Shown: positions 1-64,000 of the stretch, piece after piece
How positions within the stretch are numbered: the first letter of the stretch is position 1
Layout: each line of letters starts with the position of its first letter
DNA from: Minisyncoccota bacterium
Lineage (GTDB): Bacteria > Patescibacteriota > Microgenomatia > UBA1400 > UBA12028
Direction: 5' to 3'
NCBI GenBank assembly: GCA_016211945.1
Contig: JACRHV010000011.1
Coordinates: 787-64,786, forward strand
Length of the DNA: 64,000 bases
The notes under the pieces: model-generated
The model's input: only the letters and a program-made list of their open reading frames with translations
Databases searched by the model: none
Told to the model about the DNA's origin: nothing
Position numbers and translations under genes: made by a program

Positions 1-2
1 GC

Positions 3-320
3 ATGACAGATATTGCGCGGTATTACCCGACATACGTAGCAAATTTACTCTTTCGAGTGCTTGGCATGCCTATCATGGATAACACAAGTGGATTCTACGC
101 TATTCGAAAGTCAAACCTCACAACTTTGGGATTGGATGCGATCTATTACGGATATGGCGATTACCATTTTCGTCTCATAAAATATGCACAACGTGCGGGG
201 CTGAGGATAAGAGAGGTGCCGACATATTACGGCAAACGTCTTGGTGGCCAAAGCAAATCGAGATTGCTTACCATGGCGTGGACGTACCTTCAAGAGGTGT
301 GGCGATTGAGAAGTGTATAA
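3..320 (+). CDS. C-terminal fragment of a family-2 glycosyltransferase (dolichol/polyprenol-phosphate sugar transferase-like); 5' end lies outside the window
   Basis: ORF runs off the left edge; its C-terminal region resembles GT2/DPM1-like enzymes by eye only. Confidence 0.4.
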   Translation: MTDIARYYPTYVANLLFRVLGMPIMDNTSGFYAIRKSNLTTLGLDAIYYGYGDYHFRLIKYAQRAGLRIREVPTYYGKRLGGQSKSRLLTMAWTYLQEVWRLRSV

Positions 321-1312
321 ATGCGTTTTTTTACTGCTTCTGTGACGCGAACCACACATACTCCGCCGCCAAGAAACGGATATCCATAGATCACTACTGC
401 TCCTAACGGAGCGCAAAGCATTGCGGGTAATGTGAGGAGATCCTCCTCACCCTCGATATCAAACACCGTACACTGTCGGCAAGAAAAAAGCGTTGAACAC
501 TGGGCAATGACATGGCTGGCGGCTTGCGGTGAAAGAGTCCCTGCTGGATTGAGTATGTGAGTTTTTTCATGGGCATATCCCGATGAAAATGTATGAGCTA
601 TTTGCCTGTTTCTTTCTTTGTTATCGCAGTACGCCACAGCACAGTCAATACCGTTATCCATACACGTTTGCGTCACACCGTCACCTACGGCAATAATTCG
701 ATGCTCCCTTAAAAGAATTTCTTTTGGAAAAGTTGTATATAACCTTCCCCAAGGTTTTTGCAATATTGTCCGCGCTAATTTTTGAATATATAGGGGGTGA
801 GTGAAAAGCGACCGGTATACATGCCCGTCCCGATCAATCATCCCGGCGCGTATATGTGTGGACGAAACATGTTCACCTTCTTCGTCGCGTACCATAGGAC
901 AAACGAGAACTTCAAGTGGGGCAAGACCACGCTTCACACGTTCGGTATTTACTTTGTGCGCTCCAGACTCAGTCATCGGCGTTGCAATGATTGTACGAAG
1001 CGATGTATCGAGCAACGTTGTTCCAAACATGTCGTGAATTTTGTGATACTCGACATGTATAGAAGGAAGTTCTGTACGGAAAAATGCGGAAAGTGCCCAA
1101 GTTCGTTCTGCATACCCCTGAATCGAGAATGCGTACTGTTTGTCCTGGACAAGATTTCGATCTGTGATTCCGATGACAAGCGACGATGCATGTCGAGCGC
1201 CAAACGAGAGAAGAGCTTTGTGCCCTATGTGAAGATGGTCAAATGTTCCCCCAAGAACGGCCCGGGTGTTCATGGTGGTATTGTATCGCATACTGATGCG
1301 TATAATCACCAC
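290..1312 (-). CDS. Bifunctional archaeal-type phosphopantetheine adenylyltransferase (N-terminal) fused to a DUF359-type GTP-dependent dephospho-CoA kinase (C-terminal)
   Basis: N-terminus has GGTFDHLHIGH (HxGH nucleotidyltransferase motif as in archaeal PPAT). C-terminal half has AVGDGVT and IEGEEDLLTLPAMLCAPLGAVVIYGYPFLGG, which match the DUF359/COG1909 motifs as I remember them. The true start may be the internal Met (MNTRAVLGG, near 1273). Confidence 0.55.
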   Translation of the reverse strand: MVIIRISMRYNTTMNTRAVLGGTFDHLHIGHKALLSFGARHASSLVIGITDRNLVQDKQYAFSIQGYAERTWALSAFFRTELPSIHVEYHKIHDMFGTTLLDTSLRTIIATPMTESGAHKVNTERVKRGLAPLEVLVCPMVRDEEGEHVSSTHIRAGMIDRDGHVYRSLFTHPLYIQKLARTILQKPWGRLYTTFPKEILLREHRIIAVGDGVTQTCMDNGIDCAVAYCDNKERNRQIAHTFSSGYAHEKTHILNPAGTLSPQAASHVIAQCSTLFSCRQCTVFDIEGEEDLLTLPAMLCAPLGAVVIYGYPFLGGGVCVVRVTEAVKKRIYTLLNRHTS

Positions 1313-1362
1313 AAAACCTGGACTTCTAACGCTTTTATGGAATCATCGCGCTTATCTTCCCC

Positions 1363-1647
1363 TTGAAACTTCGTGTTACCTTCGGTCAATATAGAGACAT
1401 GTACCAAACAATAGGCGAAACTGTGGATGTTGCTGGAGTATTTTCCCACTCCAGATACACACCAAAAAAATTTATGTGGAAAAAGCGTGTACATATCGTT
1501 GAAACCATTACCTATGTCGCAGACATAAAAAATGGACAGATTCCATTACGTTTGTACAGCGTTGTTTCTCGTGGAAATGTGTATCGTTTAGAGTGGAATA
1601 AAAATAACGATCAATGGCACCTTTTGGAGGTATGGTATGAAGGATGA
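1363..1647 (+). CDS. Small hypothetical protein whose stop overlaps the dinB start; possibly a YolD-like accessory protein for a Y-family polymerase
   Basis: 94-aa ORF overlaps the dinB start by 11 nt; no motif recognised; the YolD-like idea rests on gene context only. Confidence 0.3.
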   Translation: MKLRVTFGQYRDMYQTIGETVDVAGVFSHSRYTPKKFMWKKRVHIVETITYVADIKNGQIPLRLYSVVSRGNVYRLEWNKNNDQWHLLEVWYEG

Positions 1648-2875
1648 ATGCCCAAAAACAATGTGGGTGCACGTCGATATCAACAGTTATTTTGCAACAA
1701 TCATCCAACAGGAAAATCCTCTCCTTCGTGGTAAACCCGTCGGCATCATAAAATCAAAAGGAAGAACCTGTATCATCGCAGCCTCAAAAGAGGCAAAAAC
1801 ATTTGGGGTAACAACGGGGTGTTCGTTGAAAGAGGCACGAATACGATGTCCACACCTCATCACCGTTCCCGCGGCATTCCCTTTATATCTCTCGGCAACA
1901 CAACGATTAAAGCGTTTGTGCACATCCCTGGTTCCGCACGCAGAAATGTTTTCACTTGATGAGGCATTTCTTTCACTTACGGAATGCGCACACCTCTATC
2001 CCGATCCTCATACGTTTGGATCACTCATTCAACAACGTATTCGAGAGGAACTTGGTGAATGGGTAACATGTAATGTTGGTATTGCAGAATCTAAGCTCCT
2101 CGCAAAAATGGCAAGCGAAACGGGTAAAAAGGGATCCATTACCTGTGTAACAGGTGACTCTCTCCTTGCTCTTCTTGCAACAACATCCTTCAAAGATGTC
2201 TGTGGAGTTGGATGGGGACTTTCTGCTCGATTGCAAACACTTGGAGTCACCTCACTGTTGCAGATATCGTTCATCCCTGATGAACAACTTATACCGTGTG
2301 TGGGTCCATTTTGGGCAAAGGAACTTCGCGCAATGAGTATGGGAAAAGATCCCGATTTTTTGACGCGTAAACGTTCTGCATCAATGAAGTCTGTGGGAAG
2401 AACTATAACAGGAAGAGCGTTGTGTAGAGACCCACGCATCATCAAACAAACGTTATACAACTTGACCGCTGAGGTTATAGCAAAAGTACGTGAAATGCGA
2501 TTGGCCGGCAGACAAATTGGAGTGTTTTTAGAAGGAGATGGAAAACGATGGGGAGCACATGTCACCACGCAAACTCCGGTAAAACATACGCTGGAGATGT
2601 TTTTATTTCTGTATGATAAAGTTCAAAACGAATGGATTGATCAATTTCCGGTGATTCGATTCGGCGTTTCACTCTCTTTACTTACTTCGCAAGCACATAA
2701 TCAAGAACAGATCCTTCCGGAATGGCAGAAACAGGAACGGGTGGAGATGGCGGTTGGCATGATTAACAAAAAACATGGATTGTTTGCTGTACGATCAGCC
2801 TTGCTTCTTGGGCATTCGCTCATTTTTCCTGAAGTAAATGGGTATTTGGGGGACAGGCAGTACTATGGGTTGTAG
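1637..2875 (+). CDS. dinB: Y-family DNA polymerase (DNA polymerase IV / DinB-UmuC family)
   Basis: N-terminus WVHVDINSYFATI...KPVGII...CIIAASKEAKTFGV...LSLDEAFL is typical of the UmuC/DinB palm domain; about 410 aa. Confidence 0.8.
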   Translation: MKDECPKTMWVHVDINSYFATIIQQENPLLRGKPVGIIKSKGRTCIIAASKEAKTFGVTTGCSLKEARIRCPHLITVPAAFPLYLSATQRLKRLCTSLVPHAEMFSLDEAFLSLTECAHLYPDPHTFGSLIQQRIREELGEWVTCNVGIAESKLLAKMASETGKKGSITCVTGDSLLALLATTSFKDVCGVGWGLSARLQTLGVTSLLQISFIPDEQLIPCVGPFWAKELRAMSMGKDPDFLTRKRSASMKSVGRTITGRALCRDPRIIKQTLYNLTAEVIAKVREMRLAGRQIGVFLEGDGKRWGAHVTTQTPVKHTLEMFLFLYDKVQNEWIDQFPVIRFGVSLSLLTSQAHNQEQILPEWQKQERVEMAVGMINKKHGLFAVRSALLLGHSLIFPEVNGYLGDRQYYGL

Positions 2876-3225
2876 ATTTATCTATTCACTACTGTGACAT
2901 GAATTAAAATGTTTTCCAGATCCAGTTCTTTCGTATGTTTTTATTCTTTCAAAGCTCATCGTTCTTTTTTGGTTTACCATATACAGCAACGTAAATACAT
3001 CGACCATCTGCATATACACTTCCGCGATGTGCATATCGCGCACGAATTTTTTCTACTGTATCGGTTTCTATCTCCATGACTGTCATATTCTCCCGGATTG
3101 TACCAGATTACATCTGTGGAATATACCTATTGTGTGGATGAGGATTTTTCTTATAATCTTCTTATTAGGATGTAGATCATTCAAAATAGCGCATACGCAT
3201 GAGAAATGATACATTAGATTGATAC

Positions 3226-4725
3226 ATGAAGAAACTTTCACTCCCTCCTTTTTCTTCTTTTCGCGACGTGGGTCGATGGGAAACATACATTCATCAAAAA
3301 TTGGCACCGTTTGAGCAAGATTTATCAAAATATCTCAAATTTTGGTACATCGAAAGCAGAGAGAACTCAAACGCATATCCAAGTCAAGGTATGTTGACAA
3401 CACCATTTGATTTTTTGCCGTTCACACAAAAGGTCATGATTGAGCCAGAGGAGATGGTTCATATTCTTCGCGTGCGACAGTATTTCCTCGAATTATTCAA
3501 TCACCCCGACCGCATCGCCGAACTCAAGCGCATACAGAAAACAAAATTTTCTCCCGTTCCCAAAGTGCAAAGCATCGCCATGGAAAAAACGACAAACCGT
3601 GGTCTTGCGGTATCTGTTTCAGACTTGGGGATTTCTGTTGTGGGATCAAACAGATCGCGCGTTTCCCGTACTGAACGATTTAAAAATGGGCCATTCATTA
3701 AGTTGGGTAAGCGGGCTCGTTCATTACTTGTAGGATCTGCTATGCCGGATATCTACGGAAGCGTCTCCGCAATCGCAACTATGGCCCAGTGTCTTTGTCT
3801 CGTCGGCGTTCCAAGAAACGGCCCATTTCATGTCATCCAGCGACAAGTCGATTTAGTCCGAGAAGTATGGAAAGCGTTGAAAGAGAGTGAGGTTTTGCTG
3901 GACCGTTCAAAGGAAGATCGTGCATTTCTTCTTGACCAATGGAGACATAACGTCATGGGCGTACTGGAAACAGAGATCGAGATAGCACTGCAGCGTGCAC
4001 AGGCACTCTACGATATTGGCGTCCGCGTATTTCGCGTGTACTCACCAGAGCCGGGCTTGAGCGTCCTGCACACTGTTCAGGCCTTGCGCAAGATTTTTGG
4101 ATCAAAAATCGAGATCTTTGCTGGACAAGTAGTTGATGTTGACCAAGCAAAACAGCTGGAGGAGGCTGGAGCAGACGGTTTATACATTGGCATTGGCGGT
4201 GGGGGACGGTGCATCACTGGTGTAAGGAGTGGATCTGTTATTGATTGGCCGCAACTTTTGTGGAATCTCCGCGGAGAGATTGGCATTCCCGTTATTGTTG
4301 AAGGGGGTGCAAGTGATCACATTGCGGTGACCTTGGCGCTTGGTGCGAGCGGTATTGGAGTTTCGCGTATCATTGGCGGTGGCACCATCGAGTCACCTGG
4401 CGGCATGCTGTACTGCGTCAACAAAGATGGGAAGTTGTTTAAGCCCTATGGAGGTGAGGCATCGGCTCGTACAAAGTTCTTGGACAAAAAAATGTTGCCA
4501 TTTCAATTACCATCGTTTGTTGAGGGTGAAACGAGCGCAGCAAACATCACGTTTTTACCGTACGGCATGCCAACTATTCCATTCAACGTCTTCAACTTAA
4601 CTGAGGATTGTATTCTCTCGCTGGTGTTTCGCGCCGTGCAAACAGTCGAGGAGTTGCACGCACTGGATCCATCGCCGATTCGACAAAAAACAGAAGTTGG
4701 AGAGGCGCTTCAAAAAACGCATTAA
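3226..4725 (+). CDS. Divergent IMP dehydrogenase/GMP reductase-family TIM-barrel protein with an unusual ~250-aa N-terminal extension
   Basis: GADGLYIGIGGGGRCITGVRSG resembles the IMPDH catalytic loop (GIGPGSICTTR) with the Cys conserved; IPVIVEGGASDHIAV resembles the phosphate/FMN-binding region; no CBS pair recognised. Confidence 0.5.
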   Translation: MKKLSLPPFSSFRDVGRWETYIHQKLAPFEQDLSKYLKFWYIESRENSNAYPSQGMLTTPFDFLPFTQKVMIEPEEMVHILRVRQYFLELFNHPDRIAELKRIQKTKFSPVPKVQSIAMEKTTNRGLAVSVSDLGISVVGSNRSRVSRTERFKNGPFIKLGKRARSLLVGSAMPDIYGSVSAIATMAQCLCLVGVPRNGPFHVIQRQVDLVREVWKALKESEVLLDRSKEDRAFLLDQWRHNVMGVLETEIEIALQRAQALYDIGVRVFRVYSPEPGLSVLHTVQALRKIFGSKIEIFAGQVVDVDQAKQLEEAGADGLYIGIGGGGRCITGVRSGSVIDWPQLLWNLRGEIGIPVIVEGGASDHIAVTLALGASGIGVSRIIGGGTIESPGGMLYCVNKDGKLFKPYGGEASARTKFLDKKMLPFQLPSFVEGETSAANITFLPYGMPTIPFNVFNLTEDCILSLVFRAVQTVEELHALDPSPIRQKTEVGEALQKTH

Positions 4726-4728
4726 AGT

Positions 4729-6261
4729 TTAGCGTTGAGCGAGTGTGTGGTTGATTTCGCCGATGAGCTGCGGACCTTTGTATATCATTCCCGTGATAAG
4801 TTGTACCAGATCTGCTCCCAATACCAGTTTTTTTTGTGCATCGTTGCCGGAAAAAATGCCACCAGTCCCAATGATCGTAAACCGTTTTCCATAGTGTTTC
4901 TTTGTATACGCAATGAGTGTATTTGACCGATTCCATGTTGGTTTTCCGCTCAAGTTCCCGCGACTTTTTTTCCAAAGAACGGTATCCATTGGATGCACAT
5001 CAGGATTTTTTTTATCTTTCGTTAAGTTTCCAAAAATGATGCCTTTGATAAAAGAGAATCCTGAAGCGGTTTTGAGTAAAGCTCCACTCTCTTTCTGTGA
5101 AAGATCAATCGGCATCTTTATGTACACCGGCTTCTTTATCCTCAACGGCTTGAGTGCGACCAATAGTTTTTTTAGTCTGACTGCAGTAGTAAATGGCTGT
5201 CCTCCCACCGTATTTGGGCAGCTAATGTTGAGTTCGTAGTACGCATTTTTTATTGTTGACGCAAGAAACAGTTTAAAGCATGAGACAATATCGGCGATTT
5301 GATCATCTAATGAGGCATAGGTTGCATTTGTACTGCCAATACTTATTCCTGTTGGAATAGTAAAGGTTGTGTGCTCTAACTTCTGAATGATCGCTTGTGC
5401 ACCCACACTCTTAAACCCCTTGTTGACAAGTAGTGCGTTGGATCGCGGAAAACGCCCCAATCTTGGTTTTGCATTTCCTGCATATGGGCGAAATGTCACG
5501 GTGCCAATGGTGTGCCACCCAAATCCAACGGAAGGGAGAATGCCACACAACTCCGCGTTGTAATCAAAGCCTGCGGCGAGTCCCACGGGGTTGGGAAAAC
5601 GTATGCCGTCGATGGTTTTTATCAATGTTTTATTTGCGTATGCGAACATCCATGATACGAGCCTCCGCGTTACCCCCCAACTTCCAAGTGTTTTTCCGAT
5701 TGTTGTCATCGAAACATGCACAAATTCCGCATCAAAGAGAAAAAATAGTGGTTTGAATATATATTGGTATAAAAGCGCGGACACAACAGACCTTGGCGAC
5801 GAACAAAGATCGGAGCATGTGCCTCGTTTCAGGTACCATTGCATGACATTGAGAATAAATAAGACAAGGCAGGCGACCGCGGATCCTAAACAGTAGAGGC
5901 ACCATGCCTGTAGTATGACACCCATAAGAAACACCAGATACCCTGAAAACAAAGCACCAAAAATTGAGAGTCCAAGTTGGATATCATGTGTGTGTAGTTT
6001 TCTATTGAGTATTGTGATGTGATCAATCTCTAAAATATGAAGCGCGGCAAATATAAAGGTGATGAAATAGAAAACTAAACCAAAAAAAGAAAGCGGAACA
6101 CCAAAAAGACTCGACCATGAACTCGTAAGCACCGATCCGCAATCAAACCCGGAAATACATGGGGGCAAGGTTCGCGAAAGTTTCTCATATGTGAGATACG
6201 CGGCATCCATCATACCGAGTATTGATACACTCAAAATACCGAGTCGCAGAAAAAGTTTCAT
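4729..6261 (-). CDS. pyrD: Fusion protein: N-terminal VKOR (vitamin K epoxide reductase-like thiol-quinone oxidoreductase) membrane domain + C-terminal class-2 dihydroorotate dehydrogenase
   Basis: N-terminal 150 aa are hydrophobic helices carrying PPCISGFDCGSVLTSSWSSLFGVPLSFFG (the VKOR loop Cys pair + SxxFGxP) and AWCLYCLG (CxxC in a TM helix). The remainder matches class-2 DHODH end to end: FLFDAEFVHVSMTT (N-terminal quinone-site helices), PVGLAAGFDYNAE, NISCPNT, IIGTGGI, KGPQLIGEI. Confidence 0.75.
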   Translation of the reverse strand: MKLFLRLGILSVSILGMMDAAYLTYEKLSRTLPPCISGFDCGSVLTSSWSSLFGVPLSFFGLVFYFITFIFAALHILEIDHITILNRKLHTHDIQLGLSIFGALFSGYLVFLMGVILQAWCLYCLGSAVACLVLFILNVMQWYLKRGTCSDLCSSPRSVVSALLYQYIFKPLFFLFDAEFVHVSMTTIGKTLGSWGVTRRLVSWMFAYANKTLIKTIDGIRFPNPVGLAAGFDYNAELCGILPSVGFGWHTIGTVTFRPYAGNAKPRLGRFPRSNALLVNKGFKSVGAQAIIQKLEHTTFTIPTGISIGSTNATYASLDDQIADIVSCFKLFLASTIKNAYYELNISCPNTVGGQPFTTAVRLKKLLVALKPLRIKKPVYIKMPIDLSQKESGALLKTASGFSFIKGIIFGNLTKDKKNPDVHPMDTVLWKKSRGNLSGKPTWNRSNTLIAYTKKHYGKRFTIIGTGGIFSGNDAQKKLVLGADLVQLITGMIYKGPQLIGEINHTLAQR

Positions 6262-6373
6262 GCAGTAATTATAGTACTATTTCGTGACAAGAGAATGGCG
6301 TTTTTTCTTGCCAGTACCAGTAAAAGTTGAATCATCACTCCTTTTTTTTAACTCTTGACTATTTTCTTCAAGA

Positions 6374-7048
6374 GTGACCATAGTAGATTGTATGAAAAAG
6401 AGAACAATGAAAAAGGCACAATCGGTCTCGTTTCGCACCGATCTTTTTCAATATATTCATGTATTTCTTTTTAGTGTCGTGTTGTTGGCTGTTTCATATT
6501 GGTACATTTCCTGGTTAAAAATACCAAATCCACTCAACAAATCATTTGCTGATACCTCGATTTATCTCATTGGTCTTTCCATGGTTCTCGCGAGTGTGTG
6601 CTATTTCTGGAATGTTTTTGACCGGTTTATCGTCTACAGAAAACACCTTGGCATTGTGGGTTTTGCGTTTGGCCTTATGCATGTATATCTTTCGTTTGGA
6701 GCACTTCAGAAGCTTTTTATTGTCCAGACTTGGCAAAAGGGTGCAATGTGGCCAGCACTCACTGGCGCAATGGCTCTGGTCATTTTTGTTGTCATGGCTT
6801 TTGTAACACCCTCTGTCGTTGCAGAAAAATTGGGTGGAAAAATCTGGAGAAGTATCTTGCAACTCGGTCATCTTGGAGTGGTGTTAATCTGGTTACATGT
6901 CTACTTTTTAAAGTTTGGGTACATCCTTAAATGGTATAACGAGGGAATGAAAACACTACCATCTTCGAGTCTCATTGTTCTGATGTTTATGACTGTTGTG
7001 ATTGGATTGAGGACGGCGTTGTGGATTGTGTTGAAGAAAAAATCGTAG
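6374..7048 (+). CDS. Integral membrane protein (about 6 TM); possibly a ferric-reductase-like/MsrQ-like heme-b transmembrane domain
   Basis: Hydrophobic throughout; conserved-looking His residues sit in two helices (FGLMHVYLSFG, WLHVYFLKFG); the assignment is weak. Confidence 0.3.
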   Translation: MTIVDCMKKRTMKKAQSVSFRTDLFQYIHVFLFSVVLLAVSYWYISWLKIPNPLNKSFADTSIYLIGLSMVLASVCYFWNVFDRFIVYRKHLGIVGFAFGLMHVYLSFGALQKLFIVQTWQKGAMWPALTGAMALVIFVVMAFVTPSVVAEKLGGKIWRSILQLGHLGVVLIWLHVYFLKFGYILKWYNEGMKTLPSSSLIVLMFMTVVIGLRTALWIVLKKKS

Positions 7049-7094
7049 AAGTAGACTTCATCTAATCGGCAACATAATTTGATATACTCACCCA

Positions 7095-7925
7095 ATGAAG
7101 ACAAACAATACAATTGTTCGTCAACAAATTGATGACTGCGTCACGTTGCTTCACAATACGCTAAGAGATGATCTTCTTGGTATTTACGTATATGGTTCAT
7201 TACTCATGGATGGCTTACAAAAATTCAGCGATATAGATTTGTTTGCTATTTCTCAAAGAGAGACAACAAAGGAAGAAAAAATACAATTAGAAAAAGCTCT
7301 ACTGAAAATATCGGGCATTTATACGATAAGCAAAGATTTAATGCCTATTGAACTTACGATCATCGTTAAATCTCATATTAATCCTTGGCATTATCCTCCA
7401 ACATTCGATTTTCTCTATGGCGATTGGATGCGAAAAGACTTTGAGGCTGGAATCATTGAACCTTGGCCCACGAAGGTAATGCCCAACCTAGCACTCGTTA
7501 TCACTCAACTTCTGCTTTCCAATAAAATATTATTCGGTCCAGATCCAAAAACACTCCTCGCTCCTATTCCGTATAAGGATTTTATACTTGCAACCACAGA
7601 GGAAATTGATAGTCTTTTGGCTGATCTTGGCTGGGACACAAGAAATGTTTTATTAACTTTTGCCAGAATCTGGAGCACAATTGAAACTGATACGATACGC
7701 TCTAAAGCAAATGCTGTAAGTTGGGCCATTGATAAACTACCAGATGAGCTTAAACCTCCTTTACTGAGAGCAAAATCAATCATGCTTGGTGAACAAGATG
7801 AACACTGGGATGATGTAAAAGAGTTAGTTATACCCTGCGCAAATTTTATGATTGAACAAATTAAGGAACATATGATGAAAATAAATTCAACCAATCTTTC
7901 GGGTAAATCAATCAAAATAGCCTAA
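7095..7925 (+). CDS. Aminoglycoside nucleotidyltransferase ANT(3'')/ANT(9)-like (AadA family) protein
   Basis: DLLGIYVYGSLLMDGLQKFSDIDLFAI is the AadA-type GS...D.D nucleotidyltransferase motif; the ~276 aa length and C-terminal helical domain (DUF4111-like) fit the family. Confidence 0.55.
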   Translation: MKTNNTIVRQQIDDCVTLLHNTLRDDLLGIYVYGSLLMDGLQKFSDIDLFAISQRETTKEEKIQLEKALLKISGIYTISKDLMPIELTIIVKSHINPWHYPPTFDFLYGDWMRKDFEAGIIEPWPTKVMPNLALVITQLLLSNKILFGPDPKTLLAPIPYKDFILATTEEIDSLLADLGWDTRNVLLTFARIWSTIETDTIRSKANAVSWAIDKLPDELKPPLLRAKSIMLGEQDEHWDDVKELVIPCANFMIEQIKEHMMKINSTNLSGKSIKIA

Positions 7926-8031
7926 GTTTTTTGACAATATTTTTTGGGTCAATGGCTGGAGGAAGTTCGAACCTACCTACTCGGTTGATAATAACTCATG
8001 TTTTGTTTATGATCAATTTAGACAAAACATT

Positions 8032-9588
8032 ATGATCAATCATTTTGTCCTGAAGAACTATTATTATCTTGTTGGTTTATGCATTACTCTTCTCTCCTTG
8101 TTTCTTCGGATATATCTACTCGGTACTGTTCCAGCTGGTCTCTCTGTCGATGAGGCTTCAACTGGATACAATGCATTTGCTATTGCGACCCAACACCGAG
8201 ATGAATGGCTTATTAAGATGCCAATTTCATTCAAATCCTTTGGTGAATATAAGCCTGCCGTATCAATATACATCATTGCATTACTTACTAAAATTTTTGG
8301 TCCTAGTGAGTTTATCATTAGATTCCCTGCGGCAATGGCTGGGGTATTGACAACAGTAAGCACTTTCTTCCTTGCTTATAAAATTTTTACCCGTAAACCA
8401 ATGTATGCCTTGGCAGTTATGGCCTTAGTTGCAGTCTCTCCGTTAAGTATTCATTTTTCGCGAATTGGATTTGAGTCGTCTATGGGCGTAGCAACCGTTT
8501 TGATTGGTGCTACTTTTTTTATATGGGCTAAAGATATGAATTATTTAAGAAAACTGCTTTTTTACGTGTTTGCGGGCATCAGTTGGGCTATATCATTCCA
8601 CGCCAACCAAACTACAAAAATTTTCTTACCAATTTTTATCCTAACCTTTTTGTGGAACGAAAAGGATTTTCTTCGCAAGAACCTAAAAGAAATCATTCTC
8701 TGTTTTCTCATTGTTGGGTTGGGAGTACTTTTATTTTTTTCTCAACTAAATAAAAATGGCGTCATCAAACGCCTCTCGATGACTTCTGCATTTGTCGATG
8801 TAAACGGGGTCAAGCCACCATTCGAAATAGCCCGGGTCACAATACACAACCTACTACAACACCTTAATCCTGATTTCTTGTTTTTTGGGCAAACAGACAA
8901 CTACAGACATGGAAATGGTATTTACGGCATTTTTTCATTTATTGAAGGTTTATTGTTTCTGATAGGAACATACTTCATTATCAAAAGCCCTTCCTTAAGA
9001 AAATCATATGGGTGGCTTGTCATTCTGTTTTTTGTTGCCTTAATTCCAGGAGTTATAAGCCAGCCTTCTCCGCATGCTAATCGCATACACCACCTAATTC
9101 CATGGGCACAGTTGATCGCTGGAGTTGGACTCATCCAGATCATCGAAAGGGTCAGAAACAATCAAAAAATAATCATTTGGAGACTGTTTGTAGGAGTGCT
9201 AGCACTACAATTGATGTGGCAAATAGCACAATATTATCAAGTATATAGTGTTATCGCCGCTCCTGACTTTCAATATGGATATAAAGAAGCCGTAGCTTAT
9301 GCTGTTCAGTATGAATCAAGTGTTGATGAAATCTTCATTACTGACTATTACACCCAACCATACATTTACACTCTGCTATATAAAAAGGTCTTACCGATTA
9401 GTTATCATCAAGGTGGGCTGATTAAATACCGTTTCCGTCCAACTGATTTTGACTTTCTTAGTTCCAAGAAAAACGTCCTTGTAATCGCCGCTCCCAGTGA
9501 AATTCCAAACACAACCAAGTTACTACCAACTCACGTAATAGAATATCCTGATGGCAAACCTGTTTTCTTCGTGTACCTCATTAAATGA
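8032..9588 (+). CDS. GT-C fold glycosyltransferase (ArnT/PMT-like, 4-amino-arabinose/mannosyl-transferase family), polytopic membrane protein
   Basis: Multi-TM protein; the first periplasmic loop LGTVPAGLSVDEASTGYNAF carries the DE motif typical of the ArnT/PMT_2 family. Confidence 0.55.
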   Translation: MINHFVLKNYYYLVGLCITLLSLFLRIYLLGTVPAGLSVDEASTGYNAFAIATQHRDEWLIKMPISFKSFGEYKPAVSIYIIALLTKIFGPSEFIIRFPAAMAGVLTTVSTFFLAYKIFTRKPMYALAVMALVAVSPLSIHFSRIGFESSMGVATVLIGATFFIWAKDMNYLRKLLFYVFAGISWAISFHANQTTKIFLPIFILTFLWNEKDFLRKNLKEIILCFLIVGLGVLLFFSQLNKNGVIKRLSMTSAFVDVNGVKPPFEIARVTIHNLLQHLNPDFLFFGQTDNYRHGNGIYGIFSFIEGLLFLIGTYFIIKSPSLRKSYGWLVILFFVALIPGVISQPSPHANRIHHLIPWAQLIAGVGLIQIIERVRNNQKIIIWRLFVGVLALQLMWQIAQYYQVYSVIAAPDFQYGYKEAVAYAVQYESSVDEIFITDYYTQPYIYTLLYKKVLPISYHQGGLIKYRFRPTDFDFLSSKKNVLVIAAPSEIPNTTKLLPTHVIEYPDGKPVFFVYLIK

Positions 9589-9724
9589 AAACTGGAAATA
9601 ATTTCTTACATTCAAAAACACACTGATCTGAATATTTTTCAAGAATGACTGGGTGGAGGTAGTGAGGACTTTACACGAACTATTTATCACCAATATTTTA
9701 TGAAGCAATACAAAAAAATAACTA

Positions 9725-10087
9725 TTATTTTCTACGTGTACTTTCTCCATCTTCACCTCGTAAGGGAATTATTCCTTTCTCAGCCAATAAATCCCAAACT
9801 TTATTCTCAAGTTCAGAATGAAATCCTCCGGGGATAAACCCTAAACCCATTATTTCTGATGCCCCTGTTTGCTTAATTGCATCCTCCAGCATGTCCGCAA
9901 TAACAGATGGCGCACGAACACCTAAGTTTTCAATTGAAACAGTTTCAATATCTCTAACGCTTTTTGTATGACCCTCTGTATCTCTACTGAGCAGGTTAAC
10001 AGTTGCCCAGTGCTCTGTATCTGGTCCATTACTTCCATAATATAAATTTACTATTACGTTTGGTGTTCCTGTTTTTAACTTAATCAT
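9725..10087 (-). CDS. Hypothetical protein
   Basis: 120-aa ORF with no recognised motif. Confidence 0.3.
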   Translation of the reverse strand: MIKLKTGTPNVIVNLYYGSNGPDTEHWATVNLLSRDTEGHTKSVRDIETVSIENLGVRAPSVIADMLEDAIKQTGASEIMGLGFIPGGFHSELENKVWDLLAEKGIIPLRGEDGESTRRK

Positions 10088-10130
10088 AAAATCCTTTCCG
10101 AAATAGTTTTCCTATATTAGGATAACATAC

Positions 10131-10202
10131 GGGTTCCAGAATCCGGTTAGGGGTATGTAATATCCGGAGGAAAAGTCGATGGGCGGGTGGGTGGCTGGAG
10201 GA
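10131..10202. repeat. Degenerate copy (~80% identity) of the sequence just downstream of, and overlapping, the 3' end of tRNA-His (its partner lies at 10664-10730)
   Basis: gggttccagaatccggttaggggtatgtaatatccggaggaaaagtcgatggg...tgggtggctgg aligns to gggttccaacttccggtcagtggtttgaaatatccagaggaagaaatcgatgggtggctga. Confidence 0.6.
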
Positions 10203-10657
10203 AGTGGAGACTCTATGTAGTCCTCTCACGCATTTGTATACAATGTAATATAATTCTGCATATGTCAGGAAATGAAATTCCCACTGTTATTTGGAAAGAA
10301 CATAATTTTTCAAAAAAATATGAGTCAGTGATTCCTGATGGAGAGACACCATATTCCGGACCATGTTTACGTAATGCACTGTTTCAAGCTGGGGTTTTTA
10401 CAGATCTTCCGCATTGGACTAGAGCTGAGGATATCGAGTCAATTTGTCAAGAATTGAATTTTCCCTGTTTTACAGGTGAAGGGAAAAAAATTACTCTTTC
10501 AAAAAAAGGGAGATACGTCGTCGGGTATATTGTTGATCATAGCAATTCAAATCTTCGTATAGGCCACTATGAATACACAACAGATATTCAATCATTGTTA
10601 AAACAAGTCGCTCCTAAAAATGTATTTGTTTACATTGAAATACCAAAACATTCTTGA
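10187..10657 (+). CDS. Hypothetical protein bracketed by the two repeat copies (likely starts at an internal Met near 10262)
   Basis: ORF with Cys and His residues (SGPCLRNALFQAG...GHYEY) that could suggest a small thiol-peptidase-like fold; this is speculative. Confidence 0.3.
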   Translation: MGGWRKWRLYVVLSRICIQCNIILHMSGNEIPTVIWKEHNFSKKYESVIPDGETPYSGPCLRNALFQAGVFTDLPHWTRAEDIESICQELNFPCFTGEGKKITLSKKGRYVVGYIVDHSNSNLRIGHYEYTTDIQSLLKQVAPKNVFVYIEIPKHS

Positions 10658-10715
10658 AATATTGGGTTCCAACTTCCGGTCAGTGGTTTGAAATATCCAG
10701 AGGAAGAAATCGATG

Positions 10716-10791
10716 GGTGGCTGACGAGGCTTGAACTCGCGACCTTCCCCTCCACAGGGGGACGCTCTAAACCAACTGAGCTACAGCCACC
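10716..10791 (-). tRNA. tRNA-His (anticodon GTG) with an extra 5' G-1
   Basis: Reverse complement folds as a cloverleaf: acceptor gtggctg/cagccac, anticodon stem tcccc/gggga, loop ctGTGga, T-loop ttcaagc. Confidence 0.8.
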
Positions 10792-10846
10792 AAAACTACC
10801 AAGTGCAAGGCATATTGTACCATGGGAATTCGAGGAAAAAAGCGAA

Positions 10847-12184
10847 CTACTTCACCTCTTTTTTCTTTATTACTTCTCGCATAATGCGAATTTTCTCGTA
10901 GAACCCTTGAAATGTTTGGTGTGACTGCGCAACAAGTTGATCTCTCAATAATTCAACTGCATGAGCGTTCACGCCCACGTCTATCAATTGCTGGGCAAAC
11001 CATGTCATCTCGTTCATAACAGGAACTCCTCCGGAAACTGGTGCAAAAACCACTGCATCATCCACACCAAAACATTTGGGTATCTTCATGTGTAACGCTT
11101 GCTTCATAAAAACAGCAATATTATGGATAACACTTACCGTTCCCGTTGATTCGTTGCTTGTTAAACAAATGATCCAGGCGATCTGTTCTTTTTCCATATG
11201 GAGTCGTGCGAGCTTCGCCCAGGGGGTATCATCCGTCAATCGCACGCCATGCGCTATCGCAAGCGGATGGAGATCGAAAAACACACGGAAATTTTCTTGC
11301 ACAATCTTCATTCCGTCTATCGTATCGGGTAACTCCCCAAGGTGAAGTGTATAAGGAACTCCACAACTCTCAAGTTCATAGAAAAACTGTGTGTATGACC
11401 TCAATTCGAATCGTTCATCGGCTTCATTTCCACAGATATCAATACAATCAATCTGTCCACTCTTGAACGCTTCTGTAACAAAATCTAGTGTTTCTGCCAA
11501 CTCTGCGGATCCATTTTTTATAAGTGTAAGATCTGAGTCTCTTCGGAAAGACAGTGTTTGGATAACGACTGGCATTTTTTCACGAGGCTGTGTATTGTGC
11601 CATTTCTTTATCTCATCGTTAACAATATCAAGGTAATCTTGTACAGTAAGATATTCACCAAATTGATCACCATGAATTTTACTCTCAAACCAGGTGTACA
11701 ACTCTTTTTCTTCTTCTGGCATTGGGTTTTGACCATCTCTCCCGGATATTTGTTTTCGCAAAACAGAAAATTTCTCTTTACTCAAATCGCCTCGTCGAGG
11801 ATCAACTGCCATGTTCATAGGGGAGTACAACATATTGAAATACCCCAATCCCTGATTATTGGCGCGATAAATCATACGGCGCACAATAGAGTGAAGATAC
11901 TCTTTTGCTTTTTCTTTTATCAAATTTGGCTGAGTTTCATATGCTTTATACACAGATAACAAACCGAGTCGAATCCATCGTGTAGAAAGTTTAGAAATGA
12001 ATACCAGAAGTGTGCTTTTTGAAGCATCACGTTCGTATGTTTGATCAATAAATGATTTCGTTTTTTCTTGAAATGAAACTCCGACATCTTTCAGCGCCGC
12101 ATACACATCCTCTGGCCACACAGAACCCTCAAGATGACTGTGCATATCACCCGGTCTAATAAACTCCATTTGAGAAGTTTGCAT
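10847..12184 (-). CDS. Adenosine/AMP deaminase-family metal-dependent hydrolase
   Basis: PGDMHSHLEGS matches the HxHLxG/DG zinc-binding signature of the adenosine deaminase family; internal HLGE and C-terminal LTSNES(T) (cf. SxxTDDP) fit; 445 aa. Confidence 0.5.
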   Translation of the reverse strand: MQTSQMEFIRPGDMHSHLEGSVWPEDVYAALKDVGVSFQEKTKSFIDQTYERDASKSTLLVFISKLSTRWIRLGLLSVYKAYETQPNLIKEKAKEYLHSIVRRMIYRANNQGLGYFNMLYSPMNMAVDPRRGDLSKEKFSVLRKQISGRDGQNPMPEEEKELYTWFESKIHGDQFGEYLTVQDYLDIVNDEIKKWHNTQPREKMPVVIQTLSFRRDSDLTLIKNGSAELAETLDFVTEAFKSGQIDCIDICGNEADERFELRSYTQFFYELESCGVPYTLHLGELPDTIDGMKIVQENFRVFFDLHPLAIAHGVRLTDDTPWAKLARLHMEKEQIAWIICLTSNESTGTVSVIHNIAVFMKQALHMKIPKCFGVDDAVVFAPVSGGVPVMNEMTWFAQQLIDVGVNAHAVELLRDQLVAQSHQTFQGFYEKIRIMREVIKKKEVK

Positions 12185-12196
12185 GAGATAAGTGTA

Positions 12197-14026
12197 CTAC
12201 GCTAAACCTTTTTTCGCCCGCGCTTGGGCCTCTGCGGTAAGCCACTTCTTGCGCAGACGAAGTGCGCTCGGGACAACCTCAAGAAGCTCATCATCATTCA
12301 AAAAGTCCAAACATTGTTCGAGTGAATAACGGGTAGGTGGTGTGAGTTTGACCATCATATCTTTGCTTGCGCTACGGACATTCGTACTCGGTTTAATTTT
12401 ATTCACATTGACCGACATGTCCTGTTCGCGTGAGTTCAGTCCGACGATCATACCTTGGTATGTTGGCTCGCCAGCACCAATAAACAGCACGCCGCGCTCC
12501 TGTGCATTTTCCAACCCAAAACTTGCACTCGTCCCTGTTTCCGAGGCCACCAATGCACCGTTGCGCTGGCGGTCAAACTCGGCGATTATTGGGCGGTATT
12601 CAGTAAAGATAGCGCTCATGAGGAGCGTTCCGCGCGTATCCGTTAACAAAGAAGTACGCGCACCAAGTAGGTTGCGCTCGCTGATGTCCAACACAATGCG
12701 AGTATCACCACGGCCATTAGGGGTCATTTCCTTGGTGACTGCGCGGCGGCGGCCAAACTCGCCGGTCACAGTTCCCACAAACTGATCTGGAATGTCAACC
12801 GTCACCTCATCAAACGGCTCCATCGTTTGTCCATTCTCTTCTTTCAAAATAACCTGCGGACGCGAGACCTCCATCTCATATCCCTCGCGACGCATGGTTT
12901 CAATTAACACGGCTAAATGCAGCTCACCTCGGCCAGAAACAACAAATCCCACACCGTCGGTCTGTTCCTCAATCTTGAGACCCAAATTCGTCTCTTTTTC
13001 TTGAAGCAATCGCTCGCGGATTTGGCGGGAGGTAACGTATTTCCCTTCACGACCAGCCATAGGGGAGGTATTGGGGCCAATGGTAATCTTGAGCGTGGGC
13101 TCCGTGACATGGATGGTTGGCAATGCCTCCTGTGCAGTTGGCGCGGTTAATGTCTGCCCAATGCTCAACTCTTTAATACCAGCAATAGCAACAATATCGC
13201 CGCTCACCGCCTCTTGCACCGGAACTTTTTCCAACCCCTTACTAACAAAGAGTTTCTCAATTCTGTGATTACCGTGAACACCTTCCGGCGTAACGAGAGA
13301 AACCGTATCGCCCATGTGGATCGTACCGCGTTGAATACGCCCAATGCACAGTTTTCCAAGGTACGCGTTGCGTTCCAGTGTAGAAATTAACAATTGGAAC
13401 GGGGCGTTGTCATCACTGCGCGAACTCGGAACAACAGATAGAATTTTTTCGAAGAGTGGGCGGAGGTCGCCCGAACTGTTCACCTCTTCCTGCGTTGGAA
13501 GATGGTCCCATGCTTTACCATCGCGGCCAATCGCATACATTACCTCAAACTGCAGGTGTGATTCATGCTGGGCTACATGCAAAAAGACATCCTCAATTTG
13601 TGTGAGCGTTTGCGTTGGCTCGGCCAATTTTTTATCGATTTTATTGACAACCACAATGATTTTGAGACCATTCTCGATTGCTTTTTGGAGAACAAATTTA
13701 GTCTGGGGAAGCGGCCCCTCTGCGGCATCTACAAGGAGGATGGCGCCGTCCGCCATGTTCAACACGCGCTCCACCTCGCCACCAAAGTCTGCGTGGCCCG
13801 GTGTATCGATAATATTAATCTTGGTATCGTTGTACTGCACCGTAGTATTTTTGGCCAAAATCGTGATCCCTTTTTCACGCTCGAGATCATTGGAATCCAG
13901 GATCGTAGTTTGCGTCATTTCCGCCTGGTTGTCCCGAAAGGTATGAGTCTGTTTGAGCATGGCATCCACGAGCGTCGTTTTGCCGTGGTCGACGTGCGCA
14001 ATAATAGCAATATTTCGAATATCCAT
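12197..14026 (-). CDS. typA: Translational GTPase TypA/BipA
   Basis: MDIRNIAIIAHVDHGKTTLVDAMLKQ G1 motif; DTPGHADFGGEVER; 609 aa with an EF-G-like domain order. Confidence 0.9.
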   Translation of the reverse strand: MDIRNIAIIAHVDHGKTTLVDAMLKQTHTFRDNQAEMTQTTILDSNDLEREKGITILAKNTTVQYNDTKINIIDTPGHADFGGEVERVLNMADGAILLVDAAEGPLPQTKFVLQKAIENGLKIIVVVNKIDKKLAEPTQTLTQIEDVFLHVAQHESHLQFEVMYAIGRDGKAWDHLPTQEEVNSSGDLRPLFEKILSVVPSSRSDDNAPFQLLISTLERNAYLGKLCIGRIQRGTIHMGDTVSLVTPEGVHGNHRIEKLFVSKGLEKVPVQEAVSGDIVAIAGIKELSIGQTLTAPTAQEALPTIHVTEPTLKITIGPNTSPMAGREGKYVTSRQIRERLLQEKETNLGLKIEEQTDGVGFVVSGRGELHLAVLIETMRREGYEMEVSRPQVILKEENGQTMEPFDEVTVDIPDQFVGTVTGEFGRRRAVTKEMTPNGRGDTRIVLDISERNLLGARTSLLTDTRGTLLMSAIFTEYRPIIAEFDRQRNGALVASETGTSASFGLENAQERGVLFIGAGEPTYQGMIVGLNSREQDMSVNVNKIKPSTNVRSASKDMMVKLTPPTRYSLEQCLDFLNDDELLEVVPSALRLRKKWLTAEAQARAKKGLA

Positions 14027-14180
14027 AGTATCCGTTCTTTCTTTTTCTGTCTTTCTGCGAAAACCTACCTCAAGGAGAAGGGGATCGCGAACAAAAAACC
14101 AGCCTCAGCTGGCGAATAGGTGTATTGTACTCTAGAAAGGGGAAAAGGGCAAATAAACGATAAGAAAAAAGACAGCATAT

Positions 14181-14462
14181 TTATTCAGAATCAATCTTGA
14201 AAAAATCAGGATACCATTTCTCAACAATTTGCTTTGCTTCCTGATTTGAAAATCTTCCATTCTTGTCACACCACTTGTGAAGTTCACAATAATTAATAAT
14301 TATATATCTTTTATCCGCTACCCCACTCTCTGTTTTAATACCCAAAACACCAGTAACTCCTGGAGTTTTTGTGCCTCGCAAAAAAGCATCGAGGCGATTT
14401 CTTTCTTCATCTTTTAAAGCGTCAACTCCAACACTCGCTTCATTCTGATCTTTGTCAACCAT
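14181..14462 (-). CDS. Hypothetical small protein
   Basis: 93-aa ORF just downstream of tRNA-Arg. Confidence 0.3.
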   Translation of the reverse strand: MVDKDQNEASVGVDALKDEERNRLDAFLRGTKTPGVTGVLGIKTESGVADKRYIIINYCELHKWCDKNGRFSNQEAKQIVEKWYPDFFKIDSE

Positions 14463-14478
14463 CTCTCCTCCTTTTCTT

Positions 14479-14554
14479 GGTGCGCCCAGCAGGATTCGGA
14501 CCTGCGGCCAGCTGCTTAGAAGGCAGCTGCTCTATCCCCTGAGCTATGGGCGCT
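14479..14554 (-). tRNA. tRNA-Arg (anticodon TCT), CCA encoded
   Basis: Reverse complement gcgcccatagctcaggggatagagcagctgccttctaagcagc...ggtccgaatcctgctgggcgcacca; anticodon loop ctTCTaa. Confidence 0.85.
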
Positions 14555-14634
14555 TTCTTTATACCATACCCATTTTACCTCAGGTATCCGTGAAAATATA
14601 GAACGTTGTCATAATCATCATATACAATACGGTC

Positions 14635-14844
14635 ATGGCAGAACAGATTGTAACCAATGCTGTCCAAATATTTCGAGTGAAAAAAAATCTTACCCAAGAG
14701 GAATTGGGTCGTGCCGTTGGTGTCACTCGCCAGACCATTATCGCTATCGAAAAGGGCAACTACACCCCCTCTGTATTGCTTGCGCTCAAACTTGCAGAGT
14801 ACTTTGGTACAACAGTGGAAAAATTGTTTACAATAGATGTATAA
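14635..14844 (+). CDS. XRE-family helix-turn-helix transcriptional regulator (small, YozG-like)
   Basis: LTQEELGRAVGVTRQTIIAIEKGNYTPS is a classic Cro/C1-type HTH. Confidence 0.75.
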   Translation: MAEQIVTNAVQIFRVKKNLTQEELGRAVGVTRQTIIAIEKGNYTPSVLLALKLAEYFGTTVEKLFTIDV

Positions 14845-14852
14845 AGGACACA

Positions 14853-15206
14853 ATGATTATCGAATCAATAAGCTCTCTTCTTATTCTGGGAATAGCGATT
14901 CTTTTTCTCCATCCAGGCAACTTGAGCATGCCAGATAGTGTTCAGTCCATGATGATCATTGGACTCATTGTGTCATTTCTTACATTTTCTGCGTATATTT
15001 TTAAAGAAAAATCATTGGATGAACGAGAGTCTTTGCATATTTTGCGCGCTGGAAGAATTTCTTATTTGGTCGGAGTAGGCTCCTTGATTCTTGGTATTAT
15101 CGTACAAACACTGAGAGGTGAAATCGATGCGTGGTTGGTCATTGTACTCTGCGCAATGGTTCTTTCTAAGTTCCTCTCCAGGATGTACTCTCGCTATAAA
15201 ATGTAA
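14853..15206 (+). CDS. Small membrane protein co-transcribed with the XRE regulator
   Basis: Three or four predicted TM helices; its start abuts the regulator's stop. Confidence 0.4.
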   Translation: MIIESISSLLILGIAILFLHPGNLSMPDSVQSMMIIGLIVSFLTFSAYIFKEKSLDERESLHILRAGRISYLVGVGSLILGIIVQTLRGEIDAWLVIVLCAMVLSKFLSRMYSRYKM

Positions 15207-15269
15207 AGTAGACTTGACATTTTATATACCTCCGATTACACTGATTTCACGGTTAATAAAGGAGAATCT

Positions 15270-15779
15270 ATGAAAATTTTTATTCGCGTTTTTGCGTTGC
15301 TTATTATTCTTGGAGTCATTGGTGCGGGAGTGTTTTTTGTATCGCAAAATGTGAAGAAAAACTCCATGATCAATACAAAGAATACAATGGAAAAAACTGA
15401 AAATATCATGAAAAAAGAGGATGAAAAGCAAATCATGATGACCGATACAAATAAAATAGGCCAATACATTGAGTACTCAAAAACAGCATTTGATCAGAAC
15501 TCGAACAAAAAGAGAGTGTTATTCTTTTATGCAAACTGGTGTCCGGTTTGCCAACCAGCTGACAAAAGTATTAAAGAAAATAGCGGAAAAATTCCAGCCG
15601 ATGTTGTGGTTATTCGAGTCAATTATAATGATTCTGATACCGATCAAGAAGAAAAGGCACTTGCGCAAAAATATGGCATTACGTATCAACATACTTTTGT
15701 TCAAATAGACGGTGAAGGAAAAGAAGTCATAAAGTGGAATGGCGGACAACTCGATGAGTTACTAGCAAAAATGCAGTAA
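15270..15779 (+). CDS. Membrane-anchored/secreted thioredoxin-like protein
   Basis: N-terminal hydrophobic anchor followed by VLFFYANWCPVCQ (a WCxxC thioredoxin active site). Confidence 0.65.
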   Translation: MKIFIRVFALLIILGVIGAGVFFVSQNVKKNSMINTKNTMEKTENIMKKEDEKQIMMTDTNKIGQYIEYSKTAFDQNSNKKRVLFFYANWCPVCQPADKSIKENSGKIPADVVVIRVNYNDSDTDQEEKALAQKYGITYQHTFVQIDGEGKEVIKWNGGQLDELLAKMQ

Positions 15780-15795
15780 AATAGGAACGCCACAT

Positions 15796-17520
15796 ATGAT
15801 ACTCCTCCTCATTTTTGCATTCCTTGCTGGACTAGTCACCATACTTTCACCATGTATCCTCCCAGTACTCCCAATCATCCTCTCCACCTCAGTGGGTGGA
15901 GAGCGTGCCGGACGAGCGTATCCCATTGGAGTCGTGTCGGGCTTTGTTATAAGCTTCACTTTTTTCACGCTTTTTCTTTCTACTATTGTCCGTATTAGTG
16001 GTATATCTCCAGATTTGCTTCGATACATTGCTGTCGTTATCATCGCCGGTTTTGGCTTTTCACTGTTGATTCCTCGATTCCAATCCTTTTTTGAATACGC
16101 CTTCTCTTTTTTGAGTCATTTTGCGCCTCGAACAAATAATAAGGCTGGATACGGCGGGGGAGTTGCTGTTGGATTATCTCTCGGGCTCCTGTGGACTCCG
16201 TGTGTGGGTCCGATTCTTGCTTCCGTCATCTCTCTTGCGATCACTGGTTCTGTCACTCTTGATACTTTCTTCATTACTTTTGCATACGCAATGGGTGCTG
16301 CCATTCCCATGTTTGCAATTATGATCGGGGGCAGTAATTTGCTTCATCGCATACCGTGGCTTCTTGCACATACGACACATATTCAAAAAGCATTTGGAAT
16401 CATCATGATTATAACTGCGCTTGGAATTTTCCTCAATTGGGATCGGCGTGTACAAACATATGTGCTCCAAACTTTTCCACAGTATGGGACTGGACTCACA
16501 ACATTTGAAAATATTGCTCCTGTTCAAAAGCAATTGGAACGTGTGAATGGAAAAAATACGGAACAAACAAATAGTGGAAAACCGCTTTTTGATCTTCAGC
16601 CCAAAGGAGTAAAAGCCCCAGAACTTATTCCCGGCGGAGTGTGGCTAAACAGTGCGCCTCTCACGCTTACACAACTGAAAGGGAAAGTTGTTGTTATAGA
16701 TTTTTGGACATACTCATGCATTAACTGTCAGCGAACACTACCATATCTTCGACAATGGTATGAAAAATACAAAGACAGTGGATTGGTGATTATTGGTGTG
16801 CACTCACCGGAGTTTGAGTTTGAAAAGAATGAAAAAAATCTTGCAAAGGCTGTTGCCGATTTTGGCCTCTTATATCCCATTGTTCAAGACAATAATTTTT
16901 CTACATGGAAAGCGTATCGTAATAATTACTGGCCGGCAAAGTATGTTATTGATAAAGAGGGAAATATTCGGTATACCCATTTTGGCGAAGGCGGGTACGA
17001 TGAAAGCGAGCGGGTTATTCAAGCATTGTTGAAAGAAACTGGTGCAACAAACGTCCCCACCTCTCTGAACAATCCACAGTATCAAACATACGCAAAAACG
17101 CCAGAAACATACCTTGGCTATGCCCGTATTGATCGATTTGCATCACAGGAACGCATTATTCCAGACAAAGTATTTCTCTATTCAGTCGCATCGCCGATGG
17201 AAAATAATGAGGTGGCTTTTGTTGGAAATTGGGAAGTGACACGAGAGTATGCTGCGCCTCAAAAAGGGGCAAAACTTTTTATGACATTCGAGTCAAAGGA
17301 AGTATATCTTGTTATGAAACCAACAGGCACATCTGCAAAAGTCAAAGTTTTTGTTGACGGCGTTGCGCAATATTTTGGAAAAGATGCCATGGGTGGAGTC
17401 GTAACTGTTGATGCCGATCGACTCTATACACTCATCACATTGCCAAGTCCCGGAAAACACACACTTCAACTCGAATTTGAGGATGGCGAGGTGCAACTTT
17501 TTGCATTCACATTTGGGTAA
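15796..17520 (+). CDS. CcdA/DsbD-family transmembrane electron transporter fused to a thioredoxin/TlpA-like redoxin domain, plus a C-terminal extra domain
   Basis: N-terminal TM domain carries LSPCILPVLP and WTPCVGPIL (the two conserved DsbD/CcdA Cys); it is followed by VVVIDFWTYSCINCQRTLP (a redoxin CxxC) and a ~170-aa C-terminal domain. Confidence 0.7.
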   Translation: MILLLIFAFLAGLVTILSPCILPVLPIILSTSVGGERAGRAYPIGVVSGFVISFTFFTLFLSTIVRISGISPDLLRYIAVVIIAGFGFSLLIPRFQSFFEYAFSFLSHFAPRTNNKAGYGGGVAVGLSLGLLWTPCVGPILASVISLAITGSVTLDTFFITFAYAMGAAIPMFAIMIGGSNLLHRIPWLLAHTTHIQKAFGIIMIITALGIFLNWDRRVQTYVLQTFPQYGTGLTTFENIAPVQKQLERVNGKNTEQTNSGKPLFDLQPKGVKAPELIPGGVWLNSAPLTLTQLKGKVVVIDFWTYSCINCQRTLPYLRQWYEKYKDSGLVIIGVHSPEFEFEKNEKNLAKAVADFGLLYPIVQDNNFSTWKAYRNNYWPAKYVIDKEGNIRYTHFGEGGYDESERVIQALLKETGATNVPTSLNNPQYQTYAKTPETYLGYARIDRFASQERIIPDKVFLYSVASPMENNEVAFVGNWEVTREYAAPQKGAKLFMTFESKEVYLVMKPTGTSAKVKVFVDGVAQYFGKDAMGGVVTVDADRLYTLITLPSPGKHTLQLEFEDGEVQLFAFTFG

Positions 17521-18082
17521 AAGATGAGACAAAAGTTGGCGTTTTATACTCTTCTTTCACCACATCTCCATATTTTTCTAGGAGTTTTTTCACTTTAGGA
17601 TGAATTGTCACGGAGCAATACGGGGCATCCGAATGTTTCTCAAAGTAATTTTTATGATACTGTTCTGCGGGATAAAAAACGGTGTATGGAACAATTTCTG
17701 TCACGATTGGATCAGAAAATATTTTTGCTTCTGCGAGTTCTTTTTTTGATGTCTCGGCTATCTCTTTTTGTTTTTCGTTATGATAAAAAATTGCTGATCG
17801 ATACTGCGTCCCAACGTCATTCCCTTGTTGATTGCGCGTGGTTGGATTATGCGTATGCCAAAAAATTTCAAGAATCTTTTCATATGGAATTTGATCGGGA
17901 TCAAACATGACTTGAATTGCCTCTGCGTGACCAGTTTGGCCATCACAGACTTGGTCATATGTTGGATTTTTTGTTAAACCACCGGTATAACCCGGAAGCA
18001 CAGAAGTAACTCCGCGTAAACGCGTAAAGATCGCCTCTGTACACCAAAAACATCCACCCGCCAATGTTGCTGTTTCAGACAT
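17507..18082 (-). CDS. msrA: Peptide methionine-S-sulfoxide reductase MsrA
   Basis: ATLAGGCFWCTEAIF is the GCFWC active-site motif. Confidence 0.9.
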   Translation of the reverse strand: MSETATLAGGCFWCTEAIFTRLRGVTSVLPGYTGGLTKNPTYDQVCDGQTGHAEAIQVMFDPDQIPYEKILEIFWHTHNPTTRNQQGNDVGTQYRSAIFYHNEKQKEIAETSKKELAEAKIFSDPIVTEIVPYTVFYPAEQYHKNYFEKHSDAPYCSVTIHPKVKKLLEKYGDVVKEEYKTPTFVSSFTQM

Positions 18083-18482
18083 GAAGTGCTCCTGGAAGGT
18101 TGTGATTTTTTGGAATAAAACGTATCGATAACGAGTTTACACAATGTCGAGTATCTGTGTTCGTCATGTGTTCTCCTGTAAAAATATGGCCGAGGTAGGC
18201 GTGGCAGTTCGCGCACACAATTTCTGTTCTGTTCCCTCGACTATCGTGAAGTCTTTGTACAGCGTTTGGATAGTTTTCATCAAAAGCTGGCCATCCGCAT
18301 CCCGCATCAAACTTGCTTTTTGAGGAAAACAGCGGAGCATTACACCTCCTGCAAATGAAGGTTCCTTCTTCGTAAAAACTATCATACTCACCGGAGAATG
18401 GAGCTTCCGTTCCTCTCTCCTCAATCACATGTTTTTCTTCTGGGGTTAATGTGTTATAAACCATTGTTTTTTTATAACACAT
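18075..18482 (-). CDS. msrB: Peptide methionine-R-sulfoxide reductase MsrB
   Basis: FICRRCNAPLF...AGCGWPAF...RTEIVCANCHAYLGHIF (zinc CxxC pairs and the RxxxxC catalytic motif); overlaps msrA by 8 nt. Confidence 0.9.
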   Translation of the reverse strand: MCYKKTMVYNTLTPEEKHVIEERGTEAPFSGEYDSFYEEGTFICRRCNAPLFSSKSKFDAGCGWPAFDENYPNAVQRLHDSRGNRTEIVCANCHAYLGHIFTGEHMTNTDTRHCVNSLSIRFIPKNHNLPGALHV

Positions 18483-18618
18483 TGAAGTATCTCTGTCACT
18501 TTTTGGAGCTGGAGACGGTACTGAGCTCGAACCTGCGCCATCTTATTACTCCTGAACTGATTTTTACAATTCAATGTCCTAAAAAATTGGTTAGGTATTC
18601 AAAGATTTAATAAATACC

Positions 18619-19341
18619 TCATTTTTTAGTTGTTTTCGCATTAGCCATACCAATGATTTCTGCAAGTTGAAGGTCTGTTTCATATTTTTGGATGTACCAT
18701 TTCTCAATAAGGAATTCAATCAACCAAATAAGTTTGCTGGCCTCCTCTGGTTCAACATCAATAATGAGATTAATATCTTCCTCCATATGTGCCCCGATAT
18801 TTCCCACCTTTCTTACAGCATCAATAGCAGACCAAACTCCCAACCCTAAATCAGGCTTGCTCTTTATGGCTTGAATTTCATTCCATAGTGTCCATTTTCC
18901 TTTGTGATCTTCAGGTTTTTTAATTCCCCAAAAATGACGAATCATTCCTTGGAGTGCTCTACGAGAAAGTGTGGCTGAAGCTTTTGGACTCAAATTCATG
19001 ATTTTGCACGCCTCCTCATAATCATTAATGATTACTTGAGGAACAATATCGGGTGAAAAAACTTTAGCGGATGAATCAGGAATTAGGTTCCACTCGTTTA
19101 ATAATTCGTTTGTTGCATATCCGTACGCGTTTGGTTTCTGCTTGAGAGTGTATAACGATGCTATTAAAGTCAATTGGTTGCATTCGGTATTTGGACAAAT
19201 AATATAATTAACAATTAATCCTAATTTCCCTTTTTTACTTGGAATAGTACAGTCCACTCTTTCAGCTGTTTCGTTGGTAGAAACAATGGTAGTTGGTAGT
19301 TTACAAAATGGACAAGTCCAGGCGTAACTCATACACGTCAC
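18619..19341 (-). CDS. Zn-ribbon + DUF4145-like domain protein (a possible HEPN-related, defence/abortive-infection-associated family)
   Basis: N-terminal CPFC...CPNTEC Cys pairs; C-terminal ATLSRRALQGMIRHFWG...AIDAVRKVGNIGAHMEE resembles the DUF4145 signature (R..LE...R..GN.aaH). Confidence 0.45.
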   Translation of the reverse strand: MTCMSYAWTCPFCKLPTTIVSTNETAERVDCTIPSKKGKLGLIVNYIICPNTECNQLTLIASLYTLKQKPNAYGYATNELLNEWNLIPDSSAKVFSPDIVPQVIINDYEEACKIMNLSPKASATLSRRALQGMIRHFWGIKKPEDHKGKWTLWNEIQAIKSKPDLGLGVWSAIDAVRKVGNIGAHMEEDINLIIDVEPEEASKLIWLIEFLIEKWYIQKYETDLQLAEIIGMANAKTTKK

Positions 19342-19403
19342 TATACACCTTTCTATTTTATTTATCCAACGAATTATGAGAGAATCTGCTTCTCATTTAA
19401 ACT

Positions 19404-19598
19404 ATGAAGAAAATTCAACCACTCCTATCTGAACCTCGAATTACTAAAGAAGAATTGGAAAAATTCAAAGAAATTATTCTCAAAGATTATGGAAAAGAAC
19501 TATCTGATCCTGAGGCAACTGAACAGGCGACAGCACTCCTAAATTTCTTTGACTATTTTATTGATAAGAGACACAAAGAAAAAACCTTATCTAGATAA
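19404..19598 (+). CDS. Hypothetical small protein
   Basis: 64-aa ORF between two minus-strand genes. Confidence 0.2.
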   Translation: MKKIQPLLSEPRITKEELEKFKEIILKDYGKELSDPEATEQATALLNFFDYFIDKRHKEKTLSR

Positions 19599-19618
19599 AG
19601 TGCTTTATTGAATAGTTT

Positions 19619-20455
19619 TTACGCGAAAGGGTTTTTTGGAGTGAAGTCTGCACTTCCAATACTTTTTAGTAAATTTTTGTAACCTTCAGCTGGGTAAATG
19701 CAACCTAAAAAGTGCATATCTTGATCTATTTTGTTTGTCTGATCAAACCCACCTATAAATGAAAACTTAGGTTTCCCAATATCGTCCATCTTCGGTATTG
19801 CTTGGCACGATAGCAGCATTGCAAAATCAGCCAAAGGAGATTTCTCTTGTGGACTTATAACAAAACCTGTTTCTTTTAGTGTTCCGTCAGGTTCTCTAAA
19901 TGCAAAATGCGGTTGTTTGGGAATATCCTCGTTTATCTTTCCTTTGAGATCTGTTGCTTTGAACCACCAACCAACAAATTTTACAGCTTCTGGTGATCCG
20001 TCCTTAAATTCAAAGTCCAAATCAATTCTTTTATCACCGAATTTTTTATTTCCATCTCGCAGTTCAAATTCTTCAATACCCTGCATTTGTATTGTAAACA
20101 TATGTCCGTGACTCACATCAAGTCTTCTAGATTGGTTTTTGATTGAAGTAATTATTTTTCCGTCACCTGAAAAATGTGCGACTCCATCCATCGGATGACT
20201 ATACTTGACTAGATGACTCGTTACCTTTCCCTCAGGTAATAAAGAAATGCTAAGAGTACTAAGCTTTTGTGCTGGAAAAGTTAATCGACTCAATAGTCCT
20301 TTGGAGTCAGAGAAATAAGGGAATGTAACCAAATTATGAGTCTTGCCACTTGTTTTTCCAGTATGGAATACAATTTGAAATATCTTGTGAATTCTATCGT
20401 TAATTTTGAGTGAAACTGCAAATCTTTCACTCCTTATGGTAGGTAGCTTTGACAT
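19619..20455 (-). CDS. Hypothetical protein, no recognisable domain
   Basis: Long clean ORF adjacent to the DUF4145 gene and to tRNA-Gly. Confidence 0.4.
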   Translation of the reverse strand: MSKLPTIRSERFAVSLKINDRIHKIFQIVFHTGKTSGKTHNLVTFPYFSDSKGLLSRLTFPAQKLSTLSISLLPEGKVTSHLVKYSHPMDGVAHFSGDGKIITSIKNQSRRLDVSHGHMFTIQMQGIEEFELRDGNKKFGDKRIDLDFEFKDGSPEAVKFVGWWFKATDLKGKINEDIPKQPHFAFREPDGTLKETGFVISPQEKSPLADFAMLLSCQAIPKMDDIGKPKFSFIGGFDQTNKIDQDMHFLGCIYPAEGYKNLLKSIGSADFTPKNPFA

Positions 20456-20617
20456 AGTCGTATTTTACTCTTTGATAAGTCATCAACAATGAGTTCGACT
20501 CCCATCTCCGGTATTTTTATTTCCAGGCTAAGCTATAAAAACAAAAAAACCTGGATCGTACCAGGCTTTAGATTGATTTTCAGACTTAATTTGAGCAAAC
20601 TTTATTTTAGTACCGTT

Positions 20618-20691
20618 TGGAGCGGGTGAAGGGAATCGGACCCTCGTATTCTGCTTGGAAGGCAGACGCTCTGCCACTGAGCTACACCCGC
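20618..20691 (-). tRNA. tRNA-Gly (anticodon TCC), CCA encoded
   Basis: Reverse complement gcgggtgtagctcagtggcagagcgtctgccttccaagcaga...cacccgctcca; anticodon loop ctTCCaa. Confidence 0.8.
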
Positions 20692-20707
20692 AAAAGGTTC
20701 TCGGGTA

Positions 20708-20917
20708 TTGTACCAAAAGATATATAATGTTTCATATCAAACCATGAAAGAAGAATCTTCACTAAAAAAGGCGGGGCAGGAATTCGAGAACAGATATTGC
20801 GTATGTTCCAGATGTGGAACTACTCACATCGTTACAATAGAAAAAAGAACTTTCTCCGGCCCCTCCAACCTTGAGTGTCCAAAATGCCACGTCATCACTC
20901 CTCACCAGCTCAATTAA
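20708..20917 (+). CDS. Small zinc-ribbon protein
   Basis: CSRCGTT...CPKCH forms two CxxC pairs in 69 aa. Confidence 0.35.
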   Translation: MYQKIYNVSYQTMKEESSLKKAGQEFENRYCVCSRCGTTHIVTIEKRTFSGPSNLECPKCHVITPHQLN

Positions 20918-20936
20918 ATGGTACAATCTGCACGCT

Positions 20937-22352
20937 ATGCACACAGGGAAAAAAACAAAAATTGTCGCTACACTGGGTCCAGTATCCGATAGTCCGGAAA
21001 AAATTCATGCCCTCATCCAAGCAGGCGTGAATATCTTCCGATTTAACATGAAACACGCGGACATCGCGTGGCACAATGAACGCATTCTTCGCGTGCAAAA
21101 CATTGCGGATTCACTCGGAGTATCTATTGGAATTTTGATTGATCTCCAAGGCCCGGAGATTCGCATAGAAACGACCAACGCCGCAGATATTTCACTGAAA
21201 AAAGGAGCACATATTGTATTTGCGCACGAGTTTCGCGGAACAGAACCTCTCGTTCGCATTCCACAACAACTGGTGTTTGATGTGCTCAATACTGGTGACG
21301 AATTTTCAATTGATGATGGATTTTTGGAGTTTCGTGTGATTGAAAAACAGGATAACGCATTTGTGGCAGAAGCACTGGATGATTGTGTGATTAAACATCG
21401 TAAGGGAATGAACATTCCTGGCAAAGATATTGATCTCCCATCGCTCATTGACGACGATTTGAAAAAACTTGATATGGCGGCAAAAACAAAAGTTGATTTT
21501 GTTGCGTTGTCATTTAGCAGGACAAAAGAAGACATAGAGATTCTTCGCGAGGAAATGAAGAAGCGCAACGTCAACGCGCATGTGGTCGCAAAAATTGAGA
21601 GCCAGCAAGCCCTGGATCATCTGGATGATTTAATCGAGGCATCGGACGCCATTATGGTTGCGCGTGGCGACCTTGGTATAGAAGTCCCCATAGAAGAGCT
21701 CGCGTATTGGCAAAAACTGATTATCACTAAATGCCGCATAGCAAGAAAACCGGTGATCACCGCAACACAAATGTTGCAGTCCATGATCGATAATCCCCGC
21801 CCAACTCGGGCAGAAGCCACCGATGTCGCAAACGCGGTATTTGACGGTACGGATGCTGTCATGCTATCCGGTGAGTCAGCTAGCGGACGTTTTCCTGTAA
21901 AAGCTGTTTCTGCTATGGCACGAATCGCAAAATTTAATGAGGACAAGACCTCCGTTCCGCATATTCGCATTGAACAAGATGGAACCACGGAGCTTGTGGT
22001 GGATGCCGCGGTCGCAATGTTAGAAAAACACCAAAACATCACGATTGACGCTGTTATTGTGTTTACGGAAACTGGCCACACCGCACGGGCAATCTCAAGT
22101 TTCCGTCCAAAAGTTCCGATTATCGCAGTCACCGACCACCAAAAAACAGTAGAAACGCTCACGCTATCATATGGCGTGATAAGCGTGTTTGCAGAGTTTC
22201 CATCAGGCTCATTTGAATCGGCTGAGGGTATGCTCCATCAATTAAAAAAGTCACAACATATTCGCGAAGGGCAAACGGTGCTCATTATTCACGGTGTGCA
22301 TTGGAAACAGCCCGGCCTCACAAACTCACTTTCAATTGTAAAAGTGGCATAA
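20937..22352 (+). CDS. pyk: Pyruvate kinase
   Basis: TKIVATLGPVSDSPE...VNIFRFNMKHAD and MVARGDLGIEVP are typical PK motifs; start placed at the in-frame ATG at 20937 because the upstream extension has no homology. Confidence 0.9.
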   Translation: MHTGKKTKIVATLGPVSDSPEKIHALIQAGVNIFRFNMKHADIAWHNERILRVQNIADSLGVSIGILIDLQGPEIRIETTNAADISLKKGAHIVFAHEFRGTEPLVRIPQQLVFDVLNTGDEFSIDDGFLEFRVIEKQDNAFVAEALDDCVIKHRKGMNIPGKDIDLPSLIDDDLKKLDMAAKTKVDFVALSFSRTKEDIEILREEMKKRNVNAHVVAKIESQQALDHLDDLIEASDAIMVARGDLGIEVPIEELAYWQKLIITKCRIARKPVITATQMLQSMIDNPRPTRAEATDVANAVFDGTDAVMLSGESASGRFPVKAVSAMARIAKFNEDKTSVPHIRIEQDGTTELVVDAAVAMLEKHQNITIDAVIVFTETGHTARAISSFRPKVPIIAVTDHQKTVETLTLSYGVISVFAEFPSGSFESAEGMLHQLKKSQHIREGQTVLIIHGVHWKQPGLTNSLSIVKVA

Positions 22353-22353
22353 G

Positions 22354-23745
22354 TTATCTCACCATCTGTACAAGACTGTAAAAACCAAAACCCGCATAAA
22401 AACAAGCGGCAATACCTAAAATGATGCGACGCCACAACGACGTCCTCAACTCAAATTTCAGCACTGTCGTATTTATCCACACCGTCATGATGACGTGCAC
22501 AAACATCGCGATTGCGTTGAGTACCGCAGCAAAGGTGATAAGCATGAGCGGTTCGCGAAACCCCAAAAAGAAAACAATAATACCTGCGATGATTTGCAAC
22601 CATAACACAAGGTAATAGAGCGGTCGAAGATACGATCCTTTTTGTAGTCCCGGAATACCAAGTAATAACGTGTTTTCTGCTAATATTCTGCTTGATGCGT
22701 CAAAAATGGTGAGCTGCGTACCAAATAACGTTAATCCTGCAATAAGTAAAAAGAGTCCGCCAAACATCGGCATTGTTCGTTGCCCAATAACAACTGCTTC
22801 CTCTATAACAAACTGGATTCCTTGTGAAACAGGCGCTCCATACTGTGTGATATATGCAAGCAAGGATAAGCAAAGAATAGTGACTGCCCCCGTAAGCCAA
22901 AACACCAGCCAATGTTCCGTGTTTATAGTGGTCCACCATGCGCGGAAACGACGAAGTTGTGCGGGAGTATGTTCAAACGTGGATCCTGTTAATGACAAAG
23001 CTTCACTTTTGCCGAGAAGTATACTCGTAATTCTTCCAGCGTACTTTCCCATTCCATACCCTTTTTCTTTCACATAATACGACTGTGCGAGATTAAGATT
23101 TCCCCCCGCGCCAGAATAGGCAAAGGCTGCTAAAAATGATGCGATTGAAATTCCCGCAGGTAAGAATTGATATCCATTGCCAAAACCCACAATGCCGCGA
23201 ATGAGATCCATCCAATGGGAAGCGTGTGCAAGATATACAGATAATCCCACAACAGTGGGAATACTCACCATGATGAGTACCTTTTGAAATGTTTCTACTG
23301 TTTTGTACAGCACCGGACCGAATGTGAGTACGAGACCGATACATATCAACATGATGATCGCGACAACGCTACTGTCTTTCCATCCAAAAAGGGAAGAAAG
23401 AAGTACCGCCGACGCCGCAATAATACCCGGCCAAATCCACGGAACAAATGTTGAGAGAAGAAACCACAACGGCGACCACCAAAATTTTCTTTTGTATCCA
23501 ACAAAAACACTTTCTCCGTGTGCAAGCGCATATCGCTCAATCTCCATATTCATGAAAAATTGAAAGGTGAGCCCCAAAAGCGCGCCCCATATAATACCCA
23601 TACCGAATCGTGAAACTAAGTACGGCCAAAGAACAACCTCACCACTACCCAAACCAAGACCCAACAATATGACACTTGGACCAAAGACTTTAAGCAGAGA
23701 TGGAGCGGGCGGGAGTTCACGAATATTCAAGCGAGCAATAGGCAT
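22354..23745 (-). CDS. NRAMP-family (MntH-like) divalent metal transporter, divergent
   Basis: Polytopic membrane protein; FGPSVILLGLGLGSGEVVLWPYL sits where NRAMP has LGPGFL...DPGN, with GSGE in place of DPGN; start placed at the internal Met (MPIARL). Confidence 0.45.
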   Translation of the reverse strand: MPIARLNIRELPPAPSLLKVFGPSVILLGLGLGSGEVVLWPYLVSRFGMGIIWGALLGLTFQFFMNMEIERYALAHGESVFVGYKRKFWWSPLWFLLSTFVPWIWPGIIAASAVLLSSLFGWKDSSVVAIIMLICIGLVLTFGPVLYKTVETFQKVLIMVSIPTVVGLSVYLAHASHWMDLIRGIVGFGNGYQFLPAGISIASFLAAFAYSGAGGNLNLAQSYYVKEKGYGMGKYAGRITSILLGKSEALSLTGSTFEHTPAQLRRFRAWWTTINTEHWLVFWLTGAVTILCLSLLAYITQYGAPVSQGIQFVIEEAVVIGQRTMPMFGGLFLLIAGLTLFGTQLTIFDASSRILAENTLLLGIPGLQKGSYLRPLYYLVLWLQIIAGIIVFFLGFREPLMLITFAAVLNAIAMFVHVIMTVWINTTVLKFELRTSLWRRIILGIAACFYAGFGFYSLVQMVR

Positions 23746-23762
23746 GATACACTCATCGTAGC

Positions 23763-24260
23763 ATGAAAAAAACAGTGAACAAAGATTATTTTCGAAGTGC
23801 GTTGTTTGGTTCTGAGGACGCGTTAGTTTCCACAACGGGGACTGTTGTCGGAATCAGCGCGGGAACTTCAAATACATCATTTATCATTTTGGCTGCATTG
23901 GTCACGGTTATTGTTGAGGCACTCTCTATGGGAACCGGGGAGTATCTCACAGAAAAATCGGTCCATGAGCTCGATCGGTTCCGATGGTTGAAAAAGAGCA
24001 GGCCGTCTATGGGTGGTCTTGTTATGTTTTTTTCATATTTGGGTGCGGGACTTATTCCCGTTATCCCAATTATCATTCTTCCGTATCCTACGTCAGCAGT
24101 ATTGAGTACGTTTGCTGCATTTTTCGGTTTGTTTACATTGGGATACATAAAAGGGAGGGTTGTTGGAATAACGCCAATAAAAAGTGGATTTCAGGTGTTG
24201 TTGGTTGGAGGAATAGCGACCTTGGCTGGGTTGGTGGTGGGGATTATGTTGCGGAAGTAA
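23763..24260 (+). CDS. VIT1/CCC1-family iron/manganese transporter membrane domain
   Basis: RSALFGSEDALVSTTGTVVGISAG...VEALSMGTGEYLTEKS matches the VIT family signature (VfGanDGlvS...SMalGEY.S). Confidence 0.6.
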   Translation: MKKTVNKDYFRSALFGSEDALVSTTGTVVGISAGTSNTSFIILAALVTVIVEALSMGTGEYLTEKSVHELDRFRWLKKSRPSMGGLVMFFSYLGAGLIPVIPIIILPYPTSAVLSTFAAFFGLFTLGYIKGRVVGITPIKSGFQVLLVGGIATLAGLVVGIMLRK

Positions 24261-24293
24261 GAAAGTTTTTATTCGAAATAAAAAAGGAGCACT

Positions 24294-24572
24294 ATGTCGT
24301 GGCCAGATGTCCGTGAACGAATGTATGGTATTGATGAAATCGTTTCTGTTCTCAAAAACAAACTTCGAGTAGATGACGAATATATTGATCAAAAAATAAG
24401 AAGAATGGACATTGCTCCACTTGGGGATGCTGACAGAGCTCTTGTTTACTCAGCCATACGTCTTCTTCTTGATAGTGAAGTTCAAGGTGGTCAACTCGGT
24501 GAGTTTGCTCTTCATAATCCTCACACAATCATTATTTCAATAGAAATGATAGCGGAAAACCTAGATCCCTAA
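24294..24572 (+). CDS. Hypothetical small protein
   Basis: 92-aa ORF. Confidence 0.3.
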   Translation: MSWPDVRERMYGIDEIVSVLKNKLRVDDEYIDQKIRRMDIAPLGDADRALVYSAIRLLLDSEVQGGQLGEFALHNPHTIIISIEMIAENLDP

Positions 24573-24597
24573 TAATTTTTGGACATTTTCTGTAATG

Positions 24598-24670
24598 TCG
24601 GGGCGGAGAGACTCGAACTCTCGACCTCCCGCTCCCAAAGCGGGCACTCTACCAACTGAGCCACGCCCCG
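24598..24670 (-). tRNA. tRNA-Pro (anticodon TGG)
   Basis: Reverse complement cggggcgtggctcagttggtagagtgcccgctttgggagcggg...ttcgagtctctccgccccga; anticodon loop ttTGGga. Confidence 0.85.
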
Positions 24671-24723
24671 AATGTAGGCTATTGTAGCAAATCAGACGGA
24701 AAACACCGAGGGGAAAACTTGAG

Positions 24724-24807
24724 TGGGCGAAGAGGGACTCGAACCCTCACGATCTTGCAATCACAACTTTTTAAGAGTTGAGCGTCTACCAATTCCGCCA
24801 TTCGCCC
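24724..24807 (-). tRNA. tRNA-Leu (anticodon TAA), class II with a long variable arm
   Basis: Reverse complement gggcgaatggcggaattggtagacgctcaactcttaaaaagttg + long variable arm + gagggttcgagtccctcttcgccca. Confidence 0.8.
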
Positions 24808-25279
24808 CTTTATTTCTCCCTCTATGTGTGAGTTGTAAACTGTGGCAATTTGGACAAAGAATCCTTAAATTTTGAATTCTATTGTCATCATGACAACCAT
24901 TAATATGGTCCAACTCTAGTGGTAATCTACCATCTTCCGACATTTTTGACCAGCCACATATTTCGCACCATCGGTTCTTCAGTCCTTCTTTAAATAATCG
25001 ATGTTTTAATTGATACGACTGTATTATTGAGCCTTTTATAAGAAGAAGCTCTAGCGCTTTCGGTTTGTTCGGTTGGAATAATAACCCCCTATTCCATCCC
25101 ATACCTAAAAAATGATCTGTATTGAGATTTAATTCTCGAACGTATCGTTTAATGTGTTTGTAGTTTCCTCCTGCTTCTACAAGTCCTAAAGCAAAAAGAA
25201 CTTGCCTAATACTCCTTGAGTTTTTCACCGCAGAAACAAGCTGGGACGTTGTCCACCTTCTCTTTGTCATAGACAACAT
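24761..25279 (-). CDS. HNH homing-endonuclease-like protein; its 3' end runs ~45 nt into tRNA-Leu(TAA)
   Basis: ELDHINGCHDDNRIQNLRILCPNCH is the HNH motif; the N-terminal SQLVSAVKNSRSIRQVLFALGLVEAGGNYKHIKRYV...NTDHF is the common HNH-endonuclease N-terminal module; start placed at the internal Met. Confidence 0.65.
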   Translation of the reverse strand: MLSMTKRRWTTSQLVSAVKNSRSIRQVLFALGLVEAGGNYKHIKRYVRELNLNTDHFLGMGWNRGLLFQPNKPKALELLLIKGSIIQSYQLKHRLFKEGLKNRWCEICGWSKMSEDGRLPLELDHINGCHDDNRIQNLRILCPNCHSLQLTHRGRNKGANGGIGRRSTLKKL

Positions 25280-25305
25280 CTCATTATAGTAGAGTTTCTC
25301 TATTA

Positions 25306-26394
25306 TTACAACTGTTTTTGGAAAAATTGCACATCTCTTTCTACCACCTGTGACCATTTTCCTCGAGAAAAATTGTGATCCTCACCCTCATACACAAAGT
25401 AATTCACGCTATTTCCGTTTGCCTTTAGCTTCGCATATACATCATTTGACCAAGCAACCGGAACCAACGCATCTGCCGTCCCCTGATGAAGTTGGATTGG
25501 CGCACGAATGTCTTCCACATGTGATTGAATCGAGTAATCTTCGTCTTTATACCGCTCATGAAACAGATCAAGCTGTCCCCTCAAATACTCACCCTTATCC
25601 GGCAGTTCATCGACAAATTGCAGAATAGAATCCGGAAACTTTTGTGAGACCGGTGCCCAAAGGACCGTGGGATACGGACGTTTGCTGATTTCTAGTACAG
25701 ATAACACGATCTGCCCCCCATTGCTGTGCCCCCACAACCCCACCCGCCGGGTATCAACCTGCGGCAGACTCCCCAACGAGGCCAACAGATTCAGAACCGT
25801 CACCGGCTTTTCAAATCGAGCCTCCAACATATCCGCGGATTCACTCGCAGAGTTCCCGTATCCTAAAAAATCTGGTGCTATGGTCACATATCTGTGCTTT
25901 GCGTACACTTCTGCGGCGCGACGCGTCCCAACCCCCGGAACATAGATTTCTTTGTCCACATATCCGCGCACCATCACAAGAACGGGATGTTTTCCGCTTG
26001 TGCTGGGTATATGAACTTGGCCGGAAACCTTTTTTCCGTCACTGAAAAATGAAAAAAGGTACGTCGTAAAATCAGCAGTTTTCTCGGTCATTTTTTCCAA
26101 TTGAATGGGAGAAGATTGATACCTCCGTTGAGCCAAACGGTCAAATGTGTATTGGTCCAAGATGCGATGATACTCGGTGACTTGTAAATCTGGAGCTGCT
26201 GATCGCATGGGTGCATACAAGAAGCGATATCCGGCAAAAGTCAAAAAGACAATGCCTAAAATGAGACATAAGACGCTCGCTGACCGCGAATACGCACGAC
26301 GAGTCATGTTATCGTACATCCTGTATTGAACATGCGCGCAGTTCTTGTTCTGTCGCATGCCTCCACCTACCCACAGGCAATGCACCAAGTTCAA
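25306..26394 (-). CDS. Membrane-anchored alpha/beta hydrolase (prolyl-oligopeptidase/dienelactone-hydrolase-like)
   Basis: N-terminal TM anchor; VGLWGHSNGGQIV is the GxSxG nucleophile elbow. Confidence 0.55.
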   Translation of the reverse strand: MNLVHCLWVGGGMRQNKNCAHVQYRMYDNMTRRAYSRSASVLCLILGIVFLTFAGYRFLYAPMRSAAPDLQVTEYHRILDQYTFDRLAQRRYQSSPIQLEKMTEKTADFTTYLFSFFSDGKKVSGQVHIPSTSGKHPVLVMVRGYVDKEIYVPGVGTRRAAEVYAKHRYVTIAPDFLGYGNSASESADMLEARFEKPVTVLNLLASLGSLPQVDTRRVGLWGHSNGGQIVLSVLEISKRPYPTVLWAPVSQKFPDSILQFVDELPDKGEYLRGQLDLFHERYKDEDYSIQSHVEDIRAPIQLHQGTADALVPVAWSNDVYAKLKANGNSVNYFVYEGEDHNFSRGKWSQVVERDVQFFQKQL

Positions 26395-27037
26395 ATGGGC
26401 CCATTTTTACACGAATAAGGCGTAATACTTCGAGGTTGAGACTGCCGCACATGCGACGAATCTGCCGATTTTTTCCTTCGTGAATCGTAACAACAATCCA
26501 CGTGTTTCCGTGGTCGTGTTTGAGGGGAGAGACCTCCGCGGGAGCCGTCATGCCATCAGAAAGGTGCACTCCCGAACGCAATGCATTCAGAGCCGTATTC
26601 CCGGGGCTTCCGGCAATAAGGACATGATACGTTTTGGGCACAATGAACTTGGGATGTGTAAGTCTATAGGCGAGATCTCCATCATCTGTCATGAGTATTA
26701 GTCCTTCAGAATTGATATCGAGAAGGCCTACCGGGTATACACGAGTGCCACGTGGAACTAACGAGATCACAACGGGTTTTCCGTCTGGGTCGGATACCGA
26801 TGACACATAGTTGATCGGTTTGTGCACAACATAGTACAGATGTCGTTGTGTGGGAAGTTCAATGCGTTTTCCTTGCATTTCCACACGATCGTGGTCGGGA
26901 TCAATCCGTGTAGCCACATTTTTTACTACAGTTCCGTTCACACATACTTTCCCCTGCAAGATAAGTTCCTCGCTTGCTCTGCGAGAAGCAATGCCAGCGT
27001 GCGCCAAAAATGCATGGAGTTTTACTGATTGTCCCAT
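26309..27037 (-). CDS. RsuA/RluB-family pseudouridine synthase with an S4 domain
   Basis: N-terminal S4 region (LHAFLAHAGIASRRASEELI) followed by VYPVGLLDINSEGLILMTDDGDLAYRL (catalytic Asp in the xGRLD-like motif). Confidence 0.8.
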   Translation of the reverse strand: MGQSVKLHAFLAHAGIASRRASEELILQGKVCVNGTVVKNVATRIDPDHDRVEMQGKRIELPTQRHLYYVVHKPINYVSSVSDPDGKPVVISLVPRGTRVYPVGLLDINSEGLILMTDDGDLAYRLTHPKFIVPKTYHVLIAGSPGNTALNALRSGVHLSDGMTAPAEVSPLKHDHGNTWIVVTIHEGKNRQIRRMCGSLNLEVLRLIRVKMGPFELGALPVGRWRHATEQELRACSIQDVR

Positions 27038-27057
27038 AGTGGGGGTATTATAGTCCC

Positions 27058-27708
27058 TCAGGGATACTGTTGGTAAAAGGTAATCTGCGCTTTATCTTGC
27101 AGTGACTTTGACCAACTCGCGTACACTGTATCCAGTTTTTCCCGTTGGAGATTGTTCCGTATTTGATTTCTCATAGACACAAGTTCCTCTTGCTTCGCGC
27201 CTTTTGGCGGATTCATTTTTTGCAACGTGTCATCAACATCTTTTTCCGTGATGACAGCGTCTTTGATAATCATTTTCACCACGAGTTTTTGAACGCGAAC
27301 TTGGTCCTTTAGATCATCCATTGTAAGATGACGCTCTGCGAGAAACGCATCCATCTCTTTACCTTGACTTTTTAAACTTTCCTGTAATTTGGTGATCTCA
27401 TCCTGTATTTCCAGGTCAGATACCGTCATACCATTTTTTTCTGCTTCTTCCAAAATCAACTGTTTCGAAACCATGGAACCCAATACGGACTTGCCATACT
27501 GCTTTTCAAGAGCTTGTAGCATGTCCCAACGTGTCACATATGTTTTATTTATTTTTGCAACAAGAAATGCTGATCGCTTCCAGTACACCACAATACCAAG
27601 AACACCCCCCAATAATAAGAAGGCAAGAACAAAAATAATCGCGAGGAGAAGTCCCGATGTTCTATTTTTTATCCGATTTTCCTGTTTCATTTTTTGCATG
27701 TTCGCCAT
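27058..27708 (-). CDS. Membrane-anchored SurA-N/PpiC-N-like chaperone domain protein
   Basis: N-terminal TM anchor and a helical domain resembling the SurA N-terminal domain; the assignment is weak. Confidence 0.35.
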   Translation of the reverse strand: MANMQKMKQENRIKNRTSGLLLAIIFVLAFLLLGGVLGIVVYWKRSAFLVAKINKTYVTRWDMLQALEKQYGKSVLGSMVSKQLILEEAEKNGMTVSDLEIQDEITKLQESLKSQGKEMDAFLAERHLTMDDLKDQVRVQKLVVKMIIKDAVITEKDVDDTLQKMNPPKGAKQEELVSMRNQIRNNLQREKLDTVYASWSKSLQDKAQITFYQQYP

Positions 27709-27775
27709 ATAACTCCTTTGTTTCCCACGACCATACGTTTACTATACAGTGAAAATTTTTTCTTACCACCACCTC

Positions 27776-28690
27776 TTATAACACCACGCCGTCGTCACGA
27801 TCGTCGCCAAGCGATCCGAAGTCTGTACGCGTCAAGACAAAAACGTCTCTTCTATTTTCATCGGTGCCTACAAACTCAGCTTCACCGCGAATCACCGCTT
27901 CGAAAGGTTGGCAAACTCGACACCCTTTTTCTCCCTGAGGACATCCAAACTTTTCCAATGCGCGAGCTGTTTTTATCTTCTTCGCAATTTTCAATACTTT
28001 CTCCTGCGATTCTTGAAGATCTTGTAACGGACATTCCACAAGAACATCACTTAACTCCAAGTACCAGTAACTTACTCCCGCGACCATTCGCTTTTGACAG
28101 TAGTGTGCGAGTAGATGGTATATGGGAAGTTGTAAAGATTCCGAATGTTCCTGCGATCGACTTGTTTTGAAATCGATAATTCGAATGCTATCAGAATCTT
28201 CAAGATACTGTAGCCAGTCTAGTTTGCCACACAGGATAATATTGTCTTCTTCTGAAAGCCAAAATTGTGGTAGATCCATGTTTAGCTTCACTGCTTTTTC
28301 CTTGATCGGTCCGGGATGCGTTGTCACTCTGTTAATCATCATTCGTCCTCTGCTTTTGTAGAGTTCCTCAGTTTTTTGCGAGGAAAAACCACCTCGTTTA
28401 CCGGATACAGAGTTCCATAATTGTTCAAATCGATCAAGTAGTGGGACATCAAATCTTCGATCAACTGGAAGAGAAGAAAGTGACTCCACGACTTCATGCA
28501 CGACTTGGCCCAACGCAAGTGGAGGAGACATCACTGCGATCTTTCGACCGTTTTTTGGACTTTTGTATACATTTTTCAGAAAATACGCTCGTGGACATTG
28601 TAAAAAATCACTAATCGACGAGTGTGAAACCCAAATGGCGGAAAATTTATCGAGAGGCATCATCTCATTATAGCTGAAATAGTTTAACAA
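27776..28690 (-). CDS. Cas4/RecB-like PD-(D/E)xK nuclease with a 4-Cys iron-sulfur cluster module (stand-alone)
   Basis: SHSSISDFLQCPRAYFL (Cas4-like N-terminal motif with the first Cys), IIDFKTSRSQ (D-x-K), and C-terminal GCPQGEKGCRVCQ (C-x6-C-x2-C). Confidence 0.55.
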   Translation of the reverse strand: MLNYFSYNEMMPLDKFSAIWVSHSSISDFLQCPRAYFLKNVYKSPKNGRKIAVMSPPLALGQVVHEVVESLSSLPVDRRFDVPLLDRFEQLWNSVSGKRGGFSSQKTEELYKSRGRMMINRVTTHPGPIKEKAVKLNMDLPQFWLSEEDNIILCGKLDWLQYLEDSDSIRIIDFKTSRSQEHSESLQLPIYHLLAHYCQKRMVAGVSYWYLELSDVLVECPLQDLQESQEKVLKIAKKIKTARALEKFGCPQGEKGCRVCQPFEAVIRGEAEFVGTDENRRDVFVLTRTDFGSLGDDRDDGVVL

Positions 28691-28947
28691 AAATGCCTAT
28701 TTGCAAATGTCGGTGTGCGTGACGAAACGCTCGGTTTTTCTATGTTAAACAACGTAATCAATTCTCTAAACCGGACAATTGTGATGGTAATACTTACCTC
28801 TTTTAAGACATTAAGTCTCGCATCAATTAAACTCAAACCAACGCTTCCATACCAATGAGACATTGAAGCATAGAGTTCCCTCTGCTTCTCGAATTCTTGA
28901 GAAGTAAGTTTCTTTTTTAACGTTTCAATCCCTGGTTTTCTTGCCAT
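28684..28947 (-). CDS. Hypothetical small protein upstream of, and overlapping, the Cas4-like gene
   Basis: 87-aa ORF with a 7-nt overlap onto the next gene. Confidence 0.25.
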   Translation of the reverse strand: MARKPGIETLKKKLTSQEFEKQRELYASMSHWYGSVGLSLIDARLNVLKEVSITITIVRFRELITLFNIEKPSVSSRTPTFANRHFC

Positions 28948-28968
28948 GTATCGCGAAATTATACAACG

Positions 28969-29979
28969 ATGAACTTCGCATGCAAGATCGAATTCTTGTA
29001 CAATACACTCATGTCAAACATCTGGAAAACACTTCCCAAGCCTTTTTCTGTCCTTGCTCCAATGGACGATGTTACTGATCTCGTTTTCCGTGAGATCGTG
29101 TGCGAGACTTCAAAACCAGATCTTTTCTTCACCGAGTTTGCGAACTGTGAGGCATTATGTTCTGAGGGAAAAAAGTTTCAAGAATCTCGGTTGCGCTTAA
29201 CCAATCTCCAACATCCCATTATCGCTCAAATTTGGGGAGTTGAGCCGGAACATTTTAAAACTGTTGCTCAACATATTCGATCGCTTGGGTTTGATGGCAT
29301 CGATATTAATATGGGTTGTCCTATTCGCGTTGTTGTTAAAAATGGTGCATGTGCGGGTCTTATTCGCGATCGTAAACGAGCGCATGAAATTATTCTTGCA
29401 ACGCAAGAAGGCGCTGGGTATTTGCCGGTTAGTGTGAAAACACGCATTGGGTTGAACACGATTATTACCGAGGACTGGATTGGGTTTCTCCTTGAACATC
29501 ATCTTGCGGCGATTACTGTTCATGGAAGAACGGCAAAAGAACAATCAAAAGTTCCTAATCATTGGGATGAAATTGGAAAGGCTGTTCAGTTACGCGATCG
29601 TGTTGCACCAAATACAATTATTGTTGGAAATGGTGATGTAAAAACTTGGGAAGAGGCACTTCAAATAACAAAAGTGCATGGCGTGGATGGTGTGATGATC
29701 GGGCGTGGAATTTTTGAAAACATGTGGGTGTTTGAAAGAGATCAACAAAGAACACACGAACCACGAGAAATTATTGATCTTTTGAAAAAGCACGTTGCCT
29801 TATTTGATCACACTTGGGGAACTACAAAAAAATTTGATGTTATGAAAAAGTTTTTTAAGATATATGTGAATGGGTTCGCGGGTGCAAAAGAGATGCGCGC
29901 AGATCTCATGGAATCGAAAACTTCAGATGATGTACTACAGAAGCTCCAAGCTTTCCCACAAAATCCTACAGGCATATGA
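28969..29979 (+). CDS. dus: tRNA-dihydrouridine synthase
   Basis: LAPMDDVTDLVFREI...FTEF and GFDGIDINMGCPI are Dus family motifs. Confidence 0.8.
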   Translation: MNFACKIEFLYNTLMSNIWKTLPKPFSVLAPMDDVTDLVFREIVCETSKPDLFFTEFANCEALCSEGKKFQESRLRLTNLQHPIIAQIWGVEPEHFKTVAQHIRSLGFDGIDINMGCPIRVVVKNGACAGLIRDRKRAHEIILATQEGAGYLPVSVKTRIGLNTIITEDWIGFLLEHHLAAITVHGRTAKEQSKVPNHWDEIGKAVQLRDRVAPNTIIVGNGDVKTWEEALQITKVHGVDGVMIGRGIFENMWVFERDQQRTHEPREIIDLLKKHVALFDHTWGTTKKFDVMKKFFKIYVNGFAGAKEMRADLMESKTSDDVLQKLQAFPQNPTGI

Positions 29980-30537
29980 TCGATAGGGCGACCATTTTTT
30001 ACTGAGTTTCTCCAGCTGTTTTTGTGTTCGTTCTTTTTTATATTTATATGCTCTTTGGATTGCTCGCTGAAGACCAAGATCGCCACAAGAAAATACGTCT
30101 TCTCTTCCCAAACTGAAGATTAAAAACATTTCCGCTGTCCAAGGGCCAATTCCCTTGACCTGTGTTAACTCTTGAATGATTTCTTCGTGGGATAATGATT
30201 CGATGTTTTCTAACTGAAGTCTTTTATCTACAATATGTTGCGCAAGATCCTTAATAAACAGAACTTTTGCATTTGATGTGCCAATACTCCGAATTTTTTT
30301 GTGCGGGGTTTGCAATACAAGGGTTGCTGTGATTGGAGTGTTACCAAAAAGTGTGCGGAATCGTGTGCAAATTGTTGTTCCGACTTTTTCCGCAAGCTGC
30401 TGGCTAATAATTGCCTCGCAGAGATCAAGAAAATAGTCGCGTGTTGGACGAATGTCAAAATCATCAACACGTTGGGCAAGAGCATAAAGTACCGGATCAA
30501 TTTTTTCAAAGTGTCGAAGAATTTTTTTCTTTTCCAT
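29935..30537 (-). CDS. HhH-GPD base-excision DNA glycosylase (AlkA / 3-methyladenine glycosylase II-like)
   Basis: LTQVKGIGPWTAEMFLIFSLGREDVFSCGDLGLQRAI is the HhH-GPD motif with the catalytic Asp. Confidence 0.7.
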   Translation of the reverse strand: MEKKKILRHFEKIDPVLYALAQRVDDFDIRPTRDYFLDLCEAIISQQLAEKVGTTICTRFRTLFGNTPITATLVLQTPHKKIRSIGTSNAKVLFIKDLAQHIVDKRLQLENIESLSHEEIIQELTQVKGIGPWTAEMFLIFSLGREDVFSCGDLGLQRAIQRAYKYKKERTQKQLEKLSKKWSPYRSYACRILWESLELL

Positions 30538-30564
30538 ACCCGTATGATACCAAACTCGGATATA

Positions 30565-31038
30565 ATGGTGAGTATGATAGATCTACTAAAAAAGATTGCG
30601 TTTACAAAAGAGGGATACCAAAAAGTACAGGACGATATTCGCGTGCTAACAGAAAAGCGAGTCGGCGCCGTGGTAAATCTCCGGACTGCCCGAGAAATGG
30701 GCGATCTTTCTGAAAATGGTGCATATAAAGCCGCTCGATTTGAACTCAGCGCGATTGATCGAGAGTTGCGACGTCTCAATTACTTGTTGCGATTTGGGGT
30801 GGTTGTGGAGTCCGCTCATTCGGGTGTGATTGATTTTGGGAGCACTATTACCGTAAAAACCGGCGACAAAACCATGACATTTTTACTCGTTGACGGGTAT
30901 GAGTCGAACCCAAAAGAACACAAGTTATCGGTAAAAAGTCCCATTGGACGCGCGCTTGTAGGAAAAAAGGTTGGGGATCAAGTGATTGTTGTTGCACCTG
31001 CCGGAAAAACGACCTACGTTATCCTTGAGGTGAAGTAA
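30565..31038 (+). CDS. greA: Transcription elongation factor GreA
   Basis: LTEKRVGAVVNLRTAREMGDLSENGAYKAAR...SPIGRALVGKKVGD; start placed at an in-frame ATG because the upstream part of the long ORF is antisense to the glycosylase gene. Confidence 0.85.
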   Translation: MVSMIDLLKKIAFTKEGYQKVQDDIRVLTEKRVGAVVNLRTAREMGDLSENGAYKAARFELSAIDRELRRLNYLLRFGVVVESAHSGVIDFGSTITVKTGDKTMTFLLVDGYESNPKEHKLSVKSPIGRALVGKKVGDQVIVVAPAGKTTYVILEVK

Positions 31039-31783
31039 AAAAGAGAAACATGCGCTGAATAAGTGTTTCTCTCTGTGATTTATCACTAAAACTGTGATCG
31101 CCATCCATCCACTCGTCTTGTACCTCTGAAATTTTTGCGTATACCTCAAGGAATTTTGACCCTACAATCTCGTCCTGCTTTGGGTGAACCGTAAGAAGTT
31201 TTGTTTTTTTTGCAAATGTCCGAACTGCTTTTTCAGGATCAAAAACCAATAATACTTTCCAAAAACTTGGACCTACTTTTGTAACTTTTCCTGATGAACG
31301 TGGGAAAGTGGTAATACCTTGAAAATCCACGTGTGCACCTGGGCGTGAACCAAATCTTTTTACCATTTTTTCCTGAATATACGCTGTATTTGCATTGGGA
31401 ATTCCTGTGAATATCGTTTTTTGTATACCATCAGGATTTAAGAGTGCTGTAACAAATGTTCCCATTGATTGGGCGCAGATAAAAATATTACCGTGAAAGT
31501 TTTTCTTCGTATATTCGAGAACACAACGGAGATCGTCTGCCCATACTTTATAATCTTTTTCTTCAATTTTCCCCTCGCTCTTTCCACATCCAGAAAAATC
31601 GAATCGAACAATGCGAAACGTTTTACCTAACGTTTGGGCAATATCATCAAAAAAGCAACCAGTTTCATGTTTGTCTACCGCAAATCCATGCACAAAAATA
31701 ATCGTTGTTGTACTTTTTGCATTGCCCTCAACAAGGGTGTCGAGTCGCTCACCAAGAGAATTTGTAATGTGTGGAAAATGCAT
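31019..31783 (-). CDS. Alpha/beta hydrolase
   Basis: IFVHGF...FICAQSMGT is a GxSxG nucleophile elbow. Confidence 0.55.
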   Translation of the reverse strand: MHFPHITNSLGERLDTLVEGNAKSTTTIIFVHGFAVDKHETGCFFDDIAQTLGKTFRIVRFDFSGCGKSEGKIEEKDYKVWADDLRCVLEYTKKNFHGNIFICAQSMGTFVTALLNPDGIQKTIFTGIPNANTAYIQEKMVKRFGSRPGAHVDFQGITTFPRSSGKVTKVGPSFWKVLLVFDPEKAVRTFAKKTKLLTVHPKQDEIVGSKFLEVYAKISEVQDEWMDGDHSFSDKSQRETLIQRMFLFFTSPQG

Positions 31784-31858
31784 TGCTGCCGGGCTAGGGC
31801 TCGAACCTAGAGTCGCGCAGATTCAAAGTCTGGCGTGTTACCATTACACCACCCGGCA
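31784..31858 (-). tRNA. tRNA-Gln (anticodon TTG), U1-A72
   Basis: Reverse complement tgccgggtggtgtaatggtaacacgccagactttgaatctgc...ctaggttcgagccctagcccggca; anticodon loop ctTTGaa. Confidence 0.75.
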
Positions 31859-32601
31859 TCATGTGCGATTGACCGAGCCGTTCCAGCAAGGAATCTACTT
31901 AACGATGAACTTTTTCTTACATCGAGTTTCAATAATCCATAATATGTCGATGAAGACAGTCCTGCACGGTAAAGAATCGCCCTGTGATTATACCGCATAA
32001 ATGGTTTATTTTTTGTGTTCTTCTTAAATACCGTTTTCCTCCAGAAAATTGCAGAACTAGGAAAAAAGAATTTCCAATACTGGATCATATCTTCTTCCAC
32101 ATCTCTGAAATGTTCATGAAGATAGAGTTGAACAACAATCTGATCATCTGTGTAGCTTATAGACTTTAGCCATGAATAAAATATCAACAGTATTCCCGGA
32201 TCGCTATTACAAATTGATGTTTGATGAGAAGTCCTTCCATTTTGCTTTGATCCTTCTGCCCAATAGAGAGCTGACGCAATAAGATACATTTCTCTTTGTG
32301 AAAGTGTTTGTACCATCAATTTCGCAAATGATAATTGTCTCTTTTCATCAGTTATTCTTTTTACTCTACGGGTATTTCCACCAGTTTTCCTTCCAATATC
32401 GCTATTGATATGAAGTTGTGTTTTTTGCTCTAACGTAAGATCAATATGTTTTGTCCATTCACATACACTAGCATCAGAAACGTGAAGATGAACTGCAATA
32501 GCATGATACGAAAGGCCTGTTCGGCGCATTCGTATAGCTATGTTATGTTCCTTGGTTTTTGCTTTCATGGGGGCAGTAATATGGCTAACATATGTTAGCA
32601 T
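31807..32601 (-). CDS. HTH + single-motif LAGLIDADG-like endonuclease-family protein; its reading frame continues 51 nt into tRNA-Gln
   Basis: N-terminal RRTGLSYHAIAVHL...VCEWTK (HTH-like); LIASALYWAEGSK resembles LAGLIDADGS; paralogous to the ORF at 48124-48852. Confidence 0.45.
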   Translation of the reverse strand: MLTYVSHITAPMKAKTKEHNIAIRMRRTGLSYHAIAVHLHVSDASVCEWTKHIDLTLEQKTQLHINSDIGRKTGGNTRRVKRITDEKRQLSFAKLMVQTLSQREMYLIASALYWAEGSKQNGRTSHQTSICNSDPGILLIFYSWLKSISYTDDQIVVQLYLHEHFRDVEEDMIQYWKFFFPSSAIFWRKTVFKKNTKNKPFMRYNHRAILYRAGLSSSTYYGLLKLDVRKSSSLSRFLAGTARSIAHDAGWCNGNTPDFESARL

Positions 32602-32660
32602 ATTATTCGGGTTTTCTTCAATACGGAGTTGAGCGTGATAAATACGGTTTTTTGTTCTTT

Positions 32661-34490
32661 TTACTCGAGAGAACTGTTATTGAGACTTGAAGTTTCTTCC
32701 TTCTCCTCACCAATAAATCCATCCTGCTGGAGCTGCCATAACTTGTGATAAATTCCACCCTCTTTTTTCACCAAACTTTCATGCGTTCCAACCTCCGCAA
32801 TCTTCCCCTTGTCCAACACCACAATGCGGTCTGCCCGCATAATTGTGGACAAGCGGTGGGCGATGATAATACTCGTTCTTGGATTCTTTGGATCCTTCGC
32901 AATGGACCAAAATGCCTGTTGAATACTGCGCTCAGACTCGGAATCCAAGGAGCTTGTTGCCTCATCAAATAAAATAATCTTCGGCTGCTCAAGTAACAAC
33001 CGGGCAATTGCCAATCGCTGCCGCTGGCCGCCAGACAACTTAATGCCACGCTCGCCAACAATCGTCTTATCTTTTTCCGGCAATTTTTTAATAAAGTCGT
33101 CCAATTTTGCCAAACGCAGAACATGATCAACTTCTGCATCATTTGCATCCGGCCGAGCATATCGCACATTAAACGCAATGGTGTTGTTGAACATGATCGG
33201 ATCTTGCGGCACAATACCAACCAATGTTCGTAAATATGATTTTTTCATGTGCGTAATATCAACGTCGTCAACTGTAATGCTCCCCGCAGTCGGATCAAAA
33301 AATCGCATAATTAATTTCGTAATCGTCGTCTTTCCGGCACCAGAATACCCAACCAACGCAACAGACTCTCCGGGTTTAATCTCTAAAGAAAAGTCACTTA
33401 ACACATCTTCGTTGGCGTGATATGAAAACGAAACATTACGAAATGCTACAGATCCGCGCAAGTTTTTTACTTCCTCAGCATGTTTAGGATCAACAACCTT
33501 AATCTCCTCATCTAAAAGACCAAGATATTTTTCAAAGTCATCATATCGTTTTGCCAGTTCGCGCAGAGTAAACAATATGCTCACCAATCGTGGGAACAGG
33601 AAAAGAGAAAATGAACTGACCAACAAAAAATCCGGCAATGAAAGTGTTTGAGATCGAACATCCATCACCGCCAATACCATGACAACGACAAGTGACAACA
33701 AAGAAAGATTCCCAACGATGATGTCAAAATAGCGAAATGTTTGAAAATAATTCACCAAATCGTCATACCATCGCGTGAGGAGCGTTCCAAATCGATGCTG
33801 TTCATATTCCTCTTGTGCAAAGTATTTTACTGTATCAAAATTCACCAAGTTATCCACGCGAACGCCGGAAACTTCGTCATCGGTTACGCTAAATTTTTTT
33901 CGATATTTAATGTTAAGTTTTACTAAAAAAAGCGAAATCACAACACTCACAACTGATACGACGACACCAAAAATCATGTAGGATGAGCGCAGTGTTGCAA
34001 ACGTCCACAACATCAAAACAAAGACTAAAACCGTCGCATAGATCTCGCGATTAATAAGATGATAAAACCCAAAATACGCCTCATCACCACGTCGCATAAT
34101 ACCAATGAGCTTGCCAGAACTTTTGTTAGTGTGATACGCAAAATCAAGATCATGAAGATGTTTTAAGATGGCTCCCTGTAAATCAATAGAAATACGCGTC
34201 ATACCTTGATCGCCAATGTAATATGAAAGCGCGATAATGCAGTTCCCCACAACTAACGCCACTCCAAACCACACCAAGATCCAAAATGCTTGGTCGTATG
34301 ATCCACTTTGCACTGCCGCCGTTACCCATTTCACAAAAAATGGTTGTGTACTCGACAAAAGCACACCCACAGTAAACAGCACGAAATACACGATAAAATT
34401 TCGCGGATACTTAAAAATCGACTGATATAACCGAACAATGACCTTCATACTTTCCTTTGTACTCCACCGACAAAAAATCTCGCCTTGCAT
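32661..34490 (-). CDS. ABC exporter, fused permease + ATPase (MsbA/lipid-A exporter-like)
   Basis: Six-TM N-terminal half; GYSGAGKTT (Walker A), LSGGQRQRLAIARLL (signature), ILFDEATSSLD (Walker B). Confidence 0.85.
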   Translation of the reverse strand: MQGEIFCRWSTKESMKVIVRLYQSIFKYPRNFIVYFVLFTVGVLLSSTQPFFVKWVTAAVQSGSYDQAFWILVWFGVALVVGNCIIALSYYIGDQGMTRISIDLQGAILKHLHDLDFAYHTNKSSGKLIGIMRRGDEAYFGFYHLINREIYATVLVFVLMLWTFATLRSSYMIFGVVVSVVSVVISLFLVKLNIKYRKKFSVTDDEVSGVRVDNLVNFDTVKYFAQEEYEQHRFGTLLTRWYDDLVNYFQTFRYFDIIVGNLSLLSLVVVMVLAVMDVRSQTLSLPDFLLVSSFSLFLFPRLVSILFTLRELAKRYDDFEKYLGLLDEEIKVVDPKHAEEVKNLRGSVAFRNVSFSYHANEDVLSDFSLEIKPGESVALVGYSGAGKTTITKLIMRFFDPTAGSITVDDVDITHMKKSYLRTLVGIVPQDPIMFNNTIAFNVRYARPDANDAEVDHVLRLAKLDDFIKKLPEKDKTIVGERGIKLSGGQRQRLAIARLLLEQPKIILFDEATSSLDSESERSIQQAFWSIAKDPKNPRTSIIIAHRLSTIMRADRIVVLDKGKIAEVGTHESLVKKEGGIYHKLWQLQQDGFIGEEKEETSSLNNSSLE

Positions 34491-34519
34491 AGGCGCTTCC
34501 GATTATTGAAAAAGGGGAG

Positions 34520-34592
34520 TGAGCGGGTAAGGGGAATCGAACCCCTGGCCCAACCTTGGCAAGGTTGTGTATTACCACTATACAATACCCGC
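34520..34592 (-). tRNA. tRNA-Gly (anticodon GCC)
   Basis: Reverse complement gcgggtattgtatagtggtaatacacaaccttgccaaggttg...ggggttcgattccccttacccgct; anticodon loop ttGCCaa. Confidence 0.85.
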
Positions 34593-34617
34593 GATATGGA
34601 ATGTATTGTACCAGATG

Positions 34618-35163
34618 TTACAACGGCTTGTACATGAGAATTTCATCTTCATACACATCATCTTGGAGTACGGCGCCGAGGAGGTGACCGTACTCAAGAA
34701 ACCCCAGTTTTTTATACAAATCCCGCGCAACATCATTTTTTGCATAGACCGTAAGCGTGACCATTCGTAGTCCCAACACCTCTTTTGCCTGAAGAAGCGC
34801 CTCCTGCATTAGCGATTTTCCGAGTCCTAAATTTCGAAACGGTTTACTCACAGAGAGGCCAAAAGTTCCAACGTGTTTCTGTTTATGCGGTTGCCGCTGG
34901 ATATCTGCAGCACCAACAATATTCTCATCCACTACAGCAAATATTTTCACTGCATTGTTTTTTTTCATTTTTTCTAAAAAATCAAAGAGATATTCGCGCT
35001 CAACATCTATTTTCACTATTTCATCGAGCAAAATCCTCGCTCGCTCAATAATAATAGGATTGATAAACGCCATTAATCGAGAAACATCATCTTGTGTGGG
35101 ATATCGAAGTGTTACCGCTTGCCCATTATCTAGTGTGATCGATTTTGAAAATGTAAGATCCAT
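34618..35163 (-). CDS. GNAT-family N-acetyltransferase
   Basis: VGTFGLSVSKPFRNLGLGKSLMQ and YKKLGF are acetyl-CoA-binding motifs A/B. Confidence 0.65.
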   Translation of the reverse strand: MDLTFSKSITLDNGQAVTLRYPTQDDVSRLMAFINPIIIERARILLDEIVKIDVEREYLFDFLEKMKKNNAVKIFAVVDENIVGAADIQRQPHKQKHVGTFGLSVSKPFRNLGLGKSLMQEALLQAKEVLGLRMVTLTVYAKNDVARDLYKKLGFLEYGHLLGAVLQDDVYEDEILMYKPL

Positions 35164-35166
35164 GGA

Positions 35167-35736
35167 TTAGACCGTCGAACGGGAGACATACTCTCCTGTT
35201 GTGGTATCCACGATGATACTCTCACCAACCTTGATGAACAAGGGGGCTTGAATCTCAATGCCAGTCTCCACCGTTACTGGTTTTTTGGGTGCGTTGACGG
35301 TATCACCAGCAACCGCATCATCAGAGTGTGTGACCTTCAATGTCACTTTTTGCGGAAACCTCACCCCAATCACTTTTTCATCCAAAAAGACGAGATACAT
35401 CATGAGTTCCGGAATAAGATATCCAATTTTATCCTCAAACATGGCACGGGAAACCAGTACTTGATCATAGGTGCGCGGATCCATAAACACCACATCATCA
35501 CCATCGAGGTAGGAAAACTGCATCTCGCGTGCGTTTACATCCAACTCTTCAACATCCTCGTTTGACTTAAAGGTAAATTCCTGTGTATTCCCAGTTTTCA
35601 CACTCTTCAATTTTGCACGACAAATCGCAGAACCCTTGCCAGGGGCATAGAACTCTGCCTTGGTTACTTCAAACGGTTCGTACTTGAATCGAATGAATAT
35701 TCCTTTTTTGAGATTGCCTGCTTTTACGTTTGACAT
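35167..35736 (-). CDS. efp: Elongation factor P
   Basis: About 189 aa; KAGNLKKG...PGKGSAICRAKLK (the conserved Lys loop) with three OB-fold regions. Confidence 0.9.
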   Translation of the reverse strand: MSNVKAGNLKKGIFIRFKYEPFEVTKAEFYAPGKGSAICRAKLKSVKTGNTQEFTFKSNEDVEELDVNAREMQFSYLDGDDVVFMDPRTYDQVLVSRAMFEDKIGYLIPELMMYLVFLDEKVIGVRFPQKVTLKVTHSDDAVAGDTVNAPKKPVTVETGIEIQAPLFIKVGESIIVDTTTGEYVSRSTV

Positions 35737-35824
35737 AGCCGGTATTATACGCCAAGCCGGAAGGTTGTATCAAGAGAGAAAGAGAATACAACAATTTTTT
35801 CACCAAACACTATAACAACACTTT

Positions 35825-36118
35825 CTATTCTTCAATCCGTCGATCATCATACATCTTTGCCATCGCTGATTGGATTGTAGGAAGGTCATCTACCGTTATT
35901 GTTTGCAACCAAGGAAACTCCTCTGACCATGCCTGCAATAACGTGAGTGTTTCTTCACTGCTTATTTGGCCAAGATAGCGTATGTAGAATGTTGCAAGAC
36001 CTTTATTTATTTCTGGCATACCAGACACAACAAGTTCAGGATCTGGTGTTGTGCTGGCATCATATCTCTCTACAAGTGCCTCCACCAATTTTCTTAGGCT
36101 TTCAGAACTGACATTCAT
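35825..36118 (-). CDS. Hypothetical small protein
   Basis: 97-aa ORF. Confidence 0.3.
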   Translation of the reverse strand: MNVSSESLRKLVEALVERYDASTTPDPELVVSGMPEINKGLATFYIRYLGQISSEETLTLLQAWSEEFPWLQTITVDDLPTIQSAMAKMYDDRRIEE

Positions 36119-36165
36119 ATTTTCCCTTCCGGACAGGAATTTTCAGCTATTATATACCACTACTC

Positions 36166-36240
36166 TGTGCCAAGCTGAGGAGTCGAACCTCAATGTCGTG
36201 TTTTTCAGACACGCGCCGTGACCACCTTGGCTAGCTTGGC
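36166..36240 (-). tRNA. tRNA-Phe (anticodon GAA)
   Basis: Reverse complement gccaagctagccaaggtggtcacggcgcgtgtctgaaaaacacg...tgaggttcgactcctcagcttggca; anticodon loop ctGAAaa. Confidence 0.8.
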
Positions 36241-36308
36241 TCAATATCAGGAATTATACACAGACACCTGAAAAAACGACAGTGGCCAACACGCCTACAA
36301 GATTGAGC

Positions 36309-36599
36309 TCATTTCGAAATTCTGACAAGTGGCGCATGAGGTGGAAAAAGCAAGCATGGACCTTCTATCGGCATGTTATTTACAAGTAAGGTCTGTTGTG
36401 CTGTTACTAGAATGGCAAAAGAGCCAATATTTGTAAAATCTTCTGGATCATCAGCAATTCGAAATACATGTAACTCGTTTGGTGCTATCGTACCTTCCCA
36501 AAAACCATTCGTCGCCCAAACCCAATGACCTCCTTGTTTACCTTTAGTCAACAGACGGAAAAGTATCGGGGTTTCTTTGTTCAATATTTCGATTTTCAT
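36309..36599 (-). CDS. Hypothetical small protein
   Basis: 96-aa ORF. Confidence 0.3.
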   Translation of the reverse strand: MKIEILNKETPILFRLLTKGKQGGHWVWATNGFWEGTIAPNELHVFRIADDPEDFTNIGSFAILVTAQQTLLVNNMPIEGPCLLFPPHAPLVRISK

Positions 36600-36603
36600 T
36601 TCT

Positions 36604-36678
36604 TGTGGCCGCTAAGGGACTCGGACCCCTGACCTGCCGGATGTAAACCGGACGCTCTACCAACTGAGCTAAGCGGCC
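36604..36678 (-). tRNA. tRNA-Val (anticodon TAC)
   Basis: Reverse complement ggccgcttagctcagttggtagagcgtccggtttacatccggc...ggggtccgagtcccttagcggcca; anticodon loop ttTACat. Confidence 0.8.
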
Positions 36679-36733
36679 ATGGGGGTATTGTACTATAGGA
36701 GCACAAAAATGTTCTTCCTCGGGTCAGTAAGAT

Positions 36734-37156
36734 TTAGCAGTTGGGTGTGAATTTTTCAATAGATTTATCATTATGTTCCATCTGCACAATCCTACCAGTA
36801 ATATTCGCGATTCTTTGTGCGCTTTCTTGTCGTACCCGCATTCTCACTTCATCGAACTGGGAAGATTCATACAAGCCATCTGCGAGAAGAGCGAGTATTT
36901 GTGTGCTAGAAGTAAAATACCAACGAAGAAGAAGTTCATTGTTTTCTGTGACGACTAAAATACCACCATCGTGTATTCCAAGTTTGTTGCCATCGTATTT
37001 TAGATCAAAAAGACCATCGGTGTTCGCCAATGCTTCATGAGTCGTGTTTCCCGAAGCAATTCCCACATTATCTTCGTATCGAATAAAAGTGATGTCTGTT
37101 TCCTTTGGAAAAGACGAGACTACTTCACTCGTAAGCATTGGCATAATGTTTTTCAA
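36734..37156 (-). CDS. Hypothetical protein
   Basis: 140-aa ORF. Confidence 0.35.
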   Translation of the reverse strand: MKNIMPMLTSEVVSSFPKETDITFIRYEDNVGIASGNTTHEALANTDGLFDLKYDGNKLGIHDGGILVVTENNELLLRWYFTSSTQILALLADGLYESSQFDEVRMRVRQESAQRIANITGRIVQMEHNDKSIEKFTPNC

Positions 37157-37163
37157 CCTTTTG

Positions 37164-37245
37164 TGCCCGGGAGAGGACTTGAACCTCCACGAATTGCTTC
37201 ACACGCCCCTCGAACGTGCGCGTCTGCCAGTTCCGCCACCCGGGC
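37164..37245 (-). tRNA. Class-II tRNA, most likely tRNA-Leu (anticodon GAG); the anticodon-loop parse is ambiguous
   Basis: Reverse complement gcccgggtggcggaactggcagacgcgcacgttcgaggggcgtg + long variable arm + ggaggttcaagtcctctcccgggca; discriminator A; close paralog of the Leu(CAG) tRNA 400 nt away. Confidence 0.6.
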
Positions 37246-37573
37246 AAGAATAGGAGGATTATATCGAAGCATGTGGAAAAATGCTATGAGGAGCTCCGCA
37301 CAAATCTTTCCTGACCAAAAAGAGTAAAATATCCAAATGTCTGAACAATTTACCGGATATTATCGAGATTATGAAGATGAAAGATGTCTTTCTTGTGCTC
37401 TCATTCTTGATCGAGAAAACTTGCGCCTCTGTAGAAAAATGGTACTTATGACAACACTGCAAATTGCTGCAGCAACAGCCGGAAATACAGATGCTATGGT
37501 AGAGTACGAAAGATTGCAAAACAAAATAGCATTGCAACTTCTCTGCGATCCTGGATTTGATCGAATATAAGTG

Positions 37574-37656
37574 TGCCGAAGAGAGGACTTGAACCTCCAA
37601 GGGATTGCTCCCACATGCTCCTGAAGCATGCGCGTCTGCCAATTTCGCCACTTCGG
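37574..37656 (-). tRNA. tRNA-Leu (anticodon CAG), class II
   Basis: Reverse complement gccgaagtggcgaaattggcagacgcgcatgcttcaggagcatg + long variable arm + ggaggttcaagtcctctcttcggca. Confidence 0.8.
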
Positions 37657-37684
37657 CTCTTTTTGATCGAGCGAAGCAATTGTA

Positions 37685-38392
37685 TCACGCCTTGCGGAAC
37701 TTCTGTTTGAACGTATGAATCACAATCTCTGCCGCTTCGTGCGGTTTATAAAACGTCGTGTTAATCGTAAGATCGTAATATTCCGGTTTTCGCAAATCTT
37801 TGTCAAAATACTGCTTTACAAACTCGCGGCGGTCAAATTCATGTTTTGTCACCACTTCTTTTGCTTTAGCATACGTAAGTCCCTCAAAATCAATCGCACG
37901 TTGGATACATACTTGTGACGGTGCAGTAACGCGCACATGAAGTCCTTGCGCAAAAGGCGTAATAAAGTTTGCTCCACGTCCCAAAATGACTACGTTGCCG
38001 CGATATGCCAAAGATAAAATGACTTTACACAACGCCGTGAAATATGTTACATCAGAGACATAATTTGGATTGATGAGACCTTGGATCAAGTCTTGTAACG
38101 CAGTTCGCCCTTTTTCATCTACTTGATCTAAAACACTTTTCCGCAACTTGGTTGATTTTGCAATTTCTTCGATCAACTCATGATCGTAAAACGTAAAACC
38201 TAATCGCTTCGCTACCTCCTGACCTACAAGTTTGCCTCCACTTCCCGGATCTCGAGCAATCGTAATAAACGGTTTTGAAAAACGTTCGGCAGAAACAAGA
38301 GGCTCGGGAACACTGCGTTGGTTTTCACTCTTGTCCCGAATCTGAAGGGCAGTCATCATCCTGTTCATCAAGGCGCCATATGACAAATCCAT
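37685..38392 (-). CDS. Cytidylate-kinase-like family P-loop protein
   Basis: ITIARDPGSGGKLVGQEVAKRLGFTFYD is the typical Walker-A start of the Cytidylate_kin2 family. Confidence 0.55.
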   Translation of the reverse strand: MDLSYGALMNRMMTALQIRDKSENQRSVPEPLVSAERFSKPFITIARDPGSGGKLVGQEVAKRLGFTFYDHELIEEIAKSTKLRKSVLDQVDEKGRTALQDLIQGLINPNYVSDVTYFTALCKVILSLAYRGNVVILGRGANFITPFAQGLHVRVTAPSQVCIQRAIDFEGLTYAKAKEVVTKHEFDRREFVKQYFDKDLRKPEYYDLTINTTFYKPHEAAEIVIHTFKQKFRKA

Positions 38393-38432
38393 GCCAAAAG
38401 TATATCGTTCTTCTGCTAAAATACAAGCGAAC

Positions 38433-38504
38433 GCCCCAGTAGGCTAACGGATAGACCGTCGGTCTTCGGAACCGAACGTAGAAGTTCAATTCTTCTCTGG
38501 GGCA
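38433..38504 (+). tRNA. tRNA-Arg (anticodon TCG)
   Basis: gccccagtaggctaacggatagaccgtcggtcttcggaaccgaacgtagaagttcaattcttctctggggca; anticodon loop ctTCGga; the D-stem is weak. Confidence 0.65.
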
Positions 38505-38505
38505 C

Positions 38506-39390
38506 ATGAATTTTTGCTATATTCGAACATCTGATGATCTTCGCCTTCCGGGCGTGCTTTACGATTGCGGAAGAAAAGATACGCTCGTTGTCTGTATTCA
38601 TGGCATGTCCGGTAATATCCTTGAAAATTACTTTGCAGATGTTTTGGGAAACACACTTACAAAAAACGACATAAGTTTCCTGTATACACATAACCGCGGA
38701 TACAATCATGTCAATGACATCGCAACATCAAAAAAGAAAAAATCCGGGGGATATCAAACAGTGCGTATTGGCGCTACATATGAGCGTTTTACCGATTGTA
38801 TTCTCGACATTGATGCGTGGCTTCAGTTTGTTTATCCATTGGGGTATAAGCGGATCATTTTGATGGGGCATAGTTTGGGCTGTAATAAGATTATCTATTA
38901 CTACAGTCAAAAACTTCCGCGTACCATCGCTGGTATGATTCTTGCTTCTCCAGCAGATATGGTGGGACTCATCACAAAGCGAGAGTATCAATCAAATAGT
39001 TTAGATCTCTATAAAAAGGCGAAAACATACATTGCAGAAAAAACGCCTCGAAAACTTCTTCCATCACTCATTTGGGATTGGTTTACACTCAGCGCGCAAA
39101 CATTTTTAGATCTTTTTTCCGAAAATACTCCCGTTGACAATCTACCGATCTTGCGAAATCCACAGACCTTTGTTCAACTCGCCACTGTTGATGTTCCAAT
39201 CCTTGGGTTCGTAGGAGAGTTTGATGACATTACGATGACAACATTGGAAAAAGATTTAGATTGTATCGAAAAGAAAGCGACACATTGCCCTGCATTTACA
39301 AAGCTCATCATTCCTCAAGCCTGTCATACGTATGACGGTGCTGAAGACGCTGTTGCAGAAACAATAGTGAGCTGGATCCACAACCTCTAA
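38506..39390 (+). CDS. Alpha/beta hydrolase (paralog of the ORF at 60908-61840)
   Basis: VVCIHGMSGN and RIILMGHSLGCNKIIYY (GxSxG); starts 2 nt after tRNA-Arg. Confidence 0.55.
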   Translation: MNFCYIRTSDDLRLPGVLYDCGRKDTLVVCIHGMSGNILENYFADVLGNTLTKNDISFLYTHNRGYNHVNDIATSKKKKSGGYQTVRIGATYERFTDCILDIDAWLQFVYPLGYKRIILMGHSLGCNKIIYYYSQKLPRTIAGMILASPADMVGLITKREYQSNSLDLYKKAKTYIAEKTPRKLLPSLIWDWFTLSAQTFLDLFSENTPVDNLPILRNPQTFVQLATVDVPILGFVGEFDDITMTTLEKDLDCIEKKATHCPAFTKLIIPQACHTYDGAEDAVAETIVSWIHNL

Positions 39391-39467
39391 ACACATTGTT
39401 GACAAACATTTTCGTCCATTGTAGACTTACTTTTACTCCCCCCATAGGGGACTAGAAAGAAATACAT

Positions 39468-39734
39468 ATGTTCATGACAAAAACAAAAAAAGAGGATGCG
39501 CTTCACCGGTTAAAAATTGCCCACGGACATCTCGAAAAAATTATCGAAATGGTAGAAAATGATGCGTACTGTATTGACGTACTTACACAAACAAAAGCAG
39601 TCCAACAGGCACTCAAAAAAACTGATGAAGTACTCCTAGAAAACCATCTTTCTTGTTGCGTGGTCGATCACATTAAAGGTGGAAGAGCAAAACAAGCAAC
39701 CGATGAAATTATGAAGGTATTTTCGCAACGATAA
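39468..39734 (+). CDS. csoR: CsoR/RcnR-family metal-sensing transcriptional repressor
   Basis: RLKIAHGHLEKIIEMVENDAYCIDVLTQTKAVQQALKK...HLSCCV matches the Trns_repr_metal fold with conserved Cys/His; lies directly upstream of copA. Confidence 0.7.
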   Translation: MFMTKTKKEDALHRLKIAHGHLEKIIEMVENDAYCIDVLTQTKAVQQALKKTDEVLLENHLSCCVVDHIKGGRAKQATDEIMKVFSQR

Positions 39735-39752
39735 AAAAATATTTGGAGGCAT

Positions 39753-42005
39753 ATGGCAAATAACACAACCGTAACAATCCCCGTAAAAGGCATGCACTGC
39801 GCAAGTTGTGTTTCGGTCATTTCAAGAACACTTAAAAATATTCCGGGCGTGCAAGACTGCGCTGTGAATCTTGCAACGGAAAAAGCAAAAATCACATTTG
39901 ATTCCGATCAAACATCCATTCAAACGATGAATCACGAGCTTCATGACTATGGGTATACGTTGGAAAATACATCGCAATCTAATCAAGTGTCACACATGAA
40001 TCATGAAGGTAGCCATGCGCATGCTCCACAGTTGCTTATTGTTTCACTCATTGTTTTTACAGTGATGATGTGGGATATCTTGGCTCAAACTTTCTCATAT
40101 ATTCCGAAGAACCCGGTACCATTAGAAACGCAAAATCTCATGCTTTTCCTCATTTCTACCGTCATTATGGCAACAACGGGGACACAATTTATTCAAGCAA
40201 CGTGGCGTTTCATAAAGACCAGAAAAGCAAACATGGACACTCTTATAGGTATTGGAACGGGAACTGCGTATTTATACTCCGCACTCATTACCCTCATTCC
40301 AACCCTTGCAAACACATTACAACTTCCGGAAACCATGTACTTTGATGTCGTCATCGTTGTCATTGGATTTATTGTCTATGGAAAACATTTGGAGGCAATC
40401 TCGAAACAAAAAACTGGCGAGGCATTGCAAAAACTTCTCCAACTCCAAGCAAAAACTGCTATTGTGCTGCGCGGAAAAGTAGAAATCGAAGTTTCAATCG
40501 ATGACGTCCGCGTTGGTGACATGATGATTGTAAAACCAGGAACAAAAATCCCCCTTGACGGTATTGTAGTAAGCGGCGCCTCCGCGGTCGATGAGTCTTT
40601 GGTCACCGGCGAGTCGCTTCCCGTTGACAAGAAAGTGAGAGACATAGTGATTGGTGGAACCATGAATCAACAAGGTATGCTTATGGTTCGTGCAGAGAAA
40701 ATCGGCAAAGATACCATGCTTGCGCAGATTGCACACATGGTTGAGGATGCGCAAACAACAAAAGCTCCTATTGAACGACTCGCTGACCAAATATCGAGTG
40801 TGTTTGTCCCCATCGTCCTTGTCATTGCGTTTGTCACTCTGGCACTTTGGCTCTTTCTTGCCCCGCAGTTCATTCCATTTCAACAGGCCGTGGCATTCGC
40901 CATTACTTGCTTTGTTGGGATTTTAGTCATTGCGTGTCCGTGTGCGCTTGGATTGGCGACACCAACGGCAATGATTGTTGCTGTCGGTCGCGGGGCACAA
41001 CACGGCATTCTCATCAAAGACGCCGAAAGCTTGGAGAAACTACATACTACACAAGTTGTTGTGATGGACAAAACGGGGACCCTAACAAATGGAAAGCCCG
41101 TAGTCACCGACATTGTTCCGGCGAAAAAATTTACACCAACCTATGTTTTACAACTTGCCGCATCGCTGGAACATCATTCTGAACATCCGCTGGCTCGTGC
41201 AATTATGGATCGCGCTACACTAGAAAACACCGCTCCTCTTGCAACCAAACAGTTTTATGCAGCACAGGGGAAAGGGATTACGGGGGTCGTCAAAAACACA
41301 ACATATTTTGCGGGTAATGCTCGGTATCTTGAAGAACATGCGATTCGTATTCCTCAAGAAGTTATGGATTCACCGCTCAGAATTCAAGGAAAAACACCAA
41401 TTTACCTTGCGTCTAAAACGTCATATATGGGTGCGTTGTACATTGCAGACACCGTAAAATCAAACGCAAAACAAGCTGTGGCACGTCTGCACAAACTCGG
41501 AATTAAAGTCGTCATGCTTACCGGAGACATTCCGGAAACCGCACGTGCAATCGCACAAGATGTAGGGATTGATGAAGTTGTTGCACACGTTCTTCCGCAT
41601 GAAAAAGCATTGCATGTTTCACGATTCAAAGAAAAAGGGAAGCATGTGGCCATGGTGGGTGATGGTGTCAATGACGCGCCCGCACTCGCTACCGCGGACA
41701 TTGGTGTTGCCATGAGTACAGGAACAGACATCGCGATCTCCACCGCACAGATTACACTACTTCACGGAGATATTGAAAAACTCGTAGAGGCAATCGCGTT
41801 ATCCAAAAGCACAATGAGCATCATTAAACAAAATCTTTTCTGGGCGTTTTTTTATAACGTCGTCGGCATTCCAATAGCTGCTGGGGCACTATATCCATTC
41901 TTTGGCATTTTGCTCAATCCTATCTTTGCAGGATTAGCTATGGCAATGAGTAGTGTGAGTGTTGTTGCAAACTCTTTACGATTGCGGAATCTCCGCATAC
42001 ACTAA
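39753..42005 (+). CDS. copA: Copper-translocating P1B-type ATPase
   Basis: N-terminal HMA domain GMHCASCVS; CPC ([11 protein letters not shown]); DKTGTLT; [10 protein letters not shown]. Confidence 0.9.
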
Positions 42006-42019
42006 TATGAAGGAGTAGT

Positions 42020-43138
42020 ATGAACCTATGGGCAATATTTTTGACGGGCCTTACGACAGGTGGATTGACATGTCTTGCGATGCAAGGGGGGCTCCTCGCA
42101 GGTGTGATTGCAAACCAAAAGGGAGATGAACTTGCAACTCTAGAGTCGGATAAAGAAGCCAAAAAAGAGGCGAAACGACAGGCGTATATTCGTACCATGC
42201 AGGGCCAATCTCAACTGAAGATTGACCAGCTTGACTGGATGCCGGTCACGATGTTCTTGCTTGCAAAGCTCATTTCGCATACTGTCGTCGGATTTTTCTT
42301 GGGAGCGTTAGGCTCTGTCATTACATTAAGTTTAGAGGTCCGATTGTTTTTCCAAGTGTTTACCGCTCTTTTTATGTTTGCAACCGCGATGAACTTATTG
42401 GAAGTGCATCCAATTTTCCGGTACGTCGTGATTCAACCTCCCAAGTTCATTCAACGTTTGATTCGTGACACAACCAAAAGCCGTGCTGTTTTTACCCCTG
42501 CGCTCCTTGGCTTCATGACCATATTTATTCCATGCGGCGTGACACAAGCCATGGAGGTTCTCGCAATAAATACCGGGAGTCCTATTTACGGCGCGCTCAT
42601 TATGTTCTTTTTTGTTCTTGGAACTTCGCCTTTGTTTGCACTGGTAGGTATTGCAACCGCAAAGTTGTCCGAGTTGTGGAACACGAGATTCCTTCGACTC
42701 GCAGCACTTTCGCTTATCGCAATGACGGTGTACGGATTGAATGGTGTATTAACTGTTCTTGATTCACCTCTTTCACTTCAGCGCCTTGGAAAAAGCATCT
42801 CTAGTATTGGTGAACCGCCCGATTGGTACGGTTCTGCGAATGGACCACAAACTACAGTGACAACAATAAACGGAAAACAACAGGTAAAGATTTCTATTTC
42901 AAGTCGCGGATATTCGCCGACTGAGTTCACTGTAAAAGCCGGAGTCCCTGTCGAGTTACAACTCGAAAGTAATGGGGCGTACTCGTGCGCAACCTCGTTT
43001 ACATTCCGAAAGTTCAATGTGTTTACACAGTTAAAGCCAAATGATTCCAAAACCATTGCGATCACACCGACAGAAAAAGGAAACTTCACCTTTTCATGTT
43101 CGATGGGTATGTATACTGGCGTGATGCATGTGATATAG
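42020..43138 (+). CDS. Polytopic membrane protein with a C-terminal cupredoxin-like beta domain (a cop-operon component)
   Basis: About eight TM helices, then a soluble ~110-aa beta-rich tail ending FSCSMGMYTGVMHV (Cys/Met/His cluster); sits between copA and copZ. Confidence 0.4.
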   Translation: MNLWAIFLTGLTTGGLTCLAMQGGLLAGVIANQKGDELATLESDKEAKKEAKRQAYIRTMQGQSQLKIDQLDWMPVTMFLLAKLISHTVVGFFLGALGSVITLSLEVRLFFQVFTALFMFATAMNLLEVHPIFRYVVIQPPKFIQRLIRDTTKSRAVFTPALLGFMTIFIPCGVTQAMEVLAINTGSPIYGALIMFFFVLGTSPLFALVGIATAKLSELWNTRFLRLAALSLIAMTVYGLNGVLTVLDSPLSLQRLGKSISSIGEPPDWYGSANGPQTTVTTINGKQQVKISISSRGYSPTEFTVKAGVPVELQLESNGAYSCATSFTFRKFNVFTQLKPNDSKTIAITPTEKGNFTFSCSMGMYTGVMHVI

Positions 43139-43158
43139 AATCGATGTAGGGGAGAAAT

Positions 43159-43398
43159 ATGTTTGATTTTTTAAAGAAGAAAAAAAGCGAGGGCAATGAG
43201 CTCACGTTAAAAATCAAAGGTATGCATTGTGTAAGTTGCAGCCTCAACATTGACGGTGGACTAGAAGAGTTAGATGGCGTGGTAGGCGCAAACACCAATT
43301 ATGCAAAAGCGGAAACACGCGTATTCTTTGATCCAAATAAAGTAGACGAGAAGAAGATTCGACAGACGATACAAGAGCTAGGATATGAGGTGGTGTGA
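43159..43398 (+). CDS. copZ: Heavy-metal-associated (HMA) copper chaperone
   Basis: LTLKIKGMHCVSCSLNI is the GMxCxxC motif; 79 aa. Confidence 0.75.
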   Translation: MFDFLKKKKSEGNELTLKIKGMHCVSCSLNIDGGLEELDGVVGANTNYAKAETRVFFDPNKVDEKKIRQTIQELGYEVV

Positions 43399-43428
43399 TA
43401 TAATTCCGGAAATAAATAAAGGAGTTGT

Positions 43429-43674
43429 ATGCCAACATTTGTACTAAGAACAGAAGTAGTAGTAGATCTTGCTGGCGAAAGAAAGCTCGGAGATGCTTTA
43501 CGCCCTTTTAGTGCATATTTATTAGATGGGATTGCTTCCTCAGGTGGCAGGGGATCATCGATGGAAGTATTTTATCCACACACCGTTAATCAACAAACTT
43601 TACTCGAAAACTTACGAGCCGCGCTTTCTTCATATCAACCAGTGAAAGAAGAGCCACAGAGCGTAGTAGAATAA
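43429..43674 (+). CDS. Hypothetical small protein
   Basis: 81-aa ORF. Confidence 0.25.
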   Translation: MPTFVLRTEVVVDLAGERKLGDALRPFSAYLLDGIASSGGRGSSMEVFYPHTVNQQTLLENLRAALSSYQPVKEEPQSVVE

Positions 43675-43692
43675 AACAATCGTGTATATTTT

Positions 43693-43769
43693 GGCCCCGT
43701 AGCTCAGTTGGTTAGAGCAGTTGCCTCTTAAGCAACGTGTCGCGCGTTCGAATCGCGCCAGGGTCACCA
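43693..43769 (+). tRNA. tRNA-Lys (anticodon CTT), CCA encoded
   Basis: ggccccgtagctcagttggttagagcagttgcctcttaagcaacgtgtcgcgcgttcgaatcgcgccagggtcacca; anticodon loop ctCTTaa; one C-A mismatch in the acceptor stem. Confidence 0.75.
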
Positions 43770-43801
43770 GAGTATTAATATACATACATCGAGGAAAAAA
43801 T

Positions 43802-44095
43802 ATGAACAGTTTCAATATAAGAATTGAGGGTGAAGATGAATGTTTAAGATTAAATGAGGAGTGGGAAGACGGAATAAAAGCCACTATTTTAAGAAAGCTT
43901 GTAGAATCTCAACCAAAAGGTCTTGTCACCACCACGTATGCTACAGGAATAAATCCCACCATTGATGTTTTTGGAACTGTGTTTCAAAATGACATCGAGT
44001 ATGCTCGGAGTATGTCGGTTGCCATTCTCGAAATTCTTAAAGGATTGGGGTTTAACTCTGCTAAAATCACAGAACCAAGCCCTGCAACAGAATAA
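43802..44095 (+). CDS. Hypothetical small protein
   Basis: The ORF-track start (43721) lies inside tRNA-Lys, so the start was moved to the first Met after the tRNA. Confidence 0.3.
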   Translation: MNSFNIRIEGEDECLRLNEEWEDGIKATILRKLVESQPKGLVTTTYATGINPTIDVFGTVFQNDIEYARSMSVAILEILKGLGFNSAKITEPSPATE

Positions 44096-44098
44096 ATC

Positions 44099-45067
44099 CT
44101 ATCTCTCCAACGCCTTTCTATACGCATCAAAATGCAACGTTGGTTTTCCCTGCGCATCATAAAAACTAAACTGTGAGAATACGCCCGGCGCCCCGTTGAG
44201 CACAAACGGGGTAACGGCACGCACGCGTGGATCGGACCAAATGTGGTCCACAGCATATCTGTAGTACTGGTAGAGCCAACGCGACGTTTGTTTCGAGTCT
44301 GTCCACCCTGTCTCTGTGATATAAACCGGAAATTCTTTTGCAGTATATTTCCTCAAATACTCCAACTCATACTCAAAACCGCGCAAACTATTTTTTCCTT
44401 TTGCCGTTGGTGCGGCACTAAAGGCGGGGTTGGGATACGAATGTGAGGTCCACCCATCAAGCATGACCAACAACTCATCATTGTCCTTCAGCATGCGATC
44501 CAAAAAAGTAAATGCATCCAGTGTATCTTTGCCGTTTGGCGCGGCGAGATCTAACCCCGCAGGCAGTACAACATACCCAGCAAGTTCGGCATGCAACCAG
44601 TCCGCGGTAAATCGCAACACATATCCATATCCCTCGGGATCTATTGTTCCACCCCATTCATTTTTATGATTTGGCTCGTTAAACACCACCACTATGCGCT
44701 CAGTAGGGATCGGCCATTCCATTCGCGATAATACGGCGGTCATCTCAACAATATCTTTTCTCGTGGGAATCTGCCAAGATCCATCCTGAAACCGCGTGGC
44801 TAATCGCACAATTGGCTGAAACTTCAACTCTCGAGCCTGGTAAAAAAAACGTTGCCACTCAGCCTTCCGTTGAATATCATCAAAAGTAAACGGGATTGTC
44901 ACGTAATCCCATGTATTTTTTGTTTTTTCCGTTTTGATGAGCGCGCTAGCCTTGTCCAACTCGCCAGTATTGAGAATATGGACACCCAAAACTTCCGCCG
45001 CATAGACCGGCCGCACAAACACAATAAAAAACAACATAAAACATATAAAAAATTTCATCAGCTCCAT
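44099..45067 (-). CDS. Secreted clan GH-A (GH5-like) glycoside hydrolase
   Basis: Signal peptide MELMKFFICFMLFFIVFVRPVYA; VVFNEPNHKNEW (NEP acid/base motif) and VYITETGW (ETG nucleophile motif). Confidence 0.5.
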   Translation of the reverse strand: MELMKFFICFMLFFIVFVRPVYAAEVLGVHILNTGELDKASALIKTEKTKNTWDYVTIPFTFDDIQRKAEWQRFFYQARELKFQPIVRLATRFQDGSWQIPTRKDIVEMTAVLSRMEWPIPTERIVVVFNEPNHKNEWGGTIDPEGYGYVLRFTADWLHAELAGYVVLPAGLDLAAPNGKDTLDAFTFLDRMLKDNDELLVMLDGWTSHSYPNPAFSAAPTAKGKNSLRGFEYELEYLRKYTAKEFPVYITETGWTDSKQTSRWLYQYYRYAVDHIWSDPRVRAVTPFVLNGAPGVFSQFSFYDAQGKPTLHFDAYRKALER

Positions 45068-45135
45068 TGTACCATTGATCTGGAAAACCGCTTGTATTCT
45101 CCAATATCCTACTGCACACAGTAAAAAAATCCAGT

Positions 45136-45798
45136 ATGATGAATACTATGACCAAAATGTTTTTGTGTTTATCGTGGTTTGTTTTAACAACCTTTACCTT
45201 TGCCACAACAACCTCTTTACTCTATGCAACACAGCAAAAACGCATTGTTTTGGTGCAACCATATGCCGCACCCATTACAGCGTCATCTACACAATATCCT
45301 CGAGGAAAATCAGACCAAGGCATTGCAATGATTGTTGAGTCCGGCGATGCCCGAGTCGCGATTGTTGCGTCGTTTCTTGAGCGGTATAAATCTCCACTTA
45401 AGCCATACGATCATTTTGCTCAGTTCATCGTGAGTACTGCAGATCAACATAGCGTTGATTATCGGCTAATTCCCGCCATCATGATGCAAGAAAGCAACCT
45501 CTGTAAAATGATTCCCGAAGGAAGTAATAACTGCTTGGGATTTGGAATACACAAGGGAGGAACGCTTGGGTTTGATAGTTTTGAAGCATCTATTGAACGT
45601 GCAACTCGGGAACTCAAGGCAAATTATATTGACAGGGGCCTCACAACACCAGAGAAAATCATGACGAAATACACTCCACACAGTAATGGCTCTTGGGCAA
45701 ACTCAGTAAACCAATGGATAGCCGAGATGGAGTATAACGATCGAGATCTGGGAAAGACCGAAAAAAGCGATGCAGATCTGACGCAATATGCTAAATAG
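45136..45798 (+). CDS. Secreted lysozyme-like/SLT-type peptidoglycan hydrolase domain protein
   Basis: N-terminal signal/anchor; IPAIMMQESNLC resembles the lytic transglycosylase catalytic ES motif. Confidence 0.4.
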   Translation: MMNTMTKMFLCLSWFVLTTFTFATTTSLLYATQQKRIVLVQPYAAPITASSTQYPRGKSDQGIAMIVESGDARVAIVASFLERYKSPLKPYDHFAQFIVSTADQHSVDYRLIPAIMMQESNLCKMIPEGSNNCLGFGIHKGGTLGFDSFEASIERATRELKANYIDRGLTTPEKIMTKYTPHSNGSWANSVNQWIAEMEYNDRDLGKTEKSDADLTQYAK

Positions 45799-45889
45799 TC
45801 CTATAGTATTGACAATAACGATTTGATGTGTTACCATTACACACAGATCAGAAGGTTTTCTCCATAAGAGGCTACGTTCTGATTACAAA

Positions 45890-45916
45890 ACCCCCGACCA
45901 AGTGTCGGGTTTTTTG
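45890..45916 (+). terminator. Rho-independent terminator after the SLT-like gene
   Basis: cccccgaccaagtgtcgggtttttt: a GC stem (cccgac/gtcggg) followed by a T-tract. Confidence 0.55.
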
Positions 45917-45955
45917 TATCTTTTTTCCTGATACATGCGGTACAATAGGCCAAGC

Positions 45956-46042
45956 GCAGTGGTGGCGGAACTGGCAGACGCGCAGGGCTTAGAACCCTGT
46001 GTCCTTCAAAAAGACGTGAGAGTTCGATCCTCTCCCACTGCA
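45956..46042 (+). tRNA. tRNA-Leu (anticodon TAG), class II
   Basis: gcagtggtggcggaactggcagacgcgcagggcttagaaccctg + long variable arm + gagagttcgatcctctcccactgca. Confidence 0.8.
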
Positions 46043-46079
46043 CCTTGAGTTTTCCCGGTCATCTTGTATACTGGCGGCT

Positions 46080-46988
46080 ATGTCAAAAACAACTTCAACA
46101 CCCAAACAAAAAGCGAAAATCGACACACACGACCATCATCACGATCACACCCACGCCCCATCAATTCTTGGAGAAAATGTAAAATTTGAGATCACTATTC
46201 CATGGAAAGAGGTGCAAAAAGCATACGCCCGCGCACTTCAAGATATTGCATCCACCGCCGAACTCAAAGGCTTCCGTAAAGGCAAAGCTCCGCTCAAATT
46301 AGTCGAGGAAAAGGTTGGAAAGACCAAAATATATGAGGAATCTGTCTCAAGAGTGCTGAGTCCAGCTTACACCGAGGAGATAAAAAAGCGGGGGATTCGA
46401 CCCATCGTAGAGCCGCACGTCCATCCCAAATCACTTGAGGAAGAGAAGGATTGGGTCTTCGAGGTTGAGACAGCCGAGGCTCCAGAGGTAAAAGTTGCAG
46501 GATATAAAGAAAAAGTTCTTGAGAAAAAAGCAAAAACAAATATTATTTTACCTGGAAAAGATGAAAAACCAGCAACAGAAGATGAAAAACTTCGCACCAT
46601 TTTCCAGATTTTACTTGAGCATACGAATGTTCGCGTCCCTGAAATTTTGGTAAGAAATGAGACTAGTCAGGCGCTTTCTCGTCTGGTCGAACAGCTTGAT
46701 CGGCTCCATGTCACGCTTGAGGATTATGTAAAGTCAACACAAAAAACGATTGAGTCATTGAGGCAAGAGTATGCGGTAAGCGCGTTGACCTCACTTCAAC
46801 TTGAGTTCATTCTCGCCGAGATTTCAAAAGAGGAAAAACTTGAGGTAACAGACAAAGAAATTGATGATATTGTTGCCGCAATGCCGGATGAAAATCTGCG
46901 TAAAACAAGTCAAATGCCAGGACAACGAGCGTACATCGCATCAACCCTCCTCAGGAGAAAAACTGTGGAGTTTTTGCTGGCGTTGTAA
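46080..46988 (+). CDS. tig: Trigger-factor-like chaperone, short form (apparently lacks the PPIase domain)
   Basis: ELKGFRKGKAPLKLVEEKVG is the classic trigger-factor N-terminal ribosome-binding signature (GFRxGxxP); 302 aa versus ~430 for canonical Tig. Confidence 0.55.
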   Translation: MSKTTSTPKQKAKIDTHDHHHDHTHAPSILGENVKFEITIPWKEVQKAYARALQDIASTAELKGFRKGKAPLKLVEEKVGKTKIYEESVSRVLSPAYTEEIKKRGIRPIVEPHVHPKSLEEEKDWVFEVETAEAPEVKVAGYKEKVLEKKAKTNIILPGKDEKPATEDEKLRTIFQILLEHTNVRVPEILVRNETSQALSRLVEQLDRLHVTLEDYVKSTQKTIESLRQEYAVSALTSLQLEFILAEISKEEKLEVTDKEIDDIVAAMPDENLRKTSQMPGQRAYIASTLLRRKTVEFLLAL

Positions 46989-47052
46989 TCGGCACATTCC
47001 CCCTGATTTGTCAAGCCTTTTGTGATATAATTCGGCCAACTTAGAGGTTGGT

Positions 47053-47736
47053 ATGGCGCTTACACAGTTAAAACCACCGGGAAATTCGCAACAACAATCA
47101 AATTCTGGTGGAACCAGCAGCAATTTTGCAAAAGCTTTGTTAGAGGCTGGTGGTCATGTTGCGCAGTCAACGGTTGATACTGGTGTTCAGATGGCAAGTG
47201 ATGCGCTTGCATCGTTATTTGGCGCCGGGAGCGGATCCTCACTTCCTTCACAGTCGCAAACAGATGGGCAGTCTCCATTTACTCCGTCTTCGGAAAAACA
47301 AGATACTCCGTTCAACATGGAGCAAAAAGAGGCCGAGTGGAAACAGCACGAACTGCACATGATTCGGCACAGAGAAATCCAGCAGATGGAGGTCTACAAC
47401 GCACGACAAGTGCAGACCGATCGAAAAATCGAGCAACTTTTATCTGAACTTCAAGCCTTGGCAAAAGATTTAGACAAGGCGAACCGCGAGGCCAGAGAGG
47501 CGCAGATTGCGGTGATGCAAGGCGCAGTAAGTGGGGGCGATTATCACGTGACGTTCTTTGAACATTTATTGAAGGTCCTCGTGTTGCTGCGCAAGAGAGT
47601 AAAAGAGTCCACAACCTGGTTGCAGGCATTTAATGCCCGTGGCAAGGCGAAAAAAGGATATTGGGCTCAGTTTGCTTCCAATGGTACGCAATGGGCCATG
47701 TCCGGCGAGCGATCTATTGCGACAAGCGTGGGGTAA
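47053..47736 (+). CDS. Hypothetical protein: low-complexity Ser/Gly/Gln-rich N-terminus followed by a coiled coil
   Basis: ORF only; no motif recognised. Confidence 0.35.
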   Translation: MALTQLKPPGNSQQQSNSGGTSSNFAKALLEAGGHVAQSTVDTGVQMASDALASLFGAGSGSSLPSQSQTDGQSPFTPSSEKQDTPFNMEQKEAEWKQHELHMIRHREIQQMEVYNARQVQTDRKIEQLLSELQALAKDLDKANREAREAQIAVMQGAVSGGDYHVTFFEHLLKVLVLLRKRVKESTTWLQAFNARGKAKKGYWAQFASNGTQWAMSGERSIATSVG

Positions 47737-47876
47737 AAATTCTTCGAGTTTTTTGAGATATTGTGGCGATTTTTATCGAAATTTCCTCCTATTTTGAGCA
47801 GTTCTATTTTTGTAAGGGTATTGTAAGAATTGTAGCGTATTGTGAGTGACGTGGGCCCGTCCGATGGCCGGGGCGT

Positions 47877-47927
47877 ACGACTACCATCGTCATGCTTAGG
47901 GGGTTCGATTCCCCTCGAGTCCACGGG
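47877..47927 (+). other. Orphan tRNA-like 3' half (variable region + T-arm + acceptor 3' strand) with no matching 5' half nearby
   Basis: cttagggggttcgattcccctcgagtcca: a canonical T-loop (ttcgatt) closed by ggggg/cccct, then the 7-nt acceptor strand cgagtcc and discriminator a; no complementary ggactcg/gggctcg lies immediately upstream. Confidence 0.45.
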
Positions 47928-48123
47928 AAAAATAATAGATATATCAAAACTTTTTTCTCCTTGAATTTACTGGATAACGTAGTATTATATTCGCAATGGT
48001 AGTTGTATTTCCTCCAAAGGAAAGCATGACACAGAGACGCAGGGAAACTTGCGTTTTTTGTTGAAATTTGAGCGATTTTCTTCGGTGTTTCTTCTTGTTT
48101 TTGATATCTCGTTATGATAGAAT

Positions 48124-48852
48124 TTGTCTATGAGAAAATATCGTACGTATGATAAAAAAATTATATTTCGTGCACTAGATTTAAGAAGACAAGGACTTTC
48201 GTATAAAGAAATTCTTAAGAAGCTAGAAGAATATCATATCCCCAAAAACACGTTATCCAATTGGTGTACAAAAGCAAAGATTTCATTGGATGCTATAGCA
48301 AGCGGGAAACTTCTTGCATATCAGCGCGTAGCACGATATTCCGCACAGCTTAAGGGTTCTGCTTGGCAAAAAACCCAAAAAATTTTGAGACAAAAATTTG
48401 CAAAAATGGAAGCCAGATTCTGCATGCAAGATGTTCTATCTCTTCAATCTAATCTTTCAGACCTTCTATTTTTCTCTGGATTTTATATAGGAGAAGGTGT
48501 GAAATGCTCGGATGAGCATGTTATGTTTGCAAACTCAAAAATTGAGATCTTGAAATGTTGTCTTTCTATTTTTCGGAAAGTATTTTCTGTTGACGAGAGT
48601 AAGTTTCGTATTGCGCTCCATTTACGGCATGATCAAAACATAGAAGAACTCGAGAAATATTGGTCGCAAGAACTCTCCATTCCTTTATCACAAATTATCA
48701 AGAGTAATATTGATCAACGGACGATTGGGAAAAAAACTTTTGATACATATAAAGGCGTCTGTGCAATCTACTACTATGATGCTAAAATACAGAGATTCTT
48801 ACTTGAGTTACAAGAACAATTTGTACTCAATATTTTAAAAAAGGGCGATTAG
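48124..48852 (+). CDS. HTH + single-motif LAGLIDADG-like endonuclease-family protein; its stop codon lies inside the 5' end of tRNA-Val(GAC)
   Basis: LRRQGLSYKEILKKL...LSNWCTK (HTH-like); DLLFFSGFYIGEGVK resembles LAGFIDGDG; paralog of the ORF at 31807-32601 (shared RRxGLSY, xxWxEGxK, YW...P segments). Confidence 0.5.
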   Translation: MSMRKYRTYDKKIIFRALDLRRQGLSYKEILKKLEEYHIPKNTLSNWCTKAKISLDAIASGKLLAYQRVARYSAQLKGSAWQKTQKILRQKFAKMEARFCMQDVLSLQSNLSDLLFFSGFYIGEGVKCSDEHVMFANSKIEILKCCLSIFRKVFSVDESKFRIALHLRHDQNIEELEKYWSQELSIPLSQIIKSNIDQRTIGKKTFDTYKGVCAIYYYDAKIQRFLLELQEQFVLNILKKGD

Positions 48853-48916
48853 CTCAGTTGGTTAGAGCGCTTGATCGACATTCAAGAGGTAACAGGTCCG
48901 AATCCTGTATCGCCCA
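48843..48916 (+). tRNA. tRNA-Val (anticodon GAC); apparent C at position 33
   Basis: gggcgattagctcagttggttagagcgcttgatcgacattcaagaggtaacaggtccgaatcctgtatcgccca; anticodon stem cttga/tcaag, loop tcGACat. Confidence 0.75.
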
Positions 48917-48937
48917 CTATAAGGAAAACCTGAAAAT

Positions 48938-49144
48938 CTATTTTTTCTTTTTCTTTTTTGTAGGTGCTACTTCCGTAAGCACATCCCATACAGCTCGAAG
49001 AATCGCTAAGTGAGCTAACGGATTTTTCGATCCACCAGACAGTTCTTTGTAATGAGTAAAAGCCCCCAATGGATCTGTTTCAACTAGCTTCCTTATCTTC
49101 CGACGAAGTTCTGACTCAACAAATGTTGCTCTTCCAGCTCCCAT
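48938..49144 (-). CDS. Hypothetical small protein with a poly-Lys C-terminus
   Basis: 68-aa ORF. Confidence 0.2.
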   Translation of the reverse strand: MGAGRATFVESELRRKIRKLVETDPLGAFTHYKELSGGSKNPLAHLAILRAVWDVLTEVAPTKKKKKK

Positions 49145-49347
49145 ACCCCGATCCTACCACATTTACACCCCCGCTTCCATATGCTACACTCTCTTTAAGT
49201 AAACATTCTCGTTGATCCGGCCACCAACCGAGGAGAGAATCGGCATCGTCGCTGAACGACGAAAGATTAAGTCACGAATCAGGATGGAACCGTTCGCCGC
49301 AAGCGAACTCCTGAGTACGTGGCTTTTTTTGTATATAAAGGAACACT

Positions 49348-51228
49348 ATGGGTAACCCACAGCCAAAAAATCTCGATAATCTTCGCCACTCCTGCGCCCA
49401 CCTGCTCGCAAAGGCAGTACTGGAACTTTACCCCGGCGCACACAACGCGATCGGACCGTCCATAGAACACGGGTTTTACCAAGACTTTGATTTTGGCGAC
49501 ACAAAAATATCAGAAGATGATCTTCCAAAAATTGAGGAAAAAATGCGGGAGATTTTGCCGAGTTGGACACATTTTGAGTTCAATGAGGTGACGCTGGAAG
49601 AAGCAAAAAAATTATTCAAGCATAATCCGTACAAAATTGAGTTGGCAATAGAATTTGCGGGTGAAGGAAAAAAACTTACCACAAATAACCCGGGAAATTT
49701 CCTCGATCTCTGCAAAATGGGTCACGTAGAAAATCCGTCTAAAGAAATGCAACACTTCAAACTCACAAAAGTTGCTGGTGCGTATTGGCGTGGTGATGAA
49801 AAAAATAAAATGCTCACACGTATCTACGGCACGGTGTGGACAACGCAACAAGAGCTCGATACCTATCTTCAACAGCAAGAAGAGGCAAAGAAGCGAGATC
49901 ATCGCAAACTCGGACAAGAGCTCGATTTATTCTCCACAAATATGCTCACGGGCCAGGGACTTATTCTGTGGCATCCAAAACTCGCGGTTGCAAGAAATGT
50001 GGTTGAACAGTACTGGAGAGATGAACACTATAAACGTGGATACCAACTTGTGTTTACACCGCACATTGCAAGCATGGATATGTTCGTCAAAAGTCGGCAC
50101 TTGTCAAAATATATTAACTCGATGTTCCCAGTGATGCTGCACCAATATATCGAGGGAGAAAGCGCGCCGGACTACCAAGTAGATGAGGTGTTGAAACCAA
50201 TGAACTGCCCGAATCACATTCAGATTTTTAAGGCGCGGCCGCGCAGTTATCGCGAGCTGCCACTGCGCATCGGCGAGCTGGGTACGGTATATCGATATGA
50301 GCGCGCCGGTGTTTTGCATGGCATGACACGCGTACGCGGATTTACGCAGGATGACTCGCATATTTTTTGTACGCCGGACCAAGTAATTGGTGAGGTGCGC
50401 AGTGTATTGCAGTTGATGAAAGATGTGTACGCACTTTTTGGTTTCCAAGATTATCAAGCATATATTTCTACGCGCCCGAAAAAATATTTAGGGTCGTTGG
50501 AGATGTGGGATTTTGCAGAAGAGTCGTTGAAAAAAGCTGCATCTGCAGAAAAATTTGAGTACAAAATTGATGAAGGTGAGGGTGTTTTCTACGGTCCAAA
50601 AATCGATATCAAAGTAAAAGACTCTCTTGGTCGCGAGTGGCAGTTGGGGACGGTGCAGTTCGACTTCAACCAGCCGGACAAGGCTGAGTCAACAGAAGAT
50701 GATATTGACGAGTTTTGGCAGCTGAAAACATTCAAGATGAAGTTTAAGACGCGCGAGAATTTGGCGAAGTATTTGAAGCAGATTGGGCGCGGATTCAACG
50801 TAACCTACATTGATAACGACGGAAAAGAAAAACAGTGTGTCATGATTCACCGTGTTGTGTTTGGGTCAATGGAGCGCTTCTTTGGCATCTTGATCGAACA
50901 TTACGGCGGGGCATTCCCATTGTGGATGGCGCCAATCCAGGCTGTGGTCATTCCCATCTCACAGGACCAAAACGAGTACGCGGAAAAGGTGTTAGGTGAG
51001 TTGCGAACTGCTGGCTTACGGGCGGAAAACTGGAACGAGGCCGAGAGTATGCAGAATCGCATCCGCAAAGCGGAACACGAGAAAGTGCCGTTCATGTTGG
51101 TGGTTGGAAAGAAGGAGGCCGCGGAGGGGACGGTGGCGGTACGCGCACGTGGAAATAAAAATGAGGGAGTGGTGAAAGTTGAGGAGTTTGTGAAGAGGTG
51201 TTTGGAGAAGATGGCGGCGAGAGGATAG
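49348..51228 (+). CDS. thrS: Threonyl-tRNA synthetase (lacks the N1/TGS domain; begins in the N2 editing domain)
   Basis: RHSCAHLLAKAV (editing-domain HxxxH); class II motifs HRKLGQELDLFS, FRYE, GSMERF; C-terminal anticodon-binding domain. Confidence 0.9.
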   Translation: MGNPQPKNLDNLRHSCAHLLAKAVLELYPGAHNAIGPSIEHGFYQDFDFGDTKISEDDLPKIEEKMREILPSWTHFEFNEVTLEEAKKLFKHNPYKIELAIEFAGEGKKLTTNNPGNFLDLCKMGHVENPSKEMQHFKLTKVAGAYWRGDEKNKMLTRIYGTVWTTQQELDTYLQQQEEAKKRDHRKLGQELDLFSTNMLTGQGLILWHPKLAVARNVVEQYWRDEHYKRGYQLVFTPHIASMDMFVKSRHLSKYINSMFPVMLHQYIEGESAPDYQVDEVLKPMNCPNHIQIFKARPRSYRELPLRIGELGTVYRYERAGVLHGMTRVRGFTQDDSHIFCTPDQVIGEVRSVLQLMKDVYALFGFQDYQAYISTRPKKYLGSLEMWDFAEESLKKAASAEKFEYKIDEGEGVFYGPKIDIKVKDSLGREWQLGTVQFDFNQPDKAESTEDDIDEFWQLKTFKMKFKTRENLAKYLKQIGRGFNVTYIDNDGKEKQCVMIHRVVFGSMERFFGILIEHYGGAFPLWMAPIQAVVIPISQDQNEYAEKVLGELRTAGLRAENWNEAESMQNRIRKAEHEKVPFMLVVGKKEAAEGTVAVRARGNKNEGVVKVEEFVKRCLEKMAARG

Positions 51229-51275
51229 CCACAAAAACGCAAATTTTTAACGAAAAAAGGCAGGCTAATACAACA

Positions 51276-51308
51276 ACTCCTCGGTTTCCAACCGAGGAGT
51301 GTTTTCGT
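51276..51308. terminator. Bidirectional rho-independent terminator between thrS (+) and the convergent minus-strand gene
   Basis: aactcctcggtttccaaccgaggagtgttttc: an actcctcgg/ccgaggagt stem flanked by A/T runs on both strands. Confidence 0.5.
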
Positions 51309-51318
51309 GCAGGGTGGG

Positions 51319-51930
51319 CTATTCTTTAAAGTCGTTATCATACAAGAGAAAAACTGTCTCTTGTTTGATATCCGACTCCATAATGACAACATAGATCGTG
51401 TTGCCACCACGTTTCACCTCGCCATATGCCCACACCCCCGTGCCACCGGTAATTGACTGTATGCATTTGTCTTTATTATCCCCGGTCGGCGCACAGTATC
51501 CACTGCCGCCAAAAGCGCGAATTTTCATCACCTTGGGGGAATCATAGAGAACAAAGGTGTATCCCGTTTTGGCTTCGTAGCCTAAACGGCCCCACTCAGC
51601 AACCTTGAGCCGCACCGATTCTTTACCAGCCAAAACCTTGTTTGGATCAAGGTTTGAAGTTGCTGACTGACCAGCTCCTTGATCTTTCGATTGAGGAGCA
51701 GGTTGCTGGGCGTTGGGCGCTTTGAGCTGGGCAACGACTTGCGCCAGTATTTCGTTGGTTTTACCCAACTGTGCTTCGACGCCCTTCATATCAGCATTCA
51801 ACGCTACTGATGAAGAAACTGGCGGACGTGGGGAAAACCAAATTGCGGCGCTGATGATCAACGCCATGGTAACACCCACAACCAACCGGGAGTTTAGGAA
51901 CTCCCAAAAACCTTTTGTTAATTTTCCCAT
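51319..51930 (-). CDS. Hypothetical membrane-anchored protein
   Basis: N-terminal TM helix, then a Gln/Ala/Pro-rich linker and a C-terminal globular part. Confidence 0.35.
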   Translation of the reverse strand: MGKLTKGFWEFLNSRLVVGVTMALIISAAIWFSPRPPVSSSVALNADMKGVEAQLGKTNEILAQVVAQLKAPNAQQPAPQSKDQGAGQSATSNLDPNKVLAGKESVRLKVAEWGRLGYEAKTGYTFVLYDSPKVMKIRAFGGSGYCAPTGDNKDKCIQSITGGTGVWAYGEVKRGGNTIYVVIMESDIKQETVFLLYDNDFKE

Positions 51931-52310
51931 ATTGTTTTTAACTTAAGCCTCCTCCATTGTGAGGCCTTGTCCAAACCTGACCGTAACATCCGTTACATCT
52001 CAAGCTGGACAGAAAAAAGACAAGATTTATCCTCTTTCCGCCCAGCTCAAGTGTCTTTTTTTGGAGAAACAAGAGTGTGGCGAAACCTAATTTAATAGCC
52101 ATAGCCATATTGATACTGCAAAAAGTCCATGATTGCTCTCGTAATCGAGGAACATCATGTTCTTCTCACACATATCACCTGCACTGTTAATGAGCATGCT
52201 GGGACACATCGCCAGTGATTGGCGAACGTACCATACATACGTACTGCGCATTATACCAAAATAGGCTTTAGAATTCAGATTATAGGATATGAAGAATAAC
52301 CTTAAAAAAA

Positions 52311-52622
52311 CTATCTCTTAAGCCACGGCGGAACGCCACCGCCACCATCTTGGGTACTTGCTTCTCGAAGTTGCGTCTCTGACTCACCGCGTAAAGACAC
52401 TGTAACTATTCCTGCATTATCAAGAACAGAAGCAATGTCAAAATCATATGTTGACCTGAAAAAACGTAATGTTACTGTTTCCAAGACTTCTAATTTTCTG
52501 GGAATAAATTTTTGATGCTCTACTAACACGTTGTGTTTCATCATGTACGTCAGCAACGACAATGCTTCTGGTGCTGATAAAACCAGTGATACTTCAACCG
52601 GTCCCAACCATAATTCTGCCAT
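52311..52622 (-). CDS. Hypothetical small protein
   Basis: 103-aa ORF. Confidence 0.3.
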   Translation of the reverse strand: MAELWLGPVEVSLVLSAPEALSLLTYMMKHNVLVEHQKFIPRKLEVLETVTLRFFRSTYDFDIASVLDNAGIVTVSLRGESETQLREASTQDGGGGVPPWLKR

Positions 52623-52706
52623 ATTTCCTCTTGTCTCTTATTCCAGGCATGTAGTATAATGCTTTGTCTGGGATAATCAAGAGAAACTTCCAGCAAGACT
52701 AACGTT

Positions 52707-53279
52707 ATGAGTTCTAAAACATTCTATAAAATTAACCATTTCATCCAGGCGCCGGAACTTCGGGTGTTAGACCAGTTTAACAAGCAAATTGGTGTTATGT
52801 CGAAACAGGATGCCCTCGTAAAGGCCCAAGAACTTGGTGTCGATCTTGTCGAGATTGCCTCGAGTGCAAAGCCTCCTGTCGCTAAACTGATTAACTTCGC
52901 GAAGTTCAAATACCAGCAACAACAAAAAGAACAGGAAGAAAAGAAGAAAAACAAGGCGGCCGAGCTGAAAGAGCTTCGATTTACCCCGGTCATCGCGCAA
53001 GGCGACTTTGACTCGCGCATCAAAAAGGCACGCAACTATCTTGAGGGTAACGATAAAGTCCGTCTTGTGGTAAAATTCACCGGTCGGCAGATCACGCGTA
53101 AGGATTTTGGCGAACGAGTGCTCAAGCGCGCAGTGGAGCAGTTGCAGGATTGTTCGATGGTTGAGATTCAGCCGAGATTACTTGGCAAGTTCATGATGAT
53201 GCAGCTCACGCCAACAAAGAAAAAAAAGGTACAAACACAGTCAGCCCGAGGTGAAACTGAGGCAAAGAAAGAGGAATAG
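52707..53279 (+). CDS. infC: Translation initiation factor IF-3
   Basis: [61 protein letters not shown] is the IF3 N-domain signature; the true start may be a non-ATG codon upstream. Confidence 0.85.
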
Positions 53280-53280
53280 T

Positions 53281-53499
53281 ATGTCAAGAAAACAAGGACC
53301 ACAAGGAAAAATGAAAACGCGTAAATCGGCCGCGAAGCGGTTTAAGATTACCGCAACCGGGAAGATCATGATGCGATCACAAAACATTCGACACTTAAAG
53401 CGCCATAAGTCGAAAAAGGCATTGCGCGCTGGTCGAGTTCCATTGCAGTTAAAGGGAAAGTTCGCAAAGAAAATCAAGCAGATGCTTGGCATTGCATAA
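53281..53499 (+). CDS. rpmI: Ribosomal protein L35
   Basis: [19 protein letters not shown] fits the L35 signature (PKxKTxxxAxKRF); start set at the internal ATG of the longer ORF. Confidence 0.85.
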
Positions 53500-53514
53500 C
53501 GAAGGGGAAACACT

Positions 53515-53862
53515 ATGAGAGTGAAAACTGGAATTGTTCGACGCAAGAGTCATAAGGCCGTATTGGCGCGTACAAAAGGATTTCGCATGACGAAAAGCCG
53601 CTTGTACAAAGTGGCGAAAGAGGCGGATCTTCACGCAGGACAGTACGCGTTCATCGGCCGACGACTGAAGAAGCGCGATCTTCGTTCACTGTGGATCACG
53701 CGCATCAGTGCCGCGGTAAAGATGGTTGATGAGAAGTTGAATTACAGTCGATTTATCAAAGCACTGAAAGATGCGAAGGTCACTTTAGATCGTAAAGTGT
53801 TGGCTGACATTGCTGCAAAAGATATGAAGACGTTTGGTGAGATAGTAAAGAAGGTGAGGTAG
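53515..53862 (+). CDS. rplT: Ribosomal protein L20
   Basis: MRVKTGIVRRKSHKAVLARTKGFR...YAFIGRRLKKRDLRSLWITRI. Confidence 0.9.
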   Translation: MRVKTGIVRRKSHKAVLARTKGFRMTKSRLYKVAKEADLHAGQYAFIGRRLKKRDLRSLWITRISAAVKMVDEKLNYSRFIKALKDAKVTLDRKVLADIAAKDMKTFGEIVKKVR

Positions 53863-53863
53863 C

Positions 53864-54160
53864 ATGGTTGAAGAAGAAAATCAGGAAACCCCAGAAGAAA
53901 AACTTGAAAACTTGTTTTTGGGCATACAGTCTACTCAAAAAGCTGCAAATGAACTCAAAACAGATACCCTAGCGTCTGCCGAAGAAAAACAGAAATTGAA
54001 TTTACATTTACTTATTCAAATTGAAGATTATAAGTTCTACCTTGAGCAATATGACATGTTAGACGAGAAAAGAGCAGAAATTATTTCCGAGATGAAAAGA
54101 AGTACAAAAGAAATCCTCAGATCAATTGGTGAAGAAATAAAATTACTGAAAAAAGACTAA
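53864..54160 (+). CDS. Hypothetical small acidic coiled-coil protein
   Basis: 98-aa ORF starting 2 nt after rplT. Confidence 0.3.
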   Translation: MVEEENQETPEEKLENLFLGIQSTQKAANELKTDTLASAEEKQKLNLHLLIQIEDYKFYLEQYDMLDEKRAEIISEMKRSTKEILRSIGEEIKLLKKD

Positions 54161-54187
54161 CGAAATATAAAGATCCGCATCTTATCT

Positions 54188-54532
54188 ATGCCAACCGCAG
54201 AATCACAACAAGGTTTACGCGAAAAATTGAACAAAGAAGGTGTTGATTCCATCCTCGCCGTTTGTTCCTCATCGTTTCTTGCAAATGAGACAGATCGTGG
54301 TGCTGCTACAACTGAGCAATGGATAAGAACATTTATGTCAGATCATACGTACGCTATTTCTGACGATCTTGCTAAAAAACTTGAACGAGTATTAAGTGAA
54401 ATAGATTCTCATCGAAAGAATCAAAAAAGGACTTTTCAACAAGACTCTTTTGGTAAAGTCGGCGGAGCAAGCCCCACTATCATTCCAGGAGAGGAAGATA
54501 ATCTTGGAAAACATCCCGCAGACCGCGACTAA
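54188..54532 (+). CDS. Hypothetical small protein
   Basis: 114-aa ORF. Confidence 0.3.
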   Translation: MPTAESQQGLREKLNKEGVDSILAVCSSSFLANETDRGAATTEQWIRTFMSDHTYAISDDLAKKLERVLSEIDSHRKNQKRTFQQDSFGKVGGASPTIIPGEEDNLGKHPADRD

Positions 54533-54636
54533 TCTGTGCTACAATAACCCTATGTCTACAAATCTTTTCTCATTTTTCTTTTTTACCTCCAGGGAGGCTG
54601 TTTTGTCGTAGACACAAAAATATCTCGACAACACGA

Positions 54637-54660
54637 CCTCCGAAACTCGGAGGTTTTTTT
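54637..54660 (+). terminator. Rho-independent terminator ~35 nt upstream of pheS
   Basis: cctccgaaactcggaggttttttt. Confidence 0.55.
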
Positions 54661-54692
54661 GTATTGAGGAGAAAGATATAATAGAAGGACTT

Positions 54693-56498
54693 ATGCACAC
54701 AACGGTACTGTACATGAAAGATTCATATCTTCGCGCCACATCTGCAACTATCGCAGAAATCGGCACCGAGGGCTCAACGACCACGGTCGTGCTTGACCAA
54801 ACAGTGATGTACGCGCAAGGAGGAGGACAACCTTCTGATCGCGGCATGATTCGAGGAAAAAACGGGTTGCTTTCGGTTTCGCATGTTTCATATAACGGCG
54901 GTGCGATTAAACATCTTGGAAAATTAACCGGCGAACTTCATGTTGGTGAGACCGTTGAGGTCGAGGTGGACTGGAATGTGCGGTATCGAAACATGCAGAT
55001 GCATACCGCGGGACACATTGTTGATCTTGCAATTAAGCACGTCGCTCCTGAGGCAACCGCCGTAGATGGTGTTCATGGCATAGGGAAAAAACTTCACATT
55101 GAGTACAGCACCTTGATTGAGCCTCGCTTACTTCAAACAATTCAAAAAGAAACCACGGCGCTCATCGAAAAAAATCTTCCTATTCATCTTGAAATGGTTA
55201 CTAGACAGCAACTGGACGAAAAGCGCATTCCACTCCCATTTGATCTGCCAAAAAATAAAGAGCTTCGCATTATGTCAATTGGCGACTCAACACCGATGCC
55301 GGATGGAGGAACACAACTACATACAACTGGCGAGTCGTGGCCCATCATTGTCACGGACATTGTACGCAATAACGGGCATACATTTGTGCAATATACGATG
55401 CAGGAACCTGTAAAAAACGTTCTCAAACAAAAAGATGAGAGAGCTATGAGCGAGTCTTCATTAAACATTGATGATCTCGCTCAATCTATTGAGCGCGAGG
55501 CACAACACGATGTAAAAGTTCTTTCTGCTGATCAATTTCAGACAACATATCTCGCAAAAAAAGGAAAGCTATCTCACCTGATGGATGAGCTCAAAACAGT
55601 TTCACTTGAAGAAAAAAAGAGTGCGGGACAACGAGCAAATGCATTGAAACACACCCTGGAAGCTCTTCTGCTTACGTATGATTCACAGAAAAAAAATAGT
55701 GAAGTGATTGACATGACCATTCCTGGAATACAGCCGAAAGTCGGCCATGTTCATCCCATCTCTCAAGCCATGCATGAAATTACTCGAATATTTGAAAAGA
55801 TTGGATTTATCCGAGTTCGCTACCCAGAAGTTGACTGGGAATGGTATCCATTTGACTCGCTCAATATGCCAAAAGATCACCCTGCTCGTGATGAATGGGA
55901 GACATTTCTTGTTCAAAGTGACTATGTTCATCCTATATTAGGTAAAATGGTACTCACTCCTCATACTTCTAATGGACAGGTCCGTGAGATGCAAAGATTG
56001 CACAGCACACCACCAATCCGCATGATCAACATTGCGCGATGCTATCGAAGACAGGCGGATGTAACACATACAGAGATGTTCCATCAATTCGAAGGCCTCG
56101 TTGTTGATAAAGGCATCACCATTCAACATCTCAAGGGAACTATTGATCATTTTGCTCGTGAGTTCTACGGTCCTCACGCGACGTCCCGCATTCGCCCTTT
56201 CCATTTCCAGTTTACTGAACCGTCATTTGAGGTGGATTTTTCATGCAGCATTTGCGATGGCACGGGTAAACTTAACGGCGACAAGTGCCGTTTTTGCAAG
56301 TCGGGTTGGCACGAAGTCGGTGGAGCCGGAATGGTCCATCCCAATGTGTTGAAAGCGGGTGGCATCGATCCTGAACAATATACAGGATTTGCATTCGGGT
56401 GGGGTATTGAACGGACGTACACCCTCCGTGAAGGATTAAAACTTGATGACATTCGCTTGTTATATAGCGGAGATATGCGATTTCTGGAGCAGTTTTAA
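54693..56498 (+). CDS. pheS: Phenylalanyl-tRNA synthetase alpha subunit carrying an N-terminal ~250-aa AlaX/ThrRS-N2-like (tRNA_SAD-type) editing-domain homolog
   Basis: The N-terminus VVLDQTVMYAQGGGQPSDRGMI...VEVDWNVRYRNMQMHTAGHIV...MPDGGTQLHTTGE follows the AlaX pattern (LDrTiFYPegGGQpxDxG ... DWxrRxxxMxxHTAxH ... CGGTH). The C-terminus carries PheS class II motifs (DHPARDEWETF, LTPHTS, RCYRRQADVTHTEMFHQFEG, GWHEVGGAGMVHPNVL, AFGWGIERT). Confidence 0.8.
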   Translation: MHTTVLYMKDSYLRATSATIAEIGTEGSTTTVVLDQTVMYAQGGGQPSDRGMIRGKNGLLSVSHVSYNGGAIKHLGKLTGELHVGETVEVEVDWNVRYRNMQMHTAGHIVDLAIKHVAPEATAVDGVHGIGKKLHIEYSTLIEPRLLQTIQKETTALIEKNLPIHLEMVTRQQLDEKRIPLPFDLPKNKELRIMSIGDSTPMPDGGTQLHTTGESWPIIVTDIVRNNGHTFVQYTMQEPVKNVLKQKDERAMSESSLNIDDLAQSIEREAQHDVKVLSADQFQTTYLAKKGKLSHLMDELKTVSLEEKKSAGQRANALKHTLEALLLTYDSQKKNSEVIDMTIPGIQPKVGHVHPISQAMHEITRIFEKIGFIRVRYPEVDWEWYPFDSLNMPKDHPARDEWETFLVQSDYVHPILGKMVLTPHTSNGQVREMQRLHSTPPIRMINIARCYRRQADVTHTEMFHQFEGLVVDKGITIQHLKGTIDHFAREFYGPHATSRIRPFHFQFTEPSFEVDFSCSICDGTGKLNGDKCRFCKSGWHEVGGAGMVHPNVLKAGGIDPEQYTGFAFGWGIERTYTLREGLKLDDIRLLYSGDMRFLEQF

Positions 56499-56510
56499 AG
56501 GAGTTTTCAT

Positions 56511-58472
56511 ATGAACATTTACGTTCCTCATTTTTGGCTTGCAGATCATCTTGAAACAGACGTATCTCCGGAAGATTTACAAAAACACCTCTCATTACGT
56601 GGTCCATCAATAGAACGAATAGAGGATAAATTTGGCGATCGTGTGTATGAGATCGAGATAACTACGAATCGAATGGATACTGCCTCGGTACGAGGTGTTG
56701 CGAGAGAAGCGAGTGTCATCCTCCCACAAGCGCATATTCCCGCGAAGTTAAAGTCACTAAAAATGTTTAAGCCCGGGACGAGACAAATTACTCACGATCC
56801 TCAAGATTTTCCTTTAAACATTCAAGTTGACCACAAATTATGTCCACGTGTAACGTGTGTTATTCTTCGTGTGAAAAAAGGGCAATCCCCAACATGGTTG
56901 AGTACAAGACTTGAACAAGTTGGTATACGATCTCTTGATAATATTATCGACATCACAAACTATGTGATGACAGAGATTGGCCAACCTACACATGCGTTTG
57001 ATGCTGATCGGGTCGGAAAAACATTAGTGATACGCCCCTCAAAAAAAGGTGAAATGCTCGTCACCCTTGACGGAAAAAGACACACATTACCCGGAGGTGA
57101 CATTGTTATTGACAATGGAAAAGGCGAGATTACTGATTTGATTGGTATTATGGGAACAGCCAACAGTGTCGTGCAACAAGACACAACACGTATTCTTTTC
57201 TTTATCGAGCACGCTGATCCTGCTCGCATCAGAAAAACATCAATGGGCTTGGCAATTCGGACAAATGCTGCACAACTTAACGAAAAAATGCTCGATCCAA
57301 ACCTTGTGATGGATGCTCTGCTACGCGGAATTGCGTTATTTCAAGAAGTCGCTGATGCTGAACTGGAATCACCAATTCTTGATCTTTATCCACAGCCTGT
57401 TCAAGAGCAAGTTATTTCGTTTCCTCTGGCAAAAACACATGAATATCTTGGTATAGATATTTCGTCAAAAGTGCAGAAGAATATTTTGGAAGGTTTGGGG
57501 TGCCAAATTACACACAAAAAAGATGTGTTCAGTATTACCGTTCCAACTTTCCGTCCAGATCTTGAAATTCCTGTTGATATCGTTGAAGAGATTGCGCGTA
57601 TATACGGATATCACAATCTTCCAAGTACACTTATGGACACGCGACTTCCAACTGCGTATCCAGAAGATACAAACTTCACCCTAGAACACGACATGAAGCA
57701 ATTCCTTGCCGCTTTAGGTTGGCAGGAAGTCTATACATATTCCGCCGTCAGTAAAAACTTGGCCGAACAATCAGGAAAGTCGGCAGAAAAACATATAAAA
57801 CTACAAAATCAGCTCAATGATGACCACGTGTATCTTCGACAGTCGCTCGTTCCGTCACACGAAGAAATTATCGCGAATAACCGTCATCTTCAAGATCTTT
57901 CTCTTTTCGAGCTCGCAAACGTGTACATTCCGCGAGAAAAAGATTTGCCTTTGGAGGATTTGAGACTTACGCTTACCTCGACTTTACCGTATCGCGTTGT
58001 AAAGGGACATGGCGAGGCTTTGCTTGCACATCTTTTTATTCCTACCTCCTTGACCGAATGGAAACAAACAGACGATCGCCACGCAGAGATTCTTGTTGAC
58101 GGCAAACAGATTGGTTCAATCATTCATGGAAATGGTCATACCGTCGTTGGATTTGTATGGAAGGCATTGCTACGCGTTGCACAAACACATCCGACGTATA
58201 CGCCAATTTCACCATACTCACCAATTGTTGAGGACCTAACTTTTACTATTCCCGATGGCGCGAGAGTGGGAGATATTGTGAGAGAACTGCAACACCTTCA
58301 TATTATTATTCAATCTGTCGATGTGAAGGATATGTATAAAAAGAATGTGACGTTCTCAATAAAATATCTCCGCACAGATCAGCAGATTGCTACAGGAGAT
58401 GTGGAGCCTGTACGAAAACAGATCGTGCAGTATATGATTGATAAGAAGGCAAAACTCATTGGAGAGATATAA
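56511..58472 (+). CDS. pheT: Phenylalanyl-tRNA synthetase beta subunit (short form without the N-terminal EMAP/tRNA-binding domain)
   Basis: B3/B4 domain NIIDITNYVMTEIGQPTHAFDADRV; 653 aa versus ~795 for E. coli; follows pheS. Confidence 0.85.
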   Translation: MNIYVPHFWLADHLETDVSPEDLQKHLSLRGPSIERIEDKFGDRVYEIEITTNRMDTASVRGVAREASVILPQAHIPAKLKSLKMFKPGTRQITHDPQDFPLNIQVDHKLCPRVTCVILRVKKGQSPTWLSTRLEQVGIRSLDNIIDITNYVMTEIGQPTHAFDADRVGKTLVIRPSKKGEMLVTLDGKRHTLPGGDIVIDNGKGEITDLIGIMGTANSVVQQDTTRILFFIEHADPARIRKTSMGLAIRTNAAQLNEKMLDPNLVMDALLRGIALFQEVADAELESPILDLYPQPVQEQVISFPLAKTHEYLGIDISSKVQKNILEGLGCQITHKKDVFSITVPTFRPDLEIPVDIVEEIARIYGYHNLPSTLMDTRLPTAYPEDTNFTLEHDMKQFLAALGWQEVYTYSAVSKNLAEQSGKSAEKHIKLQNQLNDDHVYLRQSLVPSHEEIIANNRHLQDLSLFELANVYIPREKDLPLEDLRLTLTSTLPYRVVKGHGEALLAHLFIPTSLTEWKQTDDRHAEILVDGKQIGSIIHGNGHTVVGFVWKALLRVAQTHPTYTPISPYSPIVEDLTFTIPDGARVGDIVRELQHLHIIIQSVDVKDMYKKNVTFSIKYLRTDQQIATGDVEPVRKQIVQYMIDKKAKLIGEI

Positions 58473-58481
58473 GGAGGGGTT

Positions 58482-58826
58482 ATGAATAAAAGAAAATTTG
58501 GCGAAACATTATTGCTTGCATCTCGATTGACTCCCGATCAAAAAGGCGAGATTACTCTTGAGGTTCAAAACCGTAGTTTACTTGCTGGCGGAGCGTTCCA
58601 ATGCTTACACGATTTTCTTTGTATTACAGGAGAGGTTAATGCGGATCAAATTAAGGCAATCGTTGAAAATGAAGCCGCTTCAGCAATTGATGCGGCATTA
58701 GTAGCTGCTATGGGAGCGTTGAGTATAACGACACATGGGGATATGGGAACAAGGGCAGGAGCTCGACCAATGGGACTGGGTGTACAAAGACCATCAAATG
58801 GGAGAAGACAGTCCTATAGTCCATGA
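58482..58826 (+). CDS. Hypothetical small protein
   Basis: 114-aa ORF between pheT and ruvC; its stop overlaps the ruvC start. Confidence 0.3.
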   Translation: MNKRKFGETLLLASRLTPDQKGEITLEVQNRSLLAGGAFQCLHDFLCITGEVNADQIKAIVENEAASAIDAALVAAMGALSITTHGDMGTRAGARPMGLGVQRPSNGRRQSYSP

Positions 58827-59326
58827 AAAATATCACTCTCCTCGGTATCGATCCCGGCTATGACCGCCTTGGTTGGTGTGTTCTTCACATATCCGGTCAA
58901 AAAAATCAAATTATCGCGTCTGGTTGTATAGAAACAAATAAATCGGATACAATTTTCGCTCGATACCTTGCTATTGATACAGAACTCTCCACTATGATCA
59001 AAACCTACCATCCAACCGAATGCGGCATAGAAACACTCTTCTTTACAAAAAATGCAAAAACCGTGATGAAGGTAAGCGAGGTTCGCGGAGTTGTGATCAG
59101 CTGCCTCTTGCGCCGTGGGATAGAAGTCTTCGATTACACCCCCATGCAGATCAAGTCTGCGATCACTGGAAATGGAAGGGCGGGGAAACCAGAGGTCGAG
59201 CAAATGATCACGCTCTTGACAAGATGCGAAAAACTACCGAAACTAGATGATGAGGTTGATGCGATCGCGACGGCCCTCTGTCATGGAGTCAGCCGAGCAG
59301 TTCGTGTGCGTACTCGTTCATTATGA
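58823..59326 (+). CDS. ruvC: Holliday junction resolvase RuvC
   Basis: LLGIDPGYDRLGWCVL...IETLFFTKNAKTVMKVSEVRGV is the RNase-H-fold RuvC pattern. Confidence 0.85.
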   Translation: MKNITLLGIDPGYDRLGWCVLHISGQKNQIIASGCIETNKSDTIFARYLAIDTELSTMIKTYHPTECGIETLFFTKNAKTVMKVSEVRGVVISCLLRRGIEVFDYTPMQIKSAITGNGRAGKPEVEQMITLLTRCEKLPKLDDEVDAIATALCHGVSRAVRVRTRSL

Positions 59327-59895
59327 TTTCAATGCTCATTGGTACACCATTGCTTCAGGGAAACGAACTCACGGTTTTGTGTGGCGGTGTTGGATATGCG
59401 GTAGCAGTGAATCTTCATACGCTTCGCACACTTTCTCCAAACCAAAAAGATGTAACGCTTTATGTTCACACGCACGTTCGCGAAGACGTGCTCGATCTTT
59501 TTGGTTTTCTTTCATCAGAGGAAAAACGTATGTTTGAGATGCTTCTTACTGTTTCCGGAGTGGGCCCAAAAACCGCACTCGCGGTGACTGATGCTTCGCC
59601 TCCAGCGATTCGGAAGGCAATTGAGGATGGCGATGTTTCGTTCTTTTCAGCATTTCCACGTGTTGGGAAAAAACTCGCACAAAAAATAATTATTGAGTTA
59701 AAGCCAAAAATAGGCAGTCTGCATGATCTTGACTTAACCACCGCAACCGGCCAAACAGGTGAAGTACGGCAAGCACTTGAAACTCTTGGATACACTGATA
59801 ACGACATTCGCAAAGCACTTCAGTCAATTGAAGTAGAGACTTTACCATTACAAAGTGCCATAAAAGAAAGCATTCGATTCTTGAGTAAATCATGA
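59323..59895 (+). CDS. ruvA: Holliday junction branch-migration protein RuvA
   Basis: [25 protein letters not shown]...[15 protein letters not shown] (HhH). Confidence 0.85.
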
Positions 59896-60911
59896 AAAAC
59901 ATACAATCCGTACCACCAGTTTTTGAAGCAACGCCGGAAGAAGAGGTACTTTTTACTTCACTCCGTGCGGCAACATGGGATGATTTTTTTGGGCAGGAAC
60001 AGATTAAAGAGTCGCTCAAAATTGCAATCACCGCGGCAAAACAACGCAAAGAACCAGTGGATCATACACTGTTTTACGGACCTCCTTGTCTTGGGAAAAC
60101 AACACTTTCGCACCTCATCGCAAAAGAAATGCAAAGTAATATTCGAATGACTTCTGGAACAGCGCTGTCAAAAGTGGGTGATTTAGCCGCGATTTTAACA
60201 AACCTTGAACCAAACGATGTGCTTTTCATTGATGAAATACATCGTTTACCAAAAGCGGTGGAGGAAACACTCTATCCAGCGATGGAGGACTACGCACTTG
60301 ATATTGTGATTGGGAAAGGCCCTTCGGCGCGCACCATTCGACTTGACTTGCCAAAGTTTACGCTCGTTGGAGCAACAACACGCTTTGGGTTGTTAAGCGG
60401 TCCATTCCGCGACCGGTTCGGTGTGATTCACCGGTTAGAATACTACTCGCCGGAAAAACTCGTAACAATTTTACATACCGCCGCGAAAAAGTTGGTCGTT
60501 GAGATCGATCGCGACAGCCTTCACGAACTCGCGAATCGTTCTCGTGGTACACCACGCATCGCACTCAAGTTGCTCAAACGTGTGCGTGACTATGCGCAAG
60601 TAAAAAACGGCGGAAAAGTGACACTTGAAAATCTACATAAAGCGCTTGATCTTCTTCAACTCGATGTGCTCGGTCTTGACCATTCTGACCGCCGTTTATT
60701 AGAAACGATGATAAAAAAGTACAACGGTGGCCCTGTTGGCATAGCAACACTGGCGGCCTCACTGAATGAAGATCCCGGGACATTGGAAGAAGTTGTTGAG
60801 CCATATTTGTTGCAAGTTGGATTTATCAAACGTACACCACAGGGAAGGGTTGCAACGGAGCACGCCTATCATCATCTCAAGATGCAGATGCCGAAAAAGG
60901 AAAAAGTATGA
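59892..60911 (+). CDS. ruvB: Holliday junction ATP-dependent helicase RuvB
   Basis: [21 protein letters not shown] (Walker A), [10 protein letters not shown] (Walker B), [16 protein letters not shown]. Confidence 0.9.
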
Positions 60912-61840
60912 CTCTATGTCGTCTTATTGAGATTATTACTCCAAAAAAATATGTTTTGAATGGACTATGGTTTGGTTCTCTGCAAGCAAAAAAAGCGATC
61001 ATTTGTCTCCATGGACTTGGGTCAAACATGTTCTCGAATCACGCATTTCTTCTCCCCCTCGTTCAAGATGATACCGCAGTCCTCGTGTTTAACAATCGCG
61101 GACACGACGACATCGCCTCAATAAAAAAAATTGATCAAAGAAAAAAGAGAGGATTTGTAAAAATAGAGGCGGGTGCAGCAAAAGAGGTTTTTGTGGAATG
61201 TGCCGATGATATTCAAGGTGCAATCAAAACAGCAAAAGCTCAAGGGGCACAACAAGTTTTTCTTCTTGGACATTCAACTGGATGTCAAAAGTCTGTGTAT
61301 TACATGAGCAAAAAACATACTCAATCAGATATCGCTGGTGTTATCTTACTTAGTCCTATGAGCGACTATGCTGGAGCAAAACATCTCACACCGCCAAACG
61401 AACTTGATGTTGCGACTCGCACAGCACAACAGTATGTAAAAAACGGAAAACCACATGACCTCCTTCCATCATCAGTGTGGCCAGAGGTTGTTGATGCACA
61501 ACGATTTCTCAGTCTCTATACTCCAAAAAGCGACGAAGAAGTTTTCTCATATGCACATCCAGAGGATGTACCACATTCACTTCACAGACTTAAAGTACCA
61601 ACACTCGTTGTTCTTGCAGAAAAAGATGAGTATCGGGATCGATCTATAAAAAAAATAGCTACGTGGTTTGCAACACACCTTCATATTTCCAAAGCAAAAG
61701 TTGAGATCATATCTCGGGCAAATCACTCTTTTTTCGGCAATGAATCCGATGTTGTTACGCGGATTCAGTCGTGGATGCGCTTTATTCCTTTTCCGTTGGA
61801 TAGTAAAAACCGCAACAATACGTCAAAGAAAAACGCTTAA
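60908..61840 (+). CDS. Alpha/beta hydrolase (paralog of the ORF at 38506-39390)
   Basis: [11 protein letters not shown] and [18 protein letters not shown] align with VVCIHGMSGN and RIILMGHSLGCNKIIYYY of the paralog. Confidence 0.55.
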
Positions 61841-64000
61841 GGCGTAGGAGCTGGACTCGGACTGGGGGACGGAGAAGGGGATGGGGTTGGCGATGGCGCT
61901 GGTTCTTCCCAATGCGTCCCGCCCGTTCCAAACTTCACCTCACCCGTTTTTCCTTCTTTACTGTCTTTGCGAATACCCTTTGCATAGAGCGTATATCGTC
62001 CAGTAATCAAACTAAGCGTTGTTTTGTATGGCTTGGATCGCATCGTTTCCTTTAACCCGCCGTTCACCCAAATCTCCACACGATCCATATCACCTTCTGT
62101 TGCCGTTGCCACCTCAACATTAATTGAGGTTCCGGTATAATCTTTTTTATCTTCCGGATTCTTTATGTTAATCCATACCTCATCCTTTGTTTTACAAAAC
62201 TCAATTGGAGGTTTGTATTTTGACTGCTGATCCGCCGCTAAGGAAGCAATCCACTGGTCAATCCCATCCTGCCACCTGTTTTTTCCATCGCGACTAATCG
62301 GATCTTGTTCCTTTAACGTAATAAACTCGCGTTCATCGTACTCACCACGTTGTATATCAACCTCGGTTGCTAATTTCCCTTCACCGCGACACACCTTGAT
62401 TTTAGAATGGATGGGATCGGGAAGTGCTGGCCATGTGTTGGGAATGACGTAGTCAGCATTCTCCACAAAACCATCATGTGTGGGATACCCAGAAATCGCA
62501 TCCACGCGAACTGCCTGTACCCCTGGAGGAACGACCCAGTCATTCGCAGCTCTTCCCAACGTAATAGTCTCGTTCATGATCTTCCGCCAAATTGGAGATG
62601 CGCCCGTTACACCGGAAGCGACATTCGTCATCTCTGAGTTATCGTTGTTTCCAACCCAAACACCAACAATTGTTGATCGAGACCAACCTACGGTCCAGTT
62701 GTCTTTTCTGTTGTTTGTGGTACCGGTTTTCACTGCTACAGCCTTGCCGCCAAAATTCAATAGAGAGTTCACACCAAAAGTGAGTAACCGCGCGTTATTA
62801 TCTGACAACATATGATTTATTAAAAACGATTCCTCTGGAGTCATAACTTGTTTTCCCTGTACCTGTTTTTGCTCAAAAAGAACCTTGCCGTTTTTATCCT
62901 CCACACGCAAAATAGCAACAGGCTGAACACGATATCCACCGTTTGCAAATGCACTGTACGCTGTTGCGGTATCAATGAGGTGAACCTCGCCACCACCCAA
63001 CGTAACGGACAGTCCGAATTTGCGTAGATTTGCTGCAGTTGATTCAAGCGTAACAAAACCCATGTCGTACGCTTGCTGAAGCATGTTGTCTACCCCGACA
63101 AGCGCCAACAACTTCACCGCAGGCAGGTTTAAAGAACTTGCCAAAGCCTGGCGCAAGGATACTGGGCCATGAAACTTTCCATCGTAGTTTTTCGGCTCAT
63201 AGTCTTTTAATCCCTCACCTCCAGGAAAAATTGTTGGCGTGTCCAACACCATACTTGCCGGCGTGTACCCTTTACGCAAGGCCATCAAGTATGTCACCGG
63301 CTTTATCGATGAACCCGGTTGTCTCAAACCATCCACCACAACGTTAAACTGCCCGTCGTAGTCTTTTGCAAAATAGTCCTTACTTCCCACCATAGAGAAA
63401 ATTTCACCCGTATTGGGATCCATAACAATCGCTGCGCCGTTCGTAATGTTGTATTTTTTCACATTTTCAATTTCCTGTGCCACAATGTCCTGTGCTTTTT
63501 CCTGGAACGGCAGATCAAGTGAAGTTGTTACCCGTAGTCCACCTTTTTCCACAAGGTCTTCTCCATACATCTCTTCGAGTTTGTCCTTGACATAAAACAC
63601 GAAGTGCGGGGCCTTAATAGAGAAGGCTTGTTTGGAAAACTTCATGTCCGCAAACTGCGCAATCGCCTCTTTTTCAAGTTCCGGAGAAATGTCTCCATCT
63701 TCGCGCATTCTCCGTAACACACCTTTTGCGCGCACTTGCCATAATGGGGTTCCATCGGTATCATTTTTACCACTGAGTGGGGAGTATGCACTGGGGCGTT
63801 GAGGTAATCCCGCCAACACTGCCGACTCTACAAGCGTCAAATCTTTTACTGGTTTGTTGAAATATACTTCTGATGCCGCACCCACACCCCATGCTGTTCC
63901 ACCATATGGCGCCTCGTTCAAGTACATCTGAAGAATCTGATCTTTGCTAAATCGGCGTTCAATCTCCATAGATAGCACAAGCTCTTTAAACTTCCTCGTG
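61837..64000 (-). CDS. Class A penicillin-binding protein (transglycosylase + transpeptidase), N-terminus beyond the window edge; C-terminal extra domain plus a Pro/Ser/Thr-rich tail
   Basis: Transglycosylase RFSKDQILQMYLNEAPYG and GLPQRPSAYSP; transpeptidase SSIKP and VAVKTGTTNNRKDNW (KTG); C-terminal ...[21 protein letters not shown]. Confidence 0.85.
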   Translation of the reverse strand, partial: TRKFKELVLSMEIERRFSKDQILQMYLNEAPYGGTAWGVGAASEVYFNKPVKDLTLVESAVLAGLPQRPSAYSPLSGKNDTDGTPLWQVRAKGVLRRMREDGDISPELEKEAIAQFADMKFSKQAFSIKAPHFVFYVKDKLEEMYGEDLVEKGGLRVTTSLDLPFQEKAQDIVAQEIENVKKYNITNGAAIVMDPNTGEIFSMVGSKDYFAKDYDGQFNVVVDGLRQPGSSIKPVTYLMALRKGYTPASMVLDTPTIFPGGEGLKDYEPKNYDGKFHGPVSLRQALASSLNLPAVKLLALVGVDNMLQQAYDMGFVTLESTAANLRKFGLSVTLGGGEVHLIDTATAYSAFANGGYRVQPVAILRVEDKNGKVLFEQKQVQGKQVMTPEESFLINHMLSDNNARLLTFGVNSLLNFGGKAVAVKTGTTNNRKDNWTVGWSRSTIVGVWVGNNDNSEMTNVASGVTGASPIWRKIMNETITLGRAANDWVVPPGVQAVRVDAISGYPTHDGFVENADYVIPNTWPALPDPIHSKIKVCRGEGKLATEVDIQRGEYDEREFITLKEQDPISRDGKNRWQDGIDQWIASLAADQQSKYKPPIEFCKTKDEVWINIKNPEDKKDYTGTSINVEVATATEGDMDRVEIWVNGGLKETMRSKPYKTTLSLITGRYTLYAKGIRKDSKEGKTGEVKFGTGGTHWEEPAPSPTPSPSPSPSPSPAPTP

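Follow-up and report, generated by a model that had tools for sequence, protein, structure and literature searches.

A conserved fusion of a VKOR module to a quinone-type dihydroorotate dehydrogenase in CPR bacteria

A single gene for two redox modules

The window, a stretch of 64,000 nt from a Minisyncoccota genome, contains on its minus strand (4729..6261) an ORF of 510 amino acids, with an ATG start and a TAA stop (4729-4731), in which a VKOR module precedes a dihydroorotate dehydrogenase (DHODH). Both halves are recognised by Pfam. VKOR (PF07884; cut-off 27.5 bits) matches residues 9-138 with 88.8 bits (E 4.6e-25), which takes in profile positions 3-133 of 134; DHO_dh (PF01180; cut-off 27) matches residues 214-509 with 169.6 bits (E 1.1e-49). 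With its N-terminal helices the DHODH occupies residues 164-509, the NCBIfam models of quinone-dependent DHODHs aligning from residue 164. Short motifs in the protein include CISGFDC, CLYC, DAEFVH, GLAAGFDY, NISCPN and IIGTGGI. The gene is named only 'dihydroorotate dehydrogenase (quinone)' in public databases, an annotation that hides half of the protein.

The junction between the two modules is no assembly artefact, since the NCBI assembly and an independent Logan assembly contain the identical 510-aa protein and since each of the 120 best homologues has both Pfam domains, at 49-90 % identity and 96-100 % coverage. These homologues come from many assemblies, on contigs of up to 1.37 Mb, and all are fused across the same junction. 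Split forms elsewhere prove that a two-gene state exists, but a chimera or frameshift joining two genes in this window only has no positive evidence in its favour and is, given these two independent sources and the 120 homologues, vanishingly improbable. The fusion proposed by the initial annotation is thus borne out by Pfam, NCBIfam and database homologues alike. Its impression that the architecture had gone undescribed agrees with a full-text literature search for a VKOR-DHODH fusion, which gave no describing paper, the matches being ferroptosis reviews and Meheust 2019 (MdbA-VKOR).

The VKOR module (residues 1-145; 5827..6261, minus strand) contains four transmembrane (TM) helices. It matches the Synechococcus VKOR (PDB 4nv6/3kp9) by sequence over residues 9-140 (4nv6, E 5.5e-7), and its four hydrophobic segments agree with helices 2-28, 57-76, 91-117 and 122-145 of the AF2 model. 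The loop cysteine pair Cys35...Cys41 (CISGFDC; 6139..6159, minus strand), which is the shuttle pair of VKOR, is invariant in 32/32 aligned homologues, and the Cx5C pattern occurs in 120/120. At the outer end of TM4 lies the active-site CxxC (Cys121-Leu-Tyr-Cys124; 5890..5901, minus strand), invariant in the same 32-sequence alignment and found in 119/120 homologues; the loop Ser47 is likewise invariant (32/32). The module therefore has the profile match, the four-helix core with cysteines predicted to face outward, the loop pair, the CxxC and the Ser of its family, and its putative activity is thiol-dependent quinone reduction.

A K/R-rich linker of 18 residues follows (residues 146-163; 5773..5826, minus strand), with a mean of 4.1 K+R against 0.8 D+E. 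It is variable in the alignment and has the lowest pLDDT of the AF2 model (67-72); a Cys149/Cys153 pair within it is restricted to the closest sub-clade. The positive-inside K+R bias suggests that loop 2 and the linker are cytoplasmic. Together with the AF2 helices, it predicts that both VKOR termini and the DHODH are cytoplasmic and that the VKOR cysteines face the exterior of the cell.

Among known systems, the Synechococcus VKOR-thioredoxin fusion (3KP9/4NV6) similarly combines a four-helix core, a loop Cys pair and a CxxC with a fused redox partner. It has, however, a fifth TM helix and a periplasmic thioredoxin-like donor, and the protein described here has neither: Pfam gives no thioredoxin-family match in it, and its four TM segments lead into a cytoplasmic FMN dehydrogenase of a quinone-reducing type. 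In the disulfide-forming MdbA/VKOR pair of Actinobacteria, and in the MdbA-like + VKOR pairs reported in CPR (PMC6744442), a small VKOR belonging to this family is encoded on its own, whereas here no MdbA-like gene adjoins and the adjacent or fused partner of VKOR is DHODH.

The DHODH module and its departures from class 2

The DHODH module begins with membrane-surface helices corresponding to the class-2 quinone tunnel (residues 164-206; 5644..5772, minus strand), as indicated by NCBIfam, AF2 and Foldseek, and continues into an FMN-binding TIM barrel (residues 207-510; 4732..5643, minus strand) recognised by PF01180 and by PDB entries 8ofw, 4xq6, 7ut5 and 1f76. The AF2 model places helices at 156-173, 178-194 and 196-206 in the tunnel region, and full-length class-2 DHODHs align to about 344 of its residues with a TM of 0.88-0.90 (Foldseek). 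This fold, two-helix tunnel included, is that of the E. coli (PyrD, 1F76), M. tuberculosis (8OFW) and human enzymes, with which the module also has in common the His and Arg of the tunnel, the second Lys at the FMN and the Asn residues. Glu179 and His182 in the tunnel helices are invariant in the alignment, as are Arg270, Lys382, Asn412, Asp233 and Tyr234. His182 aligns with His19 of the E. coli and His56 of the human enzyme. The second active-site Lys is retained (IKMPID, Lys382, versus VKIAPD in class 2).

The initial annotation had called this a complete class-2 DHODH. That description stands for the quinone-site and other catalytic residues and for the tunnel helices, whose extension with conserved His and Arg is characteristic of class 2, but not for the catalytic base, which is Cys, nor for the position of Lys66, which is Tyr. 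In the base motif Asn-Ile-Ser-Cys348-Pro-Asn (5212..5229, minus strand), alignment with class-2 PDB entries puts Cys348 opposite the second Ser of NVSSPNT/NISSPNT, and NISCPN or NVSCPN recurs in all relatives, fused (120/120) and unfused (44/44); NISCPNT had been cited as a class-2 motif, but class 2 has NxSSPNT, and Cys here replaces the catalytic Ser. In the GFDY motif (5560..5571, minus strand), Tyr234 stands where class-2 GxDK has the Lys that contacts FMN/orotate (E. coli Lys66, human Lys100), the M. tuberculosis enzyme reading GLAAGFDK where the fusion has GLAAGFDY. In addition, class-2 NRMGFNN is changed to VNKGFKS, and the enzyme is covalently part of a polytopic membrane protein.

The Cys base recalls class 1A: Lactococcus lactis PyrDA, which uses fumarate, has the same NxSCPN base and an IGTGGI near its C-terminus. 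Class-1A enzymes are, however, cytosolic, lack the quinone-tunnel helices and match only weakly (E ~1e-6 to 1e-7), and the class-1 models give the fusion 40.9-55 bits where their cut-offs stand at 269-301, so that membership in class 1A is contradicted by both the N-terminal extension and the profiles. Among the class-2 profiles, TIGR01036 (quinone DHODH) is just over its cut-off (202.4 bits versus 200), and the nine NF0036xx class-2 equivalogs all fall below theirs (for instance 264.8 versus 448, and 257.6 versus 267). Judged by its residues, this lineage breaks the textbook rule that assigns a Ser base to class 2 and a Cys base to class 1; quinone is the putative physiological acceptor.

Distribution, split forms and gene neighbourhood

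A sizeable part of bacterial diversity belongs to CPR/Patescibacteria. In species-representative genomes, at least 573 stretches encode relatives of the fusion, and the best 80 all belong to Patescibacteria/CPR; by homology, the gene is real and conserved in hundreds of these tiny bacteria. The modules also occur apart. Several loci (L042, L046, L089, L094/95) have translationally coupled VKOR and DHODH genes (VKOR|DHODH), 4-nt overlaps occurring among the split forms, and other unfused orders are VKOR-LDH-DHODH and DHODH-Crp-VKOR-LDH-flavodoxin. A VKOR gene lies within ~1.5 kb in 12 of a sample of 15 complete unfused DHODH loci. A rough NJ tree interleaves fused and unfused forms and implies at least 11 changes of state, and one syntenic slot is occupied by VKOR only in L096/97 and by DHODH only in L069.

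Because fusion and fission have recurred and adjacency is conserved among relatives, the two modules are functionally linked, as had been supposed, but they are separable. The VKOR-only and DHODH-only derivatives of a single slot imply that each module evidently works unattached, and they argue against an obligate coupling.

The nearest relatives of the VKOR module are standalone CPR VKORs (41-46 % identity). The idea of a specialised VKOR clade was considered and set aside as weakly supported: fused and split VKORs group together in one NJ clade, but their nearest standalone VKOR does not adjoin a DHODH gene.

Gene neighbourhoods of the VKOR-DHODH loci are otherwise highly shuffled. Two nearby candidates put forward by the initial annotation as partners are not conserved beside the gene in 87 related loci: the protein at 6374-7048, a weak MsrQ/Ferric_reduct-like match (23.9 bits, cut-off 28), has no counterpart in them, and the Trx/CcdA pair of the Trx/CcdA/Msr cluster (15270-18482) recurs in one lineage only. 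An IMPDH-like neighbour also has no counterpart in the 87 loci, and no conserved thioredoxin-fold partner was found beside the gene among them. Recurrent pyrimidine genes adjoining VKOR-DHODH were absent from the related loci, and a phmmer search with E. coli PyrB/E/F had no match in the flanks, although the ~10 kb per side covered is too short a span for this to be informative; a phosphoribosyltransferase upstream in some loci, a candidate PyrE, is ComF-like instead.

Possible directions of electron flow

To our knowledge, CPR/Patescibacteria have no respiratory chains and no quinone synthesis. Many of them keep a quinone-type DHODH and a VKOR disulfide system, and the question is how they dispose of electrons; the conserved physical and genetic link between the modules makes this question addressable on a single 510-aa protein. 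A host devoid of a respiratory chain, as initially suggested, is plausible: the group almost never encodes respiratory complexes and often keeps DHO_dh, which occurs in 894 CPR genomes, against 2 for NuoK and 33 for COX1 (PMC6744442, Suppl. Data 1). The same study, which does not mention the VKOR-DHODH architecture, proposed that VKOR in CPR re-oxidises an MdbA-like oxidase that serves pilin folding, and quinone scavenging has been proposed for one CPR bacterium (PMC6031116).

The element shared by the two modules would be the quinone. In their known reactions VKOR and class-2 DHODH both reduce it, so that they do not form an obvious donor-acceptor pair. Our best reading, tentatively preferred at somewhat short of an even chance, is that each module acts in the usual direction of its family and that both are co-localised on one scarce quinone. 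The protein would then be a bifunctional integral-membrane oxidoreductase made of a four-helix VKOR, a basic linker of 18 residues, tunnel helices and an FMN barrel, with TM4 ending in the cytoplasm and the chain running via the linker straight into the two amphipathic tunnel helices. The outward VKOR cysteines would have a secreted thioredoxin-fold protein and membrane quinone as redox partners, electrons passing from protein dithiol through VKOR to quinone at the outer leaflet, and from dihydroorotate through FMN to quinone at the cytoplasmic leaflet. Linkage or fusion would provide a membrane anchor for an otherwise peripheral DHODH beside a quinone-binding bundle, and would also keep the two users of quinone co-expressed 1:1. 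The host cells, lacking a respiratory chain, probably scavenge quinone, and the quinol may be re-oxidised by a route encoded away from the locus.

This sharing of one quinone agrees with the domain calls, the topology and the invariance of Cys35/41/121/124, His182, Arg270, Lys382 and Asn412, with the wide occurrence of relatives (at least 573, the motifs holding in the best 120 homologues), and with the retention of DHO_dh where NuoK and COX1 are rare and the proposed role of VKOR (PMC6744442), as well as with the proposed scavenging (PMC6031116). Split coupled genes, VKOR near DHODH in 12/15 unfused loci, the 11 or more switches of the rough tree and the slots with one module only fit it too, although VKOR-only and DHODH-only genomes might encode the partner elsewhere. 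Against it, enzymes that merely share an acceptor pool are rarely kept side by side, and even more rarely fused; where redox domains are fused, one usually donates electrons to the other; the loci examined showed no quinol-oxidising enzyme; and the Ser to Cys and Lys to Tyr changes make a non-textbook class 2 whose acceptor or substrate may differ.

It is possible, if rather doubtful, that VKOR and DHODH together make up a transmembrane electron wire, self-contained and mediated by quinone, that operates, in either direction, without a respiratory chain. If so, it would link nucleotide synthesis with thiol chemistry at the cell surface in a new way, and the DHODH would be of a new subclass, with a class-2 scaffold and a class-1 Cys base.

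The initial annotation had favoured one direction, a closed relay in which dihydroorotate electrons end on extracytoplasmic disulfides; its interpretation is overall partly supported, and this flow we regard as unlikely. Electrons would pass from dihydroorotate through FMN to a locally held quinone, the quinol would flip outward to the VKOR CxxC, and the loop cysteines would reduce an extracytoplasmic thioredoxin-fold protein or disulfide, giving a cell without a respiratory chain both a sink for DHODH electrons and external reducing power. Fusion and conserved adjacency are a classic sign of consecutive redox partners, conservation extends to both quinone sites and every cysteine, and CPR bacteria lack respiratory complexes. 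The potentials are about -0.25 V for orotate/dihydroorotate, -0.07 V for menaquinone and -0.12 V for DsbA, which would make the overall transfer from dihydroorotate to a DsbA-like disulfide downhill. However, since both enzymes reduce quinone, the relay needs a VKOR running backwards, and VKOR and DsbB are known only in the direction from thiol to quinone, with no known precedent for the reverse. Such a relay would also hold an MdbA/DsbA-type oxidase reduced, contrary to the role proposed for VKOR in CPR (PMC6744442); CcdA-thioredoxin systems, one of which is present in the window, already give external reductant; and neither the one-module derivatives at the same locus nor the lack of a conserved thioredoxin-fold partner in the 87 loci is easily accommodated.

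The fusion might alternatively have no redox meaning, coupled neighbours repeatedly losing and regaining the intervening stop codon, with VKOR as a mere membrane anchor or the fusion neutral. The mitochondrial DHODH is comparable in being a membrane-tethered class-2 enzyme with a TM segment just before its quinone-tunnel helices, but that anchor is one inert helix, whereas here a whole redox enzyme, its catalytic cysteines invariant, takes its place. The frequent switches between states in the rough tree (at least 11), the 4-nt overlaps of split forms, the separability of the modules and a topology that fits without adaptation all speak for such a scenario. We nonetheless consider it improbable: linkage persists in three gene orders amid highly shuffled neighbourhoods, even with an LDH or Crp-family gene in between, a persistence for which selection for co-function or co-regulation is expected.

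Least probable among the functional alternatives, and improbable in its own right, is a flow in the opposite sense, in which oxidative protein folding would finally discharge its electrons into the flavin module: secreted thiols would pass electrons through an MdbA-like oxidase, VKOR, quinone and FMN to a cytoplasmic acceptor (fumarate or O2), by a logic analogous to that of the thiol-oxidase/flavin fusions QSOX and Erv. Where there is no respiratory chain, VKOR must still have an oxidant, and the Cys base, as in the fumarate-reducing class 1A rather than the Ser of class 2, and the Tyr in place of Lys66 are both invariant. On the other hand, orotate is too poor an oxidant (~ -0.25 V), so that a new substrate must be assumed, and transfer from menaquinol to the DHODH flavin would be uphill. 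The best HMM and fold matches are moreover true DHODHs, the orotate-binding Asn residues are kept, and VKOR persists where the DHODH part has been deleted.

The fused gene and its distribution

The VKOR-DHODH fusion is real and widespread within one radiation. An uninterrupted ORF (4729..6261, minus strand, ATG to TAA) encodes a protein of 510 aa, and Pfam bears out the two domains that the initial annotation had read from it: VKOR (PF07884) on residues 9-138, at 88.8 bits against a cut-off of 27.5, and DHO_dh (PF01180) on residues 214-509 (E 1.1e-49). Every motif quoted there is found in the translation. The quinone-dependent DHODH models of NCBIfam align from residue 164 and thus cover the N-terminal helices; TIGR01036 barely exceeds its cut-off (202.4 against 200), and the narrower PRK05286 equivalogs score under their own. 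An assembly artefact, whether chimera or frameshift at the junction, is effectively excluded by identical copies of the protein at NCBI and in an independent Logan assembly, by the presence of both Pfam domains in 120/120 best database matches (49-90 % identity, 96-100 % coverage, 492-570 aa), and by the same fused gene on contigs of 0.8-1.37 Mb. A perfect TATAAT stands ~8 nt upstream of the ATG (6262-6285, minus strand) with no obvious Shine-Dalgarno, which suggests a leaderless mRNA or a very short leader.

When a single genome was scanned for each GTDB species, relatives were encoded in at least 573 stretches. The best 80 of these belong to Patescibacteria (candidate phyla radiation, CPR), namely Pace-, Woese-, Roizman-, Gottesman- and Cerribacteria; a few odd titles among them ('Pseudomonadales' or 'Gammaproteobacteria') come from one third-party assembly series. 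One Roizmanbacteria genome (CandRoiz1) holds two fused paralogues on separate contigs (L053, 8391-9872; L077, 1802-3238). Public annotation gives the DHODH name only, the NCBI copy being titled 'MAG: dihydroorotate dehydrogenase (quinone) [Candidatus Pacebacteria bacterium]'. Full-text literature searches returned no description of the combination. Nor is VKOR joined to DHODH in any of the nearest known systems: VKOR-thioredoxin fusions, MdbA/VKOR pairs (Actinobacteria, CPR), class-2 DHODH, class-1A DHODH (likened for its Cys base) and TM-anchored mitochondrial DHODH.

Two modules and their membrane arrangement

Judged from the alignments, both modules are complete in catalytic residues. Among 32 aligned sequences, neither Ser47 nor any of the four VKOR cysteines varies, of which Cys35 and Cys41 lie in the first loop and Cys121 and Cys124 where TM4 begins; the VKOR cysteine patterns are kept in 119-120/120 homologues. 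Four segments are hydrophobic, and a surplus of K+R in loop 2 (3.4) and in the linker (4.1), together with an acidic Cys loop, gives a predicted canonical N-in/C-in VKOR topology, with the cysteines outside and the C-terminus cytoplasmic. The AlphaFold2 model built on the alignment (mean pLDDT 89.9, pTM 0.82) has four TM helices, then a linker of low confidence, three more helices (156-206) and a TIM barrel. With sites placed as in established VKOR and DHODH structures, the VKOR quinone site would lie in the outer leaflet by the CxxC and the DHODH tunnel in the cytoplasmic leaflet, on opposite membrane faces, so that any communication between them would have to use mobile quinone. The linker holds a further, cytoplasmic Cys pair (residues 149-153, GTCSDLCSSPR; 5803-5817, minus strand), placed right at the passage from TM4 to the DHODH helices and found only in the sub-clade nearest the window (8/32 aligned homologues).

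The second module had been taken for a complete class-2 DHODH, and its scaffold and quinone tunnel do conform. Foldseek aligns ~344 residues with full-length class-2 enzymes (M. tuberculosis 8OFW, H. pylori 6B8S, E. coli 1F76) at target TM-scores of 0.88-0.90, and no variation is seen at the tunnel residues His182 and Arg270, at Lys382 (the second FMN lysine) or at the Asn residues. The active site departs from the class. NISCPNT had been read as a class-2 match, but class 2 has NxSSPNT, its second Ser being the catalytic base; Cys348 occupies this position when aligned to NVSSPNT and NISSPNT of PDB class-2 entries, as does the catalytic Cys of class-1 enzymes. Fused relatives have Cys there in 120/120 cases and unfused ones in 44/44. 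The GxDK lysine of class 2 (E. coli Lys66) is replaced by an invariant Tyr (GFDY), and NRMGFNN by VNKGFKS, with a new, invariant Lys281. The comparison sequences for the E. coli, human and L. lactis enzymes are provisional; the Ser-to-Cys and Lys-to-Tyr calls also stand independently on the PDB alignments. These substitutions mark a distinct DHODH lineage, in which scaffold and tunnel are those of class 2 and the base is of the class-1 type.

Gene linkage and the direction of electron flow

Clustering the ORFs of 87 related loci revealed no recurrent pyrimidine gene beside the fusion. Unfused DHODH relatives (354-387 aa, NISCPN retained) adjoin a VKOR of the same type (148-167 aa), and 12 of the 15 complete unfused DHODH loci examined have a VKOR gene within ~1.5 kb. 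The VKOR gene may overlap the DHODH start by 4 nt (L042, L046, L089, L094/95), or the order may be VKOR-LDH-DHODH (L041, L052) or DHODH-(Crp family)-VKOR-L-LDH-flavodoxin (L039, L044, L048, L085-88, L090); several fused genes are also flanked by L-lactate dehydrogenase and Crp-family regulator genes. A rough NJ tree (all trees were quick NJ trees) mixes fused with unfused forms and has at least 11 changes between the two states. One syntenic slot, RecQ-MazG-radical SAM-methyltransferase-[X]-VIT1, can be filled at X by the fusion, by the split pair, by VKOR alone (L096/97) or by DHODH alone, in which case no remnant of VKOR is left (L069). The modules are separable, and the closest standalone VKOR (46 % identity) does not adjoin a DHODH; the genetic link is persistent but non-obligate. 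At L085 (9777-11605) and its equivalents in L086, L088 and L090, an operon of overlapping genes encodes VKOR, an L-lactate dehydrogenase that is NAD-dependent (TIGR01771 above cut-off) and a short flavodoxin; a divergently transcribed Crp-family regulator lies between this operon and DHODH, and the whole looks like a small redox island. At L091 (7076-7711), the DHODH is of the Cys type, unfused and has no VKOR nearby; it is followed by an overlapping DUF6498 gene, whose product could be an alternative partner.

In the known reactions of the VKOR and class-2 DHODH families electrons go into quinone; the two are therefore no ready-made donor-acceptor couple, a point absent from the initial interpretation. 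We infer that membrane quinone is the element common to both modules. Respiratory complexes are almost never encoded in CPR bacteria (PMC6744442), with NuoK in 2 genomes, COX1 in 33 and DHO_dh in 894 (PMC6744442 Suppl. Data 1); quinone scavenging has been proposed for one CPR organism (PMC6031116), and VKOR as the re-oxidant of an MdbA-like oxidase for CPR pilin folding (PMC6744442). Our leading reading, held tentatively at somewhat less than an even chance, is that each module would run in its canonical direction, co-localised and co-expressed on one scarce quinone, the quinol from both being re-oxidised elsewhere. This fits the separability of the modules and requires no new chemistry, but explains the persistent linkage poorly. 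The relay first proposed, in which electrons of dihydroorotate would reach an external disulfide by way of FMN, quinone and VKOR, is rather unlikely: it matches the logic of redox-domain fusions and is downhill overall by approximate potentials, yet it demands a VKOR running in reverse, for which we know of no precedent, and is at odds with the oxidising role proposed for the enzyme. That the fusion is a membrane anchor only, or neutral, seems improbable. Slightly more doubtful still is a flavin module acting as terminal sink for VKOR electrons, for which the Cys base is suggestive but which would need a novel acceptor and would have to drive electrons uphill from quinol to FMN.

Other genes of the window

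None of the partners initially suggested recurs next to the fusion among the 87 loci, where MsrQ-like and IMPDH-like neighbours are particular to this window. The former is a polytopic membrane protein of 224 aa (6374-7048, plus strand) whose Ferric_reduct/MsrQ-like match is weak (23.9 bits against a cut-off of 28); it would be a possible haem-b quinol-linked protein in a lineage that is not known to synthesise haem. The latter, an IMPDH/GMP-reductase-like barrel of 499 aa (3226-4725, plus strand), is convergent with the fusion gene, their stops 3 nt apart. It matches PF00478 on residues 168-417 only (75 bits), scores far under the cut-offs of all NCBIfam IMPDH/GMPR models, and has a long unmatched N-terminus and no CBS pair. 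Pfam gives nothing at E <= 0.001 for several sizeable ORFs, of 278, 493, 322 and 220 aa (19619-20455 and 22354-23835, minus strand; 44099-45798).

Genes for extracytoplasmic reductive thiol chemistry are clustered at 15270-18482: a membrane-anchored thioredoxin (WCPVC) and a 574-aa CcdA(DsbD_TM)+Redoxin+Thioredoxin_10 fusion, followed on the other strand by MsrA and MsrB; a Trx/CcdA pair near the fusion recurs in one other lineage only (L003), 2-4 kb from its fusion gene. At 39753-43138 (plus strand), the gene of a copper P-type ATPase precedes that of a 372-aa protein in which a DsbD_2 membrane domain is fused to a C-terminal cupredoxin-like domain; this pair is also present in two related loci (L024, L028).

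What the first reader, a model, noticed from the sequence alone, without database searches (positions are those of the whole stretch)
31784..32601. Paralogous HTH + LAGLIDADG-like genes each running into the 5' end of a tRNA gene (copy 1, at tRNA-Gln)
ORF 31807-32601 (minus) and ORF 48124-48852 (plus) are paralogs. Both have an N-terminal HTH-like segment (RRTGLSYHAIAVHL / RRQGLSYKEILKKL ... WCTK/EWTK) and one LAGLIDADG-like motif (ASALYWAEGSK / FSGFYIGEGVK, cf. LAGFIDGDGS), plus a conserved downstream block. Each sits immediately 5' of a tRNA gene on the same strand, and its reading frame ends inside the tRNA: 51 nt into tRNA-Gln here, with a TAG stop inside tRNA-Val(GAC) in the other copy. 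An HNH endonuclease (24761-25279) overlaps tRNA-Leu(TAA) in the same way. Free-standing homing-endonuclease genes parked against tRNA genes are known from phage tRNA clusters (for example T4 seg genes). Here they are chromosomal, repeated, and always in the same overlapping geometry. That suggests tRNA genes act as homing or safe-harbour sites for endonuclease cassettes in this genome. An alternative is a tRNA-associated function for these proteins.
Basis: partly seen in the sequence, partly recalled or inferred. Interest (0 to 1): 0.6.

Follow-up and report, generated by a model that had tools for sequence, protein, structure and literature searches.

The report
Endonuclease-like genes parked before tRNA genes
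Two related genes in this small bacterial genome belong to a very large, unnamed protein family that almost always sits directly in front of one particular tRNA gene (usually tRNA-Gln); it is most likely a selfish DNA-cutting gene that uses tRNA genes as its landing site.

Summary
ORF 31807-32601(-) runs 52 nt into tRNA-Gln(UUG). ORF 48124-48852(+) runs 10 nt into tRNA-Val(GAC). An HNH ORF runs 47 nt into tRNA-Leu(UAA). The two HTH ORFs are true paralogs (hhalign probability 100%).

They belong to an unannotated family with no Pfam or NCBIfam model: 8481 cluster representatives at 50% identity. It occurs in Patescibacteria (CPR), Actinomycetota and a few uncultured phage tRNA arrays. In 97 of 103 loci the conserved domain ends a median 13 nt before base 1 of a same-strand tRNA, and 92 of these are tRNA-Gln(UUG). 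Protein subgroups track the tRNA partner (Gln, Met, Val/Ala, phage Leu/Val).

Empty sites, four pseudogenes among 80 loci and a cross-phylum occurrence at the same site argue for a dispensable, site-specific element. No integrase or flanking repeats are present.

The LAGLIDADG link is only moderately supported. The sole non-HTH PDB match is I-DmoI (E 0.004; hhalign 68%). Pfam and Foldseek give no significant LAGLIDADG hit.

Best reading (about 0.5): free-standing homing-endonuclease-type genes living in tRNA leaders as promoter-ORF-tRNA units. Main rival (about 0.3): a domesticated DNA-binding protein specific for tRNA genes.

The parts
31807..32601 (-). ORF1, 264 aa: member of the HTH + LAGLIDADG-like family, tRNA-Gln subfamily. 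The likely true start is the ATG at 32568 (residue 12), where homologues begin. It is absent from the protein database, probably not called because it overlaps the tRNA.
32455..32526 (-). N-terminal helix-turn-helix of ORF1 (residues 26-49), of the resolvase / Sleeping Beauty PAI type.
   Evidence: HTH_23; PDB match 2m8e; helices 16-49 in the AF2 model
32308..32433 (-). Long single helix (residues 57-98) linking the HTH to the C-terminal domain.
   Evidence: AF2 model, pLDDT above 90
32245..32271 (-). ALYWAEGSK motif: end of the LAGLIDADG-like helix. It carries the nearly invariant Glu116, Gly117 and Lys119, and aligns with GLYVAEGDK of I-DmoI.
32197..32211 (-). CNSDP block (conserved Asn132 and Asp134) on the second strand. 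It aligns with the WNKN block of I-DmoI.
31785..31858 (-). tRNA-Gln(UUG), intact. The next gene's ATG (31783) follows directly.
   Evidence: 59 bits
31807..31858 (-). Overlap of the ORF1 tail (…GWCNGNTPDFESARL*) with tRNA-Gln nucleotides 1-52. The tail is not conserved as protein.
48124..48852 (+). ORF2, 242 aa (240 aa from the ATG at 48130 = MBI5151815.1, Candidatus Pacebacteria MAG): paralog, tRNA-Val(GAC)/Ala(GGC) subfamily.
48478..48504 (+). GFYIGEGVK motif of ORF2, the counterpart of ALYWAEGSK.
48843..48917 (+). tRNA-Val(GAC). ORF2 ends with TAG at tRNA nucleotides 8-10.
24761..25357 (-). HNH endonuclease ORF (198 aa, or 172 aa from 25279). Its tail …GANGGIGRRSTLKKL* is encoded by tRNA-Leu.
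   Evidence: (phrog_10822, E 4e-44)
24723..24807 (-). tRNA-Leu(UAA), overlapped by 47 nt by the HNH ORF.

Best explanation
ORF1 and ORF2 belong to a large, so far unnamed protein family of about 230 aa. The architecture is an N-terminal resolvase/transposase-type HTH, a roughly 40-residue helix, and a C-terminal alpha/beta domain. That domain's first half resembles a LAGLIDADG_3 domain: a motif helix ending in (L/F)Y(W/I)(A/G)EGxK, a hairpin carrying NSD, and a following helix.

The genes are free-standing, site-specific selfish cassettes of the homing-endonuclease type, or long-resident descendants of such cassettes. They live in the 5' leader of one particular tRNA gene. The unit is promoter - ORF - tRNA.

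Inferred steps:
- The protein acts as a dimer. The HTH and/or the saddle of the C-terminal domain recognises the conserved tRNA gene.
- It cuts cassette-free alleles near the 5' border of the tRNA gene.
- Repair from an occupied allele copies the cassette in, using the conserved tRNA as the right-hand homology arm.
- The leader is a safe harbour because RNase P removes any 5' leader. The tRNA therefore matures normally, and the cassette is transcribed together with an essential gene.
- The stop codon inside the tRNA is a by-product of the very tight junction. RNase P cleavage would then leave part of the mRNA without a stop codon, which might keep protein levels low.

Shown here: family membership, tRNA specificity, the geometry, empty sites, pseudogenes, and tandem-duplicated forms. 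Inferred: nuclease activity, dimerisation, co-transcription, and homing.
For: (1) The family is huge and unannotated. A profile search found 8481 representatives at E<=1e-3 and 1245 at E<=1e-30, mostly about 230 aa. There is no Pfam or NCBIfam model beyond the HTH. Source names are only 'hypothetical' or 'HTH domain-containing'.

(2) tRNA linkage. In the 80 best species-genome loci, 73 have tRNA-Gln(ttg) on the same strand directly 3' of the ORF, 3 have tRNA-Met(cat), and 4 have none directly 3' (3 of those 4 still have a tRNA beside the ORF). The independent homologues P0001, P0002, P0003, P0005, P0006 and P0008 all have tRNA-Gln although their neighbouring genes differ. Profile position 226 lies a median 13 nt (interquartile range 3-22) from tRNA base 1 in 97 of 103 ORFs. 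In 31 of about 70 intact cases the stop lies inside the tRNA. The commonest case is TAA at tRNA nucleotides 13-15, which gives the recurrent tails CGVV, WGVV and SGIV.

(3) Protein subgroups follow the tRNA partner. The ORF2 group sits at tRNA-Val(gac) (L219, L221) or tRNA-Ala(ggc) (L223). The tRNA-Met group clusters together.

(4) Uncultured phage tRNA arrays carry relatives with the same geometry. In L217 the ORF ends 4 nt before tRNA-Val(tac). In L216 the ORF overlaps tRNA-Leu(cag) by 15 nt.

(5) The gene is dispensable and shows site-specific presence or absence.
- Empty sites: dnaX-7 nt-tRNA-Gln in L155 and dnaX-14 nt-tRNA-Gln in L097, against dnaX-promoter-ORF-tRNA-Gln in L061, L044 and L025.
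- In Acidimicrobiales (69% GC), L087 has ksgA-ispE-bS22-ORF-tRNA-Gln-glmU-prs. L109 has the same synteny without the ORF.
- Four of 80 copies are pseudogenes: L048, L057, L077 (nonsense codons) and L072 (frameshift).

(6) There are no terminal repeats, no partial tRNA duplication and no integrase.

(7) LAGLIDADG link.
- The only non-HTH PDB matches of the family profile are I-DmoI chains (E 0.004-0.03). They align ALYWAEGSK…NSD…WL with GLYVAEGDK…NKN…WL.
- hhalign gives probability 68%, E 4.8e-5. That I-DmoI segment is Pfam LAGLIDADG_3.
- The best-probability Foldseek hit in the viral library (BFVD, predicted structures of viral proteins) is a homing endonuclease (0.87). Several intein-containing proteins superpose over about 130 residues.
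- Glu116, Gly117 and Lys119 are conserved in at least 90% of members.

(8) Actinomadura proteins of 504-576 aa are tandem duplications of the whole module. This parallels the homodimer-to-monomer evolution known for LAGLIDADG enzymes (established knowledge).

(9) Promoter-like sites (at least 10 of 12 matches) lie at a fixed place 5' of the ORF in 25 of 92 loci, against 2 of 92 in the within-ORF control.

(10) A bona fide HNH endonuclease in the same window does the same at tRNA-Leu(UAA), and so do its phage relatives.
Against: - No Pfam LAGLIDADG model matches any of 128 members among the families listed.
- Foldseek of both AF2 models against the PDB gives nothing significant and no LAGLIDADG chain in the top 50. 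The BFVD hit is not significant (E 0.16).
- The subfamily-2 profile does not hit I-DmoI.
- The predicted second half of the domain has an extra helix and strand relative to the canonical alpha-beta-beta-alpha-beta-beta-alpha fold.
- Protein similarity groups largely follow host taxonomy: Nomurabacteria, Moranbacteria and Yanofskybacteria each cluster, and the two Actinomycetota copies pair. The tRNA-Gln sequences diverge along with their hosts. Recent horizontal spread is therefore not evident.
- The family has no hits in GenBank phages or PLSDB plasmids.
- If the target lies within the tRNA gene, it is unclear how an occupied genome avoids cutting itself.
- Nuclease activity, co-transcription and homing were not and could not be tested here.
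Confidence: 0.5

Rival explanations
1. Domesticated element. The family descends from a LAGLIDADG-type endonuclease but now serves the host as a DNA-binding protein dedicated to one tRNA gene. Possible roles are autoregulating the promoter-ORF-tRNA unit or protecting or marking the tRNA locus. It would be inherited vertically with its tRNA.
For: - Protein clusters follow host taxonomy.
- The ORF-tRNA junction is extremely precise and conserved.
- A promoter sits at a conserved position.
- The family persists in very small CPR genomes and in cultured Actinomadura.
- Many non-catalytic positions are strongly conserved (R26, G29, W49, W176, G222).
- There are two DNA-binding modules (HTH plus a saddle-like domain), as in WhiA (established knowledge).
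Against: - Empty sites in syntenic relatives and 4 pseudogenes among 80 loci show the gene is dispensable.
- Separate paralogous subfamilies sit at Gln, Met, Val, Ala and Leu tRNAs, and copies lie inside phage tRNA arrays. This is hard to explain by a single host function.
- The catalytic-position Glu is retained in at least 90% of members, unlike WhiA.
- The neighbouring HNH gene, a plain nuclease, shows the same geometry.
Confidence: 0.3
2. RNA-level partner. The protein binds the precursor transcript or the tRNA itself, as LAGLIDADG maturases bind introns. It would assist or control maturation of the tRNA it is co-transcribed with. The tight junction exists because protein and tRNA act in cis.
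For: - The ORF-tRNA juxtaposition is always same-strand and immediate, implying one transcript.
- LAGLIDADG proteins can evolve RNA-binding maturase activity (established knowledge).
Against: - The tRNAs are ordinary, intron-free and score normally.
- Empty sites show that the tRNA functions without the protein.
- The N-terminal domain is a typical DNA-binding HTH of the resolvase/transposase kind.
- No RNA-binding domain was detected.
Confidence: 0.07
3. The ORFs are cargo or remnants of integrative elements or transposons that target tRNA genes, not endonuclease cassettes.
For: - tRNA genes are classic integration sites.
- A large serine recombinase lies on the 3' side of tRNA-Gln in several Parcubacteria loci.
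- The N-terminal HTH resembles transposase and resolvase HTHs.
Against: - There are no inverted or direct terminal repeats and no duplicated tRNA segment around any of the three window ORFs.
- The insert is a single gene of about 750 nt on the 5' side of the tRNA.
- There is no recombinase or DDE domain in the protein.
- Most loci, including the window, have no recombinase nearby.
Confidence: 0.04

Closest known systems
Free-standing homing endonuclease genes in phage tRNA clusters (T4 SegB, GIY-YIG; PMC2330249)
   Same: A single endonuclease-type gene with no intron or intein, placed between or against tRNA genes. Presence or absence varies between related genomes. Relatives of this family also occur inside uncultured phage tRNA arrays.
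   Different: - The protein fold and architecture differ: HTH + LAGLIDADG-like, not GIY-YIG.
- The family is mainly chromosomal, in Patescibacteria and Actinomycetota.
- Each subfamily is tied to one tRNA identity.
- The junction is fixed within a few nucleotides of tRNA base 1.
- Activity is untested.
I-DmoI / Pfam LAGLIDADG_3 (PF14528) homing endonucleases
   Same: The motif helix ends in AEG(D/S)K. It is followed by a hairpin with a conserved Asn and a helix ending in WL. This is the only non-HTH PDB sequence match. Single-module and tandem-module forms both exist.
   Different: - The family falls below every Pfam LAGLIDADG threshold.
- Foldseek gives no significant structural match.
- There is an extra N-terminal HTH and a long linker helix.
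- The predicted second half of the domain is elaborated.
- The gene is not intron- or intein-encoded.
WhiA (domesticated LAGLIDADG + HTH regulator of Gram-positive bacteria)
   Same: It combines a LAGLIDADG-type scaffold with an HTH in a chromosomal, vertically inherited bacterial protein. It is the model for the domestication rival.
   Different: - The domain order is reversed: here the HTH is N-terminal and there is one LAGLIDADG-like module.
- The acidic motif residue is retained.
- There is no match to WhiA Pfam models.
- The gene is tied to tRNA genes, not to the whiA operon.
LAGLIDADG endonucleases in rRNA insertion sequences of CPR bacteria (PMC11270868)
   Same: The host group is the same. 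These are selfish endonuclease genes lodged in highly conserved structural-RNA genes.
   Different: Those lie inside rRNA genes, as introns or insertion sequences. That paper does not mention tRNA at all. Here the ORF is outside the mature RNA, in the 5' leader, and carries an HTH.

Membership tests
LAGLIDADG homing endonucleases | Motif helix ending in a conserved acidic residue followed by Gly (…D/E-G) | tested here: met
   ALYWAEGSK and GFYIGEGVK. Glu116 and Gly117 are conserved in at least 90-100% of 128 members. They align with the AEG of I-DmoI domain 2.
LAGLIDADG homing endonucleases | Significant match to a curated LAGLIDADG model (PF00961, PF03161, PF14528, PF14527) | tested here: not met
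   No LAGLIDADG family for ORF1 or ORF2 at E<=1, nor among the 25 most-matched families of 128 members. The link is only indirect, through the I-DmoI segment that is itself PF14528.
LAGLIDADG homing endonucleases | alpha-beta-beta-alpha-beta-beta-alpha fold with a four-stranded DNA-binding saddle | tested here: inconclusive
   - AF2 models (pLDDT 80 and 77) give alpha-beta-beta-alpha-beta-alpha-beta…beta-alpha.
- Foldseek against the PDB found no significant hit.
- In the viral library (BFVD), the best-probability hit (0.87, E 0.16) is a homing endonuclease, with several intein-bearing proteins.
LAGLIDADG homing endonucleases | Two motif-bearing modules per active enzyme (homodimer or tandem fusion) | tested here: met
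   Single-module proteins of about 230 aa dominate. Proteins of 504-576 aa in Actinomadura are complete tandem duplications of the module. Dimerisation itself is inferred.
LAGLIDADG homing endonucleases | Site-specific double-strand DNA cleavage | not testable with these tools
   Needs biochemistry.
Free-standing homing endonuclease genes | Presence/absence polymorphism at one defined genomic site beside a conserved target gene, with no integrase or repeats | tested here: met
   Occupied against empty dnaX-tRNA-Gln sites and bS22-tRNA-Gln sites. Pseudogenes. No repeats. The compared genomes are only 50-57% identical in flanking proteins, so loss cannot be told from gain.
Free-standing homing endonuclease genes | Evidence of horizontal spread (phylogeny incongruent with hosts) | tested here: inconclusive
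   The same site is occupied in Patescibacteria, Actinomycetota and phage arrays. Within CPR, nearest neighbours mostly share taxonomy.
WhiA-type domesticated LAGLIDADG regulators | Two degenerate N-terminal LAGLIDADG domains lacking catalytic residues, plus a C-terminal HTH | tested here: not met
   The order is reversed, there is a single module and the Glu is retained. No WhiA Pfam hit.
tRNA-targeting integrative elements | Integrase/recombinase plus duplicated att (a partial tRNA copy) at the element ends | tested here: not met
   No flanking repeats or tRNA fragment. The protein has no recombinase domain.
HNH homing endonucleases (for ORF 24761-25357) | HNH catalytic motif and a match to curated or phage HNH families | tested here: met
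   phrog_10822 at E 4e-44. Pfam HNH scores 21.3 bits, just below the 21.4 cut-off. The DHINGCHDDN…CPNCH motif is present.

The most novel reading that the evidence does not exclude
The family is not, or no longer, selfish. It would be a previously unrecognised class of proteins dedicated to single tRNA genes, conserved across Patescibacteria and Actinomycetota. Each protein would form an obligatory promoter-ORF-tRNA unit and control or protect that tRNA gene. Possible mechanisms are autoregulation of tRNA-Gln supply, blocking of mobile-element integration, or coupling of translation termination inside the tRNA to RNase P processing.
Probability: 0.25. Interest if true: 0.85.

Novelty: new variant of a known kind. 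Interest (0 to 1): 0.68.

Why it matters
If the reading is right, one of the largest uncharacterised protein families in CPR bacteria is explained. The family has thousands of 50%-identity clusters and also occurs in cultured Actinomadura. It would be a tRNA-leader-resident endonuclease lineage whose subfamilies have diversified by tRNA identity.

This would extend the idea of homing endonucleases parked at tRNA genes from phage tRNA clusters to bacterial chromosomes across phyla. It would add the tRNA 5' leader, cleared by RNase P, as a safe harbour for selfish genes.

It would also provide a natural panel of compact DNA-recognition proteins that appear to distinguish individual tRNA genes.

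Practically, such ORFs overlap tRNA genes and can be dropped by annotation pipelines. ORF1 of this window is absent from the protein databases. The cultured Actinomadura homologues make the question testable by experiment.

Tried and rejected
- Foldseek of the full-length and domain-only AF2 models against the PDB gave only non-significant alpha/beta hits.
- A homologue search seeded with the I-DmoI fragment, meant to build a LAGLIDADG_3 profile, found nothing.
- The subfamily-2 profile against the PDB gave only an HTH hit.
- The occupancy test used a tRNA-Gln D-arm/anticodon pattern on metagenome contigs. It gave 6 of 91 loci with the ORF. I reject this as an occupancy estimate for CPR, because the pattern also matches tRNA-Gln of many other phyla (for example the 71% GC locus L109). 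It was useful only as a source of empty sites.
- tblastn against GenBank phages and PLSDB plasmids gave no match. Subfamily 2 has no relative in IMG/VR.
- The search for terminal repeats or a partial tRNA duplication found only short chance-level matches.
- The consensus promoter scan in the window found nothing above shuffles on the ORF1 strand.
- The other ORFs upstream of tRNAs in the window are ordinary or unknown and are not family members.
- I considered that the in-frame TAA/TAG codons in L048, L057 and L077 might be recoded Gln codons. I rejected this as unsupported: each is a single event at a different position, L048 also has one at a Glu position, and the adjacent tRNA has a normal UUG anticodon.
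Full report
**1. Observation**

ARAGORN finds 15 tRNA genes in the window and Rfam confirms all of them.
- ORF 31807-32601(-), 264 aa, ends with a TAG that lies in the T-arm of tRNA-Gln(UUG) at 31785-31858(-). The overlap is 52 nt.
- ORF 48124-48852(+), 242 aa, ends with a TAG 10 nt into tRNA-Val(GAC) at 48843-48917(+).
- The HNH ORF 24761-25357(-) runs 47 nt into tRNA-Leu(UAA) at 24723-24807(-).

The other 12 tRNAs have upstream ORFs that stop 13-313 nt before the tRNA. These are ordinary or unknown genes.

The two HTH ORFs are only 22% identical (BLASTP E 6e-4). Profiles built without each of them still detect them (E 3.7e-32 and 1.9e-17), and hhalign gives probability 100%. They are the only two copies in the window.

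ORF2 equals MBI5151815.1 of a Candidatus Pacebacteria MAG. ORF1 has no identical entry in the protein collection, so it was probably not called because it overlaps the tRNA.

**2. The family**

A word-indexed search found only 11 relatives of ORF1, at 25-37% identity. A profile search of 1.84 billion cluster representatives found 8481 proteins at E<=1e-3 and 1245 at E<=1e-30, nearly all about 230 aa.

Neither Pfam nor NCBIfam recognises anything beyond an N-terminal HTH of the HTH_23, resolvase or Sleeping Beauty type; 110 of 128 members match it. Source names are 'hypothetical' or 'helix-turn-helix domain-containing protein'.

A scan of one genome per species found at least 557 relatives using a single 8-residue pattern. 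The best 80 are all Patescibacteria-type MAGs apart from two Actinomycetota contigs.

Conserved positions are R26, G29 and W49 in the HTH, then G109, L112, Y113, W114, E116, G117, K119, N132, D134, W144, W176 and G222.

**3. The tRNA linkage is the main result**

- Six independent metagenomic homologues with different neighbouring genes all lie directly 5' of tRNA-Gln(UUG) on the same strand.
- Of the 80 species loci, 73 have tRNA-Gln(UUG) in that position and 3 have tRNA-Met(CAU).
- Of the 4 others, 3 still have a tRNA next to the ORF in another arrangement.
- Measured from profile position 226, the end of the conserved GWIEGI block, tRNA base 1 follows at a median of 13 nt (interquartile range 3-22) in 97 of 103 ORFs. 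It follows at exactly 3 nt in 28 of them.
- In about 31 of 70 intact cases the stop codon is supplied by the tRNA. It is most often the TAA at D-loop nucleotides 13-15, which explains the recurrent C-terminal tails CGVV, WGVV and SGIV.

The frame and the length of the overlap vary, so the overlap is a consequence of the tight junction and not a conserved coding feature. The tRNA-Gln sequences themselves differ between loci, with compensatory changes. This is therefore not one recently spread tRNA copy.

**4. Subfamilies follow the tRNA partner**

- Relatives of ORF2 at 44-52% identity sit 5' of tRNA-Val(GAC). They share the window's synteny: tRNA-Leu(UAG), trigger factor, DUF5660, ORF, tRNA-Val, thrS.
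- A 41% relative overlaps tRNA-Ala(GGC) by 10 nt.
- The tRNA-Met-linked proteins form their own similarity group.
- Four IMG/VR contigs carry relatives inside tRNA arrays. In L217 the ORF stops 4 nt before tRNA-Val(UAC), within a stretch of 17 tRNAs. In L216 the ORF overlaps tRNA-Leu(CAG) by 15 nt.

**5. Dispensability and site specificity**

In several Parcubacteria the order is dnaX, ORF, tRNA-Gln, then a serine recombinase on the opposite strand. In L155 and L097, dnaX ends 7 and 14 nt before tRNA-Gln with no ORF.

An Acidimicrobiales contig (L087, 69% GC) has ksgA-ispE-bS22-ORF-tRNA-Gln-glmU-prs. The ORF there has host-like composition and ends …SRVV in the usual -15 frame. L109 (71% GC) has the same synteny with a nearly identical bS22 gene but no ORF.

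Four of 80 copies are pseudogenes: nonsense codons in L048, L057 and L077, and a frameshift in L072.

No terminal repeats, tRNA fragment duplication or recombinase domain accompany the window ORFs.

Promoter-like sites with at least 10 of 12 matches lie at a constant place just 5' of the ORF in 25 of 92 loci, against 2 of 92 in a within-ORF control. In L061 the site is TTGCAT-N17-TATAAT by eye; the scan reports TTTGCA-N18-TATAAT. The inserted unit therefore appears to be promoter plus ORF, with the tRNA read from the same promoter. This last step is inferred.

**6. Is it LAGLIDADG?**

For:
- The only non-HTH PDB sequence matches of the family profile are I-DmoI chains, at E 0.004-0.006 with 13 sequences and 0.011-0.043 with 128.
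- The alignment covers the motif helix, the hairpin and the next helix: ALYWAEGSKQ…RVxFxNSDPxMIKxFLxWL against GLYVAEGDKT…RLRIWNKNKALLEIVSRWL.
- hhalign gives probability 68% and E 4.8e-5 against that segment. The segment itself is Pfam LAGLIDADG_3.
- The motif Glu sits where I-DmoI has its AEG. From my own knowledge, that is the catalytic Glu117.
- Proteins of 504-576 aa in Actinomadura atramentaria, A. parmotrematis and related metagenomic sequences are complete tandem duplications of the module. This mirrors the homodimer and pseudo-dimer forms of LAGLIDADG enzymes.

Against:
- No Pfam LAGLIDADG model matches.
- The subfamily-2 profile does not reach I-DmoI.
- Foldseek of two AF2 models (pLDDT 80 and 77) finds nothing significant in the PDB.
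- In the viral library (BFVD, predicted structures of viral proteins), the hit with the highest probability (0.87, E 0.16, 130 columns, 4.2 Å) is a homing endonuclease. Several intein-bearing proteins superpose over about 130 residues. This is suggestive only.

I therefore call the protein LAGLIDADG-like, probably homologous in its first half, with fold membership unproven.

**7. Mechanism**

The best-supported reading is a free-standing, site-specific endonuclease cassette of the homing type that resides in the 5' leader of a specific tRNA gene.

The leader is a neutral place because RNase P removes it whatever its length (established knowledge). A cassette there is transcribed together with an essential gene. 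The conserved tRNA gives both a recognisable target and a homology arm.

The modular build, with an HTH, a long helix and a catalytic-type domain, recalls other modular homing enzymes. That resemblance is a lead only.

The same behaviour of a bona fide HNH endonuclease in this window supports the general principle. Its phage relatives sit beside tRNA-Leu(UAA) in 6 of 11 loci.

Against a purely selfish, recently mobile element:
- Nearest neighbours mostly share host taxonomy.
- There are no relatives in sequenced phages or plasmids.
- Conservation extends beyond the motif.

A domesticated DNA-binding protein specific for one tRNA gene therefore remains a serious rival. I put it at 0.3, against 0.5 for the homing reading.

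**8. Comparison with the literature and novelty**

Homing endonuclease genes in phage tRNA clusters are known, for example T4 SegB (PMC2330249). LAGLIDADG genes in CPR rRNA insertions are also known (PMC11270868), but that paper does not mention tRNA.

Full-text searches found no description of a chromosomal, tRNA-Gln-linked HTH/LAGLIDADG-like family.

I rate this a new variant of a known kind. It is a new protein family and architecture, with a fixed position in the tRNA leader and subfamilies specific to tRNA identity, found across two bacterial phyla.

Noticed in passing
window 24723-25357 (-); loci L227-L237: The HNH ORF that overlaps tRNA-Leu(UAA) has phage relatives that lie next to tRNA-Leu(UAA) in 6 of 11 IMG/VR loci. 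In L235 and L236 they are immediately 5' of it, as in the window. In L230-L233 they are immediately 3'. Most of the rest are in tRNA arrays. This HNH lineage therefore seems tied to one tRNA identity as well.
   Followed up: partly
window 25340-25355 (-): The first codons of the HNH ORF (ATGGTCACAGGTGGTAGA) resemble the D-arm region of tRNA-Leu and tRNA-Pro (75-81% over 16 nt). This may be a chance match or a remnant of a duplicated tRNA 5' part.
   Followed up: no
L007 4974-5246; L012 4900-5136; L009 3219-3470: Small GIY-YIG-only ORFs (78-90 aa, PF01541) lie just 3' of the ORF-tRNA-Gln pair in several CPR loci. tRNA-Gln may thus be flanked by nuclease-type genes on both sides.
   Followed up: no
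L027 3778-5241 (-), L025, L073, L057, L044, L173; degenerate in L155 1163-2050: A large serine recombinase gene (Resolvase + Recombinase + Zn_ribbon_recom) sits on the opposite strand directly 3' of tRNA-Gln in several Parcubacteria. It is broken in L155. This suggests an integrated element, or its remnant, at the same tRNA.
   Followed up: partly
P0012, P0013, P0018, P0021 (Actinomadura atramentaria WP_019629257.1, A. parmotrematis WP_220163469.1): Family members of 504-576 aa are tandem duplications of the whole HTH + domain module, found in cultured high-GC actinomycetes. The tail of P0013, …GAGIV*, is what a tRNA-Gln 5' end (TGCCGGGATCGTCTAA) would encode.
   Followed up: partly
L048, L057, L077: The premature TAA/TAG codons in three pseudogene copies fall at positions that are Gln or Glu in homologues, which is consistent with C-to-T or G-to-T point mutations. 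They were noted because the gene sits next to tRNA-Gln, but there is no evidence of recoding.
   Followed up: partly
window 31783-31786: Gene packing is extremely tight. The ATG of the alpha/beta hydrolase gene (31019-31783, -) starts 1-2 nt after the 3' end of tRNA-Gln. The tRNA is thus wedged between two ORFs with no room for its own promoter or terminator.
   Followed up: no
window 31807-32601 (-): ORF1 has no identical entry in the 15-billion-protein collection, although ORF2 from the same MAG does. Genes overlapping tRNAs are probably lost systematically by annotation pipelines, so the family may be under-counted.
   Followed up: no
L224 2501-3211, L226 1723-2433 (P0184): A divergent family member (LYAAEGDK) follows dnaG-rpoD and has no detectable tRNA downstream. 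It is an exception that might mark a different target or a lost tRNA.
   Followed up: no

Follow-up and report, generated by a model that had tools for sequence, protein, structure and literature searches.

The window analysed here, a stretch of 64,000 nucleotides, contains a phenylalanyl-tRNA synthetase (PheRS) locus with the gene order thrS-infC-rpmI-rplT-pheS-pheT, a synteny that is repeated in loci L001-L020. The ORF at 54693-56498 on the + strand encodes a PheS alpha subunit of 601 aa with an extra N-terminal domain, and pheT starts 13 nt past the pheS stop codon. A protein identical to this PheS is present in NCBI as MBI5151825.1, from a Candidatus Pacebacteria/Paceibacterota MAG, and is annotated there solely as 'phenylalanine--tRNA ligase subunit alpha'. 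The features of the locus are:

49348..51228, + strand: thrS, starting at its N2 editing domain, with canonical motifs HSCAH (residues 14-18) and CKMGH
54552..54611, + strand: Phe-rich leader peptide ORF 5' of pheS, MSTNLFSFFFFTSREAVLS followed by a stop, read from the sequence
54635..54661, + strand: intrinsic terminator hairpin with T-run between leader and pheS, a putative attenuator (terminator scan)
54693..55412, + strand: AlaX-M-type domain, PheS residues 1-240, a beta-barrel subdomain with Gly-rich loop plus an editing core
55413..55445, + strand: flexible tether, PheS residues 241-251, disordered and variable
55446..55694, + strand: PheS N-terminal helical arm, residues 252-334, starting at Met252, with helices at 259-334 (AF2)
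55695..56498, + strand: PheS class II catalytic core, residues 335-601 and stop (PF01409, tRNA-synt_2d)
56511..58472, + strand: pheT, short form, with B3_4, B5, CLM and weak FDX-ACB but without B2/tRNA_bind

The leader region folds with -29.4 kcal/mol (z=-3.9), and similar Phe-run leaders were found in L009, L011, L014, L016, L020 and L053/L055. The original prediction, made from the sequence of this stretch, had noted that thrS begins directly with the N2 editing domain, and the position of HSCAH in ThrRS bears this out.

The same prediction assigned the C-terminal ~350 aa of PheS to the class II catalytic core, in agreement with the match of Pfam tRNA-synt_2d to residues 339-601 (E=4e-76) and with motif 3, GFAFG, which can be read directly in the core. 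Furthermore, residues 252-601 can be aligned over their whole length with residues 3-337 of P. aeruginosa PheS (4P71; E=2e-72). The TIGR00468 pheS profile scores 236.0 bits against an equivalog cutoff of 237.45, i.e. 1.5 bits under; from the synteny with pheT and rplT, there is no real doubt about the assignment as PheS. An insertion with four Cys residues in the core was considered as an unusual trait and rejected, as it is present in the solved PheS structures of P. aeruginosa and S. haemolyticus. The view that the usual PheS arm is absent from the N-terminus was only partly right: residues 1-240 are indeed not an arm, but the arm is retained at about residues 259-334 (Pfam Phe_tRNA-synt_N, PF02912, at 280-327, E=1e-11), and the module has been added in front of it.

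That the added module is an AlaX-M/AlaRS-editing-type domain was upheld by sequence, profile and fold evidence. Residues 1-240 could not be aligned to the PheS arm, and their similarity to AlaX is highly significant: the NCBIfam AlaXM profile NF040865 matches residues 4-222 (E=8e-34) and the Pfam tRNA-synt_2c C-terminal barrel matches residues 25-95 (E=7e-15), while a sequence search of the PDB returned AlaX-M 2E1B at 1e-16 and AlaRS editing domains at about 1e-11. At 117.4 bits, the AlaXM match falls below the equivalog cutoff of 300 bits. Pfam tRNA_SAD (PF07973), which had been expected, did not match the fused PheS protein. An AF2 model of residues 1-262 (pLDDT 92.6, pTM 0.87) was compared with known structures by Foldseek, which returned the AlaRS editing region 2ZZE (E=6e-18, TMq 0.78) and AlaX-M structures 3KEW, 9IUW and 2E1B (TMt 0.84-0.86); structures of ThrRS N2, a domain marked by HxxxH plus D-x-C-x-G-x-H after a TGS, were distant matches (TMq 0.44-0.47, rmsd 6.7-8.0 Å). 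Thus, as modelled, the domain finds its best fold matches in the AlaRS editing region and AlaX-M rather than in ThrRS N2.

A survey of related PheS N-termini, as had been proposed, recovered the same fusion at full length in 116 of the 120 best database clusters, down to 47% identity. Mean identity among 115 fused homologues was 46% in the N-domain, 26% in the helical arm, 7% in the tether and 75% in the catalytic core, and the length of the tether varied between 17 and 62 aa across the fused family. In the full-length AF2 model, pLDDT drops below 50 at residues 242-255 and overall pTM is 0.46. The first Met of the short PheS of P0099 aligns with Met252 of the window protein, encoded by an in-frame ATG at 55446; on this alignment, Met252 is the ancestral PheS start, still in frame. 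The idea that an internal start at Met252 serves throughout the family to make two isoforms was rejected, as this Met is not conserved there.

The long ORF might in principle be an artefact, with AlaX and pheS being separate genes that were merged by misassembly, frameshift or a wrongly called start. The ancestral Met, with a purine-rich stretch upstream of its ATG, is compatible with such an origin, as are the split AlaX and pheS genes of the relatives L030, L056 and L058. However, the frame is continuous in the window with no stop between the domains, Met252 lacks conservation, and the leader, the terminator and a GAAGGA Shine-Dalgarno-like site all precede the ATG at 54693. Above all, with full-length fusions in 116/120 best clusters, from independent homologues in many samples and assemblers, an assembly artefact is effectively refuted, and we give this explanation almost no credence.

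The motifs quoted in the original prediction (GGGQP at residues 43-47, HTAGH at 104-108 and DGGTQ at 204-208) were all located and followed through 116 fused homologues:

54819..54833, + strand: Gly-rich loop G43-G-G-Q-P47, then D49 and G51, (nearly) invariant in the 116 fused homologues
55002..55016, + strand: HxxxH motif H104-T-A-G-H108, with H104 in 116/116 and H108 in 113/116
55302..55316, + strand: CxGxH-variant D204-G-G-T-Q208, with D in 115/116 and, at the last position, Q in 87 and H in 26 of 116

The last of these had been taken for a degenerate CGGTH-like element. It is instead a strictly conserved Cys-to-Asp / His-to-Gln variant that belongs to a separate clade, in which Asp occupies the CxGxH Cys position in 76/76 members, whereas canonical AlaX-M have Cys in 118/118 and His in 118/118. 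Every further conserved active-site element (R97, R192, Y234, HxxxH, GGT and the Gly-rich loop) is kept and shared with canonical AlaX-M. Of the four motif positions compared with AlaX-M, the HxxxH pair is thus unchanged, but in CxGxH an Asp stands for the Cys and mostly a Gln for the His. Judged by these alignments, the Asp form is a lineage signature and not a sign of decay. HxxxH, the Gly-rich loop and GGT do not vary, and Asp has gone to fixation at the altered position; such a pattern indicates purifying selection on the pocket rather than selection on a surface.

The literature holds the conservation of CxGxH to be universal and its Cys to be important for catalysis, and mutational work found this Cys crucial for proofreading. 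In ThrRS-Ed, the Cys binds the 2'-OH of A76 and the first His of HxxxH activates the catalytic water, and Zn is dispensable for AlaX activity (PMC12003907). By analogy, a chemistry for the Asp variant is plausible, with the water-activating first His retained and Zn dispensable.

In a neighbor-joining (NJ) tree, the Asp variants form a clade of 79 leaves with a transfer-bootstrap of 0.93; exact-bipartition support is low (5/100) because of a few unstable taxa. This clade is a branch of the AlaX / AlaRS-editing family that is undescribed in the literature searched. All 44 PheRS-linked members that we found lie inside it (44/44), and among representatives the Asp variant was present in 12/13 PheRS-fused domains versus 13/~124 free-standing proteins. 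The links are of several kinds: N-terminal fusion to PheS (L001-L020, L025, P0122-P0135), C-terminal fusion to PheT (L043, P0140, P0146, P0152, P0182, P0223), a separate AlaX gene between rplT and pheS (L030, L056, L058), and, in L060, a cassette of closely packed genes in the order cupin / AlaX / orf759 / haem-oxygenase-like / pheS / pheT, whose PheT is full-length at 787 aa. The distribution indicates that linkage to PheRS, which takes at least four forms, arose in the Asp clade on several independent occasions, although independent fusion events within each architecture cannot be counted from a tree that is NJ only. Many other members are free-standing without a PheRS neighbourhood, in MAGs labelled Chlamydiae, Roizmanbacteria and Chloroflexota, and the neighbourhoods of 21 free-standing Asp-variant genes held nothing recurrent except a 209-aa ORF in 3 loci. 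One free member adjoins a WelO5-type oxygenase (L057) and another lies in a tyrosine-decarboxylase/radical-SAM cassette (L061). Literature searches on AlaX-PheRS fusions, editing domains of CPR synthetases and PheRS of Patescibacteria, in a collection without most subscription journals, returned no description of such a module.

We also compared the residues by which AlaX-type domains recognize tRNA. AlaRS R693 contacts the G3:U70 pair of tRNA-Ala (PMC11260482), and its counterpart was identified in a gap-free local-pair alignment with an offset of 462:

55383..55385, + strand: PheS F231, the equivalent of E. coli AlaRS R693

At this position, R or K is found in 105/118 canonical AlaX-M and R in 19/43 PheRS-linked members of the Asp clade. 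Canonical AlaX-M have a Lys-rich basic hairpin, whose counterpart in the Asp clade is neutral or acidic, and the tRNA-Phe of the genome has C3:G70. These features suggest that the fused domain is not built for tRNA-Ala. They bear on whether it might nevertheless be an ordinary AlaX, clearing Ser/Gly-tRNA-Ala or specific for Ser with relaxed tRNA specificity, that was fused for co-expression and has no tie to phenylalanine. Such a role would fit the top profile and structure matches, which are AlaX-M and AlaRS editing domains, as well as the many clade members unlinked to pheST; moreover, the AlaX of human and of yeast edit Ser-tRNAs broadly even though a hydrophobic residue takes the place of R693 in them (PMC11260482). 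We nonetheless regard it as quite improbable. The score of 117 bits is far from the cutoff of 300 (free-standing Asp-clade members reach 127-149 bits), a CxGxH motif invariant in all 118 canonical members is altered, and neither the G3:U70-contact residue nor the basic hairpin is conserved. A chance fusion, furthermore, would not recur at the alpha N-terminus, at the beta C-terminus, as an operon neighbour and in a cassette, always from one clade. A tblastn search of the window and the examined loci with E. coli alaS as query detected no AlaRS catalytic domain.

The partner subunit was analysed for its own editing site. The claim that pheT is short, lacking its N-terminal tRNA-binding domain and keeping B3/B4, proved correct: the match to the pheT_bact model covers positions 156-595 only. 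The editing residues T249, N250, H261, G315, G318, T354 and A356 are retained, and alignment to T. thermophilus PheT placed one substitution:

57201..57203, + strand: PheT F231, the equivalent of beta-Glu334

Beta-Glu334 is the residue of the B3/B4 editing site that recognizes the Tyr hydroxyl (PMC8599791). Position beta-334 is F, W or L in 20/22 linked loci. It is also Phe in the close relative L055, which has an unfused PheS of 347 aa and no AlaX gene in its operon, whereas all six PheT fusions keep Glu334 and an intact B3/B4 site. Loss of Glu334 hence does not track the module, and we rejected the possibility that the module replaces a dead B3/B4 site; the suggestion that it compensates for a defective one holds to the extent that Glu334 is lost here, and fails in that it is lost in L055 as well and kept in the PheT fusions. 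Because L055 does without it, the module is dispensable.

The architecture of PheT raises another possibility, namely that the domain is a non-catalytic appendage that grips the acceptor arm of tRNA-Phe and so offsets a PheT without B2/tRNA_bind. Every PheT seen among the PheRS partners in the CPR loci lacks the N-terminal B2 domain, and in P0182 a relocated tRNA_bind domain adjoins the AlaX module. The Cys that is crucial for proofreading is absent, and there is a precedent in Plasmodium TrpRS, which depends on its N-terminal AlaX-like domain to bind and charge tRNA rather than to edit (PMC3680381). However, the TrpRS domain has lost all four motif residues, while the PheS domain keeps HxxxH, the Gly-rich loop, GGT and a fixed Asp. 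The basic hairpin of canonical AlaX-M that faces the acceptor stem has been lost rather than reinforced, the module of L060 is linked to a PheRS whose PheT is full-length, and L055 has the same short PheT and no module. We consider a purely binding role unlikely.

On balance, we lean towards the interpretation that the domain is a tethered, thiol-free aminoacyl-tRNA deacylase that proofreads tRNA-Phe alongside B3/B4. In this proposal, a functional PheRS alpha subunit gained an AlaX-M-type deacylase domain at its N-terminus via a flexible tether, which would hold the domain at high local concentration. As aminoacyl-tRNA-Phe departs from the synthetic site, the domain would sample its acceptor end once more and release a non-cognate amino acid by hydrolysis of the ester, thereby providing a second editing activity beside that of the beta subunit. 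Its active site would be catalytic without a thiol and, being thiol-free, presumably insensitive to oxidation. In the full-length model (pTM 0.46) the domain does not dock in one set position, so that its access to the CCA end is an assumption. A second editing site, as originally envisaged, is thus favoured by the conservation of the active site and the repeated, independent joining to PheRS, though not proven. The identity of the domain, its conserved variant motif, the structure of the clade and the recurrent physical and genomic linkage to PheRS are direct observations; catalytic activity on tRNA-Phe is what we infer from them, and hydroxylated Phe analogues such as Tyr, m-Tyr and beta-hydroxy-Phe are candidates for the substrate.

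The absence of the Tyr-OH-binding Glu334 from B3/B4 in this lineage provides weak context for a deacylase. Several observations count against it: a Cys termed crucial for proofreading is missing from the Asp variants, whose activity is a prediction; Glu334 loss is uncoupled from the module, with which L055 dispenses; and many Asp-clade members stand free of PheRS with no conserved context. The known error of PheRS is Tyr/m-Tyr, which B3/B4 already deals with, and to our knowledge all characterized substrates of the AlaX family are small or beta-hydroxylated; both points weigh against a deacylase too. A broader extension, which we put forward tentatively and hold to be doubtful, is that the whole Asp clade is a PheRS-dedicated proofreading family, tethered, operon-encoded or free, Cys-free and probably Zn-independent, that would clear tRNA-Phe of Phe analogues with hydroxyl groups or other modifications (m-Tyr, o-Tyr, DOPA, beta-hydroxy-Phe).

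In current reviews and in a mechanistic study from 2025, the fold is confined to alanine/threonine quality control plus free AlaX factors, and the HxxxH/CxGxH site is treated as invariant, with an essential, redox-sensitive Cys. The locus and its clade would break both rules, by placing the fold on PheRS, on either subunit, and by systematically substituting Asp for Cys in an otherwise conserved site. If the domain is active, it would offer a natural test of the roles of Cys and Zn in this enzyme family as well as an oxidation-proof editing chemistry. Candidate-phyla bacteria scavenge amino acids from hosts, and an active domain would be a sign that these bacteria face a loss of fidelity at Phe codons which the canonical B3/B4 does not prevent; an Asp-variant AlaX beside pheST or oxygenases would then be a marker for metabolism of Phe analogues. 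If the dedicated-family reading were true, PheRS would be the third synthetase family to recruit the AlaX/N2 fold; it would also be the first for which two post-transfer editing domains, unrelated to each other and located on different subunits, are known.

Among known systems, the closest is AlaX-M (type II AlaXp: P. horikoshii PH0108 2E1B, P. furiosus 9IUW, C. perfringens 3KEW), which has the same two-subdomain fold (TMt 0.84-0.86), a similar size of ~240 aa, the GGGQ loop, HxxxH, GGT, R97, R192 and Y234. The PheS domain differs by Asp/Gln in place of the CxGxH Cys/His, by having no basic residue at the R693 position and no Lys-rich hairpin, and by its covalent attachment to PheS, AlaX-M being free-standing. 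The cis-editing domains of AlaRS and bacterial ThrRS (N2) likewise place a homologous hydrolytic fold on a class II synthetase, N-terminally in ThrRS, and the window's own thrS bears such a domain 3.5 kb upstream of pheS. They keep HxxxH/CxGxH and serve the errors of their own enzymes (Ser/Gly for Ala, Ser for Thr); PheRS, in contrast, comes with B3/B4, an editing domain that is carried by its other subunit and is unrelated to the added one. B3/B4 presumably shares the task of hydrolysing mis-acylated tRNA-Phe, with a different fold and, in the window PheT, with its catalytic residues kept but without Glu334. Reviews assign the AlaX/N2 fold to AlaRS, ThrRS and AlaXp only. The AXD of apicomplexan TrpRS is also an AlaX-family domain that precedes, with a linker in between, a synthetase that is neither AlaRS nor ThrRS (PMC3680381); it is, however, of the short AlaX-S type with D/S/N/V at the four motif positions, whereas the PheS domain is of the AlaX-M type with HxxxH intact. 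Finally, the AlaX fold has been retargeted experimentally to tRNA-Thr and tRNA-Met, and probably tRNA-Arg, and BesG, AlfB and FuzB are AlaX-family deacylases of biosynthetic clusters whose specificity has shifted to different tRNAs and to bulkier non-canonical amino acids (PMC13149037). Free Asp-clade members occur in comparable oxygenase-containing cassettes (L057, L060, L061), but BesG, AlfB and FuzB are free-standing resistance genes of producers, and for none of them is there a report of action on tRNA-Phe or of fusion with a synthetase.

The fused PheS lies on the forward strand at 54693-56498, exactly the coordinates first read, and its 601-aa product is identical to a deposited protein from a Candidatus Pacebacteria/Paceibacterota MAG whose sole annotation is 'phenylalanine--tRNA ligase subunit alpha'. 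Pfam searches assigned the following segments:

residues 25-95: far C-terminal end of the AlaRS model, corresponding to the beta-barrel in front of the AlaRS editing core
residues 280-327: PheS N-terminal helical domain
residues 339-601: class II PheRS core (E=4e-76)

The NCBIfam AlaXM model matched residues 4-222 (E=8e-34) with 117 bits, well under its equivalog cutoff of 300, and PDB sequence matches were to AlaX-M 2E1B (1e-16), 9IUW and AlaRS editing regions. Modelled with AlphaFold, residues 1-262 gave a confident structure (pLDDT 92.6, pTM 0.87) that superposes on the editing regions of AlaRS (2ZZE, E=6e-18) and reaches target-normalised TM-scores of 0.84-0.86 with AlaX-M chains; AlaX-S and ThrRS N2 were farther structural matches. 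The original prediction of an AlaX-type editing-domain homolog at the PheS N-terminus is thus borne out by profile, PDB matches and superposition. The usual helical arm is retained and not replaced: the full-length model (good local confidence, pTM 0.46) is disordered at 242-255 and then forms helices 259-334, and P. aeruginosa PheS aligns end to end with residues 252-601. Furthermore, the start Met of a relative's ordinary PheS (347 aa, 76% identical) aligns exactly with Met252, an ATG at 55446. Together, the domain matches, models and alignments show the protein to be a complete canonical PheS (252-601) preceded by an AlaX-M-type domain (1-240) and a tether (241-251). The ancestral start codon (Met252, 55446-55448) is in frame just past the tether and is preceded at 5-10 nt by a purine-rich GAGAGAG. 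Internal initiation there to give a short PheS is conceivable, but Met252 is not conserved across the fused family. A CxxC-x10-CxxC insertion in the core (56214-56301, residues 508-536) was considered as an unusual feature and rejected as ordinary; the same four Cys are present in the solved PheS of P. aeruginosa (4P71) and S. haemolyticus (2RHQ), where the loop is 6 residues shorter.

Full-length fusions (at least 560 aa, 100% coverage, down to 47% identity) accounted for 116 of the 120 best clusters in a 5.8-billion-protein collection. They came from many samples and assemblers, and those named were Pacebacteria, Microgenomates, Woesebacteria or Patescibacteria; this survey excludes an artefactual fusion. 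Mean identity to the window protein across 115 fused homologues was 46% in the AlaX domain, 7% in the tether, 26% in the helical arm and 75% in the core, and tether length varied from 17 to 62 aa. Thus, by these alignments, the added domain is under clear constraint while sitting on a free linker.

The leader region of the fused gene has its own features:

54552-54661, forward strand: pheM-type attenuator upstream of pheS
within 54552-54661, forward strand: leader of 19 codons, 5 of them Phe, MSTNLFSFFFFTSREAVLS, then a stop
after the leader, within 54552-54661, forward strand: intrinsic terminator GACCTCCGAAACTCGGAGGTT with a T-run

CCUCC/GGAGG repeats would allow alternative pairings, and Phe-run leaders also precede pheS in loci L009, L011, L014, L016, L020 and L053/L055. 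Two small ORFs of 98 and 114 aa (53864-54160 and 54188-54532, forward) lie between rplT and the leader. Elsewhere in the window, a 510-aa ORF (4729-6261, minus) joins a VKOR domain (9-138) to a dihydroorotate dehydrogenase domain (214-509) and may be a quinone-coupling fusion.

Within the fused family, H104 (116/116) and H108 (113/116) are conserved, and there is almost no variation in the Gly-rich loop G43-G-G-Q46 or at D49 and G51. Asp occupies the canonical Cys position in 115 of 116 homologues, followed by G205-G206-T207; at position 208, 87 of the 116 have Gln and 26 have His. The CGGTH-like element, initially read as degenerate, is instead a conserved variant; of the Zn ligands of AlaX-M, HxxxH is kept and the Cys/His of CxGxH have become Asp/Gln. 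When the AlaX-like domain alone was searched exhaustively with HMMER against 1.84 billion representatives, 6934 matches were returned, and all 118 canonical free-standing AlaX-M-like proteins among the best 150 had Cys and His at the CxGxH positions. The Asp variants' clade has every conserved AlaX-M residue except for the Cys-to-Asp and His-to-Gln changes. HxxxH/CxGxH is reported to be shared without exception by AlaRS-Ed, AlaX and ThrRS-Ed, with the Cys crucial for proofreading and Zn dispensable for activity, shielding the Cys from oxidation (2025 study, PMC12003907). The ThrRS of the window carries canonical HSCAH and CKMGH, and the Cys-to-Asp change is therefore specific to the PheS-attached domain. 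As predicted, this ThrRS (49348-51228, forward) starts directly at the N2 editing domain, with HSCAH at residues 14-18 and without a TGS/N1 domain. About 35-80 additional residues lie within its catalytic region, and the match to TIGR00418 breaks in two at about 447/481.

Neighbour joining of 203 AlaX-M-like domains placed 76 of the 81 Asp variants, together with all 44 sequences linked to PheRS, in a single clade of 79 leaves (transfer bootstrap 0.93; exact-bipartition 5/100). Among representatives, 12 of 13 PheRS-fused domains were Asp variants, compared to 13 of about 124 free-standing ones. PheRS linkage takes at least four forms:

L001-L020 and others: N-terminal fusion to PheS, within a conserved thrS-infC-rpmI-rplT-pheS-pheT order
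L043, P0140, P0152, P0223 and P0182: C-terminal fusion to PheT, layout B3_4-B5-CLM-FDX-ACB-AlaX in the first four; P0182 (1089 aa) has a tRNA_bind domain after FDX-ACB, directly before the C-terminal AlaX-like domain
L030, L056, L058: separate 239-246-aa gene between rplT and pheS
L060, 4316-10552: tight same-strand cassette of cupin, AlaX, orf759, haem-oxygenase-like diiron enzyme, pheS and full-length 787-aa pheT

Because the domain is attached at opposite ends of two subunits, more than one event is required, and no other observation argues as strongly that it works with PheRS. Free-standing clade members came from MAGs labelled Chlamydiae, Roizmanbacteria, Gottesmanbacteria and Chloroflexota, and no conserved neighbourhood was found for these genes. 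The only PheS fusion with canonical Cys and His (P0132, 607 aa, VPCGATHLK) has Gln as the first His of HxxxH; it falls within the 79-leaf clade, among Asp variants, and may mark the transition. In two loci a small ORF with a Nudix motif, recognised by eye, directly follows the AlaX-like gene (L030, ORF at 6720-7070, split locus) or the AlaX-like domain (L043, ORF at 5963-6436, PheT fusion). The CPR-type thrS-...-pheS-pheT synteny, with a short PheT and a fused PheS, is found in several TPA_asm records of MAGs that bear the titles 'uncultured Pseudomonadales' or 'Gammaproteobacteria' (L001, L005-L007, L011-L013, L019, L020, L030, L034, L043); these are probably mislabelled.

Canonical AlaX-M proteins have a Lys-rich hairpin after the motif, with R/K in 105 of 118 at the E. 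coli AlaRS R693 column (gap-free alignment, offset 462), whereas this hairpin is neutral or acidic in the Asp clade. The R693 equivalent is Phe231 in the window PheS and R in 19 of 43 PheRS-linked members. R693 is the suggested G3:U70 contact, and specificity for the tRNA is relaxed in AlaX proteins that carry Glu or a hydrophobic residue at this site (PMC11260482). The tRNA-Phe of the window has a different 3:70 pair:

36167-36240, minus strand: tRNA-Phe with C3:G70 and A73

Together, these features argue against a dedicated tRNA-Ala factor, although specificity for tRNA-Phe does not follow from them. That the domain is an ordinary AlaX riding on PheS is improbable, being hard to reconcile with the recurrent, clade-specific PheRS linkage and with the altered motif and hairpin.

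As predicted, PheT (56511-58472) is a short form that lacks the N-terminal B2/tRNA_bind OB-fold domain and keeps B3/B4; the missing B2/tRNA_bind domain is a feature of the lineage. In an alignment with T. thermophilus PheT, the window protein keeps R240, T249, N250, H261, G315, G318, T354 and A356, but the position of beta-Glu334, which recognises the Tyr hydroxyl (PMC8599791), is Phe (residue 231, 57201-57203). This position is F, W or L in 20 of 22 AlaX-linked loci and Phe in L055, a close relative with unfused PheS, while all 6 PheT fusions retain Glu334 and the full editing residue set. Replacement of Glu334 is recorded for L001-L020, L030 and L055. Loss of B3/B4 Tyr recognition is thus, on the aligned residues, a lineage trait rather than a correlate of the AlaX module, and canonical Tyr editing may be altered across the CPR lineage of the window. 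Since PheT-fusion lineages combine the module with an intact B3/B4 site, the module would seem to be an extra activity and not a B3/B4 replacement.

The data establish the fold, the conserved active site, the clade and its linkage to PheRS. From sequence and models, we lean towards the N-terminal domain being a tethered, thiol-free aminoacyl-tRNA deacylase that would proofread PheRS products. The ThrRS-Ed site uses its Cys to bind the A76 2'-OH and its first His to activate the catalytic water (PMC12003907). By this scheme Asp204 would stand in for the Cys, for example by hydrogen bonding to the A76 2'-OH or a water, H104 would activate water, and the target would be mis-acylated tRNA-Phe. According to experimental work, members of the AlaX fold have come to act on beta-ethynylserine-tRNA-Thr and beta-hydroxy-Met-tRNA-Met, with beta-hydroxy-Arg a probable further case (PMC13149037). 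Free Asp variants occur with a WelO5-like 2OG-Fe(II) oxygenase and HTH regulator beside an integrase and transposase (L057, 3829-6228), and between a radical SAM/SPASM gene and an unknown ORF followed by a tyrosine-decarboxylase-like gene (L061, 3441-9236); the tyrosine-decarboxylase-like and radical-SAM neighbours recur in L062. Given these precedents and the oxygenase and aromatic-enzyme neighbours (L057, L060, L061/L062), hydroxylated aromatic analogues are reasonable candidate substrates, as a lead and not a result.

Reviews confine the AlaX/editing fold to AlaRS, ThrRS and free AlaXp, and neither an AlaX-type domain on PheRS nor the Asp variant of CxGxH was described in the literature searched, which leaves out most subscription journals, so that absence is not proof. 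A non-catalytic tRNA-binding appendage, an unlikely alternative to the deacylase, has a direct precedent in apicomplexan TrpRS; however, the AlaX-like domain of that enzyme has lost all four motif residues, whereas the pocket residues of the PheS domain are fixed.
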